Origin: a virus
Lineage: Duplodnaviria > Heunggongvirae > Uroviricota > Caudoviricetes
Length of the DNA stretch: 13,914 bases
Reading direction: 5' to 3' (one strand)
Virus record (IMG/VR): IMGVR_UViG_2698536392_000012
Coordinates: 1 to 13,914 of that record
In this document: in pieces, positions 1-13,914 of the stretch
Layout of the letters: each line of letters opens with the position of its first letter
Position numbering within the stretch: position 1 is the stretch's first letter
Notes under the pieces: model-generated
The model's database searches: none
The model's input: only the letters and a program-made list of their open reading frames with translations
What the model was told of the DNA's origin: nothing
Made by a program: the position numbers and the translations under genes

Positions 1-41
1 AACCACCAGCGCGTTTACTGTACTGGCGTGATTTCAGTCAT

Positions 42-64
42 AAAAAAACCCGCCTGGCGACGGG
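42..64 (-). terminator. tR'-like intrinsic terminator about 80 nt downstream of the Q stop
   Basis: On the minus strand, hairpin CCCGUC-GCCA-GGCGGG (49-64) followed by a 7-T run (42-48). Its position just past Q matches the short terminated late transcript that Q antiterminates in lambdoid phages. Confidence 0.45.
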
Positions 65-145
65 TGTAAAAAATCTTCTAACGTCAGGCATAAAACGCCC
101 ATCGTTAGGGCAAATTTACCACAGATTCGGGAAAAATCAACAAAG

Positions 146-967
146 CTATCTGGTCACCTTTTTCAGTTGTTGTTCTGCCCATGCTTCTTCAATATCAAAC
201 TGCACCACCAGCGTATCGTAAAAACGTTTAACTGTTTTTTTCCATGTATCAAGAGATATGGCATCGGTTACATTACATATGGCATTAAATGCCTCCGTTG
301 AAGGTAATCTTTCATAGCCACGACCACCACAACGCTGGCAGTCTCTGATAACAGGCATACCACGTTTTACCGACTCTTCACGATGAATGGCAACACCGCG
401 CCCACGACAATCTTTACAGGCAGTGGATACCTCTCCCTTCCCTCCACACTCCGGACAGGCAACTTTTACCACCTCCCTGACTTTTTTCCATTCCTCCCAG
501 TAAGACGGATACACGCCTTTTGTGCACTTTGCCCACACTGGCGGCTTACCATCCGGATACTGGATCTTGTTTGTAAAAACCTCGCTTTCAATAAATTTTT
601 TTCCGTGACAACAGGGGCACTGTTTTTTGCTCGCCGCGCTACGGGCATAATCTTCAAACGCATACGAAGCCATAATACGCATCACTGCCGGTTTTATTTC
701 TGCCGGGAGTTTTCTTAACGCCGCCACGCGATCACACCGACTGAGTGCATATTCTGTCAGCAATTCTGTTGCCCGCTCTCTGTCATTCATACTAATGCCC
801 ATTTTCCCAAGGAACGCAGAAAACCCCATCTCAGCCCAATTCTGTGTCATGCCCTGCGCGGCCATCACATCAGTGATACTCAGCGTATCTTTCGACGTTG
901 AGGCCGATGCATCAGTCAGGCCGGGGGATTTTGGGGAGTAGTATTTCGGTAAATCTTCCAGTTTCAT
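146..967 (-). CDS. Phage antitermination protein Q family (late gene activator)
   Basis: 273 aa, ATG start. Several CxxC/CxxCxGxG zinc-finger motifs (CPCCHGKK, CPECGGKG, CKDCRGRG, CQRCGGRG). Last gene of the early-right operon, directly after rusA with an ATGA start/stop overlap, as for the Q-like antiterminators of Qin-type prophages. Confidence 0.7.
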   Translation of the reverse strand: MKLEDLPKYYSPKSPGLTDASASTSKDTLSITDVMAAQGMTQNWAEMGFSAFLGKMGISMNDRERATELLTEYALSRCDRVAALRKLPAEIKPAVMRIMASYAFEDYARSAASKKQCPCCHGKKFIESEVFTNKIQYPDGKPPVWAKCTKGVYPSYWEEWKKVREVVKVACPECGGKGEVSTACKDCRGRGVAIHREESVKRGMPVIRDCQRCGGRGYERLPSTEAFNAICNVTDAISLDTWKKTVKRFYDTLVVQFDIEEAWAEQQLKKVTR

Positions 968-1344
968 TTTTTGACCTGCCCTTCAAGCATTATGGGGTAA
1001 ATTTTCACCCCCAGACGTCCACCAGATACTGGCTGAGCACGAACGATATTGATTTCATCAAACTGCTCATCGTCCATTAGCAACCCCGCATGCGTCAGCG
1101 CATCCAGCGGCGCTTTCAGAATATTGTCCAGGTCACGGCGGCGCTTATCCGGTGGCTCGGCAATAATCTTTATCGCCAGCCTTCCGGACAGGCTTAATTT
1201 CAGCCGCTGCTGGCGAACAATAAGCGCCACAGCCCGGCGATAACGCTCACCGGCTTTTGATACAAAATATGTGTTGCCACGACGTCGCCAGTAAGTATTC
1301 ACCGTCGGCGGGTAAGGCAAAACAAATTCTATGCGTTCAGTCAT
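964..1344 (-). CDS. rusA: Holliday junction resolvase RusA
   Basis: 126 aa; from recall it resembles E. coli RusA (matching motif RRRDLDN, similar length). Typical nin-region position upstream of Q. Confidence 0.85.
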   Translation of the reverse strand: MTERIEFVLPYPPTVNTYWRRRGNTYFVSKAGERYRRAVALIVRQQRLKLSLSGRLAIKIIAEPPDKRRRDLDNILKAPLDALTHAGLLMDDEQFDEINIVRAQPVSGGRLGVKIYPIMLEGQVKK

Positions 1345-2403
1345 TCATGCTTTCCACTTCAGGACACCCGAATTTCTCGCGTGCATTAAAAAACGAATCA
1401 GCAACAACAGCTGGCTGCCGTGTTTTTCTTCAAAATCTTTTACCCCGGCGTGCAGTTCGTTATGACATTTACGGCACAGCGGAATAACAAACAAATCATC
1501 AGCCTTTGTTCCCATCCCTCCCAGTCCATGACCAATGATGTGATGCGGATCATCTGCCTGATTACCGCACGTCATGCATTTCTGCGTTTTTACCCAGCGC
1601 GTGTATACAGGCATCTCTTCCCGTTGTGGTTTCTGGCGCTGGAGATACTGAGCCGGAGATTCCGGATCAACGGCAATGCTGACCACCGCCTTTTCCTGTG
1701 ACGGGATTTGTTGCTGGTGGACGTGAGGCAACGGCGCAAGATTTTTTGTGCGCTGCTTCAGTATGCTGGTGGCGGTCTGCTCTCCCGGTACGATGTCGCT
1801 TTCGCGATACACCGAGTGGATTTTTTCCGCACGTAACCCCAGAGAACGACGCAATACTGCCTCCGGAAGCGCGTCCGCCACCTGATTGCAGACCGCCCAC
1901 CAGGATAATTCAGCCAGCGACAATTCCCGCTCCTGCGTGCCATTCATTGCATGGCGTATGACGTCAATCATCCATGCTGACAGGTTTTGATGAGCAAGTT
2001 GCTCGAGTGATTCGGAGGTCTGGTCGCGCAGCTGGTTGTCGCAGTGCCAGCACAACACCATTGCGCCGGTACCATAACGGTGAATGACGGTTTCACTGTG
2101 GTGATAATCGCCGTGTGGCCACTGGCAGGATTTAACATGGCGCAGTAACCAGTCAGACAATGCGCCAGCGCCACCAGCAGCACGAATCACTCGTTCGTCG
2201 CTGAAAAATGGCAGTAATGATTTATCCTCCGCCAGCGGCTGGCGAACGGCAGGAACGACCCCGGACGACAGATTACGCATGCTTTTCGGTTCCGGCTCCA
2301 CCAGTACCCGGGTATTGTGGAATACCGGCATGGATTCACGGCCCGGCTTAACGATCACCAGCCCGAGTTCCGGTACCAGAACAGGTCGAAGTAATACCCG
2401 CAC
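1345..2403 (-). CDS. DUF968/YdfU-like prophage protein with C-terminal Cys/His (HNH-like) motif
   Basis: 352-aa ORF. C-terminal CMTCGN...HHIIGHGLGG...CRKCHNELH zinc/HNH-like motif, as recalled for YdfU-type proteins. The ORF-track start is a GTG; the true start may be an internal ATG (residue 25 or 42). The stop abuts the rusA start. Confidence 0.55.
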   Translation of the reverse strand: MRVLLRPVLVPELGLVIVKPGRESMPVFHNTRVLVEPEPKSMRNLSSGVVPAVRQPLAEDKSLLPFFSDERVIRAAGGAGALSDWLLRHVKSCQWPHGDYHHSETVIHRYGTGAMVLCWHCDNQLRDQTSESLEQLAHQNLSAWMIDVIRHAMNGTQERELSLAELSWWAVCNQVADALPEAVLRRSLGLRAEKIHSVYRESDIVPGEQTATSILKQRTKNLAPLPHVHQQQIPSQEKAVVSIAVDPESPAQYLQRQKPQREEMPVYTRWVKTQKCMTCGNQADDPHHIIGHGLGGMGTKADDLFVIPLCRKCHNELHAGVKDFEEKHGSQLLLLIRFLMHARNSGVLKWKA

Positions 2404-2404
2404 G

Positions 2405-2683
2405 TTACCTCCAGATGCGTTGCTGGAATGTGCGGGACGGACGCGGTGGGCGTTCAGAGTAAGGAAGCCTGACGGAGATTATCCAGTGACGATAATCGAG
2501 GCTGAGGGCTTTCTTAATCCCGTATCCGTGTCTGCGGTAGCACTGAATTAGCCATTCAGCTTGTTCTTCAGTACATGGGGGATGCTGGTACCAATCAGAT
2601 TTGAATGTGCGGGAACGCCGCCCGTGCCTGCTGGCAAAGACAGCTGAATTATCAGAATTGTGTGATTTGGTATTGTGCGCCAT
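2405..2683 (-). CDS. Hypothetical nin-region protein (92 aa from internal ATG)
   Basis: The ORF-track start at 2764 lies inside the terminator hairpin, so the ATG at 2683 (MAHNTKSHNS...) is the more plausible start. Basic, Cys-containing, no recognised domain. Could correspond to the small rem-like gene found here in Qin-type prophages, but I cannot confirm this. Confidence 0.4.
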   Translation of the reverse strand: MAHNTKSHNSDNSAVFASRHGRRSRTFKSDWYQHPPCTEEQAEWLIQCYRRHGYGIKKALSLDYRHWIISVRLPYSERPPRPSRTFQQRIWR

Positions 2684-2760
2684 CGTCTTTCTCTGCTGGC
2701 GCAGCAGGTGCCAGTTGTTCAGGCTGACGTGCGAATTGTAAACCAGAATGCCAGGAAAAA

Positions 2761-2782
2761 ACAAAACCCGCCGAAGCGGGTT
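2761..2782. terminator. Bidirectional intrinsic terminator hairpin (copy A of a 22-bp direct repeat)
   Basis: AACCCGC-cgaa-GCGGGTT stem-loop flanked by an A-run upstream and a T-run downstream, so it can terminate on either strand. Identical 22 bp (ACAAAACCCGCCGAAGCGGGTT) recur at 4109-4130. Confidence 0.55.
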
Positions 2783-2798
2783 TTGTCAGTACTGAACA

Positions 2799-2948
2799 TC
2801 AAGCTGCGTGCTTGCCACTACAACTGCAAAGTGGGATCGGGAAAGGCTTCCCTTTTTTCGCGTGGCGCATTACACCATCTACACACACAGAGTAGCGAAA
2901 AATGATCTCACATGGACAGCCACATTTGCGACAGGTACCCATTGCCAT
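2799..2948 (-). CDS. Possible small Cys-rich protein (about 49 aa from internal ATG)
   Basis: ORF between the ImmA stop and terminator A containing CRKCGCPC and CSCSG motifs. Weak RBS and the ORF-track start is GTG, so this is low confidence. Confidence 0.2.
   Translation of the reverse strand: MAMGTCRKCGCPCEIIFRYSVCVDGVMRHAKKGKPFPIPLCSCSGKHAA
2838..2858 (+). terminator. Possible plus-strand intrinsic terminator
   Basis: GGGAA-aggc-TTCCC hairpin followed by TTTTTT on the plus strand. It lies inside the small minus-strand ORF and may block antisense read-through. Confidence 0.3.
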
Positions 2949-3115
2949 GATTTCGTTTTCCCTGCTCACCTGTGAATCCACACAGGTTGCACTTTGTTGG
3001 GAGAACCACTACACTTCGCTTGTCTACAAAAAGTGTTGTGATTGGATTATCTCCATACACTACGGAATGTGTTAGCGCACTTTCCGTCCCTAAAAGCCCT
3101 GTTAGCGCAGGGCTT

Positions 3116-3592
3116 TTACATATAAAAATCGAACGACATCTGTTGTGTTCTCACGCCAATTGTTTCCAGTACGATATCCGCAAATGTATCTGCCTGCCAT
3201 TCTGCATCCTCAATACGAGTAGGTTCTTTAACTGAAAAGTGTAAAACTGCTTTGTGTCCAAGAAGCAAATGACCTAGCTCGTGGAAGATAACAGCAAGTG
3301 CATGCTCTTCCCCAAGGCAAGCATTCACATATATTTTATTGGGAACCGTAATTGTTAGAGAAGCGGGGTCACAATGTCCGATAGTTAGATCATACGTCAG
3401 AGCCTCCCACTCTTTGTCGGTCCTGACGTCAAGAGTAACCCCATAAATTGACAGGCTTTCAAAGAACATATCATAACGCTTTCTTTTGCGCTTTGAGGCT
3501 GTAAGACCAATAGCATTACAGAAGTTTATAGCTCTGTAGGCTATTTCTTCTTCTTGCATCGGTGACACCCTGTTACCTCTCATTTGATACAT
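3116..3592 (-). CDS. ImmA/IrrE-family (COG2856) Zn metallopeptidase
   Basis: 158 aa with HELGHLLLGH (HEXXH) and a downstream EDAEWQADTFA motif, the usual third zinc-ligand region of ImmA/IrrE peptidases. Strong SD (GAGGGG) inside the 3' end of the upstream HTH gene; 2-nt intergenic gap. Confidence 0.7.
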   Translation of the reverse strand: MYQMRGNRVSPMQEEEIAYRAINFCNAIGLTASKRKRKRYDMFFESLSIYGVTLDVRTDKEWEALTYDLTIGHCDPASLTITVPNKIYVNACLGEEHALAVIFHELGHLLLGHKAVLHFSVKEPTRIEDAEWQADTFADIVLETIGVRTQQMSFDFYM

Positions 3593-3594
3593 AA

Positions 3595-3954
3595 TTACCC
3601 CTCATTGTTATTAATCTTTTGCAATAAATCTGCAAAACTCTTTAGCTGTTCCGGCGTAAACTGCGACTTAGCGAATCCCGCTACAAGCATTTTCTGTTGC
3701 TGAGACAAACCGTTTACTGGAACTGAGTCATTCGCAACTGCCGCTAACTCCTGTAACCCTTCAATTTCTACACCTTTGGCCTTGAAGTAAGAATCAATCT
3801 TCTTAACCCACTTCAGAGGTATTTTTTTGCTACCAGTTTCTAAACCGCTAAGAAACGCTGGCGTAGTGCCCAGTTCTTGAGACATAGTCAGAAGAGTACT
3901 GTCAGTATCGATCCTCGCTTTTCTAACGGCCTTACCGAATTCAGTGAGTGCCAT
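3595..3954 (-). CDS. XRE-family helix-turn-helix transcriptional regulator (ImmR-like partner of ImmA)
   Basis: 119 aa. N-terminal HTH (LLTMSQELGTTPAFLSGLETG). SD GAGGA 8 nt upstream of the ATG, with an AT-rich promoter-like region further upstream. Confidence 0.75.
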   Translation of the reverse strand: MALTEFGKAVRKARIDTDSTLLTMSQELGTTPAFLSGLETGSKKIPLKWVKKIDSYFKAKGVEIEGLQELAAVANDSVPVNGLSQQQKMLVAGFAKSQFTPEQLKSFADLLQKINNNEG

Positions 3955-4108
3955 GATTTTATCCTCAATTTGTTGATTTAGCAGACTTGCCTAACGCAAG
4001 CCTGATGGGCGCTTAAATTCTAATTCCTAAAATTTACCATATACGAAAGCAAAGTAAACCTTTTTAGTTAAAAAAATCTCCTTTAAGGGAATTTTTTTCA
4101 CAAAAAGA

Positions 4109-4130
4109 ACAAAACCCGCCGAAGCGGGTT
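4109..4130 (-). terminator. Intrinsic terminator hairpin (copy B of the 22-bp direct repeat), terminating the hok transcript
   Basis: Same AACCCGC-cgaa-GCGGGTT hairpin as at 2761-2782, followed on the minus strand by TTTGTTCTTTTTG. Located about 70 nt downstream of the hok stop. Confidence 0.5.
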
Positions 4131-4198
4131 AAGTGCGGGTGCGTTGAGGATGCCTGACACATCAGAGGTGGCGAGGGATTTCTCCCCCGCCAGGTCTC

Positions 4199-4354
4199 TT
4201 ACTCCTCAGGTTCGTAAGCTGTGAAGACAGCGACCTCCGTCTGGCCGGTTCGGATTCGTACCTCGCAGAGGTCTTTCCTCGTTACCAGTGCCGTCACTAT
4301 GACGGTTAAACAGATGACGATCAGGGCGATTAACATCGCCTTTTGCTGCTTCAT
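4199..4354 (-). CDS. hokD: Hok/Gef-family type I toxin (HokD/RelF-like)
   Basis: 51 aa MKQQKAMLIALIVICLTVIVTALVTRKDLCEVRIRTGQTEVAVFTAYEPEE, recognised from recall as HokD/RelF-like. SD AAGGAG 9 nt upstream. The ORF-track in-frame upstream extension (to 4411) is probably not used. Confidence 0.85.
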   Translation of the reverse strand: MKQQKAMLIALIVICLTVIVTALVTRKDLCEVRIRTGQTEVAVFTAYEPEE

Positions 4355-4598
4355 AGCCTGCTTCTCCTTGCCTTTCGGCACGTAAGAGGCTAGCCTACAT
4401 GTGCAAGTCATAGATATGGCCTCAGATTAATGTTAAGCGTCTTGCCGGACGCGTAATGTTAACTGGGGCTTTTCTCTGTCTGCCTTACGGCGGCATGCCC
4501 GAGGCAGACAGCCTCAAGCACCCGCAGCAATTCTACTTAACTCTCGCTTTACAGCAAACCGTTTTTGCCCGATATGGGAATTCCCATACGGAATGAAT

Positions 4599-4703
4599 TC
4601 AGTTCCCCAGGCGATCCATCAAAAACACAACCAGGCAGTAAACACCCACAACAGCAATAACAGCCAGAGCGCCTTCCATTACCAGTGAAATATCATCCGA
4701 CAT
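4599..4703 (-). CDS. Small hydrophobic peptide (34 aa), candidate small membrane protein or type I toxin-like ORF
   Basis: MSDDISLVMEGALAVIAVVGVYCLVVFLMDRLGN: acidic N-terminus plus one predicted TM helix. Very strong SD (AAGGGAGGG) 3-4 nt before the ATG, and promoter-like hexamers upstream. Not in the ORF track because it is under 60 aa. Confidence 0.35.
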   Translation of the reverse strand: MSDDISLVMEGALAVIAVVGVYCLVVFLMDRLGN

Positions 4704-4812
4704 ATTCCCTCCCTTGGTGTGAATTCCGGCGAACGTTTTTACCCCCACCGACAAATAACATATACTAGAAAAGCAATAGCTATAGCAACGCCTGCAAATG
4801 CATCGGGCCGGC

Positions 4813-5646
4813 TCATTGGTGCGCCCCCTGTATCGCTTCTACTGCGATCTGACTGGCGTATTTGTTAATGGTAACGATAAGTTCTTGCTCGGCCTCATCC
4901 AGACAACCACCGATACCTCGCCTGTCACCTTCAGAAGCATCGAAATCTGCACGAACCCTGGCGACCTTCAGGATTGCGGACAACACCTCATCAGGGATTG
5001 CCGGAGAGTTGGTTGACGTTTCCGAGGTTATCCGAAAATTATTGGTTGACGAATTCTTATTTTCCCGAAAGTTTTCGGCATGAAGCATGGCGGTGTTATA
5101 CCCATCCGCGAAAATCTCTGCTTCTTCGTTATTCAGTTCGGCACCAAGTTTAAGCGCAATAGCTTTTGCCATTGAGGCGGTAATTTGATGGCATGGCTGA
5201 CGTCCATGAAGCATGGCGTCGCTCCGCTCTATGCCATCCAGCGCAATTCGAAGCGCATGAATTGTAGTAATGCTATCGTTTGGGGTTATTCCGTATCGTT
5301 CGAATACAGCGATATGGTTGCGCATAATCGCAGGTGTAAGCTCTTTGTAAGCAAGAGCAAGAGGTCCAGATACATCGTTCAGCACTACCGTCATCGGTGA
5401 GGCGGCGTAGACTTCAATAATCCCAGTATCAATAGGCCATTCCCCATCCTTGATATAGTAACTTGTTCCGTCAACTTGCTGTTCTACAATGTGGAAAGCA
5501 CCTATTGGTTCTGCTTCCAGCGATGCCAGTGCAATTTTGAATAACTCGCCCTCTACCCGTGCCATCCCTGAATTGGGGTAGCATTTCGCAATCGCTATTT
5601 TTAATTTGGCTTCTTCGATTAATTTCTCTTTGGTTAATTCAGTCAC
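4813..5646 (-). CDS. Hypothetical protein (277 aa), unknown function
   Basis: Long ORF with a GTG start preceded by a CCGCCC-gaaa-GGGCGG hairpin. No recognised catalytic motif. Co-oriented downstream of the 70-aa and 119-aa genes. Confidence 0.55.
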   Translation of the reverse strand: MTELTKEKLIEEAKLKIAIAKCYPNSGMARVEGELFKIALASLEAEPIGAFHIVEQQVDGTSYYIKDGEWPIDTGIIEVYAASPMTVVLNDVSGPLALAYKELTPAIMRNHIAVFERYGITPNDSITTIHALRIALDGIERSDAMLHGRQPCHQITASMAKAIALKLGAELNNEEAEIFADGYNTAMLHAENFRENKNSSTNNFRITSETSTNSPAIPDEVLSAILKVARVRADFDASEGDRRGIGGCLDEAEQELIVTINKYASQIAVEAIQGAHQ

Positions 5647-5681
5647 TTTTCATTACCGCCCTTTCGGGCGGCCTCCTGACA

Positions 5682-5894
5682 TTAATCGTTGTGATAACTC
5701 ATAGCTTCATTTGCAGCATCAACTGGATCAACATCCCACCAGCAATAATTTGGGTCGACACCTTCAGGTGTCCACGGCTCTAATTCATTTTTTGCTACAT
5801 TCTCGTCACCAGTAATTTTAAAAATCTGCTCAGAGAATTTTTTTACCCACTCGTTATATTTTTCCGCGTTAATGGTTTTCTGTGTATTTAACAT
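5682..5894 (-). CDS. Hypothetical small acidic protein (70 aa)
   Basis: Strong SD (GGAGG) upstream of the ATG. Rich in D/E and W (WTPEGVDPNYCWWDVDPVDAANE). No recognised domain. Confidence 0.5.
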   Translation of the reverse strand: MLNTQKTINAEKYNEWVKKFSEQIFKITGDENVAKNELEPWTPEGVDPNYCWWDVDPVDAANEAMSYHND

Positions 5895-5939
5895 AGATAT
5901 ACCTCCGGTTAAGGATTAAATTTTATTTACAGTGCTGAT

Positions 5940-6299
5940 TTAATATTCAGTTCTGGCTTTTGTTGCCCTGCGTATCCGCGCTTTCGCGTTACGCTCAATC
6001 TGAATTAGCTTTTCTATATTTTTTCGCCTTTCCTGTTCCTCCTGGCGCAATAGCCTTACATCATCTGCCAGTCTGGTTTCTCTTTTAGCCACAGAGAGCA
6101 TCCAGTCAAACGGCTCCACAACTGCACCACAGATTTTGCAGCGGACCTGACGCTCTTTTTCGTCAACCCGGACAGAAGCGTGATGGCAGTATGGTCTTTC
6201 CGATGGCTCATAGAGAAAATTAACCTGATTACGTGGGTCATCCTCTTTTACCGGAAATAAAACGATATTGCTTAACTCATCTTCTGGTTTTATTTCCAT
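5940..6299 (-). CDS. Hypothetical zinc-ribbon protein with basic coiled-coil C-terminus (119 aa)
   Basis: SD AAGGAG 7 nt upstream. C-HH...CxxC spacing (CHHASVRVDEKERQVRCKICG) suggests a zinc ribbon. The C-terminus is Arg/Lys/Glu-rich and helical-looking. Confidence 0.55.
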   Translation of the reverse strand: MEIKPEDELSNIVLFPVKEDDPRNQVNFLYEPSERPYCHHASVRVDEKERQVRCKICGAVVEPFDWMLSVAKRETRLADDVRLLRQEEQERRKNIEKLIQIERNAKARIRRATKARTEY

Positions 6300-6356
6300 G
6301 GTCCTCTCCTTTGATGCGAATGCCAGCGATAATTGAAGCCTGATAGCTAATTTTAC

Positions 6357-6779
6357 TCACAGCCCCCCCCCCTGATAATTTCCCTGATAAAACGCCAGCA
6401 CTCGCTGCATAACTTCGCTCTTCCGGCACTCGCGACAGATTATATTCAGGCGCCTGTCGTAACGACGTATTTCTCCATCAGGTAATGACCAGATAAGGTC
6501 CGGATCAACCGCAGATGGTTTCTTCAGCTTTGCCCTTGAGAGCTTTTTACGGGCATTTTGCCAGTCCTTACGCGCCTGTTCAGACGGGAATAACCCGTAA
6601 CCAGAGTTGTATACATCGCCACTGGCAACCAGCTCTCTGGCCAGAACGCTCATCAGATATCTTGTTGCCCCAGTTTTAGCTTCCAGTTGTCGTAACGTCT
6701 CGCGCCCACTCTGGCGTACGAGTTCAAGAACCTGCCCTTTAATTTTTTCCCGCTCTTCTTGTGTAAAAACTTTTGCCAC
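6357..6779 (-). CDS. Hypothetical protein with putative winged-helix motif (140 aa), in the position of a replication accessory gene
   Basis: GTG start with strong SD (AGGAGG). Follows the O-like gene where lambda carries P. Too short for a DnaC/DnaB-type loader. The 3' end contains a G10 homopolymer on the coding strand. Confidence 0.55.
   Translation of the reverse strand: MAKVFTQEEREKIKGQVLELVRQSGRETLRQLEAKTGATRYLMSVLARELVASGDVYNSGYGLFPSEQARKDWQNARKKLSRAKLKKPSAVDPDLIWSLPDGEIRRYDRRLNIICRECRKSEVMQRVLAFYQGNYQGGGL
6363..6372. repeat. C10/G10 homopolymeric tract at the 3' end of the 140-aa CDS
   Basis: Ten consecutive C on the plus strand (G10 on the coding strand) encoding the GGG of the C-terminal ...QGGGL, ending 4 nt before the stop codon. 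Confidence 0.9.
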
Positions 6780-6819
6780 AAGCCCTCCTGAAAATTACCT
6801 CATGACCAGAAATACACAC

Positions 6820-7890
6820 TTACCCCCTGAAGCCCGGTGGAATTTCGGTATCCGGTTCAGAAATATGATTCACACAACGCTGGTTGTTCGTACCGCTTAC
6901 CGGGAGCAACCAGGGGTTTTCAAAATTCCGGTCCGGTCCAAAAAACGTCGTCGCTCGCTGAACAAATTCCGTTCCCGTTTTCCCGGTAGCCGCCAGGTAT
7001 CTTGCGTAACGCCTCACACCATCCAGCATGGCCTCTGGTGGCACCCCCTCGCGTAATCTGGCCTTCCAGGCACTGAAAGCGGATTTCTTCGGGTTTGCCC
7101 CAGCACGCAACGGGTATTCCCGCCAGACCTGTTCGAACACATCCGGATAATCTACTCGCCCCACAGGCTGCCCGGTGTTTTCCGGGACTACCCGATCGGC
7201 TTCCCGCTGAATGGCGGAATCGGCTTCAGGCTGCTGCAGTTGGTGTGATTGCTCCGGCCTTGCGGTCATCACCTGCTGCACAGCGCCCGAATCGGCTTTC
7301 AGCGCATACGCTGAATCGGCTTCCGGTGTCGTGCCTGCTGGCTGACCAGGATTGACGGTCTGAACATCCCCTGCCTGGTTCGTGGCGTTTTTTACGCCAT
7401 GGACCATAGTGTTTTGATCTTCTTGATCTGTATCTTTATCTGTATCTTTATCTGTCGTGACTCGTCGTGACATGTGCGTGACATTTCGTGACGCGCCGTG
7501 ACAATCGCCATTTTGTTCCCGCTTTCTTTCCCTCTCTCGCTGCGCCCTCTTGCGCTCTGCAGGAGATTTTGCGGTTTGCGAAATATTGCCGTTGTCCTCT
7601 TTCAGCACCTGGCGTTTTTCCCATCCAGTGATTAAATCACCATCAAGTACCCGCCCCTGCATCGTCTGCAAAATTGAATCAATTACCTCTTCTGTCACGT
7701 CGAGCGCACTTGCCAAATCTTCTGTCGTGACATCAATGTGACCTCGCGTGACATTTCGTGACGCGCTCACCAGGAGGTGGATATACACTGCCATCACTGT
7801 TGCAATTGGCTGCCCTGACACCCTGGCAATTGTTCGCCACTTAGGGTCATTTGGCATGTCATGCCATAATCTGAGCCAGGCGTTAGCCAT
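6820..7890 (-). CDS. Phage replication initiator / replisome organiser (lambda O-like), containing the putative origin
   Basis: About 356 aa from the ATG at 7890 (the ORF track starts two codons earlier at a GTG). The coding sequence contains clustered CGTGAC repeats (iterons), as in the lambda O gene. The C-terminal region (YPLRAGANPKKSAFSAWKARL...) resembles prophage replication proteins from recall. Confidence 0.65.
   Translation of the reverse strand: MANAWLRLWHDMPNDPKWRTIARVSGQPIATVMAVYIHLLVSASRNVTRGHIDVTTEDLASALDVTEEVIDSILQTMQGRVLDGDLITGWEKRQVLKEDNGNISQTAKSPAERKRAQRERERKREQNGDCHGASRNVTHMSRRVTTDKDTDKDTDQEDQNTMVHGVKNATNQAGDVQTVNPGQPAGTTPEADSAYALKADSGAVQQVMTARPEQSHQLQQPEADSAIQREADRVVPENTGQPVGRVDYPDVFEQVWREYPLRAGANPKKSAFSAWKARLREGVPPEAMLDGVRRYARYLAATGKTGTEFVQRATTFFGPDRNFENPWLLPVSGTNNQRCVNHISEPDTEIPPGFRG
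7427..7502. repeat. Putative origin iteron cluster 1 inside the O-like gene
   Basis: 12-bp tandem repeat TCTGTATCTTTA x2.4 (7427-7455) followed by five CGTGAC copies starting at 7456, 7466, 7477, 7487 and 7497 (10-11 bp spacing, one helical turn). Confidence 0.6.
7721..7766. repeat. Putative origin iteron cluster 2 inside the O-like gene
   Basis: CGTGAC/TGTGAC copies at 7726, 7738, 7747 and 7757. The 21-bp segment GCGTGACATTTCGTGACGCGC (7746-7766) is an exact copy of 7476-7496. An inverted GTCACG copy sits at 7694-7699. Confidence 0.6.
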
Positions 7891-7961
7891 ACTCACCTCT
7901 TCTGATACCGAATCTTTTTACTCACGAGTTGCCGGAAGCGATTCGATATGGCTATTGTCAG

Positions 7962-8387
7962 TCAATGTACTGCCACAGCATTTCCTGCCGGGCCACCACG
8001 ATTCATCTGATTGAAACCGGCGATTGCCACTGCGACAAAATCATCAGCGTCTCTCACCAGTCGCTCCCGCGTCTCCACCAGCTCCCGAAAATAAGCTGAA
8101 CTGTGGCTGCGCATTCTGGCCACCAGCAAAGGTGGCATTGCCTTTTCGATCGCTGGTAACAACGCCTGAATTTTTTCAACTGCATCAGGGGTGTCTTTCT
8201 CTACCCAGCGGAAAATTTTCTGGGTATTACGAGCCAGGGCTTCCGGATGGCTGTCGTCGTACAGTTCCGGGAACGTCATCCCCAGTTCGAAATAAGTCCG
8301 GGCTATTTCAGCTGCAGGAACTTTCTCACCATCAGGGTATGCCCAGGCATTCATCGCCATGCGGATGTGCTCATGCTTGATTTTCAT
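7962..8387 (-). CDS. YdaT-like protein (CII-position regulator of Rac/Qin-type prophages)
   Basis: 141 aa starting MKIKHEHI..., which I recall as characteristic of YdaT-family proteins. Its start overlaps the cro-like stop (ATGA), suggesting translational coupling. Confidence 0.55.
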   Translation of the reverse strand: MKIKHEHIRMAMNAWAYPDGEKVPAAEIARTYFELGMTFPELYDDSHPEALARNTQKIFRWVEKDTPDAVEKIQALLPAIEKAMPPLLVARMRSHSSAYFRELVETRERLVRDADDFVAVAIAGFNQMNRGGPAGNAVAVH

Positions 8388-8647
8388 GAATCAACTCCCA
8401 GCGCGGGTTGTGTGTTAGCCTGATAGTCAACAGGTATGCCATCGGTTGGGTTGGGGTAAGTACTGCTATCAATCTCGTGCGGGGTCACTACCCACCCTGT
8501 TGCTTCACACCAGCGTAAAACTTTCCCCCCCGTAAGTTTCGCCCGTCCAGTAATAACATGGCTTACCATCCCTTGGGTTACCCCAACAATTTCAGCAAAA
8601 TCTTTCTGGGTTATACGGGAATGATGCAAATATTCTCCAAGATTCAT
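8384..8647 (-). CDS. Cro/YdaS-like HTH DNA-binding protein (first gene of the early-right operon)
   Basis: 87 aa with HTH (ITQKDFAEIVGVTQGMVSHVI). SD GAGGT 5 nt upstream. Divergent from the repressor gene across an operator-containing intergenic region. Confidence 0.7.
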   Translation of the reverse strand: MNLGEYLHHSRITQKDFAEIVGVTQGMVSHVITGRAKLTGGKVLRWCEATGWVVTPHEIDSSTYPNPTDGIPVDYQANTQPALGVDS

Positions 8648-8679
8648 TGTTCACCTCATGTTATGTGACCATGAGCATT

Positions 8680-8739
8680 AATAGCATTGTTATTTTTAAA
8701 AGTAAATAGCATCGCTATTTCAAAGAGATTAATAATCTT
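8680..8739. promoter_or_regulatory. Divergent promoter/operator region (OR-like) between the cro-like and repressor genes
   Basis: Perfect palindrome AAATAGC-atc-GCTATTT (8704-8720), imperfect copy TAATAGC-att-GTTATT (8680-8694) centred 25 bp away, and a 13-bp palindrome AGATTAaTAATCT (8727-8739). Confidence 0.6.
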
Positions 8740-8754
8740 ATTAGAATTGAAGGT

Positions 8755-9255
8755 ATGAAAAGAAAACCCCTGTCAGAGATCGACCTGCAAGCCGCCCAGA
8801 GACTGAAAGAAATCTGGACGACGAAAAAAACTCAACTTGGGTTAACCCAAGAGCGTGCGGCAGAAATTCTGGGTTTTTCGACACAAGGGGCAGTAAGCCA
8901 TTATCTAAATGGTCAGACACCTTTAAATCTAGAGGCTGTTATCAAGTTCGCTGGGTTGCTACAAGTTCCGCCTGAGTCAATTAGACCAGATATGGCAGAC
9001 TTGTTACGAATTGTAAGGATGTACCCCCAAGAACTGCAGCAGGATAATGTTGTCGCTTTACCCGCAGAGATGGAGCAATCGGAAAACGAACTTCCGTTTA
9101 ATATAGAACCTATAGAGCGAGATTTGATCCAGACGTTCAGGGCTTTCCCAAAAGAAGACAAAGAGAAAATGCTTAAGGAAATGAAGGAGAAAAAAGAATC
9201 AATTGAAGAAACCGTTGCGCGGTGGCTAGAGGCGCAAAAAGGTCGTCGCGCCTAA
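8755..9255 (+). CDS. DicA/CI-like HTH repressor, probably a PaaR-type regulator of the downstream toxin-antitoxin pair
   Basis: 166 aa with N-terminal XRE HTH (LGLTQERAAEILGFSTQGAVSHYLNG) and no S24 peptidase domain. C-terminal helical region similar in style to DicA. Followed 17 nt later by the paaA-parE-like genes on the same strand. Confidence 0.7.
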   Translation: MKRKPLSEIDLQAAQRLKEIWTTKKTQLGLTQERAAEILGFSTQGAVSHYLNGQTPLNLEAVIKFAGLLQVPPESIRPDMADLLRIVRMYPQELQQDNVVALPAEMEQSENELPFNIEPIERDLIQTFRAFPKEDKEKMLKEMKEKKESIEETVARWLEAQKGRRA

Positions 9256-9272
9256 TCTGAGGAGGTTAGAAC

Positions 9273-9464
9273 ATGAGTACAGTCCTTTCCCCGATAATTT
9301 CAGAATTTGAAACAATCGAACAAGAAAACAGCTATAACGAATGGTTACGCACCAAAGTGGCAGCAAGCCTCGCAGACCCCCGTCCTGCAATTCCGCATGA
9401 CGAAGTAATGGCTGAAATGGAAAACCTTATTGCGCAAATAGCTTCGACGAACAGGAGTGAGTAA
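9273..9464 (+). CDS. PaaA-like antitoxin (ParE-associated antitoxin)
   Basis: 63 aa. The core SEFETIEQENSYNEWLR...SLADPRPAIPHDEV resembles PaaA2 of E. coli O157 prophages from recall. Strong SD (GGAGG). Its stop overlaps the toxin start (TAATG). Confidence 0.7.
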   Translation: MSTVLSPIISEFETIEQENSYNEWLRTKVAASLADPRPAIPHDEVMAEMENLIAQIASTNRSE

Positions 9465-9754
9465 TGCTGCCCATTTTATGGCTACCTTCTGCGCGTGATG
9501 ATTTGCGTCAGATCGTAGCCTATATTGCCAAGGAAAACCCTCCCGCTGCACGTAGACTAAAAATACGCATTGAAACATCAGTTTTGTCACTTTCTGAACA
9601 TCCTTACCTGTATCCACCAAGCGAAAGAGCTCTAGGCCTTCGTGAGATAGTGACCCATCCTAACTACATAATACTTTACCGAGTAACAGCATCTAACATC
9701 GAGATCGTAAATGTAGTTCACTCACGAAGGCAGTATCCAAACAAAAGCTGTTAA
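9464..9754 (+). CDS. parE: ParE/RelE-superfamily toxin
   Basis: 96 aa with the typical ParE pattern (W.P.A..DL..I..YIA..NP.AA, REIV, NIEIVNVVHSRR). Translationally coupled to the upstream antitoxin. Confidence 0.8.
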   Translation: MLPILWLPSARDDLRQIVAYIAKENPPAARRLKIRIETSVLSLSEHPYLYPPSERALGLREIVTHPNYIILYRVTASNIEIVNVVHSRRQYPNKSC

Positions 9755-9768
9755 TCATTCCTACCAAC

Positions 9769-9792
9769 AACCACCTTCGGGTGGTTTTTTTT
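9769..9792 (+). terminator. Rho-independent terminator of the repressor-TA operon
   Basis: AACCACC-ttcg-GGTGGTT hairpin followed by a T8 run, 15 nt after the parE stop. Confidence 0.8.
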
Positions 9793-9810
9793 CTTACCTC
9801 CAAAAAAAAC

Positions 9811-9849
9811 AATAGCATTACTATTTACACGATAAAATAGCAGTGCTAT
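9811..9849. promoter_or_regulatory. OL-like operator pair / leftward early promoter region
   Basis: Perfect palindrome AATAGC-agt-GCTATT (9835-9849) and imperfect AATAGC-att-ACTATT (9811-9826), 24 bp centre to centre. Same half-sites as the sites at 8680-8720. Confidence 0.55.
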
Positions 9850-10028
9850 TGTTTATTCATCACCCACCCACCCCACAGAATGCAGGGCAATACCTCGAGT
9901 TACCCGGCAGTGGCCAGGGGTTAAGTAGCCAGCCCGAGGCGTATGAACATGACGGCGGGAACACTTTGTATAACAGCGCAGCAGGTTTTTAGTTCCGCGA
10001 CCCGGCGTTAAGGGTAAATGAGGTCAAC

Positions 10029-10181
10029 ATGGATATGCTCAATCTTGGCAACAACGAATCTCTGGTATGCGGAGTATTCCCCAACCTGGACGGCACGTTC
10101 ACCGCGATGACGTATACCAGAAGCAAAACGTTTAAAACGGAAGCTGGCGCGCGTCGCTGGTTAGCAAGAAACTCTGACTGA
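10029..10181 (+). CDS. Small hypothetical protein (50 aa), first ORF of the pL-side operon (YdfA-like position)
   Basis: SD GAGGT 5 nt upstream of the ATG. MDMLNLGNNESLVCGVFPNLDGTFTAMTYTRSKTFKTEAGARRWLARNSD. Identity not confirmed. Confidence 0.4.
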   Translation: MDMLNLGNNESLVCGVFPNLDGTFTAMTYTRSKTFKTEAGARRWLARNSD

Positions 10182-10279
10182 TGAAGGTTAGTAATTAAAG
10201 AGTTCTCCACAGGCGAAGTGGAATACGTTCGCCGGACACGGGTAAGCATCCGGCATGCTCTTTAACAATCTGGGTATTC

Positions 10280-10726
10280 CTAACCACAAAGGAATCGCAT
10301 CAATTTGGATTTTGCAGACAGTTTCTCTTGTTGTTCTACGGAGATTCCTATTTTGATCTGGGTTTTTAAGATTGCGATATCTTTAAGCGACGACCAAATA
10401 TTATCATCTGTTTTTTCCAGGAGCTTTAACTGCATTTTCAATTCCGAATCGGAATATTTTTCTGCATCATCATAAAGCTGCAGATATTCTGCGGATTTTC
10501 TCATTGCGTTACCTGACTTTTGTCCGAATCCGTAAATCGTTTGAACGGTTGCTATCACAACAATGAGAACTCCAGAAACTTCAGGAATAAATCCACCAAT
10601 GACAGATGAACCGAGGATAATACTCACCACTGAGAGAAGTTTATCGAGACGACCAGTCGCTACAGAGAATAGTTGTTCAAGAAAATAACCATATAAAACC
10701 CTGTCAAGAATATCATCCCGGTCCAT
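10280..10726 (-). CDS. Two-TM membrane protein (148 aa), candidate superinfection-exclusion/abortive-infection protein (SieB-like position; SLATT-like architecture)
   Basis: Two adjacent hydrophobic helices (LLSVVSIILGSSVIGGFIPEV, SGVLIVVIATVQTIYGF) followed by a charged, coiled-coil-like C-terminus. AT-rich and convergent to the pL-side genes, like sieB in Rac. Confidence 0.55.
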   Translation of the reverse strand: MDRDDILDRVLYGYFLEQLFSVATGRLDKLLSVVSIILGSSVIGGFIPEVSGVLIVVIATVQTIYGFGQKSGNAMRKSAEYLQLYDDAEKYSDSELKMQLKLLEKTDDNIWSSLKDIAILKTQIKIGISVEQQEKLSAKSKLMRFLCG

Positions 10727-10785
10727 ATATCATCACCTGCTTGTTTGATTGTTGCTGTTCCCCCTCTCCTCTGAAGGAGCTGGAG

Positions 10786-10983
10786 ATGGTTTTGGTCGAA
10801 TGTTTTTCTCAGGTATATGTTTCCTGGTATTCGGAATGTCCGACCTGTCCGCAGGCTTACCAGTACCTGAACAATTCTTTTGAACCACCATATAAAACAC
10901 CTTCCTGTTGTTGGGGATATCCAGATTATACAGATTATACAGATTTCCTGTCGTTGGGGAACGACGGAAACCACCTCGCCTGA
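10786..10983 (+). CDS. Possible small Cys-rich protein (65 aa)
   Basis: Good SD (AAGGAG, 6-nt spacer). CxxC and CC motifs and a YTDYTD repeat encoded by a 9-bp tandem DNA repeat (10912-10936). Could correspond to the small ydfB/ydfC-type genes upstream of dicF, unconfirmed. Confidence 0.3.
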   Translation: MVLVECFSQVYVSWYSECPTCPQAYQYLNNSFEPPYKTPSCCWGYPDYTDYTDFLSLGNDGNHLA

Positions 10984-11210
10984 CGTGGTTAAAAGCAGGC
11001 ACACAACGCGAAAGCGTACGGCGAAGCTCTTTCCCTTAGAAGGCTTGTCGTTAGATTTCTTCGAACGTGCGCTTCCGGTTGTGGCAATCCGCGAAATGGC
11101 GCGGCGGTAAGTATGGCGGGGTTATTCCTTCCCCAGTTGAGGACACCGGGTTGTCAGGTTGACCATACGCTTAAGTGACAACCCCGCTACAACGCCCTCT
11201 GTTATCAATA

Positions 11211-11268
11211 TTCTGGTGACATTTGGCGGTATCAGTTTTACTCCGTGACTGCTCTGCCGCCCTTTTTT
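11211..11268 (+). ncRNA. dicF: DicF small regulatory RNA (ftsZ-targeting sRNA of Qin-type prophages)
   Basis: TTCTGGTGACATTTGGCGGTATCAGTTTTACTCCGTGACTGCTCTGCCGCCCTTTTTT matches the recalled E. coli DicF sequence nearly base for base, including the GGCGG/CCGCC terminator stem and T-run. Sits immediately upstream of dicB. Confidence 0.8.
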
Positions 11269-11438
11269 AAAAGTGAATTTTGTGATGCGGTGAATGCGGC
11301 TCAGCGCACGCGGAACAGTTAAAACCAAAAACAGTGTTATGGGTGGATTCTCTGTATCCGGCGTTAATTGTTAACTGGTTAACGTCACCTGGAGGCACCA
11401 GGCACCGCATCACAAAATTCATTGTTGAGGACGCGATA

Positions 11439-11627
11439 ATGGAAAAGTTATCATGTAATGCCAGCACGTCTGAACTTCGTTTCGAAATTGGCGTTATCAC
11501 TGGAGACAAAACATTTATTGAAGACGCCATTAAGCAGAGAAAACTCGAGCAGGACCTGTTAAATGAAGTATGCATTCCTTCAATGCTGGCTCGTCTGGAC
11601 CTGCTGCAAAAAGGATATAAACAATGA
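11439..11627 (+). CDS. dicB: DicB cell-division inhibitor (MinC-dependent)
   Basis: 62 aa; the motifs FEIGV, EDAIKQRK and CIPSMLARL align with recalled K-12 DicB at the same length. Downstream of dicF as in Qin. Confidence 0.8.
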   Translation: MEKLSCNASTSELRFEIGVITGDKTFIEDAIKQRKLEQDLLNEVCIPSMLARLDLLQKGYKQ

Positions 11628-11815
11628 ATACAACATTTGCACTCGTTCTGACAGTTTATCTTGTTTCCGGCGAATCTCTTGAGCTGGTGACTGGCTTATA
11701 CGGTTCAATGAAAGAATGCATGGCTGCAGCAGCAGAACAAAAAATTCCCGGTAACTGTTATCCGGTAGATAAAACTACTCACACTAATAATAACGAAATA
11801 CCGGCAGGACTTTAA
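11624..11815 (+). CDS. ydfD: YdfD-like small membrane/lysis protein
   Basis: 63 aa with N-terminal TM helix (FALVLTVYLVSGE) and a C-terminus ending ...KIPGNCYPVDK...EIPAGL, resembling YdfD from recall. Start overlaps the dicB stop (ATGA). Confidence 0.7.
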   Translation: MNTTFALVLTVYLVSGESLELVTGLYGSMKECMAAAAEQKIPGNCYPVDKTTHTNNNEIPAGL

Positions 11816-11908
11816 AACAGCACCGTAATTAATATCCGGTTTCATTTTTATATGCCAGCAATGGCAGGGATTTGTTCACCCTTAAATCTGTAATGAGGTT
11901 AAAACAAA

Positions 11909-13914
11909 ATGAGTAAAGTCTTTATTTGCGCCGCCATTCCGGACGAACAGGCAATAAAAGAAGAGGGCGCAGTTGCTGTAGCCACTGCCATTGAAGCCGG
12001 TGATGAACGCCGCGCCCGTGCCAAATTTACCTGGCAATTCCTGGAGCAATATCCTGCTGCTCAGGACTGCGCTTATAAATTTCTTGTCTGCGAAGATAAA
12101 CCCGGCATGCCCCGCCCTGCTATCGACTCCTGGGATACCGAATATATGCAGGAAAACCGCTGGGATGAGGAATCCGCTTCCTTTATTCCGGTCGAACCAG
12201 AATCCGATCCGATGAACGTCAATTTTGACAAGCTGTCCCTTGAAGTACAGAACGCGGTCCTGGTTAAGTTCGGTACATGTGAAAACATCACCGTTGATAT
12301 GGCGATTGACGCGCAGGAATTACTGCAGGAAGACGTTGCTACCTTTGACGGGCATATCGTTGAAGCACTGATGAAAACGCCTGAAATTAACGCTATGTAT
12401 CCGGAACGCAAACTGTTCGCTATCGGATGGGTTAAACACAAATGTAATCCGGGTGCCAAATGGCCCGAAATTCAGGCTGAATTACGTAACTGGAAAAAAC
12501 GGCAGGACGCAGAGCGCAAAGAGACTGGAAAATACACGTCTGTTGTTGATCTCGCCAGCGCCAGAGTCAATCAACAGAACACTGAAAACTCAGCAGGAAA
12601 AATCAACCCAGTCACTGCCGCCATTTGTCGCGAATACAAGCAGACATGGAAAACGCTGGATGAAGAACTGGCCTACGCTCTCTGGCCTGGCGATATTGAT
12701 ACCGGAAACATTGACGGCAGCATCCATCGCTGGGCAAAAAATGAAGTTATCGACAAAGATCGCGAAGACTGGAAGCGCATTTCCGCATCAATGCGCAAAC
12801 AACCCGATGCCGTTCGCTACGACCGTCAGACTATTTTTGGCCTTGTCCGTGAGCATCCGATCGACATTCACAAAGATCCCGTAGCACTGAACAAATACAT
12901 CACTGAATACCTGACTACCAAGGGCGTGTTTGAAGATGACGAAGGAACAAATCAGGGCACAGCTGGTACTCTCCCGTCACCAGTACCAAAAACTGATGCA
13001 GTGGAAACGGCAATGCCGGACAACGAAAAAACCGAATGCGAAGTGGAAGACGAACCATCTGTAGAGCGTGAGGGACCGTTCTACTTCCTTTTCACCGATA
13101 AGGACGGCGAAAAATACGGTCGCGCAAACAAACTTTCTGGTCTGGAAAAAGCACTGGCCCTGGGAGCTACGGAAATCACAAAAGAGGAATACTTCGCACG
13201 TAAAAACGGCACGTACTCAGGTTCACAACAAAATACTGGTGCATCTGACACGATCGCACAACCAGAGCCGGTAAAAGTTACCGCTGACGAAGTAAACAAA
13301 ATTATGCAGGCAGCCAATATCAGCCAGCCTGACGCCAATAAGTTGCTTGCTGTATCACGTGGTGAATTTGTTGCAGGGATTAGCGACCCGAATGATCCGA
13401 AATGGGTGAAGGGGATTGAAACCCGCGATTCAGTGAATCAGAACCAGCAAGAAACGGAACAGAACGGCCAGAAAGCGGAACAAAACAGCCCAAATGCGTT
13501 ACAAAACGAGCCAGAAACGAAACAACCTGAACCAGTAGCGCAACAGGAACCGGAAAAAGTCTGCACCGCCTGCGGTCAGACCGGCGGCGGCAACTGCCCT
13601 GATTGTGGCGCGGTGATGGGCGACGCAACATACCAGGAAACATTCGATGACAAGAACCAGGTTGAAGTTCAGGAAGACGATTCGGAGAAAATGGAAGGCG
13701 CTGAACATCCACACAAGGAGAATGCTGGCGGCAATCAGCATCACGATAGCGATAATGAAACTGGCGAGACGGCAGATCACTCAATTAAGGTGAACGGTCA
13801 TCAAGAAATCACATCCACCAGCAGGACGTGTGACCATCTAATGATCGACCTTGAAACCATGGGAAAAAATCCTGATGCCCCGATCATCTCAATAGGTGCA
13901 ATATTTTTCGATCC
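11909..13914 (+). CDS. recE: RecE-like exonuclease (exodeoxyribonuclease VIII family), 3'-truncated by the window end
   Basis: Open frame from the ATG at 11909 to the window end (missed by the ORF track because no stop lies in the window). The segment LLAVSRGEFVAGISDPNDPKWVKGIETRD...CTACGQTGGGNCPDCGAVMGDATYQETFD aligns with the recalled central region of E. coli RecE. The last residues (MIDLETMGKNPDAPIISIGAIFFD) look like a DnaQ/DEDD Exo I motif. Confidence 0.75.
   Translation, partial: MSKVFICAAIPDEQAIKEEGAVAVATAIEAGDERRARAKFTWQFLEQYPAAQDCAYKFLVCEDKPGMPRPAIDSWDTEYMQENRWDEESASFIPVEPESDPMNVNFDKLSLEVQNAVLVKFGTCENITVDMAIDAQELLQEDVATFDGHIVEALMKTPEINAMYPERKLFAIGWVKHKCNPGAKWPEIQAELRNWKKRQDAERKETGKYTSVVDLASARVNQQNTENSAGKINPVTAAICREYKQTWKTLDEELAYALWPGDIDTGNIDGSIHRWAKNEVIDKDREDWKRISASMRKQPDAVRYDRQTIFGLVREHPIDIHKDPVALNKYITEYLTTKGVFEDDEGTNQGTAGTLPSPVPKTDAVETAMPDNEKTECEVEDEPSVEREGPFYFLFTDKDGEKYGRANKLSGLEKALALGATEITKEEYFARKNGTYSGSQQNTGASDTIAQPEPVKVTADEVNKIMQAANISQPDANKLLAVSRGEFVAGISDPNDPKWVKGIETRDSVNQNQQETEQNGQKAEQNSPNALQNEPETKQPEPVAQQEPEKVCTACGQTGGGNCPDCGAVMGDATYQETFDDKNQVEVQEDDSEKMEGAEHPHKENAGGNQHHDSDNETGETADHSIKVNGHQEITSTSRTCDHLMIDLETMGKNPDAPIISIGAIFFD

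Follow-up and report, generated by a model that had tools for sequence, protein, structure and literature searches.

Pairs of an XRE-type regulator and an ImmA/IrrE-type peptidase are very common in phages and other mobile elements, yet, a few model systems apart, little is known of what they regulate; a third component of unknown nature, under the control of Xre-COG2856 pairs, has been predicted (Makarova et al. 2009; PMC2701414). One such pair lies in the window analysed here, a 13,914-nt stretch of a lambdoid E. coli prophage (IMG/VR record IMGVR_UViG_2698536392_000012). An earlier note on this DNA described it as a self-contained two-gene cassette with doubtful cargo. We asked whether this block is indeed a unit of its own, and what its regulatory pair could control.

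The boundaries of the block are clear. As had been claimed, it is bracketed by identical sequences: the 22-mer ACAAAACCCGCCGAAGCGGGTT occurs exactly twice in the window (2761-2782 and 4109-4130), with none expected by chance from 200 shuffles, and with one mismatch the repeat extends to 27 nt (2756-2782 vs 4104-4130). On the minus strand, both copies form a G+C hairpin followed by a T run. The block is also AT-richer than its surroundings, with a GC content of 0.41-0.44 compared to 0.50-0.57 in the flanks. Comparison with related prophages revealed a presence/absence difference of 1,348 bp, those without the cassette having one terminator copy. At the empty site L002, this single copy carries the right flank of the 4109-4130 copy, and the sequences to the left and right of the site are identical to those of the window. 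Only 48 of 5,426 complete E. coli genomes contain the cassette, 2013C-4830 and O55:H7 TB182A among them, invariably at the same site and with an identity of at least 98%, and most related prophages with the same hokD-DUF968 backbone are devoid of it, so that universal conservation, which would have spoken against an insert, is not observed. The site is a variable slot of the prophage in which rem and other small inserts are also found. The cassette is surrounded by hokD and nin-region genes; its previous placement between hok and the DUF968 gene holds on the hokD side, and its left neighbour is a 92-aa gene (2405-2683, PHROG 1212) rather than the DUF968 gene itself.

Presence or absence between conserved backbone genes, together with a promoter and a terminator of its own, is what characterizes a moron, as had been proposed for this block. 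We therefore read 2756-4130 as a mobile 1,348-bp operon of this kind, located in the nin region directly downstream of the hokD terminator; our confidence in this reading, taken jointly with the mode of action proposed below, is slightly better than even. The same AAACCCGCTTCGGCGGGTTTT hairpin closes homologous cassettes at other sites. The near identity of these end hairpins points to recombination inside the short shared sequence as the likely cause of the terminator duplication. Flanking 27-nt repeats could also mediate deletion, hence the junctions alone do not prove insertion over loss.

Features of the cassette and of its boundaries. Positions are those of the window; + and - denote the strand.
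Feature	Position	Strand	Basis or remark
hokD terminator hairpin (right repeat copy), upstream insert boundary	4109-4130	-	exact 22-mer; terminator-like site 4130-4113
Candidate operator: palindrome AACTAAAAAGGTT, overlapping the promoter -35	4057-4069	-	15 diverse homologous cassettes share AACCAAAwTGGTT
Candidate operon promoter: -35 TTTACT (4053-4058), 16-nt spacer, extended -10 TGgTAAATT (4031-4039)	4031-4058	-	read from sequence
5'-UTR hairpin CAGGCTTGC-GTTAG-GCAAGTCTG	3982-4004	-	compensatory stem changes among homologues
Ribosome-binding site GAGGA, after the 5'-UTR hairpin	3962-3966	-	
XRE-type HTH protein, 119 aa; predicted to repress its own operon and to be cut by the peptidase	3595-3954	-	profiles and homologues
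M78 (ImmA/IrrE, COG2856) zinc peptidase, 158 aa, HELGH at residues 104-108	3116-3592	-	Pfam PF06114
Structured non-coding leader, 169 nt	2949-3117	-	covariation; no three-base periodicity
Leader hairpin H1, overlapping the peptidase stop codon	3092-3117	-	
Leader hairpin H2	3063-3086	-	
Leader GGAGA:UCUCC helix	3050-3054 paired with 3000-3004	-	
Leader helix P4	3038-3042 paired with 3005-3009	-	
Leader pre-RBS hairpin	2968-2987	-	
orf49 ribosome-binding site AGGGA	2959-2963	-	
orf49, basic 49-aa product with a CxxC...CxC pattern, probable zinc ribbon; most genomes lack an annotation for it	2799-2948	-	homologues, purifying selection
Cassette terminator (left repeat copy), downstream insert boundary	2756-2787	-	repeat and terminator-like hairpin
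Antisense promoter-like element: TTGCAC (2987-2992), 17-nt spacer, TACACT (3010-3015)	2987-3015	+	conserved motif
Predicted antisense RNA of about 100 nt, both ends inferred	3022-3121	+	ends at H1 in its plus-strand reading (AAAAGCCCTG-TTAGCG-CAGGGCTTTT)

The XRE and peptidase genes lie where the earlier note had placed them, and profile searches bear out both assignments. The peptidase matched PF06114 (Peptidase_M78) with 24.6 bits, above the curated cut-off of 22, and PHROG 87 ('metallo-protease') with an E-value of 7e-17. Its HEXXH zinc site (H104-E-L-G-H108) is followed by the downstream glutamate of an ExxA(N/D)xFA motif, and all of 45 homologues share residues H104, E105, H108, E131, W132, Q133, A134, D135 and F137. 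The best solved-structure matches of its AlphaFold2 model (pLDDT 86) were selecase and Deinococcus PprI/IrrE; Foldseek returned PprI (8sln) and IrrE (3dti) in the top four with a probability of 0.97-0.99, at an E-value of only 0.02 and TM scores of 0.46-0.48. A search of the peptidase sequence against the PDB gave no match, nor did a scan of genome contigs with the peptidase alone as query. The XRE protein by itself is a weak HTH match (HTH_31, E 0.017, under the Pfam cut-off; PADLOC HTH_VI, E 1e-6), and its Cro/C1-type HTH domain is recognized via its homologues: 9 of the 12 aligned match HTH_3 at an E-value of 0.01 or below, and the Neisseria homologue (52% identical) exceeds the HTH_19, HTH_31 and HTH_3 cut-offs. 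Homologues show 65-86% identity, and a C-terminal QxxLxxxFA stretch is invariant.

The claim that the pair has its own promoter also found support upstream of the XRE gene, where the position and the TGGTAAAtT motif of the candidate promoter are kept in the alignment of 15 homologous cassettes, along with the palindrome. An XRE repressor is expected to have a palindromic operator at its own promoter, and AACTAAAAAGGTT is a candidate for this role; we infer that the XRE protein binds it. In the hairpin of the 5' UTR, the stem varies among homologues as CAGGC/GCCTG, CAGGT/ACCTG and CAGAGT/ACTCTG.

What had been regarded as a dubious cysteine-rich ORF of 49-60 aa is, judging from purifying selection, a real gene in its 49-aa version. 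Across 38 distinct homologous sequences, the entropy by codon position was 0.29/0.20/1.03 and pN/pS was 0.17. The 60-aa version did not hold: several homologues have a stop after its upstream start, or have that start in another frame. An antisense-frame ORF (2808-2975) was also rejected because its best frame has a pN/pS of 0.27, vs 0.17 in the sense frame, as a frame shadowing a real gene would be expected to show. Homologues of orf49 form 16 clusters among 1.84 billion representatives, and no other part of the unit is as constant as orf49. Its product yielded an all-beta AlphaFold2 model (pLDDT 79). Pfam, NCBIfam, PHROGs and PADLOC contain nothing that matches it, PDB sequences gave a chance-level match only, and Foldseek searches of the model against the PDB and BFVD returned only an uncharacterised homologue; none of these profile, PDB-sequence and Foldseek searches thus detected a relative of known function. 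No hydrophobic stretch was seen on reading the sequences.

The cassette is therefore not limited to two genes with doubtful cargo, since it also includes the conserved orf49, a 169-nt structured leader and an antisense promoter-like element. In the structure alignment of the leader, 91.7% of the cells are paired vs 31-49% in slid controls. Two-sided changes occur at 14 pairs, and the observed values were reached by none of 500 shuffles. A permissive Rfam search (to E 10) found no match within 2949-3117, the sole match above the gathering score being sok beside hokD, outside the cassette. The leader was rejected as coding sequence because three-base periodicity is absent, which also argues against the ORF annotated across it in a Klebsiella phage record. 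An inner helix, ACACTT/AAGTGT, was discarded as well, one pair being broken in 22 of 34 sequences. The loops of H1 and H2 have the same sequence, CGCUAA in the window, and change together across homologues. YUNR tetramers, which occur in the recognition loops of antisense-controlled RNAs, are found in 8 of 10 loop variants by our own count. A search for a sense-strand segment complementary to, and co-varying with, these loops gave no consistent site, and loop-loop kissing via palindromes fits, by reading, only four loop variants.

The antisense strand of the leader carries TTGCnn-17-TAnnnT in all of 34 diverse leaders. A distant homologue from a skin metagenome has this promoter-like motif too, and so does Neisseria, where the spacer measures 16 nt. 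The RNA predicted from it folds into a single-stranded 5' end and three hairpins, the last one followed by a U run (z-score -5.3). A switch acting by sequestration of the ribosome-binding site was tried by accessibility prediction: once the stretch that the antisense RNA would cover was masked, the mean predicted accessibility fell from 0.42 to 0.35, and that of the window itself from 0.37 to 0.32, a small effect only, which weighs against the mode of action proposed below.

The leader and orf49 form a back end that is reused. The order HTH, M78, gap of about 170-180 nt and small ORF recurs in a Klebsiella phage, Yersinia, a skin-metagenome contig and Mu-like prophages of Neisseria meningitidis. 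Elsewhere, the same back end follows other XRE+M78 lineages, HicA/HicB, Gp49/HigB+HTH and one unknown pair. Complete toxin-antitoxin (TA) pairs such as HicAB and Gp49/HigB+HTH need no output gene, an observation that counts against a single operon. Literature searches found no description of this module.

We consider the most likely explanation, with modest confidence, to be a protease-controlled, self-repressed operon that has the small protein as its output and is further controlled by the leader and the predicted antisense RNA. Its front end comprises the candidate promoter, the candidate palindromic operator, the XRE-type protein and the M78 peptidase, and is linked by the structured leader to a back end made of orf49 and the terminator. 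This layout, together with the optional presence of the cassette, orf49 as a coding gene, the fold of the leader and the reuse of the back end, is what the analysis shows; the mode of action is a proposal. The XRE protein would repress its own promoter until a stress or infection signal led the peptidase to cleave it, as with ImmA/ImmR and IrrE/DdrO. The resulting burst of operon transcripts would read through H1 into the leader and, once it exceeded the supply of the antisense RNA of about 100 nt, allow the small protein to be made. Given that the orf49 protein is basic and probably binds zinc, a nucleic acid is our best guess for its target.

Alternatively, the moron could consist of two independent modules, namely an XRE+M78 regulatory or TA-like unit ending at H1, and a separate type-I-TA-like module made of the leader, the antisense RNA and orf49; we regard this as rather unlikely, yet as the strongest competitor. 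It would account for the joining of the back end to front ends that are unrelated, complete HicAB and Gp49/HigB+HTH pairs among them, and for Mu-like contigs in which the small ORF has no adjacent called XRE or M78 gene (with about 550 nt upstream left out). The conserved antisense promoter-like element lies across the leader, an arrangement known from type I systems, and H1 has the shape of a hairpin followed by a U run. H1 could thus be a terminator parting two units, which is a point against the operon. However, this U run is short and variable on the sense strand (2-4 U), and the leaders have no conserved sense-strand sigma-70-type promoter, a comparable motif being found in only 2 of 34. 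Furthermore, in 42 of 51 contexts a mere 1-10 nt separate H1 from the stop codon of the preceding gene, which leaves no room in the gap for a separate promoter. Finally, the orf49 protein is basic and cysteine-rich, whereas classic type I toxins are hydrophobic membrane peptides.

An anti-phage abortive-infection system, in which XRE+M78 would sense infection or DNA damage like CapH/CapP and orf49 would be the toxic effector, appears improbable. An ImmA/IrrE peptidase domain is part of the E. coli defence system PD-lambda-2 recovered in a functional screen (PMC9519451), the slot also hosts rem and other small inserts, and PADLOC gave weak matches to capP (E 0.0035), capH (E 0.0097) and RmrA. 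However, none of these scores comes close to significance, the neighbourhood contains no known defence effector and toxicity of orf49 is only putative; moreover, defence would be a possible biological role of the operon rather than a separate mechanism. That the pair belongs to the prophage induction circuit, its peptidase inactivating the prophage repressor, is more improbable still: the 166-aa CI-like repressor (8755-9255) has an HTH domain without a LexA-type S24 peptidase domain and so needs some other inactivation route, and ImmA-type proteases inactivate repressors in ICEBs1 and Listeria phage elements, but the cassette is an optional indel missing from most prophages of the same backbone, comes with a partner HTH protein and a candidate operator of its own, and has homologues in P2-like, Mu-like and other lambdoid prophages whose immunity regions differ.

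The single self-repressed operon that we favor ties an XRE+M78 pair to a concrete candidate output overlooked by standard annotation, and adds an RNA control layer. The same back end behind classic TA pairs suggests a more general principle, with two-gene modules that repress themselves acting as the sensors of a small effector encoded downstream; if so, 'orphan' TA and XRE-peptidase pairs in prophages would have to be read differently. More tentatively, the leader and orf49 may represent a new, widespread family of antisense-gated output modules, a common 'plug-in' for interchangeable self-repressed stress-sensing front ends (XRE+M78, HicAB, HigBA-like and others), with the paired identical loops as an address code against cross-talk between co-resident copies. 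The system is tractable, with a size of 1.35 kb, natural strains with and without the cassette and natural loop variants.

The known systems closest to the cassette include ImmR/ImmA from the Bacillus subtilis element ICEBs1 and Deinococcus DdrO/IrrE (PprI), which also combine an XRE repressor with a COG2856/M78 zinc peptidase bearing HEXXH and ExxA(N/D)xFA and a palindromic operator, here a candidate, at the pair's own promoter. As in immR-immA, the repressor gene precedes the peptidase gene in the same operon. IrrE has extra domains, whereas the peptidase described here is a minimal 158-aa protein whose cleavage activity is predicted; those systems control an integrative element or a DNA-repair regulon, whereas the putative output here is one small protein behind a structured leader. 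In CBASS and further defence operons, the HTH repressor and ImmA-like protease CapH/CapP switch a linked effector in response to damage or infection, and are usually transcribed divergently from the operon under their control. The cassette has a comparable HTH and ImmA-like protease, but its genes are co-oriented with the putative output, its PADLOC matches to CapH/CapP are not significant, and it has neither CBASS, another known effector nor a known defence operon in its vicinity.

With type I TA systems such as hok/sok and ralR/ralA of Rac, the cassette shares a small protein gene, a long structured 5' leader and a predicted cis antisense RNA with stem-loops, and RalR is itself a small cysteine-rich non-membrane toxin. 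It differs in that the small gene has no conserved promoter of its own and its 49-aa product is not hydrophobic; profile and Rfam searches revealed no sequence similarity of the cassette to known type I families. The three-component systems of Makarova et al. (2009) and PD-lambda-2 (Vassallo et al. 2022) likewise associate an Xre-COG2856 pair with a third gene on mobile elements. In those systems, an upstream gene for a RelE-, PIN- or HigB-type toxin provides the third partner, and Xre is usually fused to the peptidase; in the cassette, the two are separate proteins, and the third gene lies downstream and encodes a probable 49-aa zinc ribbon behind an RNA leader. Finally, as an optional block of different base composition set between two backbone genes with its own promoter and terminator, the cassette shows no essential difference from the lambdoid morons described by Hendrix and colleagues, and the recombination joint stands out with unusual clarity thanks to the duplication of the 22-27-nt terminator.

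The window covers early and nin-region genes of a lambdoid prophage and matches the chromosomal sequence of E. coli strain 2013C-4830 (NZ_CP027325) with 100% identity. As proposed in the earlier note, an AT-richer block, the cassette, is bracketed in this region by two exact copies of the 22-mer ACAAAACCCGCCGAAGCGGGTT, both at the coordinates originally reported, with a GC content of 0.41-0.44 inside the pair of repeats versus 0.50-0.57 outside. None of 200 shuffles contained this repeat, which extends to 27 nt with one mismatch; on the minus strand, each copy reads as a hairpin followed by a T run. In E. coli 28A18CPO003A, a single hairpin copy follows hokD and both flanks are those of the window, so the two loci differ by exactly 1,348 bp including one repeat unit. 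The cassette is thus a presence/absence indel, and universal conservation, which would have spoken against an inserted block, was not observed: 4,778 of 5,426 complete E. coli genomes match some portion of a hokD/DUF968 query, and only 48 of the 5,426 carry the cassette, always at the same site and with 98-100% identity.

Insertions recur in the slot just behind the hokD terminator: in other E. coli strains (L004, L005 and L006), the slot is filled by rem, by a 130-aa gene likewise flanked by two hairpin copies, or by another insert. Homologous cassettes located at very different sites terminate in the near-identical hairpin AAACCCGCTTCGGCGGGTTTT, and many are preceded by a CCCGC-loop-GCGGG-T-run hairpin. 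The simplest reading is recombination between the hokD transcript end and the cassette, inside the short terminator sequence that they have in common. A deletion mediated by the 27-nt repeats would be equally possible; hence, the polarity of the event is deduced from the rarity, lower GC content and near-clonal sequence of the cassette, not from its joints. At its 3' end (4109-4190), the hokD transcript resembles isrK in Rfam with a score below threshold (27 bits; gathering score, 50); the match probably reflects only a common terminator shape. At the immunity region (8755-9754), a 166-aa CI-like HTH protein matching HTH_3 only, without an S24 peptidase domain, is directly followed by PaaA2 and ParE genes, an arrangement that we take to resemble the three-gene paaR2-paaA2-parE2 toxin-antitoxin system of O157 prophages.

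Features of the cassette and its surroundings, listed by rising coordinate, i.e., in the reverse of the direction of transcription for the minus-strand genes.
Feature	Coordinates	Strand	Remarks
Q antiterminator gene	146-967	-	
rusA		-	between Q antiterminator and DUF968/HNH genes
DUF968/HNH gene	1345-2403	-	
92-aa gene	2405-2683	-	cassette comes next
Repeat copy	2761-2782		
orf49	2799-2948	-	49 aa
Leader	3117 down to 2949	-	169 nt, peptidase stop codon to orf49
Antisense promoter-like element	2987-2992, 3010-3015	+	TTGCAC, TACACT
Hairpin H2	3063-3086	-	
Hairpin H1	3092-3117	-	
M78 peptidase gene	3116-3592	-	
XRE-type gene	3595-3954	-	
5'-UTR hairpin	3982-4004	-	compensatory stem changes among homologues; ribosome-binding site GAGGA next
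Candidate extended -10	4031-4039	-	TGgTAAATT, operon promoter
Candidate -35	4053-4058	-	TTTACT, operon promoter
Candidate operator palindrome	4057-4069	-	AACTAAAAAGGTT, overlaps -35
Repeat copy	4109-4130		
hokD with sok	4199-4500	-	next after cassette
Replication genes and immunity region		-	beyond hokD/sok

The two larger ORFs of the cassette and the HELGH motif were found where the earlier note had placed them. By its sequence, the product of ORF 3116-3592 belongs to the M78/ImmA-IrrE peptidases, as it scores 24.6 bits against Pfam Peptidase_M78 (threshold, 22), has a match in PHROG 87 'metallo-protease' (E 7e-17), and shares H104, E105, H108 and E131-W-Q-A-D-x-F137, which are invariant in 45 homologues with identity down to 37%. 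The best solved-structure matches of its AlphaFold2 model (pLDDT 86, pTM 0.82) were selecase, Deinococcus PprI/IrrE and a Mycobacterium tuberculosis transcriptional regulator, with modest scores (E about 0.01-0.05; TM 0.46-0.48 for IrrE-type matches). RefSeq starts this protein at Met12 (147 aa; window 3560-3592); a start at 3592 (158 aa) is likelier because residues 2-9 are near-invariant among the 45 homologues.

The product of ORF 3595-3954 is judged to be an XRE relative chiefly through its homologues: on its own it gives a weak Pfam HTH match, while its homologues (65-86% identical) match HTH_3 in 9 of 12 cases and the relative in Neisseria scores above the cut-offs of three HTH models. 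Upstream of its gene, candidate -35 and -10 elements and the palindrome AACCAAAwTGGTT, common to 15 diverse homologues, agree with the proposal that the cassette has its own promoter. This layout is the one expected of a self-repressed XRE operon, with the XRE protein presumably binding the palindrome. The 5'-UTR hairpin might contribute to transcript stability or act as a second operator.

The remaining Cys-rich ORF of 49-60 aa had been deemed dubious. This doubt was not borne out for the 49-aa form: codon-position entropy (0.29/0.20/1.03) and a pN/pS of 0.17 over 38 distinct sequences indicate that orf49 is a gene, the remaining frames giving 1.3-1.6 and the antisense frame with common wobble positions 0.27. 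The 60-aa version was rejected, as its 11-codon extension is stopped or out of frame in several aligned homologues. In Klebsiella phage MK422450, the cassette is present at 75% DNA identity, and the match includes the part that follows the peptidase gene. The small ORF of this phage agrees with orf49 in start, stop and length; a different ORF annotated in that record across the leader was unsupported. Protein- and DNA-pattern searches revealed more than 100 further loci in Yersinia, Lelliottia, Kluyvera, Kosakonia and IMG/VR contigs, and for the majority of the 48 E. coli carriers, RefSeq annotation does not include orf49. The family consensus, M..G.C.KCG..CE(V/I)IFR...DG....PK.G..FPIP.C.C, contains CxxC and CxC motifs that probably form a zinc ribbon, and the window protein has a net charge of about +6. 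A Neisseria meningitidis relative (L190 3186-3329) keeps the IFR...KNGKPFKIP core and has no cysteines, hence zinc binding is not essential to the family. No library searched returned a function-linked match for the protein.

The leader and orf49, hereafter the back end, were found in lambdoid, P2-like and Mu-like prophages, among others, behind differing gene sets: XRE and M78 genes of the window type; XRE and M78 genes sharing just 30-55% identity with the window pair; HicA and HicB with a 146-aa protein (L015 2388-2828); a Gp49/HigB-like toxin with an HTH_37 antitoxin; and 108-aa and 304-aa proteins without matches (L033 1516-2768). The 146-aa protein after HicB and the 108-aa/304-aa pair, none of which had a Pfam match, sit where the window has XRE and M78. 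The N. meningitidis Mu-like prophage retains HTH, M78, a gap of ~180 nt and the 47-aa relative in order. At least three of these front ends encode a DNA-binding protein of a type that acts in toxin-antitoxin operons as repressor of its own promoter.

The leader is as conserved as the coding parts, and no three-base periodicity was found in it. Across 34 diverse sequences, a five-helix structure had 91.7% of cells paired versus 31-49% with slid partners, and both-side changes at 14 pairs versus 4-8 in slid controls; none of 500 shuffles reached the observed measures. This structure is assigned to the orf49 strand because its frequent G-U pairs would be C-A on the opposite one. An Rfam search of the leader matched no family.

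On the opposite strand, a promoter-like element (TTGCnn, 17-nt spacer, TAnnnT) is kept in 34 of 34 leaders; a distant homologue from a skin metagenome also has it, and so does Neisseria, where the spacer is 16 nt. Variation in its -10 is confined to positions 3 to 5, where such elements are tolerant of substitutions; T1, A2 and T6 are constant, and pairing does not explain the conservation of the sense-strand bases opposite T1 and T6. The predicted transcript of ~100 nt would end at H1 as read on the antisense strand, where TTTT comes after the hairpin, and folds well (z -5.3). The conserved element and this well-folding transcript lead us to predict a cis-antisense RNA.

H1 and H2 have different stems and an identical loop, and both loops change together across homologues (CGCUAA, CUAGGA, CUUCGAA, CUGCAAA, CUGAGAA, CUCUAA, GUGAGA, UUGACG, UUGGCA). 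They match in 12 of 15 loop combinations of the 34-sequence alignment, and none of 20,000 permutations did as well. Loop type does not track the orf49 sequence, since the L013 protein is 96% identical and its loop different. Of 10 loop variants, 8 contain a YUNR tetramer, a typical element of recognition loops that pair rapidly in antisense systems. Our best guess is that the H1 and H2 loops serve in antisense pairing as diversified 'address' loops; pairing in cis with an antisense RNA would not by itself call for identical loops, and a search of the sense strand for a co-varying complement found none.

We propose that one transcript, driven by the promoter near 4031-4058 and ending at 2760-2787, would carry XRE, peptidase, leader and orf49, with the XRE protein repressing its promoter via the palindrome. 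The main rival is that H1, which overlaps the peptidase stop codon, terminates the front-end transcript, leaving the back end as a type-I-like module of its own. Indirect support for the single transcript comes from the sense strand, where a comparable promoter motif occurs in only 2 of 34 leaders, and from the upstream stop codon, located 1-10 nt from H1 in 42 of 51 distinct contexts, whichever the gene. Being optional, the cassette is unlikely to play a role in inducing its host prophage. Under the single-transcript model, a signal would trigger XRE cleavage by the peptidase, as in ImmA/ImmR, IrrE/DdrO and CapP/CapH, and the resulting surge of transcript would outstrip the antisense RNA, allowing translation of orf49. 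Masking the antisense target reduced the mean predicted accessibility of the ribosome-binding site only from 0.42 to 0.35 (lower in 23 of 34 sequences), and duplex degradation is at least as likely a mode of antisense action as a structural switch.

We know of no description, and found none in the libraries searched, of a back end combining a structured leader, a conserved antisense promoter, matched loops and a small zinc-ribbon protein, or of its reuse behind unrelated gene pairs that resemble toxin-antitoxin systems. For Xre-COG2856 pairs, Makarova et al. 2009 (PMC2701414) predicted a third component, of unknown nature, and the back end is a concrete candidate for it.

Follow-up and report, generated by a model that had tools for sequence, protein, structure and literature searches.

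A predicted intact hok/mok/sok cassette of the hokD/hokW lineage in the early-right operon of a lambdoid Escherichia coli prophage

The DNA examined in this study is a viral sequence of 13,914 nucleotides (the window) that contains a gene for a HokD-like toxin. An earlier note made from the sequence had pointed out that this gene is not preceded by relBE, as hokD is in E. coli K-12, and that its leader contains a long inverted repeat; it had left undecided whether a sok-type antisense RNA and a mok-like coupling frame accompany the toxin. [quoted passage not shown] The region from 4558 to 4103 very probably represents a complete, autonomous, and functional hok/mok/sok type I cassette that works as in plasmid R1 and Sakai prophage 5 (Sp5). 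All of the sequence elements of such a cassette are present, alternative folds are predicted for its mRNA, and covariation is observed in the leader hairpin and in the tac/fbi pairing. On sequence grounds it appears to be the intact form of the hokD/hokW lineage, and it lies within a lambdoid E. coli prophage, in the early-right operon that runs from the replication genes to Q. The cassette extends from the −35 element of hok to the end of the terminator T-tract and is wider than the unit outlined in the earlier note, although the individual features lie where that note had placed them.

A lambdoid prophage of E. coli 2013C-4830 has the same sequence as the window (100% identity). The gene order comprises an exonuclease, DicB and DicF, a cI-like repressor, a cro-like gene, YdaT, replication genes, and hok, which is followed by HTH and ImmA/IrrE genes, DUF968, RusA, and the Q antiterminator; DicF was matched with 77 bits in an Rfam search of the window. 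The hok gene has the same orientation as the whole early-right operon. On its upstream side are a hydrophobic ORF of 34 aa and a pseudogene of the DUF551 type, and relBE is not immediately upstream, in agreement with what had been noticed previously. No function was found for the 34-aa ORF or for a 277-aa ORF, both in the flanks, in searches against defence-system, PHROG, and NCBIfam models. A RelB/RelE-family pair is present at 9273–9754 on the plus strand, opposite to hok and beside the repressor gene. This pair was considered as a route to the relBE-hokD fusion of K-12 and was rejected because BLASTP detected no similarity between its products and K-12 RelBE. In the RefSeq annotation of the 100%-identical genome, only "HokD" is labeled, with neither mok nor a sok/antitoxin RNA, so that the locus reads as an orphan toxin.

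The elements assigned to the hok strand are as follows, in the order of transcription; the names tac, fbi, and ucb and the mechanism associated with them are taken from PMC9841398.

4530–4558, minus strand: predicted hok promoter (−35 TTTGCT at 4558–4553, 17-nt spacer, −10 TAGAAT at 4535–4530)
4512–4523, minus strand: tac (translational activator) element, GGGUGCUUGAGG, at the 5′ end of the hok mRNA and the first positions of RF01794
4476–4511, minus strand: inverted repeat of the earlier note, the apical hairpin of the tac stem-loop (arms 4511–4503 and 4484–4476, 18-nt loop)
4465–4474, minus strand: ucb or anti-SD box, GAAAAGCCCC, from ViennaRNA folds and the Rfam consensus structure (π = 0.014)
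4199–4411, minus strand: mok-like frame of 70 codons (ATG 4411–4409, Shine-Dalgarno (SD) sequence GAGG 4423–4420), in frame with hok and ending at the same stop codon
4199–4354, minus strand: hok toxin gene, 51 aa, MKQQKAMLIALIVICLTVIVTALVTRKDLCEVRIRTGQTEVAVFTAYEPEE (SD AGGAG 4368–4364; Pfam PF01848 match)
4170–4191, minus strand: 3′-UTR hairpin, GGCGGGGGAGAAAUCCCUCGCC, present in predicted folds
4134–4149, minus strand: fbi (fold-back inhibitory) element, CCUCAACGCACCCGCA, complementary to the 5′ end of the mRNA
4103–4130, minus strand: intrinsic terminator of the hok mRNA (stem 4130–4113, T-tract 4112–4103), the conserved end of the cassette

The identification of the product as a 51-aa HokD-like type I toxin was upheld. 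The ORF matches the Pfam family HOK_GEF (PF01848) with E = 2.9e-23 and 81.6 bits (cut-off 22), and both the coding sequence and the protein are identical to K-12 hokD and HokD; matches to the Hok-subfamily models of NCBIfam were also obtained, at scores below their strict cut-offs. HokD of identical sequence has been used elsewhere as a toxic positive control. By sequence, a mok-like frame is also present: the 70-codon ORF has its own SD sequence, GAGG, begins upstream of hok, and overlaps it, and is a predicted coupling frame. The mok/hok layout is that of the annotated mokC/hokC of K-12. In most of the homologous loci an ORF of ∼68–71 codons follows the GAGG sequence, either in frame with hok or in the +2 frame.

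The 169-nt leader of hok contains the 9-bp inverted repeat, with arms CTGTCTGCC (4511–4503) and GGCAGACAG (4484–4476) and the palindrome GGCATGCC (4499–4492) inside its 18-nt loop, as had been described; a repeat search lengthens the arms to 21 nt (4465–4485 and 4502–4522). Such a repeat is not statistically remarkable by itself, as ∼1.3 perfect 9-bp repeats with a short loop are expected in mononucleotide shuffles of the 13.9-kb window, and the significance of the hairpin must therefore rest on homology and covariation. When the leader was compared with the hok/sok covariance model, as the earlier note had proposed, it matched Rfam RF01794 over all 157 model positions (4523–4349, minus strand) with 111.1 bits and E = 4.6e-25, relative to a gathering score of 59. 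The scores of reference loci are 118 for K-12 hokC, 110 for K-12 hokB, 113.5 for VT2-Sakai hokW, and 115 for mEp460; the K-12 Qin prophage, with its truncated hokD, gave no match to this model. RF01794 begins at the 5′ GGGUGCUUGAGG sequence and ends at the hok AUG, and in K-12 it lies on the hokC/hokB strand, with sokC and sokB annotated on the opposite one. Although named "sok," it is thus a model of the hok mRNA leader, because it is on the hok-sense strand. Agreement with the Rfam consensus is poor in the inner sokT hairpin, where the RF01794 alignment carries mismatch marks.

Covariation was evaluated with MAFFT alignments, RNAalifold, and explicit counting of pairs in 34 distinct leaders obtained from 77 Hok loci of species-representative genomes. 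In these leaders the positions of the tac stem and hairpin are 93% paired, as compared with 44–57% when the partners are slid; both sides have changed in six pairs, and none of 500 shuffles reached the observed value in any of five measures. The third pair of the inverted repeat is U-A, A-U, G-U, or G-C among the homologues and G-C in the window. In a second, closer set of 90 unique hokD/W-type cassettes, from IMG/VR and genome contigs, CTATCTG...CAGATAG and CTGTCTG...CAGACAG covary, with a few G-U or A-C intermediates. The structured leader proposed previously is therefore borne out by the model match and by a covarying helix. The part of that proposal that concerned the palindrome fared differently: GGCATGCC is confined to the G-C subgroup, most of the 90 cassettes, including hokW, carry GGCATGAA, and neither the loop nor the palindrome is conserved across relatives. 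The restriction of GGCATGCC to one subgroup indicates that the palindrome is incidental. A metastable 5′ hairpin, in which tac would pair with 4504–4491 by using the GGCATGCC motif, appears in leader-only folds. Only its inner six pairs are conserved in the 34 leaders, and no pair has changed on both sides; the existence of this hairpin is a possibility raised by the modeling.

The RNA folding that the earlier note had suggested gives a fold-back structure for the full-length transcript, and its conservation, the lack of which that note had named as counting against its reading, is seen across the family. A repeat search identified complementarity between tac and fbi (9/9 and 13 nt) across 375 nt, and the duplex has a calculated energy of −21.5 kcal/mol. 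The fbi element is 49 nt past the stop codon of hok, and in nearly all homologous loci it is located 46–58 nt after the stop. Between lineages the two elements have undergone compensatory changes, GGGUGC/GCACCC versus GGCGC/GCGCC. In the minimum-energy ViennaRNA fold of the 420-nt mRNA (−181.8 kcal/mol, z = −7.8), tac is paired with fbi and ucb with the region of the mok SD, and the full-length mRNA is thus predicted to be closed by long-range pairing. When the 3′ end is cut at 4165 or 4168, which removes fbi, the minimum-energy fold contains a tac/ucb stem with the inverted-repeat hairpin at its tip, and this stem is the Rfam consensus structure. A cut at 4160 gives a different 5′ fold in place of the tac/ucb stem, so that the predicted switch depends on the 3′ end that is chosen. 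A transition from a closed to an open form on 3′ processing has been described for R1 hok mRNA (PMC9841398). By analogy with the R1 transcript (PMC9841398), the 3′-UTR hairpin is likely to protect the 3′ end of the hok mRNA once it has been processed (truncated).

The second open question in the earlier note, the presence of a sok-type antisense RNA, can also be answered positively at the level of the sequence, from a promoter, a tail, and a terminator.

4368–4396, plus strand: predicted sok promoter (−35 TTGCCT at 4368–4373, 17-nt spacer, −10 TAGCCT at 4391–4396)
4403–4479, plus strand: predicted Sok antisense RNA of ∼75–77 nt (16-nt tail 4403–4418, terminator hairpin 4419–4469, then the U-run UUUUCUCU)

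All three parts can be aligned with sokC and sokB as annotated in K-12, and also with sokW, a validated antitoxin. The ends of Sok were set by alignment with the annotated K-12 sokC (start near G4403) and are uncertain by a few nucleotides. Its 5′ tail is complementary to the region of the mok start. The predicted Sok has a calculated folding energy of −31.8 kcal/mol, and the overlapping stretch 4395–4470 has an energy of −29.6 kcal/mol with z = −4.3.

The most closely related system that has been studied by experiment is hokW-mokW-sokW of E. coli O157:H7, found in the Stx2 phage Sp5 (VT2-Sakai) and in 933W. It belongs to the same lineage, is carried by a lambdoid prophage, and has ∼92% nucleotide identity with the cassette described here. 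The toxins are both 51 aa long, and the tac, ucb, SD, and fbi sequences are the same; in both, the Sok terminator hairpin is longer than that of K-12 hokC and hokB by an insertion of ∼18–20 nt. They differ in the C terminus of Hok (TAYEPEE in the window, VDYESEK in HokW), in the 16-nt Sok-tail/target allele (CAUAUCUAUGACUUGC versus UCAAUCCAUGCUGAAC), in the third pair of the hairpin (G-C versus A-U), in its loop (GGCAUGCC versus GGCAUGAA), in the −10 element of sok (TAGCCT versus TAACCT), and in the terminator after fbi. The type I toxin-antitoxin nature of hokW-sokW from Sakai prophage 5 has been established by experiment: HokW is toxic and is neutralized by sokW expressed from its own promoter; mutation of the −10 element (TAACCT, primers YO-421/422) abolishes antitoxin activity and the protection that it provides (PMC8621323). 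After treatment with mitomycin C, sokW is lost and HokW is made in a RecA-dependent manner, and deletion of the hokW-sokW locus halves the release of phage on induction (PMC8621323).

The hok/mok/sok (parB) system of plasmid R1 contains the same elements in the same order: a weak hok promoter, tac, hairpin, ucb, mok SD and ORF, Sok across the mok start, fbi ∼50 nt past the stop codon, and a 3′ hairpin (PMC9841398). R1 Hok has 41% protein identity with Hok of the window. The mok gene of R1-type loci uses the +2 frame and terminates 4 nt short of the hok stop, but that of the window is in frame with hok; the tac/fbi pair is GGCGC/GCGCC in R1 and GGGUGC/GCACCC in the window. The R1 locus has a longer hairpin loop and, at 64 nt, a shorter Sok; it is plasmid-borne and has a demonstrated role in post-segregational killing. 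K-12 hokC/mokC/sokC (gef) is more similar to the locus of the window, with 82% protein identity, a mok in frame with hok, and a leader that aligns throughout, but it is located in the chromosomal backbone, not in a prophage, and has a copy of IS186A immediately downstream. Its Sok is also shorter (59 nt), and the third pair of its hairpin is G-U.

K-12 hokD (relF), in the cryptic prophage Qin, is expressed as the third gene of relBEF, in contrast to the hok of the window, which has its own leader. Both are found in DicF/DicB-type lambdoid prophages, upstream of DUF968 and Q genes. The two loci align with two mismatches from window position 4368, at the hok SD, to ∼4110, through the coding region, 3′ UTR, fbi, and terminator. 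Beyond 4368 in the upstream direction, the leader gives way in K-12 to the 3′ end of relE, and K-12 hokD is therefore a 5′-truncated copy that has no tac, hairpin, ucb, mok start, sok, or sok promoter and retains a now partnerless fbi. In the window the full leader is present, and the relBEF-type arrangement, with relE directly before hok and without leader, mok, or sok, is not found at this locus. Among 5426 complete E. coli genomes, leader-bearing copies are present in 4284 (leader plus hok start with at least 80% of the query covered, a count that takes in hokW- and hokC-type leaders at at least 80% identity), and the relE-hokD junction is present in 1173. These comparisons point to the arrangement without relBE as the common and ancestral one and to that of K-12 as a derived, minority form. 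The K-12 context had been described correctly, but as a truncated derivative it does not represent the norm.

If the locus operates in the same way as its relatives in R1 and Sp5, the following sequence of events is proposed. (i) A weak promoter, with transcription starting near G4523–G4525 as judged from the sequence, would give a hok mRNA of ∼420 nt. (ii) In the full-length RNA, tac (4523–4512) would be paired with fbi (4149–4134) and ucb would sequester the mok SD, and for these reasons the RNA would be neither translated nor bound by Sok. (iii) Slow trimming from the 3′ end would remove fbi and allow tac to pair with ucb, in a stem tipped by the inverted repeat, which would free the mok SD and start; translation of mok would then drive that of hok. 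(iv) Ahead of this translation, the unstable plus-strand Sok (∼4403–4479) would bind with its 16-nt tail across the mok start, blocking translation and leading to cleavage of the duplex. (v) When sok transcription is off, through loss of the element, transcription shut-off, or prophage induction, Sok would decay first and Hok would kill or permeabilize the cell. For the transcription of both RNAs, 3′ processing, mok-hok coupling, the instability of Sok, toxicity, and biological role, the scheme draws on the analogy with R1 and with hokW-sokW of Sp5. By the same analogy, the cassette is likely to speed lysis on induction, as hokW does, and/or to kill cells from which the prophage has been lost. 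Transcription that reads through from the early-right promoter would oppose the sok promoter, and interference of this kind could explain the RecA-dependent loss of sokW in Sp5.

The principal alternative, which we regard as improbable, is that the cassette looks intact but is a functionally silent relic, like several chromosomal hok loci, with a hok promoter that is too weak or an altered element. Chromosomal hok loci did not mediate post-segregational killing in earlier tests cited in bioRxiv 10.1101/2025.08.07.668861. Consistent with silence, a generic σ70 consensus scan called neither the hok nor the sok promoter; both fell below threshold because their −35 or −10 matches are poor (for hok, a weak −35), and their placement therefore rests on homology. 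In addition, the sok −10 element TAGCCT is found in only one of the 90 unique cassettes, the remainder having TAACCT. This variant might weaken sok, but a dead sok beside a live hok would be lethal, so that a weakened sok should be selected against; the variant would fit a relic only if a compensating defect in hok keeps the host alive. No element of the cassette is missing or disrupted, unlike those of K-12 hokD, and tac, ucb, the mok SD, the sok −35, and the hok SD are invariant or nearly so in the 90 cassettes (π = 0.000 for tac and for the sok −35), which indicates purifying selection. Identical or near-identical copies of the cassette occur in hundreds of genomes, and its nearest studied relative, hokW-sokW, is active (PMC8621323).

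It is far less likely still that hok is transcribed passively along with the prophage genes that precede it, as hokD is along with relBE in K-12, and that the hairpin in the leader is fortuitous or terminates the transcript of the preceding gene. Read-through on induction is likely, in that hok is in the same direction as the early-right operon, and the scan called no promoter. However, TAGAAT is at a fixed distance from GCGGGT and the conserved 5′ end in the 90 cassettes even where the upstream DNA is unrelated, an observation in favor of an autonomous unit that has a promoter of its own and against simple co-transcription. The conserved block of these cassettes starts near the hok −10 and stops at the terminator, with unrelated flanks on either side, a pattern that fits a self-contained cassette. 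A defined 5′ end is also required by the tac/fbi pairing, and the leader matches the hok leader model over its full length and with a high score; exactly this leader is absent from the K-12 arrangement. The hairpin is not followed by a U-run, and in the family it covaries as an RNA helix. We consider it scarcely credible that the inverted repeat and GGCATGCC palindrome act at the level of DNA, as an operator or recombination site, since, although both motifs are palindromic and a second, perfect 16-bp palindrome lies nearby (4573–4588), the stem tolerates G-U intermediates and compensatory changes, a signature of RNA pairing, and is inside the covariance-model match, and most relatives lack GGCATGCC.

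Nucleotide diversity within the 90 cassettes peaks in the 16-nt target of the Sok tail (4418–4403), where π is 0.344, as compared with 0.142 in the hairpin loop and 0.033 at third codon positions of hok. The target is ∼10 times as diverse as the latter and has 17 alleles in this set. Pairs of cassettes that are 1–2% apart elsewhere differ at 25% of target sites, and in two genomes that contain co-resident cassettes the alleles are different. No account of a diversity hotspot in the Sok-tail target was found in a literature search.

For R1, it has been reported that Sok cannot be replaced by chromosomal Sok RNAs (PMC9841398). A tentative interpretation, to which we give somewhat less than even weight, is that the target, which spans the mok start, is a fast-diversifying determinant of specificity that allows several prophage hok/sok cassettes to reside in one cell without cross-silencing. 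The diversity among the aligned cassettes is consistent with diversified antisense specificity, and it is also possible that it arose from relaxed constraint and recombination. If diversified specificity is the correct interpretation, each prophage would retain its own addiction or lysis switch.

As a complete hok/mok/sok cassette, the locus is of a type already known, and its setting is the usual one; a 2025–26 survey reported Hok from ∼80% of the genomes of Enterobacteriaceae and found it to be enriched in prophages (bioRxiv 10.1101/2025.08.07.668861). The result raises no new question about the hok/sok mechanism, and its importance is mainly for annotation, in that an intact cassette, not a lone toxin, is present. 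The arrangement in the K-12 reference misleads as to which form is typical. For the prophage, the finding means that it very probably carries a self-regulated killer module, and in the closest relative to have been studied such a module speeds lysis on induction.

The Rfam family RF01794, which bears the name sok antitoxin, matches the hok-sense strand at window 4349-4523 (minus) and likewise at the two K-12 loci with annotated Sok RNAs (L003, 502-654; L004, 567-718), where the matches lie opposite sokC and sokB. An RF01794 match is therefore a sign of the hok leader, with the true Sok RNA encoded on the opposite strand. The predicted sok promoter has TAGCCT as its -10 element at window 4391-4396 (plus), whereas the remaining cassettes among the 90 compared have TAACCT, except for a few divergent copies that are gapped there. 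The TAACCT hexamer is the site that was mutated in the promoter-less sokW construct (PMC8621323). Within mok the two forms are synonymous, the codon being CTA in the window as compared with TTA, both Leu.

Variability along the cassette peaks at window 4403-4418, a 16-nt stretch with complementarity to the 5' tail predicted for Sok. The comparison of this target took in the window, L005-L019, L082-L083, and L084 onward. In the 90 unique cassettes, nucleotide diversity (pi) is 0.344 at the target as compared with 0.033 at the third codon positions of hok, and the target occurs as 17 alleles. Between cassettes that are only 1-2% divergent elsewhere, 25% of the target sites differ, and in two genomes co-resident cassette copies carry different target alleles. 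Several Hok loci of the genome collection (L014, L023, L029, L034-L036, L050, and L068) come from records whose titles name non-enterobacterial organisms or MAGs (Veillonella, Acinetobacter, Xanthomonas, Streptomyces, Ferruginibacter, Oscillibacter, Dysgonomonas, and Vagococcus). Because most of these are short contigs with E. coli-like or R1-like sequence, they probably represent contamination or mis-binning.

The hok promoter and terminator are flanked by the following features.

4599-4703, minus strand: 34-aa hydrophobic ORF (MSDDISLVMEGALAVIAVVGVYCLVVFLMDRLGN), directly upstream of the hok promoter, hypothetical in RefSeq.
4573-4588: perfect 16-bp palindrome without a spacer (TATGGGAATTCCCATA), 15 bp upstream of the hok -35 element.
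3116-3954, minus strand: two genes that directly follow the hok terminator and encode a 119-aa HTH protein and a 158-aa ImmA/IrrE metallopeptidase.

The palindrome lies outside the conserved cassette, is missing from VT2-Sakai, and contains an EcoRI site, with two further GAATTC sites within 140 bp. It is no obvious terminator because no U-run follows it. The 34-aa ORF is preceded by a strong Shine-Dalgarno sequence (GGGAGGG) and has no match in Pfam, PHROG, NCBIfam, or PADLOC. The HTH and ImmA/IrrE genes, which give weak CapH/CapP-like and RmrA-like matches in PADLOC, could encode a damage-sensing repressor/protease pair.

Two further features lie on the strand opposite hok.

9273-9754, plus strand: RelB-family antitoxin (63 aa) and RelE/StbE-like toxin (96 aa).
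11211-11262, plus strand: DicF sRNA (Rfam RF00039, 77 bits).

The RelB/RelE-family pair directly follows a cI-like repressor gene (8755-9255). Its antitoxin matches NF050103 with 92 bits, and BLASTP gave no similarity between the pair and K-12 RelB or RelE. In E. coli 2013C-4830, the genome with an identical prophage, dicB is annotated beside DicF, and the prophage can thus be assigned to the Qin/DicF type.

The Tyr47 codon of hok, UAC, is followed by G at window 4213-4216 (minus), a UACG context identical to that of K-12 hokD. According to the introduction of the Hok survey (bioRxiv 10.1101/2025.08.07.668861), A-to-I editing of hokD mRNA by TadA recodes Tyr to Cys. TadA editing as a layer of control would extend to the hok of this prophage as well.

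Follow-up and report, generated by a model that had tools for sequence, protein, structure and literature searches.

The window, i.e. the whole 13,914-nt stretch of viral DNA analysed in this study (IMGVR_UViG_2698536392_000012:1-13914), is 100% identical to the prophage of Escherichia coli strains 2012C-4227 and 2013C-4830, and its minus strand is a lambdoid prophage's rightward early operon, in which the genes follow one another in this order: a cro-like HTH gene, a YdaT-like gene, a replication gene, DUF977, two genes of hypothetical proteins, a 277-aa ORF, two small ORFs designated here ORF-A and ORF-B, hok, an HTH gene with an ImmA/IrrE gene, DUF968, RusA and the Q antiterminator. The 277-aa ORF (4813..5646, minus strand), whose stop codon overlaps the start of ORF-A, gave no Pfam match in our scan. 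It is a mosaic, with N-terminal, middle and C-terminal parts matching different PHROGs, and the PGAP annotation covers only its last 288 nt, which are recorded as a DUF551 pseudogene, partial. The genes upstream of the small ORFs in two related loci (L032 and L033) carry PF04448 DUF551.

Several other elements of the window deserve a mention. The pair located between hok and DUF968 (3116..3954, minus strand) consists of a 119-aa HTH protein and a 158-aa ImmA/IrrE-type metallopeptidase; it shows weak PADLOC similarity to CapH/CapP-like regulators and is absent from this position in most related prophages. The leftward early region contains a match to the DicF small RNA (11211..11262, plus strand; Rfam RF00039, 77 bits). 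In the Qin prophage of E. coli K-12, relB-relE are placed directly upstream of hokD, and this gene order bears out the original prediction that ORF-B occupies the relBE slot upstream of hok. ORF-B has the same position as the Qin relBE relative to hok and to DUF968/RusA/Q, but it is unrelated to this type II toxin-antitoxin pair, and the window prophage has its relBE elsewhere: a relB/relE-family type II pair lies beside the cI-like repressor gene (~9345..9754, plus strand), as it does in locus L001 (148..629).

The hok/mok/sok module, all on the minus strand, comprises mok (4199..4411), hok (4199..4354) and an Rfam sok/hok-leader match (4349..4523), and its mok/hok ORF matches the Pfam HOK_GEF profile (PF01848) with E = 2.9e-23. 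A loose scan placed the likely hok promoter (TTGCTG, a 16-nt spacer, TAGAAT) at 4530..4557, minus strand; the Rfam model begins at 4523 and the high-identity homology of the hok module to phage Tritos at 4546. Between this promoter and ORF-B there is a perfect palindrome, TATGGGAATTCCCATA (4573..4588, without strand), which is unique in the window and would form an RNA hairpin of -12.8 kcal/mol lacking a U tract.

ORF-B (4599..4703, minus strand, ATG to TGA) encodes a 34-aa small membrane protein, MSDDISLVMEGALAVIAVVGVYCLVVFLMDRLGN. Its ATG at 4703 is preceded, at a distance of 3 nt, by the Shine-Dalgarno sequence AAGGGAGGG (4707..4715, minus strand), whose core A(A/G)GGAGGGAATATG does not vary, also in loci with divergence in the remaining spacer. 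Residues 11-29 form a single uncharged 19-residue hydrophobic stretch with a mean Kyte-Doolittle value of 2.72. The head in front of this stretch is acidic (net charge -3), and D30 and R31 follow on its C-terminal side. The original prediction of a minus-strand 34-aa ORF with a near-consensus Shine-Dalgarno sequence, a single TM helix and a short charged head was thus confirmed. Its description of the ORF as unannotated was not, as WP_001278459.1, ECs_2755 and ECs_5710 are public annotations of the same gene. The exact 105-nt CDS is present in the RefSeq record of strain 2013C-4830 as the hypothetical protein WP_001278459.1, identical over all 34 aa, and the counterpart in O157:H7 strain SS52 is WP_001278460.1. 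O157:H7 Sakai carries ECs_2755 (NP_310782.1, prophage Sp14) and ECs_5710 (Sp6), each identical to ORF-B at 33 of the 34 positions. WP_001278459.1, ECs_2755, ECs_5710 and XECs145 (the name given to the Sp6 copy in a published translatome, see below) differ from ORF-B only in prophage context, that of the window being distinguished by the HTH and ImmA/IrrE pair that follows hok. ORF-B itself is therefore already known as an annotated hypothetical protein with published translation.

Of the 5426 complete E. coli genomes, 732 (~13%) contain a 201-nt region that includes ORF-B, at 2050 places with 92.5-100% identity; the number of copies per genome has a median of 3 and a maximum of 6, and nearly all of them lie under a CDS named "hypothetical protein". 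The exact protein occurs on at least 1000 contigs of the protein collection. Outside this range, no confirmed relative was found with protein patterns, and no match with the DNA pattern, among the 185,579 species-representative genomes of GTDB, and an exhaustive HMMER search of 1.84 billion representatives together with a word-indexed protein search returned only members or fragments of the E. coli family. A 51-aa in-frame extension served as the query where the 34-aa sequence was too short. Scans of Pfam (E <= 1), PHROGs and NCBIfam gave no meaningful match to ORF-B, PADLOC gave only a chance-level match to Cmr5 (E = 0.022; neither ORF-A nor the short form of the family described below matched any of its models), and a profile search of the solved structures in the PDB gave no match. 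We found no paper text naming the ORF-B locus tags or accessions and no published functional test. As ORF-B is confined to E. coli prophages and its long form is absent from most isolated-phage records, it is clearly dispensable.

The length of ORF-B alone is not significant, since there are 38 ORFs of 25 aa or more that overlap the 2.5 kb around it. What places it beyond chance is its conservation, the pattern of changes over codon positions and the published ribosome footprints. From E. coli genomes, IMG/VR and metagenomes we gathered 149 ORF-B loci, each with its flanks complete. Loss of the frame in related prophages had been named in the original prediction as an observation that would speak against a gene; the frame was found to be intact in 149/149 loci, with products of 32-34 aa and an excess of synonymous changes. 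In codons 12-34, which were counted because the search pattern left them unconstrained, the minimum numbers of changes at positions 1, 2 and 3 were 7, 7 and 21, respectively (chi-square p = 0.004). In the comparison of ORF-B with the most diverged long form, MSDDILLAMEGALAVVAVMAIYCLVVFLIDRRGS, pN was 0.124 and pS 0.457. A separate locus search was anchored on the palindrome at 4573..4588; as this anchor lies downstream, the resulting sample is not biased by the 5' end of ORF-B. Four of the loci retrieved in this way have an ATG to GTG change in the start codon, with all else intact. Two ORFs of the opposite strand (4593..4688 and 4565..4660, plus strand) were considered and rejected, as their third codon positions do not fall on the variable sites. 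Judged by these sequence comparisons, ORF-B is a real gene, the peptide sequence of which is under purifying selection.

The exhaustive HMMER search also uncovered a diverged subfamily of 29-aa proteins, e.g. MLVLKCALAIAAVMAIYCLAVVLMDRLSD, which start with GTG preceded by the Shine-Dalgarno sequence ACAGGAGG. Between ORF-B and this short form dN/dS amounts to 0.13-0.37, with synonymous sites near saturation, and inside the short subfamily pN is 0.065 versus a pS of 0.57. Residues L7, A12, L13, A14, V18, Y22, C23, L24, V26, L28 and D30 are invariant in both subfamilies. The charge bias of the long and the short form predicts opposite membrane orientations, and because of this conflict we assign no orientation to ORF-B. 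In isolated phages HannyBb and Tritos the small ORF of the short form is mostly unannotated. The 29-aa relative is situated directly 5' of hok in Tritos (L167, ~2498..2587, where the copy is unannotated) and HannyBb (L166), as well as in L163 and L164, and it is also present in phages Evi and mEp460_ev081, where the match coincides with no annotated feature.

Upstream of ORF-B lies ORF-A (4739..4816, minus strand), which encodes a 25-aa hydrophobic peptide, MSRPDAFAGVAIAIAFLVYVICRWG; its ATG and the stop codon of the preceding gene overlap in an ATGA. As a separate, intact frame ORF-A is present in 143/149 loci (~96%), with variants of 25-27 aa, e.g. MNWPEAFAITGVAMAIAFLVYVICRWG and MTLPDAFAIVGITIAIAIIVYSICRWL, yet few records annotate it. 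The overlap persists in 152/162 loci, in spite of upstream C-termini of at least three unrelated classes. Over codon positions 1, 2 and 3, ORF-A shows 11, 9 and 22 changes, respectively (p = 0.03). No ORF-A was found in the short-subfamily loci that were read. A possible paralogy of ORF-A and ORF-B was rejected, the hhalign probability being 4.5%.

ORF-A ends in a run of five G residues (4742..4746, minus strand), and in rare variants a sixth G fuses it in frame with ORF-B to give a 74-aa product. Such fusions, each created by one extra homopolymer base, are represented by P0005, P0008 and P0009; the routes are a G6 run in L032 and a T7 run in L033. For a natural fused variant AlphaFold modelled two helices (residues 3-35 and 41-73), at a pTM of only 0.38. 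These rare fusions, the narrow taxonomic range, and the remnants of its 3' end that other prophages carry 5' of hok could be taken to mean that ORF-B is non-functional, having arisen by chance or by decay of an ancestral two-helix gene of 74 aa. We rejected the two-helix gene as the ancestral form, as despite the modelled helices the fusions are rare homopolymer slips. The split arrangement is ancestral instead, because the most diverged lineage has the stop codon, a 33-nt spacer and an identical Shine-Dalgarno sequence. As the split form, complete with a separate stop codon, a spacer and the invariant Shine-Dalgarno sequence, is kept in 143/149 loci, and as the third-position bias, the low dN/dS and the ribosome footprints all argue for a functional frame, the view of ORF-B as a chance ORF or fragment is largely refuted and can be given hardly any weight.

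Expression data were available for the Sakai copies from the work of Hücker et al. 2017 (PMC5597208), who analysed the transcriptome and translatome (RIBOseq) of E. coli O157:H7 Sakai and reported the values in S2 Table. In LB, ECs2755 had an RNA RPKM of 132.6, a footprint RPKM of 885.0, a ribosome coverage value (RCV) of 6.79 and a coverage of 0.95, compared with a mean RCV of 1.55 for 250 short annotated Sakai genes. In the BHI control the respective values were 167.7, 116.7, 0.76 and 0.99, and under BHI stress 164.6, 3.8, 0.02 and 0.65. The Sp6 copy, then unannotated, was reported as the novel gene XECs145 with an upstream-extended start (LB: RNA 79.1, footprints 346.1, RCV 4.35), and both Sakai copies were predicted to have one TM and to reside in the inner membrane (PMC5597208). 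As Sakai has four near-identical copies of ORF-B, the assignment of reads to any one of them is uncertain. Ribosome occupancy, the check proposed in the original prediction, is thus documented for ECs2755, with the qualification that these are footprints of elongating ribosomes and not initiation-site profiles.

In the same data set the upstream early genes gave far lower RNA/footprint values: 7.4/24.3 for ECs2758, 9.3/16.6 for ECs2760 and 25.1/49.0 for ECs1517. Among the short genes with an RCV of at least 0.25, a list which includes genes of up to 231 bp, neither ECs2754 nor ECs1520, the mok/hok CDSs of 213 bp, is present (PMC5597208). As the RNA and footprint levels of ORF-B far exceed those of the upstream early genes, we infer that expression of ORF-B in lysogens rises above the background of the early operon and that ORF-B is translated where the adjoining mok/hok toxin is not. 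The local ORF-B sequence was not found in the supplements of the EDL933 transcription-start paper, nor the ORF-B peptide in those of the EDL933 translatome. A preprint on Pas sRNAs was set aside, as it concerns other prophage positions and not the ORF-B locus.

The published RNA-seq suggests a local promoter, and for this reason we list a weak candidate inside ORF-A, TTGCTA-15-TAGTAT (4762..4788, minus strand), although with an 8/12 match and a poor spacer it is no better than chance. The promoter-like hexamers that had been claimed upstream of ORF-B turned out to be weak: the consensus scan found no minus-strand promoter there, and a looser scan found only this one site, running from 4788 to 4762. 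Neither scan gave a convincing sigma-70 promoter. The single promoter match of the consensus scan lies on the plus strand (4738..4766) and points away from ORF-B.

A small, hydrophobic, single-TM peptide that adjoins a genuine type I system, hok/sok, could itself be a type I toxin, i.e. a membrane-damaging peptide silenced by an antisense RNA or by the structure of its own mRNA. The original prediction had likened ORF-B to type I toxins and small membrane regulators, and had proposed a search for an antisense RNA promoter on the plus strand. This search, by consensus scans only (non-canonical promoters may escape them), revealed no plus-strand promoter of at least 9/12 across ORF-B and no plus-strand terminator. 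The looser scan detected a weak promoter-like site, TTACCA-16-CATATT (4679..4706, plus strand), which matches at 8/12 positions, or at 9/12 in variants with TTGCCA; a transcript from this site would begin near 4713, antisense to the edge of the Shine-Dalgarno sequence and to ORF-A. Rfam had no family match at ORF-B. The Shine-Dalgarno/start region is not sequestered (fold z = +0.62 versus shuffles), and the 206-nt region as a whole folds no better than shuffled sequence (z = -1.39).

No toxin or defence family of Pfam, NCBIfam, PHROGs or PADLOC showed a relationship to ORF-B, ORF-B has few basic residues, and it was translated with an RCV of 6.79 in growing Sakai cells, for which mok/hok is missing from the list of short genes with an RCV of at least 0.25. 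ORF-B resembles the Hok/Gef peptides (PF01848) with their Sok RNA in being a small hydrophobic inner-membrane peptide, encoded directly 5' of hok/sok in most loci (see below). Unlike Hok/Gef, it has no homology to that family (the HOK_GEF profile, which recognizes the adjoining mok/hok ORF, does not match it), no mok-like overlapping frame, no long folded leader and no detected antisense RNA; it is strongly translated in growing cells, and it is flanked by acidic or neutral, not basic, residues. Of the proposed architecture, the single-TM protein gene therefore stands, while most of the features of a type I toxin were not found. Given this and the strong translation during growth, there is little support for the toxin reading, which appears very unlikely, and we are confident that ORF-B is not a classical type I toxin.

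A frequent neighbour of ORF-B is hok. It is located ~250 nt downstream in 126/133 long-form loci and follows the small ORF in 42/42 short-form loci of IMG/VR, including phages HannyBb and Tritos, which makes 168/175 loci for both subfamilies combined. The linkage holds despite near-saturated synonymous divergence and varying upstream neighbours, and in the short form no terminator space is left before the hok promoter. It was also shown that a prophage-encoded hokW-sokW system is functional and speeds phage release (PMC8621323). One may imagine ORF-B as a Hok-linked membrane partner, which damps or times Hok, in which case the prophage hok loci would be three-component systems.

On the other hand, ORF-B remains intact in loci where an opposite-strand IbrB-like/PAPS-reductase pair replaces hok. 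Moreover, most hok loci lack ORF-B, as the hok part matches 4727 genomes versus 732 with ORF-B, and the functional hokW of Sp5/933W is among the loci without it. Nor do the two elements co-diverge: between the window and phage Tritos the hok module (from 4546 to 4111) is 94% identical, compared with 74% over 62 nt for ORF-B. The adjacency may be mere inherited synteny. The linkage of ORF-B and hok is thus old and frequent, but it is not obligatory, and a partnership with Hok of this kind seems unlikely. The fuller version of this idea, in which ORF-B, together with ORF-A where present, is made constitutively in the lysogen as a membrane partner of the prophage hok/sok and tunes or gates Hok, e.g. 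for early lysis as described for hokW, is in our opinion improbable. As a separate observation, in a minority of prophages the small ORF and the palindrome are followed by the IbrB-like gene and a PAPS-reductase/DUF3440 gene (L032, 3392..5247; L037, 2829..4684).

The proximity to hok allows for another suggestion, that ORF-B is a cis-acting upstream ORF, whose translation rather than its peptide affects read-through, Rho termination or folding into hok. Its strong Shine-Dalgarno sequence and short length, its position 42-76 nt upstream of the hok promoter/transcription start, and the lack of a terminator between ORF-B and that promoter are all compatible with such a device. However, the amino-acid sequence of ORF-B is under purifying selection (dN/dS 0.1-0.4), which a pure translation-coupling device would not show. 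In addition, ORF-B is retained intact without hok, and a hydrophobic TM peptide is atypical of regulatory leader peptides. We regard a purely cis-acting role as quite improbable.

The palindrome between ORF-B and hok is an element separate from ORF-B. It is also present 5' of hok in loci without ORF-B, at times beside a remnant of the ORF-B 3' end, as well as in places without hok; the short-form loci do not have it. Elsewhere it reaches 24-28 bp, as in CGATATGGGAATTCCCATATCGGG (L224, L232, L221 and L259). It is found at gene-module junctions of lambdoid prophages, often just 5' of the hok promoter; one occurrence is in a GC-rich contig (L237).

Based on our observations, we are confident that ORF-B is a genuine, translated gene for a small membrane protein (27-34 aa) in the rightward early ("nin") region of lambda-like E. 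coli prophages, and we suggest that its product is probably a single-pass inner-membrane microprotein expressed in the lysogen. Expression there would be driven by a putative local promoter in addition to the early operon, and the protein would be tolerated at high levels, as is not expected of a classical toxin. By analogy with other bacterial and phage microproteins, its TM helix may pack against a membrane partner. The features that could mediate such packing are the small-residue face formed by A12/L13/A14, V18, the Y22-C23 pair and the juxtamembrane D30-R31, and the conservation of this small-residue face suggests helix-helix contacts. The candidate partners, in the order of falling support, would be the ORF-A peptide, Hok, and a host membrane protein, the last of these implying a role in lysogenic conversion or exclusion.

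Small membrane proteins of this kind are known from bacteria and phages, e.g. AcrZ, MgtS, MgrB and the phage moron-type small membrane proteins. Like these microproteins, ORF-B is shorter than 50 aa and has one TM helix, its ribosome-binding site is strong, and normally growing cells translate it without evident harm. It differs from the class of AcrZ, MgtS and MgrB in having no sequence relation to named families and in being prophage-borne, multi-copy and confined to E. coli.

A gene of this type is unsurprising for a lambdoid nin region, and ORF-B is not new as a discovery. What is new are smaller points, i.e. the conserved ORF-A, the 29-aa subfamily, the quantified linkage to hok and the independence of the palindrome. 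Nevertheless, among the short genes of EHEC prophages ORF-B belongs to the more heavily translated ones; ~13% of complete E. coli genomes have it, in up to 6 copies each, and it still has neither a name nor a family. With a sequence under selection, an unannotated ORF-A neighbour and a hok adjacency that spans two deeply diverged subfamilies, it constitutes a tractable case for studies of small proteins. It could also bear on the way in which prophage hok loci are used, e.g. in lysis timing or exclusion, and, if the reading of ORF-B as a partner of Hok were true, a protein component would be added to the classic RNA-controlled hok/sok/mok system.

Follow-up and report, generated by a model that had tools for sequence, protein, structure and literature searches.

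We conclude that p119, p70 and p277, three neighbouring genes of a lambdoid prophage, probably represent three separate accessory cassettes that are shuffled independently in a variable cargo slot, and not one system. Judging by the sequences, these cassettes recombine at conserved junction sequences. To estimate co-occurrence, we used a sample of 5,426 complete Escherichia coli genomes. The p119 gene is present in 1,679 of these genomes (31%), the p70 gene in 619 and the whole p277 gene in 25, whereas all three genes are found together in only 13.

The locus and its prophage context

We analysed a stretch of 13,914 nucleotides from an IMG/VR virus record, which is here called the window. The interval with the three genes is 100% identical to E. 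coli 2013C-4830, as seen from the genome match and the RefSeq annotation of the neighbourhood. The host element is a Rac/O157-type lambdoid prophage, and the three genes belong to its early-right operon, which is driven by pR. They are located between a DUF977/Ren-like gene and hok/sok (Table 1). The upstream flank contains a replication initiator and the DUF977/Ren-like gene, and the downstream flank contains hok (Pfam, 2.9e-23) and the sok RNA (Rfam, 111 bits), followed by HTH and ImmA/IrrE genes. A preliminary description, made from the sequence only, had reported three co-oriented minus-strand genes with good ribosome-binding sites between the replication genes and the hok/ImmA morons. The list of open reading frames and the sequence agree on the genes and their binding sites, and the Pfam, PHROG and Rfam matches of the flanks agree on the placement. 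Composition, alignment and folding show that its accounts of a zinc ribbon, an acidic protein and a hairpin were accurate as well. The SD sequences are AAGGAG, 8 nt ahead of the p119 ATG, and GGAGG, 8 nt ahead of the p70 ATG; by inspection, AGGAGG and then a hairpin precede the GTG of p277.

Table 1. Positions of the genes and junctions in the window
Feature	Position	Strand	Remarks
p119	5940..6299	-	119 aa, ATG start, phrog_1621 (9e-57)
p70	5682..5894	-	70 aa, ATG start, phrog_4659 (3.9e-51)
p277	4813..5646	-	277 aa, GTG start, mosaic PHROG matches
Last five codons of p277 and stop (QGAHQ, stop)	4813..4830	-	local alignments
SD-hairpin junction element before p277	5647..5677	-	core 5656-5671, GTG at 5644-5646
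p119-p70 intergenic spacer	5895..5939	-	carries the GGAGG SD
Junction upstream of p119	6300..6356	-	AAGGAG SD in ~30 nt common to every p119 context
Upstream neighbour, DUF977 / 'Ren-like exclusion protein', phrog_142	6357-6779		Pfam and PHROG matches

The content of the slot between DUF977 and hok varies among related prophages, with other inserts in other strains, which makes it a variable cargo slot and agrees with the earlier view that accessory cargo sits here. A consensus scan, too coarse to be sure of picking up a weak internal promoter, detected no signal above chance for a promoter or terminator belonging to p119, p70 or p277. The three genes are thus probably expressed only together with the reading of the early operon. 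From their sequence context they look like read-through early lytic genes and not like morons expressed in the lysogen.

Co-occurrence and recombination of the three genes

Scans of Pfam and NCBIfam gave no significant match for p119, p70 or p277, and PADLOC-DB v2 returned 0 defence families at E≤0.1 for the three proteins. PDB sequence searches with the three single proteins and with a 61-member p119 profile found only chance matches to coiled coils and S27e (E > 0.03). The earlier statement that no motif or function could be assigned thus holds against Pfam, NCBIfam, PADLOC and PDB. The PHROG families that match the three proteins are all of unknown function. No homology of the three to NinB-NinH, Ren or other curated families was found in Pfam and NCBIfam, but p277 is homologous to an ordinary prophage family. 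Literature searches retrieved nothing on p119 or p70, and only background on Ea22/DUF551 together with a T4 precedent for split ribosome-binding sites.

The preliminary description saw the interval as accessory cargo, possibly a defence or anti-defence module of three genes. In such a module p119 would be a nucleic-acid-binding sensor, p70 its acidic partner and p277 the effector. Several observations are in line with this: the genes are co-oriented and tightly spaced with a good SD sequence on each, the slot is indeed a hot spot for cargo, and the order p119-p70-p277 is also present on a P1-like plasmid prophage. However, the three genes are not conserved together (13 of 5,426 genomes, compared to the 1,679, 619 and 25 genomes with the single genes), there are breakpoints between them, and homologues of p119 occur in other genera without either partner. 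In addition, PADLOC matches none of the proteins, no own promoter or terminator rises above chance, and p277 is derived by deletion from the very common Eaa/'DUF551 protein' family and shows no purifying selection in its C-terminal module (13 non-synonymous to 2 synonymous changes). We therefore consider a single defence or anti-defence module highly improbable. The preliminary description had itself taken homology to ordinary phage proteins and a lack of conserved co-occurrence as evidence against a module, and by these measures its idea largely fails.

The breakpoints can be illustrated with strain 155. Its p277 gene is 100% identical to the one in the window, whereas its p119 gene differs at 17 positions and its p70 gene at 13. 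This places a recombination breakpoint between p277 and the p119-p70 pair. The two genes of the pair are also found separately: in some prophages p119 occurs without p70 and is followed by DUF7167 instead, and in others p70 occurs without p119 and is placed after DUF977 or DUF4752. Three separate cassettes are thus the reading that we prefer.

The p119-p70 pair

p70 has a pI of 4.36, a net charge of -8 and four Trp among its 70 residues. All 121 organism-named clusters of p70 homologues (E≤1e-3) are assigned to Escherichia, Shigella or 'Enterobacteriaceae', and full-length homologues are at least 76% identical. When compared to three or four other alleles, the dN/dS of p70 is 0.12-0.20 and that of p119 is 0.01-0.17, the latter corresponding to strong purifying selection. 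On this sequence evidence, both p119 and p70 are genuine coding genes. p70 is, by the same kind of evidence, an acidic orphan restricted to Escherichia/Shigella that usually, but not always, lies directly behind p119.

The two genes are adjacent in 476 of the 5,426 genomes, that is, in 77% of the 619 genomes with p70. This could mean a common function and not hitch-hiking. p119 and p70 might then be a functional pair in which the acidic p70 binds or antagonises the basic helix of p119, as a regulator and its modulator or in a toxin-antitoxin-like manner. Three different backbones carry the two genes as a pair, namely lambdoid prophages in the right operon, Stx phage ArgO145 in the left operon and a P1-like phage/plasmid; the two genes are similarly diverged in strain 155, and their charges are complementary (-8 for p70 and +6 for the p119 helix). 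However, p70 is missing from about 72% of the genomes with p119, where DUF7167 or other small genes take its place. p70 is confined to Escherichia/Shigella, whereas the p119 family is spread over the Enterobacterales and even further, and p70 is found alone after DUF977 or DUF4752. Furthermore, physical linkage over 45 bp accounts for co-inheritance without a common function. A functional pair is thus possible but rather doubtful. Concerning the earlier suggestion of an acidic protein beside a partner that looks nucleic-acid-binding, the pairing of p119 and p70 retains some support from the 476 genomes and the three backbones, while its extension to a three-gene module does not stand.

p277 derives by deletion from a common prophage protein family

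We found 6,589 homologues of p277 at E≤1e-3 (best 4e-174), most of them with a C-terminal PF04448 domain. This domain, DUF551, comprises about 68 residues (PDGWISCSERMP...WMPLPEPP) and was used as the criterion for family membership. Thousands of Eaa/'DUF551' proteins (PF04448), including Ea22_V2 of Stx phages and YfdS of E. coli CPS-53, have modules in common with p277 at 45-99% identity. These modules are the N-terminal MTELTKE...KIALASLEAEP, a middle module, an NFRENxNSSTNNFR linker and IPxEVLSAILK...INKYASQ. Over the common modules, p277 is 91-93% identical to two sequences of our data set (P0003 and P0012). The family and p277 show the same mosaic shuffling of modules, but p277 itself is without DUF551: no PF04448 match was detected at E≤0.1, and the family alignment ends in p277 ahead of this domain. 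Ea22 variants and YfdS are the only family members that have been tied in the literature to lysogeny or oxidative-stress phenotypes (PMC10834534).

The loss can be traced by comparison to an intact allele of 463 aa on the P1-like plasmid, which has DUF551 at residues 401-459 (E = 4.1e-9). This allele and p277 have the same 5' 270 codons, and the match of the plasmid to p277 begins at query base 19. We aligned the 3' end of the window interval to the internal part of the long allele (L138) and to the gene end with its downstream sequence (L006). The joint of the deletion lies between 4830 and 4831, where codon ~272 is fused in frame to the last five codons. The end of p277, QGAHQ, derives from the extreme 3' end of the intact DUF551 gene, QEVRQ, each followed by the stop codon. 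According to the breakpoint alignment, p277 lost DUF551 and two further C-terminal modules. From these alignments, p277 is a mosaic Eaa/'DUF551 protein' that lacks its C-terminal modules through an in-frame internal deletion.

The annotation of the gene differs from this result. RefSeq/PGAP has no 277-aa gene; its sole feature there is a pseudogene fragment of a 'DUF551 domain-containing protein', which covers the 3' 288 nt. Based on the alignments we correct the annotation to an in-frame deletion derivative, which is neither a 'DUF551 domain' protein nor a simple fragment. The open reading frame could still be a non-functional remnant, so that the interval would hence contain only two genes. 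In accordance with this, p277 is annotated as a mere fragment by PGAP, has lost DUF551 and two more modules, is rare as a whole gene (25 genomes) and evolves about neutrally in its C-terminal 93 codons, with 13 non-synonymous and 2 synonymous changes relative to the O157:H7 allele. On the other hand, the deletion is in frame and leaves 277 codons open, the SD-hairpin-start element and an ATGA overlap with a small downstream ORF are intact, and other annotations list the full 277 aa as a protein, within a cluster of 52 sequences. Also, a diverged 187-aa gene of O157:H7 has the same deletion joint, which suggests that forms without DUF551 persist. The AlphaFold2 model of p277 has a mean pLDDT of 46.8 and is thus too poor to say anything about its folds; its N-terminal helices are predicted at a pLDDT of 73-90, which also speaks against a remnant. 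Taken together, we regard a pseudogene as a serious possibility that falls somewhat short of even.

p277 further resembles lambda Ea22 and the Ead/Ea22-like proteins (PF13935), which are modular, non-essential proteins of the early operon with a helical N-terminus and exchangeable C-terminal domains. This likeness is one of organisation: p277 has no Pfam match to PF13935, and its BLASTP score against lambda Ea22, 19 bits with E = 0.049 in one pairwise comparison, is not significant. A resemblance of the middle module of p277 to the C-terminal domain of lambda Ea22 is conjectural.

Junction sequences between the cassettes

The start of p277 is preceded by an element that consists of AGGAGG, a G+C stem of 6-7 bp with a GAAA loop, 9 nt and the GTG. 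The hairpin GCCGCCC-GAAA-GGGCGGU has a free energy of -15.5 kcal/mol (centroid structure) and a z-score of -2.3 compared to shuffled sequences; the window has one copy of its 16-nt core, whereas 0.02 copies are expected. The element is invariant in five different gene contexts and present in at least 119 viral contigs of IMG/VR. Among 120 occurrences of the hairpin, 108 have a start codon 6-9 nt past the stem. The genes that follow have 16 distinct 8-residue N-termini, which fall into roughly six to eight sequence types. The distance from the SD to the GTG of p277 is 25 nt when linear and 9 nt across the folded hairpin. A similar arrangement has been described for genes 38 and 25 of phage T4, where a hairpin bridges the spacing between SD and start and reduces it from 22 to 5 and from 27 to 11 (PMC3014915). 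As in T4, the p277 hairpin separates the SD from the start codon and would cut a non-functional spacing to a functional one. In contrast to T4, the element found here is portable, occurring before unrelated types of genes, and its role in translation is a prediction. Since the identical SD-hairpin is found before 16 distinct N-termini, it also marks recombination junctions. From sequence and folding, it probably serves as a split ribosome-binding site and also as a linker for recombination. We rejected an intrinsic terminator as an explanation for the hairpin, as no U tract follows and the start codon comes 6-9 nt after the stem.

Two further junctions adjoin p119. Upstream of this gene, 6300..6356 can be read in another frame (ORF 6277-6429) that ends in ...AGIRIKGEDHGNKTRR and a stop codon. 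This reading corresponds to the remnant of an Ea22-like 3' end. In Stx phage ArgO145, the Ea22-like gene in question comes before p119; the Ea22-like C-terminus used for the comparison ends in ...AGIRIKGEEHGNKTRG and a stop codon. Ea22-like genes flank p119 and p70 in both ArgO145 and the P1-like phage. Downstream of p119, part of the p119-p70 spacer stands alone in many genomes, as short matches to query 214-281 where nothing is annotated, and by its sequence this part is a module boundary.

p119 belongs to a family with a putative zinc ribbon and a basic helix

The p119 family is large, with 1,601 representative clusters at E≤1e-3 (50% identity clustering), it ranges over the Enterobacterales and beyond, it is covered by no Pfam model, and it has no relative of solved structure. 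In the AlphaFold2 model (mean pLDDT 76), residues 1-35 are disordered, ~36-61 form a beta-hairpin ribbon (pLDDT ~65-80) and 63-118 a single helix (pLDDT 93-97). The putative metal ligands are C38, H40, C54 and C57 (CxH-x13-CxxC). In the family alignments the three cysteines are invariant and H40 is found in at least 90% of the sequences; 56 of the 61 family members have CxH...CxxC, 53 with the spacing of 13 residues. The acidic disordered N-terminus bears a conserved ELSNVVxFP motif. The C-terminal 57 residues have a pI of 10.5 and a net charge of +6, and the end of the helix, RRxNIEKLIQIERNAKARIRR, is near-invariant across the family. Fusions of remote homologues involve only upstream Ea22-like/DUF977 genes, and the extensions of longer members match no Pfam family, so that neither offers a clue to function. 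Ea8.5 was rejected as a relative of p119, as there is no similarity.

The best profile and fold matches of p119 are the zinc ribbons of TFIIB and ribosomal S27e, all with scores below the family thresholds. p119 reaches 21.5 bits (E = 1.7e-4) with the TFIIB zinc ribbon PF08271, whose gathering threshold is 29 bits. This is the only profile match in the p119 family (11 of 61 members, best E = 1.3e-5), and the N-terminal ribbon of TFIIB is also the best Foldseek match of the model in the PDB. Like these proteins, p119 is modelled with a ribbon of two knuckles, its CxH and CxxC pairs being joined by a beta-hairpin, but its first knuckle is CxH and not CxxC, and its basic helix of 55 residues after the ribbon has no counterpart there.

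The genomic position of p119 differs between genera. In Enterobacterales other than E. coli, members of the family are usually housed at the end of the nin region, in its last position or positions. In prophages of Klebsiella, Serratia and Yersinia, the homologue is followed at once by a tiny ORF and the antiterminator Q, with gene overlaps of 4 nt. It thereby holds a fixed slot among the classical nin genes (NinB-NinH, YbcO, RusA, YlcG), between the junction resolvase/NinH and YlcG/Q, although its sequence is unrelated to any named Nin protein. In one Mu-like contig, a homologue lies directly after Mor. In E. coli, p119 has been relocated, either into the DUF977-hok slot, ~5 kb from Q, or into the left operon. 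The link to the late switch is thus positional and applies to the other genera only.

These observations raise the possibility that p119 is a transcription factor of the early-to-late switch that contacts RNA polymerase or Q/Mor via a TFIIB-like zinc ribbon. The neighbourhood of Q in three genera and of Mor in the Mu-like contig would fit, and so would TFIIB as the only profile match and the best structural one. However, the similarities are all sub-threshold and generic to zinc ribbons, the E. coli gene is distant from Q or in the left operon, and the place of a gene at an operon's end says little about what it does. We thus consider such a transcription factor unlikely.

Possible roles and significance

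Our proposals on mechanism are drawn from architecture and position. Expression of all three genes would probably be limited to times at which induction or infection causes the early operon to be read, and the proteins would act in early lytic development and not in the lysogen. None of them looks like an enzyme, and stoichiometric binding appears likeliest. p119 may be a zinc-stabilised, probably dimeric adaptor. The contact made by its basic helix end would be with nucleic acid, or else with a conserved component of the host or of transcription close to the early-to-late switch. An acidic decoy or inhibitor is a conceivable role for p70, as is a partner of this basic helix. p277 might be an Ea22-like oligomeric scaffold without its effector end and may be inert; its translation probably depends on the hairpin that shortens the distance between SD and GTG.

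A more far-reaching scenario can be outlined. The p119 family would be a new and widespread phage regulator of the zinc-ribbon/basic-helix type, with p70 as a modulator specific to E. coli. It would use its C-terminal helix and an N-terminal (N/K)(V/I)(V/I)x(F/L)P docking motif to act either at the transition from early to late or on some conserved factor of the host. The SD-hairpin cassette would, separately, be a general split ribosome-binding site and linker for recombination in enterobacterial temperate phages. We give this scenario, as a whole, only a small chance of being correct.

As a candidate defence module, the interval has little importance, as its genes encode hypothetical proteins that are already on record from common E. 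coli prophages and are not a unit. Some nin and ea accessory genes tune the lysis-lysogeny decision and the induction of Shiga-toxin phages. The p119 family is very common, has no curated model and is under strong purifying selection; it is a reasonable target for functional studies of the poorly understood nin/ea genes because of its clear architecture and its recurrent position beside a late-gene regulator. Lastly, the SD-hairpin-start element indicates how small cassettes may be swapped and yet still be translated in lambdoid, Stx and P1-like phages.

Genomic context of the three genes

The block with the genes for p119, p70 and p277 has a 100% identical counterpart on the E. coli 2013C-4830 chromosome and matches a dozen further complete E. 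coli records at 97-99.9% identity. According to RefSeq annotation and our own profile scans of the window, the gene order on the minus strand is Cro-like repressor, YdaT/CII-like protein, replication initiator, DUF977 ('Ren-like', phrog_142), the p119, p70 and p277 ORFs, a small membrane peptide, hokD with its sok RNA, an HTH and ImmA/IrrE pair, DUF968, RusA and antiterminator Q. The array represents the early-right (pR) operon of a lambdoid prophage of the Rac/O157 Sp type. In a consensus scan of 4400-6900, promoters were not in excess and no minus-strand terminator was found, which makes the three genes look like read-through members of this operon.

The gene-level features in the preliminary description agree with the ORF list and the sequence. 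These are the start codons and Shine-Dalgarno (SD) sequences of all three genes, the Cys/His zinc ribbon (C38, H40, C54, C57) and basic tail (C-terminal part, pI 10.5) of p119, the acidic, Trp-rich p70 (pI 4.4, net charge -8, four Trp) and the stable hairpin ahead of p277 (7-bp G+C stem, GAAA loop, centroid -15.5 kcal/mol, z = -2.3).

Features of the block and its surroundings in the window
Feature	Position	Strand	Details
p119	5940-6299	-	119 aa
p70	5682-5894	-	70 aa
SD-hairpin element	5647-5677	-	ahead of the p277 start
p277	4813-5646	-	277 aa, GTG start
25-codon ORF	4739-4816	-	unannotated; starts at ATGA overlap with the p277 stop
34-aa hydrophobic protein (MSDDISLVMEGALAVIAVVGVYCLVVFLMDRLGN)	4599-4703	-	RefSeq hypothetical WP_001278459.1; strong GGGAGGG SD
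Complete hok/sok type I toxin-antitoxin locus	4349-4523, 4199-4411	-	sok RNA Rfam RF01794, 111 bits; Hok/Mok ORF Pfam HOK_GEF, 2.9e-23
RelB/RelE-ParE type II toxin-antitoxin pair	9273-9754	+	RefSeq annotation of identical region
DicF antisense sRNA	11211-11262	+	RF00039, 77 bits; left arm

The 34-aa protein is kept directly upstream of hok/sok in all related prophages examined. dicB lies close to DicF in the matching RefSeq record, as is typical for Qin/Rac-type prophages, and the RelB/RelE-ParE pair adjoins the CI-like repressor gene, directly downstream. The 3' end of the DUF977 gene contains ten consecutive G (6363-6372, minus strand) 3 nt ahead of the stop codon, where the O157 allele has GGAGGCGGTA; the run is a potential slippage site. 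DUF977-p119 fusion proteins are present in databases (P0160, P0162 and P0181).

Co-occurrence of the three genes

The preliminary description had also suggested that the three genes form a module, possibly for defence or anti-defence. Their co-occurrence argues against this: among 5,426 complete E. coli genomes, the whole block is found in 13, compared to 1,679 with p119, 619 with p70 and 25 with a whole p277 gene (pieces of p277 occur in 1,041). The same gene order is present on the P1-like plasmid pAUSMDU00014361_02. Strain 155 has the p277 of the window unchanged, with 17 differing positions in p119 and 13 in p70. The identity, architecture, distribution and mosaic history of the block, and the deletion in p277 described below, are shown by the data; a single defence module comprising all three genes is very improbable.

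Only for p119 and p70 does an association have some support: the two genes are adjacent in 476 of the genomes. This pairing is asymmetric: 77% of p70 genes adjoin p119, and 28% of p119 genes adjoin p70. p70 is also found without p119, after DUF977 or DUF4752, and at loci that lack p70, DUF7167 and another small acidic protein come after p119. We consider it rather unlikely that p119 and p70 are a real pair.

p277 as a deletion variant

p277 has 6,589 homologues, nearly all called 'DUF551 domain-containing protein' or 'Eaa protein', and most carry PF04448 at the C-terminus. In the alignment, p277 has the N-terminal, middle, linker and penultimate modules of its relatives and ends where these enter DUF551. 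On the P1-like plasmid, the ORF of its counterpart extends to 463 aa, with DUF551 at 401-459. By local alignment, window positions from 4831 upwards match the interior of this long allele, and 4813-4830 with everything downstream matches an intact DUF551 gene in its last five codons (QEVRQ and stop) and 3' flank. This places the joint exactly, and p277 is therefore an in-frame internal deletion, a shortened version of a known family.

The identical joint is found in O157:H7, in a 187-aa gene that has diverged. Between this allele and p277, the shared C-terminal module has 13 non-synonymous and 2 synonymous changes and shows no sign of constraint. PGAP annotates only a pseudogene fragment at p277, and its AlphaFold2 model is poor (mean pLDDT 46.8), the only confident part being the N-terminal helical hairpin. 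p277 resembles Ea22 in kind, as a modular early protein, yet the Ead_Ea22 profile does not match it, and its similarity to lambda Ea22 is not significant. Ea22 proteins are tetramers that favour lysogeny, and their C-terminal domains are exchangeable, with DUF551 in one variant (PMC10834534). p277 would be an Ea22-like scaffold minus its effector end and may be inert; we rate the chance that it has no function at somewhat below even.

The 25-codon ORF at the p277 stop (MSRPDAFAGVAIAIAFLVYVICRWG and stop) probably encodes a genuine small membrane peptide that is translationally coupled. On the P1-like plasmid, a related hydrophobic ORF (MSWPEAFATVGIVMAAALGLYSICRWW and stop) overlaps the stop of the intact DUF551 gene, and O157 strains conserve the DNA of the 25-codon ORF 3' of their DUF551 or Eaa genes.

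Conservation of p119 and p70

We compared p119 and p70 to alleles from a Stx phage, a P1-like phage and two chromosomal prophages. Both are under clear purifying selection (dN/dS of 0.01-0.20 across the two) and are thus real genes. p119 has no match in Pfam, NCBIfam or PADLOC models, a TFIIB zinc-ribbon model reaches 21.5 bits, which is under its cut-off, and p119 matches phrog_1621, a PHROG of unknown function. The 149 clusters of homologues from a word-indexed search all belong to Enterobacterales; with a profile search, 1.84 billion representatives yielded 1,601 clusters at E<=1e-3, of which 241 reached E<=1e-10. Among 61 diverse family members, the three Cys are invariant, the His is present in at least 90%, and 53 have the pattern CxH-x13-CxxC. 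A C-terminal motif, approximately E(R/K)NxKAR(L/I)RR, persists across these members, and half retain an N-terminal (N/K)(V/I)(V/I)x(F/L) motif. Within Enterobacterales, the helix RRxNIEKLIQIERNAKARIRR is nearly invariant, with the remaining protein down to ~45% identity. The AlphaFold2 model (mean pLDDT 76) has a disordered N-terminus, a small ribbon and one helix at 63-118 (pLDDT 93-97). Sequence and fold searches with p119 found no characterised relative; the family is large and has neither a curated model nor any functional study.

The position of p119 homologues is recurrent: they are located between YbcO or NinG and YlcG, followed by Q (Klebsiella), between RusA or NinG and a 52-aa ORF, followed by a Q-like protein (Serratia), after NinG and NinH and before a 75-aa ORF, followed by Q (Yersinia), or immediately after Mor (a Mu-like metagenomic contig), usually with 4-nt overlaps with their neighbours. 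The gene is relocated in E. coli, where it follows DUF977 in the window and in O157:H7. Ea22-like genes precede it both in Stx phage ArgO145 (left operon) and in a P1-like phage. About 30 nt 5' of p119, including the SD, move along with the gene, and in the window these still code for the tail of a former Ea22-like neighbour.

For p70, the sole match is phrog_4659. The homologues of p70 (121 clusters with an organism name at E<=1e-3) are all from Escherichia, Shigella or 'Enterobacteriaceae', and full-length homologues have at least 76% identity. In Stx phages (L002, phage ArgO145, 7654-8005) and many chromosomes, two additional small proteins, both very acidic, come after p119 or p70, namely DUF7167 (60 aa) and one of 58 aa; successive small acidic proteins recur across this cassette array. 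In an ETEC strain (locus L147, NZ_LR882990.1, 979-2462, plus strand of the locus), the DUF977-to-hok slot has two opposite-strand genes directly after p70, coding for hypothetical proteins of 310 and 184 aa. Nothing in the window resembles true moron or defence cargo as closely as this insert does.

A recurrent SD-hairpin element

The sequence AGGAG(G/A)-CCGCCC-GAAA-GGGCGG-TA is invariant in five contexts in which the preceding gene, the following gene or both differ. An exact-match scan found it in at least 119 IMG/VR contigs (L018-L136). A start codon follows in 109 of the 120 listed occurrences (102 ATG, 7 GTG), located 6-9 nt past the stem in 108 of these. The ORFs after the element in the listed occurrences have 16 distinct 8-residue N-termini, representing ~6-8 sequence types; the most common is a DUF7167-type 60-aa acidic protein (MRKFKIII...; 49/120). 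The p277 GTG is a point variant of the ATG in the O157 EDL933-type allele.

An intrinsic terminator was ruled out because no U tract comes after the hairpin. In the window, the SD and GTG are separated by 25 nt, or 9 nt with the 16-nt hairpin folded out. T4 genes 38 and 25 have hairpin-bridged ribosome-binding sites with this geometry (PMC3014915). The widespread element behaves as a portable cassette head; we infer that it is a candidate translation-initiation head that moves between genes, and a candidate identity stretch for cassette recombination.

Possible functions

The three proteins would be made early after induction or infection and may act via binding rather than catalysis. For p119, we tentatively propose, as a possible but not favoured reading, a zinc-stabilised, probably dimeric adaptor whose basic helix would touch nucleic acid or a conserved host or transcription component near the early-to-late switch. 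p70 could interact with p119 as its partner or serve as an acidic decoy. RefSeq already lists the three sequences as hypothetical proteins, and all are covered by catalogued PHROGs. The block belongs with the lambdoid ea/nin accessory cassettes, a known kind.

Follow-up and report, generated by a model that had tools for sequence, protein, structure and literature searches.

The window analysed in this study, a stretch of 13,914 nucleotides from a tailed virus of the class Caudoviricetes, contains a replication initiator gene that carries clusters of short direct repeats within its own coding sequence. The locus raises the question of whether these repeats act at the level of DNA or of the peptide and, if at the level of DNA, which protein they serve and for what process. 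Our analysis shows that the repeats are real and most likely represent the replication origin of the prophage, located within the initiator gene. They have the anatomy of origin iterons: they share one orientation, lie one helical turn apart, and adjoin the stretch of lowest GC content in the gene. The two-cluster design recurs in a large family of Proteobacteria-infecting phages and is not special to this element.

The initiator gene and its product

The initiator gene (6820–7890, − strand) encodes 356 amino acids from an ATG at 7890. The ORF lister placed its start at a GTG at 7896; homologues begin with MANAW, corresponding to the ATG. In the AlphaFold2 model, the protein consists of an N-terminal helical domain of a DNA-binding type (N-domain; residues 1 to ~100), a basic helix (110–126), a disordered linker (128–244), and a C-terminal domain (C-domain; 245–356) with a DnaT-like tail. 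The protein is a replisome-organizer-type initiator and is not a homologue of lambda O. Its best PHROG is the full-length match PHROG 3729, “replication initiation protein” (E 5.5e-258). Weaker matches, at E 5.1e-6 and 2.2e-4, are to PHROGs annotated as “replisome organizer”, and NCBI records give its closest relatives the name “phage replisome organizer”. A Pfam search of the whole initiator yielded no family at E ≤ 0.01, the lambda O family included. PF09681 (Phage_rep_org_N) aligned residues 5–78 with profile positions 1–78 of 121 at E 0.12, scoring 12.8 bits on the N-domain against a cut-off of 23.3, and the other Pfam matches on this domain were sub-threshold HTH families. NCBIfam gave a weak match to the DnaT tail and nothing else, and a sequence search of the PDB gave only weak matches to the DnaT C-terminus. 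A Foldseek search of the AlphaFold2 model against the PDB returned nothing at E ≤ 0.001, and the initiator was therefore not assigned to a structural family. Because the N-domain lacks a significant Pfam or structural match, its DNA-binding role is suggested by the PHROG names and by weak HTH-like similarities. The downstream gene in this element encodes DUF977, and the element lacks a loader or helicase gene of its own; in relatives, a gene for a DnaC/IstB-like ATPase or a DnaB-type helicase directly follows the initiator gene.

Two arrays of one iteron in the coding sequence

The window contains 12 copies of the hexamer CGTGAC, compared with 5.1 expected from shuffles, and nine of the 12 fall between 7456 and 7762. 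There are 10 GTGAC sites in ~310 bp, where 0.47 would be expected (Poisson P ~1e-10). On the sense (−) strand, nine GTCAC(G) units form two arrays of the same orientation (five and four units) with a spacing of 10–11 bp and a mean of 10.25–10.3 bp. Array B, the linker array (7456–7502, − strand, gene nt 389–435), comprises five GTCACG iterons, which start as CGTGAC on the + strand at 7456, 7466, 7477, 7487, and 7497 (spacing 10/11/10/10) and code for CHGASRNVTHMSRRVT in the disordered linker. Array A, the N-domain array (7726–7762, − strand, gene nt 129–165), is located ~220 bp upstream of array B in the gene. Its four units are, on the + strand, CGTGAC at 7726, 7747, and 7757 and a five-of-six copy, tGTGAC, at 7737–7742. 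Array A codes for SRNVTRGHIDVT, the end of helix 3 and the loop before the last two N-domain helices, and has no adjoining AT-rich tract.

The first-pass annotation had described two CGTGAC clusters at 10–11 bp spacing within the initiator coding sequence, a 21-bp exact duplicate, an adjoining 12-bp tandem repeat, and repeated peptide segments, and each of these was recovered. The clusters are the two arrays at 7456–7502 and 7726–7762. The duplicate, GCGTGACATTTCGTGACGCGC, is exact and supplies one copy per array (7476–7496 and 7746–7766); each copy corresponds to two iterons and the spacer between them, and the identity extends at neither end. The tandem repeat was detected by Tandem Repeats Finder at 7421–7455, and the translation of the − strand ORF includes ...SASRNVTRGHIDVTT... 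and ...GASRNVTHMSRRVTTDKDTDKDTD... as described.

A single inverted core (7694–7699; GTCACG on the + strand, CGTGAC on the sense strand) is located ~30 bp downstream of array A in the gene sense, in the LDVTE codons. It is exact in five of eight distant relatives and is conserved at five of six positions or shifted in the other three; the copy in Pseudomonas phage phi1 is exact, and that in Aeromonas phage pAEv1818 matches at five of six positions. A GTGAC trio at 11175–11249 was considered as a distal site and rejected, as two of the three copies belong to the DicF sRNA gene and 10-bp phasing is absent from all three.

The GTCAC units use all three reading frames (2,0,1,0 / 1,2,0,2,0). In a comparison of eight lineages, whose N-domains are 64–73% identical to that of the window protein, third-codon positions are invariant at five of six sites inside the GTCAC cores and at two of 12 outside. 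The aligned core codons are constant (Ser TCA, Val GTC, and Thr ACG) even in hosts with 60–63% GC. Units in three frames and frozen synonymous positions, together with variable spacers, indicate a DNA signal rather than a peptide repeat.

The AT-rich tract and the palindrome

An AT-rich tract, purine-rich on the sense strand (7418–7455), directly adjoins the last iteron of array B. Its GC content of 0.325 is the lowest among 40-bp windows within the initiator coding sequence. It contains 2.9 copies of the 12-bp unit TCTTTATCTGTA with 95% matches (7421–7455, Tandem Repeats Finder); with the unit ACAGATAAAGAT repeated 2.9 times, the tract codes for DKDTDKDTD. The copy number of this unit is polymorphic. 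Array B and the tract together encode residues 129–160, within the disordered linker of the AlphaFold2 model. In 67 relatives, the tract following array B has a mean AT content of 0.64, compared with 0.46 for the gene, and it is retained as GATAAAGATAAA in hosts with 60–63% GC. We propose that the tract is a DNA unwinding element (DUE).

On the far side of the AT-rich tract lies an imperfect palindrome (7376–7406) with 13-nt arms and a 5-nt A/T loop, which codes for the conserved peptide MVHG.K.A in the disordered linker. It is kept as GGTTCATGGCG-A5-7-CGCCAGTGAACC in loci L210–L214, and no compensatory changes were seen among six sequences. One promoter/terminator consensus match coincides with the palindrome; in a scan of 6700–9300, promoter and terminator consensus matches occurred at chance level. 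A search for DnaA boxes gave none within or close to the region; TTWTNCACA occurs at 4094 and 6760 only, at or below chance. As in iteron-type theta origins, at least three helix-phased repeats of the same orientation stand beside the proposed DUE, with the initiator gene in cis.

Distribution and co-variation among relatives

The initiator gene with its repeats is present in 2497 of 5426 complete E. coli genomes (~46%). The GTCACG two-cluster layout was also found in prophages of Aquitalea, Bordetella, Stenotrophomonas, and Chromobacterium and in Pseudomonas and Aeromonas phages, and the module as a whole is distributed among Pseudomonas, Aeromonas, and Ralstonia phages and prophages of many other Proteobacteria. 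A linker array with ~10-bp periodicity occurs in 87 of 91 relatives, and in 72 of the 91, the same motif is also present in the N-domain region. The first-pass annotation had regarded both the iteron sequence and the two-cluster layout as specific to this element; this distribution contradicts both claims. At least two copies of the same hexamer were found in both regions in 67 of 82 genes, compared with 1.4% of dinucleotide shuffles, and at least three copies in 43 of 82 genes, compared with 0 of 1640 shuffles. Array A is absent in 15 of the 91 relatives and is thus not essential to the design. The distance between the two arrays in relatives is 174–290 bp.

The core differs by lineage (GTCACG, GTGACGC, GTAACGC, GCAACGC, or CGAACGC) and is always alike in both arrays. 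Identity between arrays A and B within a gene averages 14.0 nt, compared with 10.8 nt between genes of the same class, and reaches 39 nt. Concerted evolution keeps the two arrays identical. In a natural chimera (P0045/L214), an unrelated N-domain is joined to the AT-rich tract and C-domain of the family, and different 11-bp repeats of the GAAGGGGCT type are present at both corresponding places. Among the loci, neighbouring genes and C-domains vary, and the repeats stay with the N-domain. Since the repeats lie within the codons of the N-domain and linker, this linkage is partly physical rather than functional.

The complete 46,360-bp genome of phage Tritos encodes an initiator gene that is 99.1% identical to that in the window. 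It is the sole annotated replication gene of this phage, which is viable and has no loader or helicase gene. No GTCAC arrays other than A and B were found in the complete Tritos genome. Matches in the plasmid database were limited to prophage-like or mislabelled records and hence do not suggest that plasmids use the module as a replicon.

A proposed origin and its mechanism

We propose that a Qin/Rac-like lambdoid prophage has its vegetative replication origin at 7376–7762, inside the gene for its own initiator, and we consider this assignment probable. The best reading of the sequence is that the linker array and the AT-rich tract would form the core origin, as iterons and unwinding element, respectively, with array A as a likely auxiliary site for the same initiator. 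The N-domain of the initiator would bind the GTCACG units. Those of array B are one helical turn apart and would lie on one face of the DNA, so that the bound initiator could oligomerise and distort the DNA. The adjoining AT- and purine-rich 12-bp repeats (7418–7455) would then melt, and the C-domain would recruit the helicase, which would be host DnaB with host DnaC both here and in Tritos, since neither carries a gene for a loader or helicase. Transcription from an early rightward-type promoter would cross the origin, as in lambda. Array A, with the inverted copy at 7694–7699, may be an auxiliary element to which the same initiator binds. Such an element could help to assemble a looped or enlarged initiation complex, or it could be a control or titration site. 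The searchable literature, which does not cover the older subscription literature, contains no description of this origin under topics including oriJ/Rac, Stx Eru types, and D3-like phages. Experiments on binding or origin activity for any family member were likewise absent from the searchable literature, and no origin is annotated for the module in the records examined.

Comparison with known origins

The origin of lambda lies inside the O gene and consists of iterons and an AT-rich tract, and the iteron number is polymorphic in Stx phages (4 vs 6) (PMC7466680). As in lambda, the proposed origin is placed in the initiator gene between the parts for the N-terminal DNA-binding and C-terminal recruiting functions. 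Along the direction in which the gene is transcribed, the order is direct repeats, an AT-rich tract with a purine bias between the strands, and a palindrome. The repeat number is polymorphic among relatives, and the N-domain and iterons form a module separate from the C-domain. The two systems differ in that the initiator here is not an O homologue (no Pfam match), its units are 10–11 bp long with an asymmetric core of 6–7 bp instead of dyad-symmetric sites of ~19 bp, and a second array is embedded in the coding region of the putative DNA-binding domain. There is also no P gene; DUF977 follows here, and in relatives, a DnaC/IstB-like or DnaB-type helicase gene. Of the lambda-like arrangement suggested in the first-pass annotation, an origin inside an O-like gene, the iteron anatomy within a replication initiator gene holds, whereas “O-like” applies by analogy only.

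In Bacillus phage SPP1, oriL is located in gene 38 and combines the AB boxes, repeats to which the replisome organizer G38P binds, with an AT-rich unwinding element (PMC6316719, PMC5737612). Here, too, a replisome-organizer-type gene carries its own repeats, presumably bound by its product, beside an AT-rich candidate unwinding element. The second G38P region of SPP1, oriR, is ~13 kb away, whereas the second array here is at ~220 bp in the same gene; a distant second array analogous to oriR was sought in the 46,360-bp Tritos genome, and none was found. Furthermore, similarity to Phage_rep_org_N is below threshold here, and this element encodes neither a loader nor a helicase.

Plasmids P1 (incC/incA) and F (ori2 incB/incC) have two arrays of one iteron. 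As in these plasmids, one array of the same iteron stands beside the unwinding element, and one is set apart. Unlike in the plasmids, both arrays are inside the initiator coding sequence, DnaA boxes are lacking, no relationship of the initiator to RepA-type proteins emerged in the tests made, and the context is that of a lytic/temperate phage.

Alternative functions of the arrays

The plasmid parallel suggests that array A may be a negative control locus like P1 incA or F incC, which would pair with, or titrate, the initiator of the origin array (handcuffing) instead of aiding initiation. We regard this as rather unlikely. A pair of arrays built from one iteron and separated by 174–290 bp, with just one of the pair beside the proposed unwinding element, would suit such a locus, as would the dispensability of array A in some lineages. 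However, a lytic phage has little to gain from copy-number restraint, and the concerted evolution of the arrays fits cooperative binding equally well.

There is less to be said for the arrays being operators at which the initiator or another early protein blocks or attenuates transcription of the replication operon (an autoregulatory roadblock), with the origin elsewhere. Iteron plasmids use iteron-like repeats for autoregulation, and an array A without an AT-rich tract and missing in 15 of 91 relatives could be a regulatory accessory. What makes this improbable is array B, which is near-universal and is followed, where measured, by an AT/purine-rich tract even in high-GC hosts. An operator has no need of such a tract, and its retention counts against this function. 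In addition, no other GTCAC array is present in the complete Tritos genome.

It is very improbable that the repeats are sites for another factor, such as a host, partition, or packaging protein or the DUF977 or YdaT-like neighbours. Two blocks of ~11-bp direct repeats do resemble plasmid centromeres such as R1 parC. Against this, DUF977, the YdaT-like gene, and other neighbours are not conserved where the arrays are kept, partition genes are absent, the terminase genes of Tritos lie at the far end of the genome, and exchange of the N-domain is accompanied by a change of the repeats.

Finally, peptide-level repeats or replication slippage without any DNA function can practically be dismissed: the copy number of the 12-bp unit varies by slippage and the encoded loop and disordered linker tolerate insertions, but the units occupy all three frames with frozen synonymous core sites, their period of 10–11 bp is no multiple of three, and the motif co-varies in both arrays between lineages.

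Implications for phage replication

Returning to the proposed origin, the position of array A allows one further idea, namely that the array is more than an accessory; this is speculative and improbable on present evidence. Part of the array coincides with the codons for residues 49–51 (R-G-H), a loop that might read the iteron, such that one stretch of nucleotides would supply both the site and its reader. The identity of the residue following R-G goes with the iteron class: H with GTCAC; R, T, or Q with GAACG; V with GTAAC and GTGAC; and N with GCAAC. H (codon CAC or CAT) is kept in GTCAC-iteron lineages without array A, and the N-domains of these lineages are otherwise ~80% identical to those of GAACG users. 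If the site were indeed its own reader, a change in the array would alter both together, so that new origin specificities could arise by a route inherent in the design, and with them a means for prophages in one host to evade mutual competition or exclusion.

The bipartite layout and at least five iteron classes, which differ mainly at one or two core positions, provide a series for studying initiator–origin co-evolution. A defined origin would help to map prophage replication and to interpret the escape replication that follows induction. It would also allow incompatibility or cross-activation of co-resident prophages to be predicted from the iteron class and may lead to small phage-derived replicons with selectable specificity.

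Results

Iteron arrays within the initiator gene

The hexamer CGTGAC occurs 12 times on the + strand of the 13.9-kb window, where 5.1 occurrences are expected, and nine of the 12 lie between 7456 and 7762, inside the initiator gene. Five copies constitute the linker array, array B (7456, 7466, 7477, 7487, and 7497; spacing 10/11/10/10). The N-domain array, array A, consists of three copies (7726, 7747, and 7757) and a five-of-six match at 7737–7742, and a single inverted copy of the core is located at 7694–7699. The density of GTGAC (10 sites per ~310 bp vs 0.47 expected) corresponds to a Poisson P of ~1e-10. A 21-bp sequence is duplicated exactly (7476–7496 and 7746–7766), and a 12-bp tandem repeat of 2.9 copies (95% matches) occupies 7421–7455. 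All elements reported by the first-pass annotation, namely the hexamer clusters, their spacing, the 21-bp duplicate, and the 12-bp tandem repeat, were borne out.

In the sense of the gene, the GTCAC(G) units are at nt 129, 139, 149, and 160 and at nt 389, 399, 409, 420, and 430, in reading frames 2,0,1,0 and 1,2,0,2,0, respectively. Because the frames differ, one hexamer is read as S-R, V-T, or G-H. Eight lineages (the window and prophages of Aquitalea, Serratia, Bordetella, Stenotrophomonas, a Pseudomonadota MAG, Chromobacterium, and Scandinavium), with N-domains 64–73% identical to the window protein, were compared in a codon alignment. Third-codon positions were invariant at five of six sites inside the GTCAC cores vs two of 12 outside. 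The Arg codons between cores vary (CGA/CGC/CGT/CGG); at the compared sites, the Ser, Val, and Thr codons are TCA, GTC, and ACG without exception, including in hosts with 60–63% GC. The repeats are a DNA-level signal, not a peptide repeat.

Initiator protein

The initiator ORF (6820–7896, − strand) encodes a 356-aa protein, and ATG 7890 is the most likely start since homologues begin with MANAW. PHROG 3729, "replication initiation protein", matches the full length of the protein (E 5.5e-258). The N-terminal half matches PHROGs annotated as replisome organizer or DnaD-like loader, the C-terminal half matches those annotated as replication or primosomal protein, and the final ~24 residues are similar to the C-terminus of host DnaT. 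Close relatives are named "phage replisome organizer" or "DnaT-like ssDNA-binding domain-containing protein" in their source records. A Pfam search gave no family at E ≤ 0.01, and Phage_rep_org_N aligned with residues 5–78 at E 0.12 only. The initiator is therefore not a homologue of lambda O; the earlier description of an O-like initiator with an embedded origin is right in kind as to the origin lying inside the initiator gene, but the kinship with O that it implies is wrong.

An AlphaFold2 model, built on a 19-sequence alignment, has a helical N-domain (helices 2–11, 16–25, 29–49, 56–63, and 67–77), a basic helix (110–126), a disordered region (128–244), and a helical C-domain (250–316). A Foldseek search of the model against the PDB gave no significant match. 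Based on the model, array B and the AT tract would encode the disordered linker, and array A covers codons for the last part of helix 3 and for loop 49–55, which is modelled with low confidence. Insertions and deletions among homologues fall exactly at the places encoded by array A and by array B with the AT tract. Elsewhere in the disordered linker (7195–7326), ATCGGCTT occurs four times in frame (7195, 7221, 7291, and 7317; sense AAGCCGAT, peptide EADS); EADS-like peptides are kept in homologues, some of which lack 8–32 residues there, and the repeat may be a motif of either the peptide or the DNA.

Two-array layout and core classes in relatives

We fetched relatives from 43 loci (one-genome-per-species contigs), 160 IMG/VR loci, and four cultured phages, together with five contigs encoding specific homologues. 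An unbiased search was made for the hexamer best shared by gene nt 100–215 and nt 300–500. In 67 of 82 genes, each region contained this hexamer two or more times, vs 1.4% of dinucleotide shuffles; three or more copies per region were present in 43 of 82 genes, vs none of 1640 shuffles. In a periodicity test of 91 genes, a linker-region array at ~10-bp spacing was present in 87 and no array was detected in four; 72 of the 87 repeat the 5-mer array in region A, while 15 have the linker array only. Array B contains 3–6 units and array A 2–6, separated by 174–290 bp (median 211). Exact stretches shared between A and B within a gene reach 39 nt and average 14.0 nt, compared with 10.8 nt for arrays from separate genes within a class. 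The two arrays undergo concerted evolution, of which the 21-bp duplicate in the window is one ordinary example. In a Serratia MAG (L017), the initiator gene has no clear iteron arrays, and the linker has a ~100-residue insertion where others carry array B. Judged by eye only, the insertion resembles a small domain of the nuclease or homing-endonuclease type.

The core is GTCACG(C/A) in the window, many beta- and gamma-proteobacterial prophages, Pseudomonas phage phi1 (4+4 units), and Aeromonas phage pAEv1818 (4+3). It is CGAACGC in most environmental members, GTAACGC in five loci (L012, L178, L179, L210, and L213), GTGACGC in L199, and GCAACGC in Ralstonia phage Firinga (5+4). The ...ACGC portion is common to all classes, and both arrays bear the identical core in every case. 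Neither the iteron nor the two-cluster layout is thus specific to this element, as had been proposed: the GTCACG core is shared by those many prophages, and 72 of the 91 genes have an array in both places.

Five lineages (L011, L141, L158, L161, and L170) have GTCAC iterons in array B only, and their N-domains are ~80% identical to those of GAACG users and 54–59% identical to the window protein. The only alignment column that separates all GTCAC from GAACG users is H51 of the window protein, in an R-G-H loop; in GAACG users this position is R, T, Q, or A. The separation is trivial where array A exists, because the codon sits within an iteron; lineages without array A retain His, encoded by CAC or CAT. 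The pattern hints at a possible reading of the variable core base by the array A-encoded loop, a hypothesis only, given the small and phylogenetically entangled sample.

AT tract and palindrome

The tract after the last array B unit (7418–7455 in the window) is AT- and purine-rich, with (A)GATAAA, GATACA, or GAGAAG repeats giving the peptides DKDK, DTDT, or EEKR. Its mean AT content is 0.64 vs 0.46 gene-wide (67 members), and high-GC hosts retain it as GATAAAGATAAA. GC content in the window gene reaches its minimum here (0.325, 40-bp windows). Across 81 near-identical E. coli copies, internal indels are confined to the 12-bp unit, which is gained or lost. At its distal end (7414–7427, ttGATCttcttGATCtgt), the tract has a pair of GATC (Dam) sites 10 bp apart.

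Just past the tract is an imperfect palindrome (7376–7406; 13-nt arms, T5 loop on the + strand). The form GGTTCATGGCG-A5-7-CGCCAGTGAACC is conserved in relatives with 47–58% protein identity and in an N-domain chimera, and no compensatory changes were seen in the compared relatives. It encodes the conserved (L/M)VHGEK.AS amid an otherwise disordered linker, and it received a "terminator-like" score on the antisense strand of the initiator gene. Candidate roles are a part of the origin (lambda also has a palindrome in the corresponding position), an antisense terminator, or a peptide motif.

Modularity and genomic context

C-terminal halves and neighbour genes vary among loci that retain the N-domain and arrays, and in tblastn many loci match initiator residues 1–~140 only. 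The downstream gene is DUF977 in the window and in the isolated phage Tritos, an annotated replicative helicase in pAEv1818, dnaB in Firinga, and an annotated "replication protein P" in phi1. It is an IstB/DnaC-like ATPase in L210–L214, relatives with the window-type C-terminal domain, a layout like Rac ydaU-ydaV. In L045 (IMG/VR), one near-identical copy, the 3' end of the initiator ORF runs via a G-run into the downstream DnaC-like gene; the probable cause is a frameshift in the homopolymer or an error in sequencing, not a genuine fusion.

The initiator of L214 (P0045) is a natural chimera, in which an unrelated N-domain (PHROG 1701/25210) precedes an AT tract, palindrome, and C-domain of the window type. 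It has its own 11-bp repeats (GAAGGGGCT type) in two clusters at corresponding places: (A/G)AAGGGGCT at gene nt 185 and 196 (span 185–205), and CGAAGG(A/G)GCT-type units at nt ~449–480, immediately ahead of the purine tract. The different repeats accompanying an unrelated N-domain indicate that repeats travel with the N-domain and that the two-cluster layout recurs.

The operon on the − strand comprises an HTH cro-like gene (8384–8647), a YdaT/CII-like gene (7962–8387), the initiator gene, and DUF977 (6357–6779), with a divergent repressor gene (8755–9255). The vicinity also contains DicF, hok/sok, RusA, and a Q-like antiterminator. Rfam matches to DicF sRNA (11211–11262, +; 77 bits) and sok antitoxin RNA (4349–4523, −; 111 bits), the latter adjoining a small hok-like ORF (4199–4411), confirm the Qin-like context; the window is a Qin/Rac-like lambdoid prophage.

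Discussion

As read from sequence, the anatomy is well supported as that of an iteron origin with an unwinding element, inside the initiator gene. We take the putative core origin to be array B together with the AT tract, because this array is near-universal (87/91) and an AT/purine-rich tract follows it where measured or inspected. Array A, with the conserved inverted copy, is a candidate auxiliary array for the same protein, since it is found in ~80% of members, co-evolves with array B, and is not accompanied by an AT tract. It might stimulate initiation via a looped, larger complex, or restrain it by titration or handcuffing, as incA of plasmid P1 does; the sequence is compatible with both. 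The helicase would be recruited via host DnaB and DnaC, or by a DnaT-like route through the initiator C-domain. The whole genome of Tritos, a viable phage, carries no annotated helicase or loader gene.

Origins are also placed inside the initiator gene in lambda (PMC7466680) and in SPP1 oriL (PMC6316719, PMC5737612), and the putative origin of the window would work similarly. It does not belong to the lambda O/ori family, as the initiator is non-homologous and the iterons are of another type. Profile matches point weakly to membership of the initiator in the SPP1 replisome-organizer family. The distinctive features are a conserved additional array embedded in DNA-binding-domain codons, the short asymmetric units at helical-turn spacing, and the series of iteron classes changing jointly in both arrays. 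No account of this origin was found in the searchable literature, whose coverage of older phage work is limited, and an earlier description may exist.

The initiator gene is present in 2497 of 5426 complete E. coli genomes, 100% identical in some, and that of Tritos is 99.1% identical to the window gene, with arrays A and B being the only GTCAC arrays in the full genome. The putative origin belongs to a widespread phage replication module.

Follow-up and report, generated by a model that had tools for sequence, protein, structure and literature searches.

An operon in which an HTH regulator gene precedes a toxin–antitoxin (TA) pair, opposite a cro-like gene in a prophage, raises the question of whether the regulator serves the TA genes, the prophage switch, or both. 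Such an operon lies in the 13,914-nt stretch of DNA analysed here (the window), for which the initial annotation proposed that a single protein is both immunity repressor and TA regulator. The window matches a segment of a lambdoid prophage in strain 2013C-4830 at 100% identity, with the gene order int-exo-dicB-...-paaR-paaA-parE / ydaS-ydaT-O-...-Q-lysis-terminase. Homologies, site statistics, promoter/operator geometry and co-variation across loci were computed in the present analysis. Judged from the sequence, it is very probable that the region around the operon is the immunity switch of a yccA-adjacent E. coli lambdoid prophage, and a heteroimmune allele of the PaaR-PaaA-ParE loci of CP-933P and CP-933M. 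The genes and elements outside the operator regions are:

7962–8387, minus strand: ydaT, CII-like activator gene, 141 aa (Pfam YdaT_toxin, E=7.4e-10; PHROG 163 'CII-like transcriptional activator', E=1.2e-44)
8377–8394, no strand: putative YdaT operator (OM-like) TTGATTTTCATGAATCAA, perfect, located where ydaS and ydaT meet; probably belongs to a PRE-like element
8384–8647, minus strand: ydaS, Cro-like HTH regulator, 87 aa (HTH_3, E=4.9e-6; PHROG 35 repressor, E=3.7e-16); first gene of the PR operon
8755–9255, plus strand: predicted immunity repressor gene, 166 aa; HTH, with a lambda-CI-type N-terminal domain (NTD), a disordered linker and a two-helix PaaR-type C-terminal domain
9273–9464, plus strand: paaA antitoxin, 63 aa (PF21217, E=2.9e-22; PDB PaaA2, 3zbe, E=1.7e-22)
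9464–9754, plus strand: parE toxin, 96 aa (PF05016, E=3.8e-18; PDB ParE2, 5cw7, E=2.2e-35, residues 1–93)
9769–9792, plus strand: intrinsic terminator AACCACC-TTCG-GGTGGTT plus T-run (−10.4 kcal/mol, z=−3.66), ending the repressor–TA operon

Open reading frames, Pfam and PDB matches and the hairpin fold bear out the operon as first described, opposite a cro-like gene and ending at a terminator. The gap between paaR and paaA is 17 nt (9256–9272, containing GAGGAGG), and paaA and parE overlap in a TAATG (9462–9466). Given the short gap, the common strand, no internal promoter or terminator and a single terminator after parE, we infer that the HTH gene, paaA and parE are co-transcribed; an identical terminator hairpin is present in two of the comparison loci, L003 and L004. 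Identities of the antitoxin are 86% with PaaA of the CP-933M type and 64% with PaaA2, and those of the toxin 87% with ParE of the CP-933M type and 65% with ParE2; a ParE1/ParE2-type toxin is thus paired with a PaaA2-family antitoxin whose gene overlaps parE. No DNA-binding family was matched in PaaA, only the PaaA2 toxin-binding motif family (residues 16–48 of 63), and the autoregulatory DNA-binding domain of a canonical ParD-ParE antitoxin is not found in it. By its sequence and location, divergent from ydaS-ydaT and with operator sets on each side, this PaaR-PaaA-ParE-type three-gene operon stands where a lambdoid prophage would have cI-rexAB.

The 166-aa protein combines two lineages. Its NTD is a five-helix HTH domain homologous to that of lambda repressor (phmmer, E=1.6e-9); the AF2 model has helices at residues 8–89 and 119–165 separated by a low-confidence stretch (90–112), and its best Foldseek matches are the lambda cI NTD (E=2e-5, TM 0.81–0.94, 38% identity). 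The C-terminal 44 residues are 50% identical to PaaR2 (E=1e-14) and the C-terminal 64 residues 58% identical to the CP-933M-type PaaR (E=2e-22). BLASTP aligns only residues 123–166 with PaaR2 and shows no homology in the NTD, and the CP-933M-type PaaR and PaaR2 likewise share only this C-terminal segment with each other. The PaaR-type label given at the outset, which we checked by alignment with O157 PaaR2, hence holds for the last 44–64 residues but not for the NTD, which is of lambda-CI type. At the level of sequence, the protein is a direct link between PaaR-type regulators and the CI repressors of lambda and Stx phages; the link published between PaaR2 and CI was one of function and of an HHpred-predicted HTH motif, low sequence similarity notwithstanding (PMC8630535).

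A Pfam search of the 166-aa protein gave no match to Peptidase_S24 (PF00717). Its C-terminal part consists of two predicted helices, not an S24 autopeptidase/dimerisation domain with a cleavable linker, and canonical RecA-stimulated self-cleavage is therefore not expected; the S24-bearing relatives (P0033 and Lyz12581Vzw CI) are proteins distinct from this repressor. A Tad5 identity for residues 106–159 was rejected, the match (E=0.0095, 16.5 bits versus a cut-off of 27) falling below the Pfam threshold. The short PaaR-type domain would take the place of the S24 domain and, since PaaR2 is an octamer, probably drives oligomerisation by analogy. The PaaR2 structures in the PDB cover N-terminal residues 1–71 only (7nkv, 8c3k, 8c3l), and no full-length PaaR structure that would explain the C-terminal domain was found there.

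The operator regions on either side of the operon contain the following elements:

8678–8706, minus strand: PR-like promoter, TTTACT (8706–8701), 17 nt, TG-C-TATTAA (8683–8678), read by eye
8680–8694, no strand: OR site AATAGCATTGTTATT, one mismatch (GTTATT), overlapping the PR −10; conserved in L003, L004, L006, L008 and L010
8705–8719, no strand: OR site AATAGCATCGCTATT, perfect, overlapping the PR −35 and abutting the PRM −35
8719–8747, plus strand: PRM-like promoter TTCAAA-17-TAGAAT, with the −10 ending 7 nt upstream of the paaR ATG
8728–8742, no strand: candidate weak third OR site ATTAATAATCTTATT, five mismatches, between the PRM −35 and −10, OR3-like; tentative
9811–9825, no strand: OL site AATAGCATTACTATT, one mismatch (ACTATT), overlapping the PL −35
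9824–9852, plus strand: PL-like promoter TTTACA-17-TG-C-TATTGT, extended −10, reading away from the operon to ydfA (DUF1391), DicF and dicB
9836–9850, no strand: OL site AATAGCAGTGCTATT, perfect, overlapping the PL −10

Allowing up to two mismatches, the 13.9 kb contain exactly four matches to AATAGCNNNGCTATT (chance expectation 0.57), a count reached in 1 of 200 shuffles, and all four AATAGC-N3-GCTATT sites fall within two intergenic stretches bracketing the operon. The two flanking palindrome pairs reported initially are thus present, although two of the four deviate from the perfect palindrome by one mismatch each, the centres within each pair lie 25 bp apart and not 24–25 bp, and the right end lies at 9850 and not 9849. 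The 40-nt units to the left and right of the operon are 75% identical. In L004, L006, L008 and L010 a three-mismatch site (ATTAGCAATCTTATT- or ATTAGTAAAACTATT-like) lies at the same +23 bp offset as the tentative third OR site; no third OL site was seen 25 bp either side of the OL pair. The promoters agree with this arrangement. PR was missed by the scan tool, its −10 having no final T, and L006, L008 and L010 have TT(T/G)AC(T/A), 16–17 nt and TATTAA or TAATAT at the equivalent place relative to the two operators. The PL arrangement is comparable in 6/6 loci, with a −35 of TTTAC or TTGAC and a −10 of TATTGT (TATTAT in L010). The site and promoter anatomy supports the assignment of the pairs as putative OR and OL operators, and agrees with the likeness to the operators around lambda cI-rexAB that was drawn initially.

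The PRM −10 ends 7 nt ahead of the ATG, which implies a leaderless paaR mRNA, and in the seven comparison loci checked (L002, L003, L004, L005, L006, L008 and L010) a −10 hexamer also lies 6–7 nt upstream of the ATG. Leaderless translation, carried over here by analogy, was established for the CP-933P paralogue paaR2 by 5′RACE and N-terminal sequencing (PMC8630535). The centre of the OR site at 8705–8719 is at about −43 from the paaR ATG/TSS, as in lambda OR2. Lambda CI contacts sigma-70 through two acidic helix-2 residues; residues 33 and 37 are acidic in 16/16 aligned family members (E33 and E37 in the 166-aa protein). As this site abuts the PRM −35 at about −43 and both acidic residues are kept, the repressor probably activates its own leaderless transcript.

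These elements suggest a switch whose layout would parallel lambda OL-rexBA-cI-OR-cro-cII. The 166-aa protein would be the CI equivalent, its lambda-CI-type NTD reading 15–17-bp operators of the form AATAGC-N3-GCTATT; DNA binding and bistability are known from the CP-933P paralogue and are proposed here by analogy. Two repressor dimers at OR would occlude the PR −35 and −10, and two at OL would occlude PL, whilst the four sites would suit a single octamer closing a 1.1-kb loop. PR would drive ydaS (Cro-like), ydaT (CII-like) and the replication genes, and PL would drive ydfA, DicF and dicB. The repressor transcript would also carry paaA-parE and stop at the terminator before OL. For the 166-aa repressor we infer PRM activation, the formation of a loop and a role in oligomerisation for the C-terminal domain as steps of this scheme.

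Comparison across loci separates the contribution of the repressor from that of its cargo. AATAGC-type site pairs are present at both OR and OL in 6/6 loci whose repressor has the lambda-CI-type NTD of the 166-aa protein, and the genes downstream of the repressor differ among them: PaaA-ParE in the window, L003 and L004, HipA_2 plus DUF3037 in L006, HigB-HigA in L008, and no downstream cargo in L010. Across 48 half-sites the core AATA is invariant and the central triplet variable; the sites for this information profile were chosen by pattern match, which makes the core conservation partly circular, but does not affect the finding of paired sites at both operators of every locus. The AATAGC motif is absent from loci that combine another NTD with homologous PaaA-ParE, whose OR and OL carry distinct repeats instead: AAAAACTGT in L002 and L011, GTTTAGT, as published, in L005 and L014, and an ACTTTxAAAGT-like repeat in L012. 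Identity of YdaS is 82% with its counterpart in L004, where the operators are the same, and 32–35% in loci whose operators differ. By these sequence comparisons the operator motif follows the repressor NTD regardless of cargo. The loci form a natural experiment, with operators changing together with the NTD over at least four immunity types that share the C-terminal module and a homologous PaaA-ParE. This co-variation of operators and DNA-binding domain, together with the CP-933P experiments (PMC8630535), supports the proposal that immunity repressor and TA regulator are one protein, an identity which is already published and not new. The slot behind PaaR-type repressors takes PaaA-ParE, HigBA or a HipA-like pair, and a restriction-modification (RM) system lies behind the S24-type CI of a Stx2a phage.

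What the cassette does in this slot is a separate matter. By analogy, PaaA-ParE would be cargo in the rexAB position, with labile PaaA neutralising ParE, such that cells losing or replacing the immunity region would be poisoned; this is the addiction described for the CP-933P paralogue, where neither switch state activates ParE2 and the published role is addiction and immunity-region stabilisation (PMC8630535). An alternative, which we regard as unlikely, is that PaaA-ParE is mainly anti-phage cargo (Rex-like exclusion or abortive infection) expressed from the lysogenic promoter and not an addiction module. Occupation of the rexAB slot (PMC9986795) speaks for it, as do the HigBA, HipA-like kinase and RM genes that fill the slot in relatives; however, PADLOC models matched none of PaaA, ParE, the repressor or a 148-aa ORF, and the sole activity shown for the paralogue is plasmid-stabilising addiction (PMC8630535). 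The two roles can also coexist.

Addiction is likewise preferred to the initial suggestion that prophage induction is tied to toxin release, in which repressor inactivation would let PRM activity fall, PaaA decay and ParE go free as an anti-induction or suicide device. Such a device is distinctly unlikely, even though no promoter was detected in the 17-nt gap, so that paaA-parE relies on upstream transcription, ClpAP/ClpXP degrade PaaA2 (PMC8630535), and the OR site at −43 points to a PRM that depends on the repressor to be fully active. Transcription of the CP-933P TA genes continues in either state of the switch, ParE2 is activated in neither, and the proportion of SOS-positive cells is the same in the two, 0.88% versus 0.95% (PMC8630535). 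Here, the element at 8377–8394 is the sole zero-mismatch match to TTGATT-N6-AATCAA in the window, and the same motif in the same position was footprinted for CP-933P YdaT (PMC9986795), which acts like CII (PMC8630535, PMC9986795). Matches with mismatches are not enriched in the window (5 found versus 10 expected), and the one meaningful match is the perfect site, which lies where it would be expected. From this PRE-like element YdaT could re-drive the repressor–TA operon, which should maintain its transcription in the 'lytic' state.

That the 166-aa protein is instead a TA-dedicated regulator (a split antitoxin), with the real repressor elsewhere, for example the 119-aa HTH plus ImmA/IrrE pair at 3116–3954, is extremely improbable: PaaR2 was originally reported as a TA system's third component (PMC8630535) and the window does contain this further HTH gene, paired with one for an M78 peptidase, but the sites also cover PL, a promoter directed away from the TA operon, the same NTD and operators occur with different cargo or none, PaaR2 represses PR and PL (PMC8630535), no further repressor is annotated between int and Q, a search of 41.7 kb of the identical prophage found no separate bona fide repressor, and the HTH/ImmA pair, identical at 839/839 nt in a heteroimmune prophage with PaaR2-type (GTTTAGT) operators, cannot set both immunities and was rejected as the true repressor.

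In a separate observation, the HTH/ImmA pair gave marginal CapH/CapP-like PADLOC matches only. The prophage has a short integrase and pseudogenes, and may for this reason be defective, with the switch no longer governing a lytic cycle. No full-length match to the 166-aa protein was found in deposited phage genomes, and a PaaA2-ParE2-like cassette is present in one deposited phage record only (phage Evi); these records thus do not show the allele to belong to an active phage. Among 5,426 complete E. coli genomes the allele is present in approximately 70, many of them STEC, and some paaA-parE locus in about 840.

Relative to lambda, the switch shares a homologous repressor NTD (with its N-terminal arm and the acidic residues that contact sigma), a leaderless repressor mRNA, here predicted, a cargo operon terminating before OL, and an operator abutting the PRM −35. 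It differs in having no S24 domain, two strong sites per operator where lambda has three, TA cargo in place of RexAB, and YdaS and YdaT in place of Cro and CII. The CP-933M-type O157:H7 locus (L002, L011), presumably paaR1-paaA1-parE1, has the closest TA cassette and also shares the flanking ydaS/ydaT, ydfA and dicB, whereas its regulator is of 133 aa with another HTH domain and operators of AAAAACTGT/ACAGTTTTT.

The S24-type CI of the Stx2a phage Lyz12581Vzw has an NTD 54% identical to that of the 166-aa protein, with the same TQGAVS stretch opening the recognition helix, and its OR contains a AATAGTCTAGCTATT site (AATAGT-N3-GCTATT). The phage has a defence cargo (RM system) downstream of cI and no PaaA-ParE, and its CI is probably SOS-inducible since the C-terminal domain is a LexA-family autopeptidase. 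Because of the shared AATAG(C/T)-N3-GCTATT operator type and a C-terminal domain that is not S24, a resident prophage of the type described here could act as an SOS-blind immunity factor repressing Lyz12581Vzw-type phages in trans, whether these share the cell or newly enter it, and if so would damp the induction of Shiga-toxin phages. Both types of repressor coexist in at least one complete genome (JNEC-KY176), but the recognition helices differ outside TQGAVS, and we consider the idea very unlikely.

The nearest experimental counterpart is paaR2-paaA2-parE2, which lies with ydaS-ydaT in the cryptic prophage CP-933P/Sp12 of E. coli O157:H7 (PMC8630535; Hallez 2010), and in which PaaR2, a CI analogue, binds OR and represses PR and PL (PMC8630535, Jurenas 2021). 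The two loci agree in gene order and orientation, in homologous PaaA and ParE, in the C-terminal 44 aa of the regulator, in a −10 at 6–7 nt before the ATG, in TTGATT-N6-AATCAA at the ydaS/ydaT junction, and in operator clusters at OR and, past the operon, at the PL promoter. They differ in the regulator, which is 166 aa here and 123 aa in PaaR2, with an N-terminal DNA-binding domain unrelated in sequence to that of PaaR2, and in the operators, which here are AATAGC-N3-GCTATT with two strong sites per side, and for PaaR2 are four GTTTAGTAA-type OR repeats and three OL operators. The locus is a heteroimmune addition to a design already published for CP-933P in 2021; the concept of a repressor that is also the TA regulator, with the TA genes in the rexAB slot, is not new, and the locus extends its breadth.

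The three-gene layout proposed in the initial annotation is borne out across 8680–9850, with the three open reading frames, a 17-nt gap, a TAATG overlap and a terminator hairpin all found:

8755–9255, +, 166-aa open reading frame, first gene of three, in the paaR position
9273–9464, +, 63-aa open reading frame, PaaA2-family antitoxin (Pfam PF21217, E=2.9e-22; PDB 3zbe, E=1.7e-22)
9464–9754, +, 96-aa open reading frame, ParE toxin (PF05016; PDB ParE2 5cw7, E=2.2e-35)
9769–9792, hairpin AACCACC-TTCG-GGTGGTT with a T-run, 3′ of parE (folding -10.4 kcal/mol; z=-3.7 versus shuffles)
8384–8647, divergent, 87-aa HTH protein, ydaS (phage-repressor/Cro PHROG)
7962–8387, YdaT, 'CII-like activator', the next gene past ydaS
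6820–7896, replication initiator, past the YdaT gene

The gap between the first two genes holds GAGGAGG, and the TAATG overlap joins the second and third. The window is 100% identical to a portion of a lambdoid prophage adjoining yccA in E. coli 2013C-4830, which has the order int-exo-dicB-...-(repressor-paaA-parE)-ydaS-ydaT-O-...-hokD-HTH/ImmA-DUF968-rusA-Q-lysis-terminase-portal. Of 5,426 complete E. coli genomes, 72 have the window-type region and 841 have a paaA-parE locus of some kind. A sok antisense RNA (Rfam RF01794, 111 bits; 4349–4523, −) and a hokD-type toxin open reading frame (4199–4411, −) form a type I toxin-antitoxin system, which makes two toxin-antitoxin systems in this prophage.

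Over residues 2–82 the 166-aa protein aligns directly with the N-terminal domain of lambda repressor (E=1.6e-9). Modelled with AlphaFold from 16 family members, it has five helices (8–89), a low-confidence linker (90–112) and two further helices (119–130 and 133–165); the top ten PDB matches returned by Foldseek are all the lambda cI N-terminal domain (38% identity), with TM scores of 0.81–0.94 on the target for those chains that consist of the isolated domain. In lambda CI, Glu34 and Asp38 contact region 4 of sigma-70; E33 and E37 of the 166-aa protein align with them, and each of the 16 family members in the alignment has an acidic residue at both places. A Pfam search gave no Peptidase_S24 match in the protein. 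Aligned with the O157 paaR2-paaA2-parE2 locus, as the initial annotation suggested, PaaA2 and ParE2 are 64% and 65% identical to their window counterparts, but the regulator resembles PaaR2 over its last 44 residues only (50% identity). Its last 64 residues align with the 133-aa CP-933M-type regulator (58%); the antitoxin and toxin of that type share 86% and 87% identity with the window's PaaA and ParE. The C-terminal module common to all these regulators (consensus roughly LLQxFxAFPxEDxExMLxEMKxKKESMExxVARWLAAQKGRRA) is fused to DNA-binding domains unrelated to one another. The window locus gives direct evidence, from sequence, that regulators of the PaaR type are CI repressors in which the S24 domain has been replaced.

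A scan of the window's 13.9 kb for AATAGC-N3-GCTATT at up to two mismatches found four sites, where chance would give 0.57:

8680–8694, operator site, one mismatch
8705–8719, operator site, perfect
9811–9825, operator site, one mismatch
9836–9850, operator site, perfect

All four lie within the two intergenic stretches flanking the operon, OR (between the repressor gene and ydaS) and OL (beyond parE), as two pairs whose 40-nt units are 75% identical to each other. The palindrome pairs noted at the outset stand, but only two of the four sites are perfect, the right pair ends at 9850 rather than 9849, and the spacing is 25 bp centre to centre in each pair rather than 24–25.

For comparison, paaA-parE loci were taken from complete genomes of E. 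coli and translated, and a protein search supplied relatives sharing the CI-type N-terminal domain, whose contigs were examined:

L005: PaaR2 itself (MQKKE..., 123 aa), PaaA2 and ParE2; GTTTAGT repeats at OR and past parE
L002, L011 (O157:H7 SS52 and another strain): 133-aa regulator, presumably PaaR1, the CP-933M homologue; AAAAACTGT/ACAGTTTTT repeats at OR and OL
L012: a fourth N-terminal domain; its own repeats at OR and OL
L003, L004: 166-aa regulators, 90% and 79% identical to that of the window; AATAGC-type pairs at OR and OL
L006 3001–5360: 244-aa regulator, a two-HTH form that has the PaaR C-terminal module; cargo a HipA_2 kinase plus a DUF3037 protein
L008 3001–4339: cargo HigB-HigA
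L010: no cargo, the repressor being followed directly by the next operator pair
L015 2495–5267: S24-type CI of a Stx2a phage, then a methyltransferase and a BsuBI-type restriction enzyme

The repressor gene is divergent from ydaS/ydaT-like genes in L006 and L010. L008 has an 87-aa gene without annotation in the divergent position, and no gene of the YdaT family was called there. All six loci with the CI-type domain (the window, L003, L004, L006, L008 and L010) carry an AATAGC-type pair upstream of the repressor (24–25 bp apart) and a second past the repressor or cargo (25–26 bp apart), with almost no other matches at up to two mismatches; no AATAGC-type site occurs in the immunity region of loci with other N-terminal domains. 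Pooling the 24 sites in both orientations gives an invariant half-site core, AATA, and a free central triplet, a profile that is partly circular since the sites were chosen by pattern, whereas their paired placement is not. The CI of the Stx2a phage Lyz12581Vzw, a bona fide repressor of S24 type, has an N-terminal domain 54% identical to that of the 166-aa protein, the same TQGAVS where the recognition helix begins, and AATAGTCTAGCTATT in its own OR; genes for a methyltransferase and a restriction endonuclease come after it. Among the loci compared, the repeats at OR and OL change together with the N-terminal DNA-binding domain of the regulator; as judged from sequence, the operators track this domain and not the cargo, a clear case of operators co-varying with a repressor domain.

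JNEC-KY176 (NZ_AP045172.1) carries a Lyz12581Vzw-type S24 CI (95.8% nucleotide identity) and a window-type PaaR locus (97.6%) at about 1.674 Mb and 3.372 Mb, so that a single cell has two repressors whose DNA-binding domains are related. In E. coli 2013C-4974 (L013, 669–1532) tandem PaaR-type regulators, one PaaR2-like (123 aa) and one like the CP-933M-type PaaR (153 aa, overlapping paaA), precede a single paaA-parE and may represent a recombination intermediate between immunity types.

A promoter scan called two + strand promoters, and a third on the − strand was read by eye; the predicted PL faces away from the operon:

8719–8747, +, PRM-like, TTCAAA-17-TAGAAT
9824–9852, +, PL-like, TTTACA-17-TG-C-TATTGT
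8706–8701 and 8683–8678, −, PR-like, TTTACT, 17 nt, TG-C-TATTAA, followed by GAGGTG and the ydaS ATG
11211–11262, +, DicF RNA (Rfam RF00039, 77 bits), downstream of the predicted PL
about 11439–11627, +, dicB, downstream of the predicted PL

The PRM-like -10 stops 7 nt 5′ of the paaR ATG, and no usable Shine-Dalgarno precedes the gene (a GAAGG 1 nt from the ATG is not kept in L004). A -10 hexamer 6–7 nt 5′ of the ATG also occurs in L002, L003, L004, L005, L006, L008 and L010; by analogy with paaR2 and cI, for which it is proved, this placement would be the signature of a leaderless transcript. The perfect OR site (8705–8719) overlaps the PRM -35 hexamer by a single base and is centred at about -43 from the paaR ATG, where OR2 lies with respect to PRM in lambda. 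PR and PL are built alike, one operator overlapping the -35 and the outer half-site of the other, GCTATT, supplying the TGnTATT of an extended -10; L006, L008 and L010 have hexamers equivalent to those of PR in the matching position. A weak third OR site, 23 bp past the proximal site and between the PRM -35 and -10, is tentative in the window (5 mismatches); it is detectable at 3 mismatches in L004, L006, L008 and L010.

PL leads into a DUF1391 (ydfA-like) gene, DicF and dicB. In Qin, DicA silences cell-division inhibitors of the DicF/dicB type; since the predicted PL reads towards both, they are probably kept silent here by the repressor. The stretch just beyond OL (about 9860–9920), of the type ACCCACCCCGCCCCACAGAA(C/T)GC(A/C)GGGCAATAC(T/C)TCGAGTTACC, is conserved across all immunity types (equivalents in L002–L005 and L011–L013) and had no family match in an Rfam search. 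It marks where the immunity cassette, as a mosaic unit, ends on the right, and the predicted PL transcript would have it as its 5′ leader. Opposite the PL operon, between ydfA and DicF, a 148-aa open reading frame with hydrophobic stretches (10280–10726, −) matches PHROG 6315, a function-unknown family, and nothing in Pfam or PADLOC; the same protein occurs in L013, and it may be a moron.

A separate repressor elsewhere in the prophage was looked for, and between int and Q one other HTH gene was found:

3595–3954, −, 119-aa HTH protein, nin region, near hokD/sok
3116–3592, −, ImmA/IrrE (M78) peptidase, its partner

This pair (3116–3954) occurs in 56 complete E. coli genomes; in FDAARGOS_536 it is identical over 839/839 nt, and the immunity region 7 kb away there is of PaaR2 type, having GTTTAGT repeats but no AATAGC sites. 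Two different immunities cannot be set by one and the same protein, so the 119-aa protein is ruled out as the switch repressor, leaving none other between int and Q. The pair has marginal PADLOC matches to CapH/CapP-type regulators (E about 0.01) and could in principle be damage-responsive.

We consider it highly probable that the region represents the PaaR-PaaA-ParE immunity module in a heteroimmune allele. The repressor would occupy the two OR and two OL sites, shutting PR and PL, and probably activates its own leaderless PRM transcript; oligomerisation is probably through the shared C-terminal module, and an octamer loop would be in keeping with the four sites for dimers. PaaA-ParE would be carried as cargo on the PRM transcript, presumably toxic as in the paralogue, where addiction is the demonstrated role. 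L006, L008 and L015 carry different genes in the same downstream slot and L010 none; this rexAB-equivalent slot resembles a hot spot into which toxin-antitoxin and defence genes are swapped. Such variety hints at a defence role for the cargo, a less probable reading; PADLOC has no model that matches PaaA, ParE or the repressor. That the 166-aa protein regulates the toxin-antitoxin genes only is very unlikely, given the operators at PL, the cargo-free L010 and the lack of another repressor.

The published model for the cryptic prophage CP-933P of O157:H7 places PaaR2 in the cI position of paaR2-paaA2-parE2 (Jurenas et al. 2021, PMC8630535). There, the paaR2 mRNA is leaderless when translated, as is cI; PaaR2, an octamer, footprints the 97-bp paaR2-ydaS intergenic region covering PRM and PR, represses PR and a PL with matching operators on the far side of the operon, and at low level stimulates PRM (PMC8630535). 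YdaS acts as Cro and YdaT as CII, at PRE (PMC8630535). The YdaT site, at the ydaS end, was defined as TTGATT-N6-AATCAA by Prolic-Kalinsek et al. (PMC9986795); the single perfect copy in the window (8377–8394, TTGATTTTCATGAATCAA), spanning the ydaS stop and ydaT start, lies where CP-933P YdaT was footprinted, implying that a PRE-like means of transcribing the repressor operon is conserved. The CP-933P locus is bistable with ParE2 activated in neither state, it stabilises a mini-F plasmid, and PaaR2 lacks an autocleavage motif and is unresponsive to mitomycin C (PMC8630535). The proposal that induction releases toxin conflicts, by analogy, with the CP-933P single-cell data on ParE2 and with the PRE/YdaT route, present in the window too. 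We found no paper describing the window allele and no deposited phage with the full-length 166-aa protein. The central idea of the initial annotation, one protein as both immunity repressor and toxin-antitoxin regulator, is the published model for the paralogue PaaR2 (PMC8630535), and with PaaR2 as the CI analogue the window locus, of modest value in itself, is a further member of a known design.

Follow-up and report, generated by a model that had tools for sequence, protein, structure and literature searches.

A proline-rich micropeptide and a two-helix membrane protein form a gene pair behind a sieB-type promoter and a predicted sas-like antisense RNA: a candidate phage-exclusion module in lambdoid prophages

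The sieB genes of phages P22 and lambda and of the Rac prophage represent a classical exclusion system, the mechanism of which is obscure. P22 prophages express sieB, to the exclusion of other phages (PMC10883804), and it is the lytic development of the superinfecting phage that SieB inhibits (PMC12197685). The antisense RNA sas allows P22 to evade this exclusion itself: it pairs with the sieB mRNA and switches its translation from SieB to the antagonist Esc (PMC12197685; PMC10002423). The P22 RNA has been sequenced by RNA-seq and is 127 nt long (PMC13397905).

Two further classes of system resemble the locus described here. SLATT domains are predicted pore-forming effectors in defense systems, and the two-transmembrane (2-TM) SLATT effectors, which include the SMODS/SLOG-associating 2TM proteins, those of CBASS, and those of RT-SLATT systems such as DRT10/UG17, have a TM hairpin flanked by cytoplasmic helices. 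To our knowledge, a sensor enzyme is present in all characterized SLATT systems. In hok/mok/sok, translation of a membrane-active protein takes place behind a leader ORF, and a cis-antisense RNA covers the ribosome-binding site of that leader. Lysogen-expressed exclusion of the sieB type with sas control and SLATT-like membrane effectors are already known; what is new in the present study is a micropeptide partner, the absence of a signaling enzyme, and a sieB/sas module with interchangeable cargos.

The window, by which we mean the whole 13,914-nt stretch of viral DNA that was analyzed, is the early region of a lambdoid prophage, as judged from the annotation of neighboring genes (Table 1). 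An earlier note on this DNA, made from the sequence alone, had picked out an AT-rich gene for a 148-aa membrane protein, encoded on the strand opposite to its neighbors between the repressor region and dicF/dicB, and this description held in every respect. The ORF is present, and PGAP calls the same gene in an identical E. coli chromosome, where its product is labeled hypothetical protein (WP_000373334.1). At 38.5% GC, compared with 47.8% on average for the window, the ORF falls within the lowest 0.7% of 447-nt windows, and the gene lies antisense to the early-left operon between the DUF1391 gene, which it faces in the convergent orientation that had been proposed, and DicF/dicB. The size of its family shows that the gene is real and that the ORF did not arise by chance: an exhaustive HMMER search among 1.84 billion representatives returned 146 clusters (50% identity), the full-length members of which are nearly all stand-alone proteins of 140–190 aa. 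The named members are all "hypothetical" and their hosts are Enterobacterales and Vibrio.

The gene order of the window, cI-like–relBE–DUF1391–148-aa gene (opposite strand)–DicF–dicB, mirrors that of Rac, which reads racR–ydaG–DUF1391–sieB (opposite strand)–kilS sRNA–kilR. In P22, lambda, and Rac alike, sieB occupies this same slot, antisense inside the early-left operon. The parallel with sieB in position and orientation, already drawn in the earlier note, proved to be stronger than proposed, since synteny with Rac is accompanied by a homologous promoter, leader, and antisense RNA. When Rfam was run over positions 10200–11300 at a permissive threshold, DicF alone was matched, and no Rfam family covered the sas-like element. 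The same prophage also carries a genuine hokD/sok.

Table 1. Features of the window and the evidence from which they were placed (TM, transmembrane; SD, Shine–Dalgarno)
Feature	Position	Strand	Remarks
sok RNA	4349–4523		Rfam match elsewhere in the window
cI-like HTH gene	8755–9255	+	
relB/relE	9273–9754	+	
DUF1391 gene	10029–10181	+	convergent with the 148-aa gene
148-aa membrane-protein CDS	10280–10726	−	ATG start; two predicted TM helices, putatively SLATT-like
Proline-rich micropeptide ORF, 52 aa	10733–10891	−	not annotated; sequence MVVQKNCSGTGKPADRSDIPNTRKHIPEKNIRPKPSPAPSEERGNSNNQTSR
Micropeptide SD AGGAAGG	10900–10906	−	read from sequence
Box 2 CCCCAACAAC, predicted mRNA 5′ end	10907–10916	−	homology to the P22 sieB RNA start
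Predicted transcription start	about 10917–10918	−	homology to the mapped P22 sieB RNA start
Tandem 9-bp duplication, CTGTATAAT ×2	10925–10942	−	two TATAAT −10 hexamers, 10925–10930 and 10934–10939; −10 by homology, 10925–10930
−35 region	10949–10959	−	ACGACA at 10949–10954; promoter scan, 10/12 consensus matches
Box 1 CCCCAACGAC	10950–10959	−	direct repeat of box 2; overlaps the −35 region
sas-like antisense RNA (predicted)	10887–11017, ends approximate	+	alignment to P22 sas RNA
Hairpin B of sas-like RNA	10944–10970	+	
H-type pseudoknot of sas-like RNA	10971–11000	+	
DicF RNA	11211–11262	+	Rfam, 77 bits
dicB	11439–11627	+	followed by a DUF1482 gene and an exonuclease gene

An alignment of the 120 nt preceding the micropeptide ORF with the sieB upstream regions of lambda, P22, and Rac shows these sequences to be homologous; in the P22 record, the sieB promoter and the start of sieB RNA are annotated within this stretch, the latter being the base just 5′ of a C-rich box. 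The earlier suggestion that the 148-aa gene is an independently expressed moron is supported by this homology to a mapped promoter and RNA start, together with the recurrence of the gene in varied phages, always in antisense orientation. The box repeats of the 5′ leader are likewise shared with the sieB module, and boxes 1 and 2 co-vary between lineages. Two other explanations of the boxes were considered and rejected. They do not appear to be operator sites for a DNA-binding protein, given the G·U/A·C asymmetry, the loop geometry, and the P22 sas sequence described below, which point instead to an antisense RNA; and binding of CsrA at their GGA motifs was discarded because box 1 lacks GGA in several lineages. 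Related contigs (for example L124) contain a single copy of the 9-bp unit that is duplicated in the window.

The + strand opposite this leader carries a predicted homologue of sas with a conserved structure, the support for which comes from covariation and homology. The sequenced P22 sas begins opposite the sieB start codon, continues through a box and a hairpin, and ends with a pseudoknot; this is the same element as that found in the window, and positions 10884–11022 of the + strand align end to end with the whole of the 127-nt P22 RNA, with identity of 72/125 (58%) overall and 49/59 (83%) in the structured part. Besides this homology, the sas-like RNA shares with P22 sas an antisense overlap with the mRNA from the sieB-type promoter: its sequence complements that of the micropeptide leader, SD, and start codon. 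By comparison with sas, the RNA of the window would be expected to accumulate as a discrete species of about 105–127 nt during infection or induction. No promoter for the sas-like RNA was found, including one that could serve constitutive antisense synthesis.

Three helices of the upstream region carry compensatory changes. In an alignment of 28 sequences, the structure read on the early-operon strand has 94.8% of cells paired, with 11 of 20 pairs changed on both sides; none of 500 shuffles scored as high, and slid controls reached 32–47%. Moreover, in the inner stem of hairpin B, 59 cells are G·U on the early-operon strand and A·C on the gene strand, with 0 showing the reverse, and the structure therefore belongs to the early-operon strand. 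Loop lengths on that strand fit a classical H-type pseudoknot. The possibility that the stems are alternative hairpins on the gene's own strand was ruled out by the same asymmetry, by the loop geometry, and by the P22 sas sequence. The single-sequence folding energy of the region is no better than that of shuffles (z about −1), and in a pseudoknot search without constraints shuffled sequences reached pseudoknots of 9–12 bp equally often.

The earlier note had found no partner adjacent to the 148-aa gene, and this did not survive, as a conserved ORF for a 52-aa proline-rich micropeptide, together with the sas-like RNA module, lies directly upstream. In the sieB module sieB itself follows the leader, whereas here the first cistron is this micropeptide. 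The micropeptide ORF ends in a TGA stop codon (10733–10735) that forms part of the SD-like sequence AGGTGA and precedes the ATG of the 148-aa gene by 6 nt. Both phage genomes with a homologue of the 148-aa gene have a short ORF directly 5′ of that homologue, and in all 17 lineages examined the family member is preceded by an ORF with the motif [KR]-H-[IVM]-P-x-[KR]..RP-x-P-x-PP. Across loci the peptide is 22–55 aa long and consists of the motif core followed by a charged tail, and its stop codon lies 0–8 nt from the SD of the membrane-protein gene at all loci. The arrangement is kept in Enterobacter, Yersinia, Vibrio, Serratia, Providencia, and Salmonella, where the large proteins are only about 25% identical.

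Differences between homologous micropeptide ORFs fall mostly at the third codon position (for example 4/0/11 and 5/1/12 by position), a concentration that gives the ORF a coding signature. Wherever the cassette search described below returned a locus with the micropeptide as its first ORF, a family member followed (E ≤ 1e-47), and no peptide of this kind accompanies the other cargos behind this leader; it is thus a companion of the membrane protein and no part of a generic leader or cassette. On this evidence the micropeptide ORF, which standard annotation has missed, is a predicted, conserved partner gene of the 148-aa gene.

Hydropathy places two adjacent hydrophobic helices in the 148-aa protein at approximately residues 30–47 (TM1) and 50–67 (TM2), separated by a 2-residue loop, and its charge distribution shows K/R on both flanks of the TM pair and a charged C-terminal stretch of 80 residues. 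Both termini are predicted to be cytoplasmic, with a cytoplasmic helical tail of about 80 residues. The AlphaFold2 model, built on an alignment of 112 family sequences, is all-helical with a pLDDT of 90.2 (59 with six sequences only), and hydropathy and model agree with the two adjacent TM helices and charged helical C-terminus that had been read from the sequence beforehand. In PHROGs the protein falls into phrog_6315 (PHROG 6315), of unknown function. It has no match in Pfam or PADLOC, its model has no relative in the PDB, and no mention of its protein accession was found in the literature searched. A profile search of genome contigs with the alignment of close homologues gave no confirmed locus.

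Although SieB resembles the 148-aa protein in being a small protein of the inner membrane, with a 2-TM hairpin at the N-terminus and a C-terminal domain in the cytoplasm, the two proteins are unrelated by sequence and by profile. BLASTP gave no alignment between the 148-aa protein and Rac SieB; Rac SieB, as a positive control, matched Pfam PF14163 at 1.5e-31, whereas the 148-aa protein matched nothing; hhalign of the 112-sequence family profile against an alignment of Rac, lambda, and P22 SieB returned a probability of 0.4%; and the two belong to separate PHROGs, 6315 and 6399. Kinship with SieB, which the earlier note had raised for comparison by HMM, was ruled out by these results. The gene also differs from sieB/esc in having no conserved in-frame internal start equivalent to that of Esc: Met75, the only internal Met preceded by an SD-like sequence, was considered for this role and is not conserved among close homologues.

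Similarity to SLATT effectors is weak but consistent. The 148-aa protein matches NCBIfam SLATT_4 (NF033632) below threshold, with E = 0.011 and 15.6 bits against a curated cutoff of 55. When the 112 full-length members were scanned singly, 28 matched SLATT_4, again below threshold (best E 1.2e-5), and 5 gave sub-threshold matches to SLATT_1; among non-SLATT families, TIGR04402 (mobilome CxxCx11CxxC) was matched by two members and every other family by a single member. None of the 112 matched the Pfam SLATT models (SLATT_1–6). In a Foldseek search with the AlphaFold model, SLATT-annotated viral proteins ranked first, the helical hairpin being a simple fold. Both hydropathy and AlphaFold2 give the SLATT topology of adjacent TM helices joined by a short loop and flanked by cytoplasmic helices. 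The fit to SLATT proposed in the earlier note stands in part: sub-threshold HMM matches and the fold comparison point consistently toward it, but curated cutoffs and the Pfam SLATT models were not reached, and we regard the PHROG 6315 family as SLATT-like by putative membership. The pair shares with SLATT systems a setting in phage defense or conflict, and differs from them in lacking a sensor enzyme, with no gene for a nucleotide cyclase/SMODS, SLOG, TIR, or RT partner beside it in the at least 12 contexts examined; its only partner is the proline-rich peptide.

The gene pair is confined to temperate phages and prophages. It occurs in lambdoid early-left regions, in P2-like early operons adjoining cox, in 186-like phages just after cII, and between Q or NinG and the lysis genes. 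In all contexts examined it lies on the strand opposite to its neighbors, be they early or late genes, and most copies are in early regions beside the immunity repressor, two members adjoining lysis cassettes. A pattern scan of IMG/VR for both boxes returned at least 52 cassette loci, and the pair is one of several cargos at these loci. At least 20 carry phrog_1244 (150–175 aa, with a coiled coil and CxxC pairs), at least 17 phrog_5286 (144–148 aa), at least 9 the micropeptide and 2-TM protein pair, at least 5 phrog_10348 (78 aa), and at least 1 a 98-aa protein. The same module drives at least four unrelated cargo families besides the pair, all of uncharacterized function, and none of the cassette cargos matched Pfam or PADLOC. 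We found no description of the sieB locus as a cargo hotspot in the literature searched.

Because it uses the slot, the promoter, and the antisense RNA of sieB, we read the pair as a two-gene, lysogen-expressed moron in the sieB slot that would most likely act as a superinfection-exclusion or abortive-infection device with self-protection of the sas type, a reading to which we give slightly better than even weight. The step from slot to function leans on position and is guilt by association, other cargos of the slot being uncharacterized as well. According to this model, the sieB-type promoter (−10 at 10925–10930, start near 10917) would yield a bicistronic mRNA encoding the micropeptide and the 148-aa protein, the second cistron being coupled to the first by the stop codon that abuts the next SD. 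With the early-left operon repressed, the pair would be expressed in the lysogen. Infection by another phage would then cause the membrane protein to oligomerize or open, the membrane potential to collapse, and the infection to abort, with the micropeptide gating the activity of the membrane protein or being required for it. Depolarization is proposed because the hairpin is SLATT-like and SLATT domains are predicted pore formers. Induction of the resident prophage, or infection by a relative with the same module, would activate early-left transcription and, by analogy with P22 sas, produce the sas-like RNA, which could pair with the micropeptide leader, SD, and AUG, shut off or reprogram translation, and spare the phage its own weapon.

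A broader and more tentative extension, which we think possible though doubtful, is that the sieB promoter, leader, and sas together constitute a portable "expression socket", the sign of a so far unrecognized hotspot of lambdoid, P2-like, and 186-like phages in which unrelated exclusion cargos are swapped, all of them inheriting an antisense self-immunity switch, and that the micropeptide is a new type of regulator for a SLATT-type pore. The cargos of such a socket may include SieB, the micropeptide and SLATT-like pair, PHROGs 5286, 1244, and 10348, and the 98-aa protein. The micropeptide could then serve as the gate or the trigger of the pore, or else as a leader at whose prolines translation stalls, tying synthesis of the effector to the state of the translation machinery. 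On this extended reading, the pair would provide the first SLATT effector to be controlled without a nucleotide-signaling enzyme.

The strongest competing explanation, to which we assign a low but substantial probability, is a type I toxin–antitoxin-like module of the hok/mok/sok type, in which the membrane protein is a toxin and the sas-like RNA a constant brake on the leader ribosome-binding site. The labile RNA would disappear if a lytic phage shut off host transcription or if the prophage were lost; the toxin would then be freed, with abortive infection or addiction as the result. A cis-antisense RNA over the leader SD and AUG and a leader stop codon adjoining the membrane-protein SD at all loci fit this logic, which resembles that of hok/mok/sok, and the presence of hokD/sok in the same prophage is in keeping with it. 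Pecota and Wood are said to have reported in 1996 that hok/sok can exclude phage T4. However, at 148 aa the protein is about three times the size of the Hok-type toxins, which are single-TM proteins of <60 aa, and has two TM helices and a folded cytoplasmic domain of 80 aa; the amino-acid sequence of the leader peptide is conserved, something that coupling alone would not require; and the antisense RNA is a homologue of sas, not of Sok. In addition, published accounts present P22 sas as a product of the infecting phage that lets it escape exclusion (PMC12197685; PMC10002423), and in RNA-seq it was seen in infected cells, with zero reads in uninfected P22-free controls (PMC13397905), while the constant brake would call for constitutive antisense synthesis, for which no promoter was found.

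It is improbable that the 148-aa protein is an injection-blocking exclusion protein like P22 SieA, T4 Imm, or HK97 gp15, which would stop DNA entry without killing the cell. An inner-membrane protein from a prophage slot used for exclusion could be of this kind, but a periplasmic loop of only about 2 residues, in a protein that is otherwise almost wholly cytoplasmic, makes a block to injection unlikely; fold and HMM comparisons lead to SLATT effectors instead, and sieB, the usual gene of the slot, is reported to inhibit lytic development, not entry (PMC12197685). We hold slightly less probable still an accessory role outside phage conflict, in lysis timing, as a holin-like protein, or in host physiology, to which the small helical membrane protein and the two members adjoining lysis cassettes would lend themselves; even these copies are oriented opposite to the lysis genes, and most others lie beside the immunity repressor, driven by a sieB-type promoter predicted to be active in the lysogen. 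A highly diverged SieB orthologue, for all that it would share the slot, the promoter, the antisense module, and a layout of N-terminal 2-TM hairpin and cytoplasmic domain of about 80–100 aa, is effectively refuted at the sequence level by the BLASTP, PF14163, hhalign, and PHROG comparisons given above and is very improbable.

If the exclusion reading of the pair is correct, it would extend SLATT-like effectors to a minimal two-gene form whose sole partner is a micropeptide of 22–55 aa. Furthermore, if the sieB promoter and sas are a conserved module with interchangeable cargo, they furnish a simple sequence "address" with which prophages can be mined for new exclusion genes; a single scan led to at least five cargo families besides SieB, none of known function. 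The pair may also shape which phages infect the E. coli strains that carry it, which bears on phage typing, phage therapy, and the spread of stx phages. Among 5426 complete E. coli genomes, 89 carry it, in each case on the chromosome, and O145 and other Shiga-toxigenic lineages are among the carriers, whereas parts of the 1.7 kb of the window around it (9700–11400, with the DUF1391 gene and DicF) match 4738 genomes, a difference indicating that a backbone common to many genomes holds a variable cargo.

The sieB-type cassette of promoter, leader, and sas-like antisense RNA that lies upstream of the pair (the 148-aa membrane-protein gene and the 52-aa micropeptide ORF) also precedes at least four other, unrelated cargo families in IMG/VR loci L055–L174 (e.g., L059, L106, L061, and L066), the stretch compared being the equivalent of window 10886–11012. 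Two of these cargos are of similar length, phrog_5286 (144–148 aa) and phrog_1244 (150–175 aa), the latter containing CxxC pairs; the shorter ones are phrog_10348 (78 aa) and a protein of 98 aa. For none of them did Pfam or PADLOC give a match.

Within the cassette, box 1 and box 2, direct repeats on either side of the −10 element, co-vary across lineages (the window and loci L002, L051, L052, and L054), E. coli types having CCCCAACAAC and a Providencia phage CACCACAACG, while Rac, lambda, and P22 share ACCCYTACAG and the Vibrio version reads GCGACYCAATA. In the antisense RNA, box 1 is represented by its complement, which makes up the 5′ arm and the GGGG loop of a hairpin. This hairpin might equally base-pair with the mRNA at box 2, which suggests a kissing-loop contact between the two. 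E. coli-type cassettes, moreover, have a short GAAA-tetraloop hairpin, whereas those of P22 and lambda lack one. The promoter of the window also contains two tandem copies of the 9-bp unit CTGTATAAT, while otherwise near-identical IMG/VR contigs, such as L124, carry a single copy. The duplication yields an improved −35/−10 pairing (ACGACA-18-TATAAT, 10/12), through which expression may be stronger.

Beyond the window, the pair, or a remnant of it, occurs in several settings. Some E. coli O145 chromosomes (three genome-search hits, H27–H29) retain no more of the operon than its initial 257 nt, comprising the micropeptide ORF and the beginning of the 148-aa gene, a remnant that indicates deletion of the membrane-protein gene. 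In pair-bearing 186-like prophages of Yersinia and Vibrio (L049 and L051), further defense genes adjoin the integrase or repressor. In a Providencia alcalifaciens prophage (L054), a phage-encoded CsrA homologue directly adjoins the cassette. In L003 and L053, a family member and its micropeptide are found in another moron slot, which has the late antiterminator or NinG on one side and the lysis genes on the other; here too they lie on the strand opposite to the surrounding genes. The recorded host of one of these, phage EKP1 (L003), is Elizabethkingia, yet its Q, holin, and Rz genes are lambdoid-type.

The prophage of the window itself carries type I and type II toxin–antitoxin loci, the latter inserted immediately 3′ of the cI-like repressor, within the early-left operon. 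It also encodes an ImmA/IrrE metallopeptidase paired with an HTH repressor, so that this one prophage has two immunity-type switches.

Positions of the features discussed, in the window and in compared loci
Feature	Sequence	Positions	Strand	Remarks
Box 1	window	10950-10959	-	overlaps −35
Box 2	window	10907-10916	-	predicted mRNA 5′ end
9-bp tandem repeat	window	10925-10942	-	within promoter
GAAA-tetraloop hairpin (ACGC-GAAA-GCGT)	window	11006-11017	+	predicted 3′ end of sas-like RNA
hokD/sok	window	4199-4523	-	type I; Rfam sok 111 bits at 4349-4523; hokD from PGAP annotation
relB/relE (ParE family)	window	9273-9754	+	type II
ImmA/IrrE + HTH repressor	window	3116-3954	-	replication/nin region
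KwaA/KwaB (Kiwa)	L049	8715-10228		pair-bearing 186-like prophage
GmrSD + HEPN proteins	L051	7207-9092		pair-bearing 186-like prophage
CsrA homologue	L054	3587-3772	early-operon strand	
Family member + micropeptide	L003	4847-5441		lysis-side slot
Family member + micropeptide	L053	3869-4468		lysis-side slot
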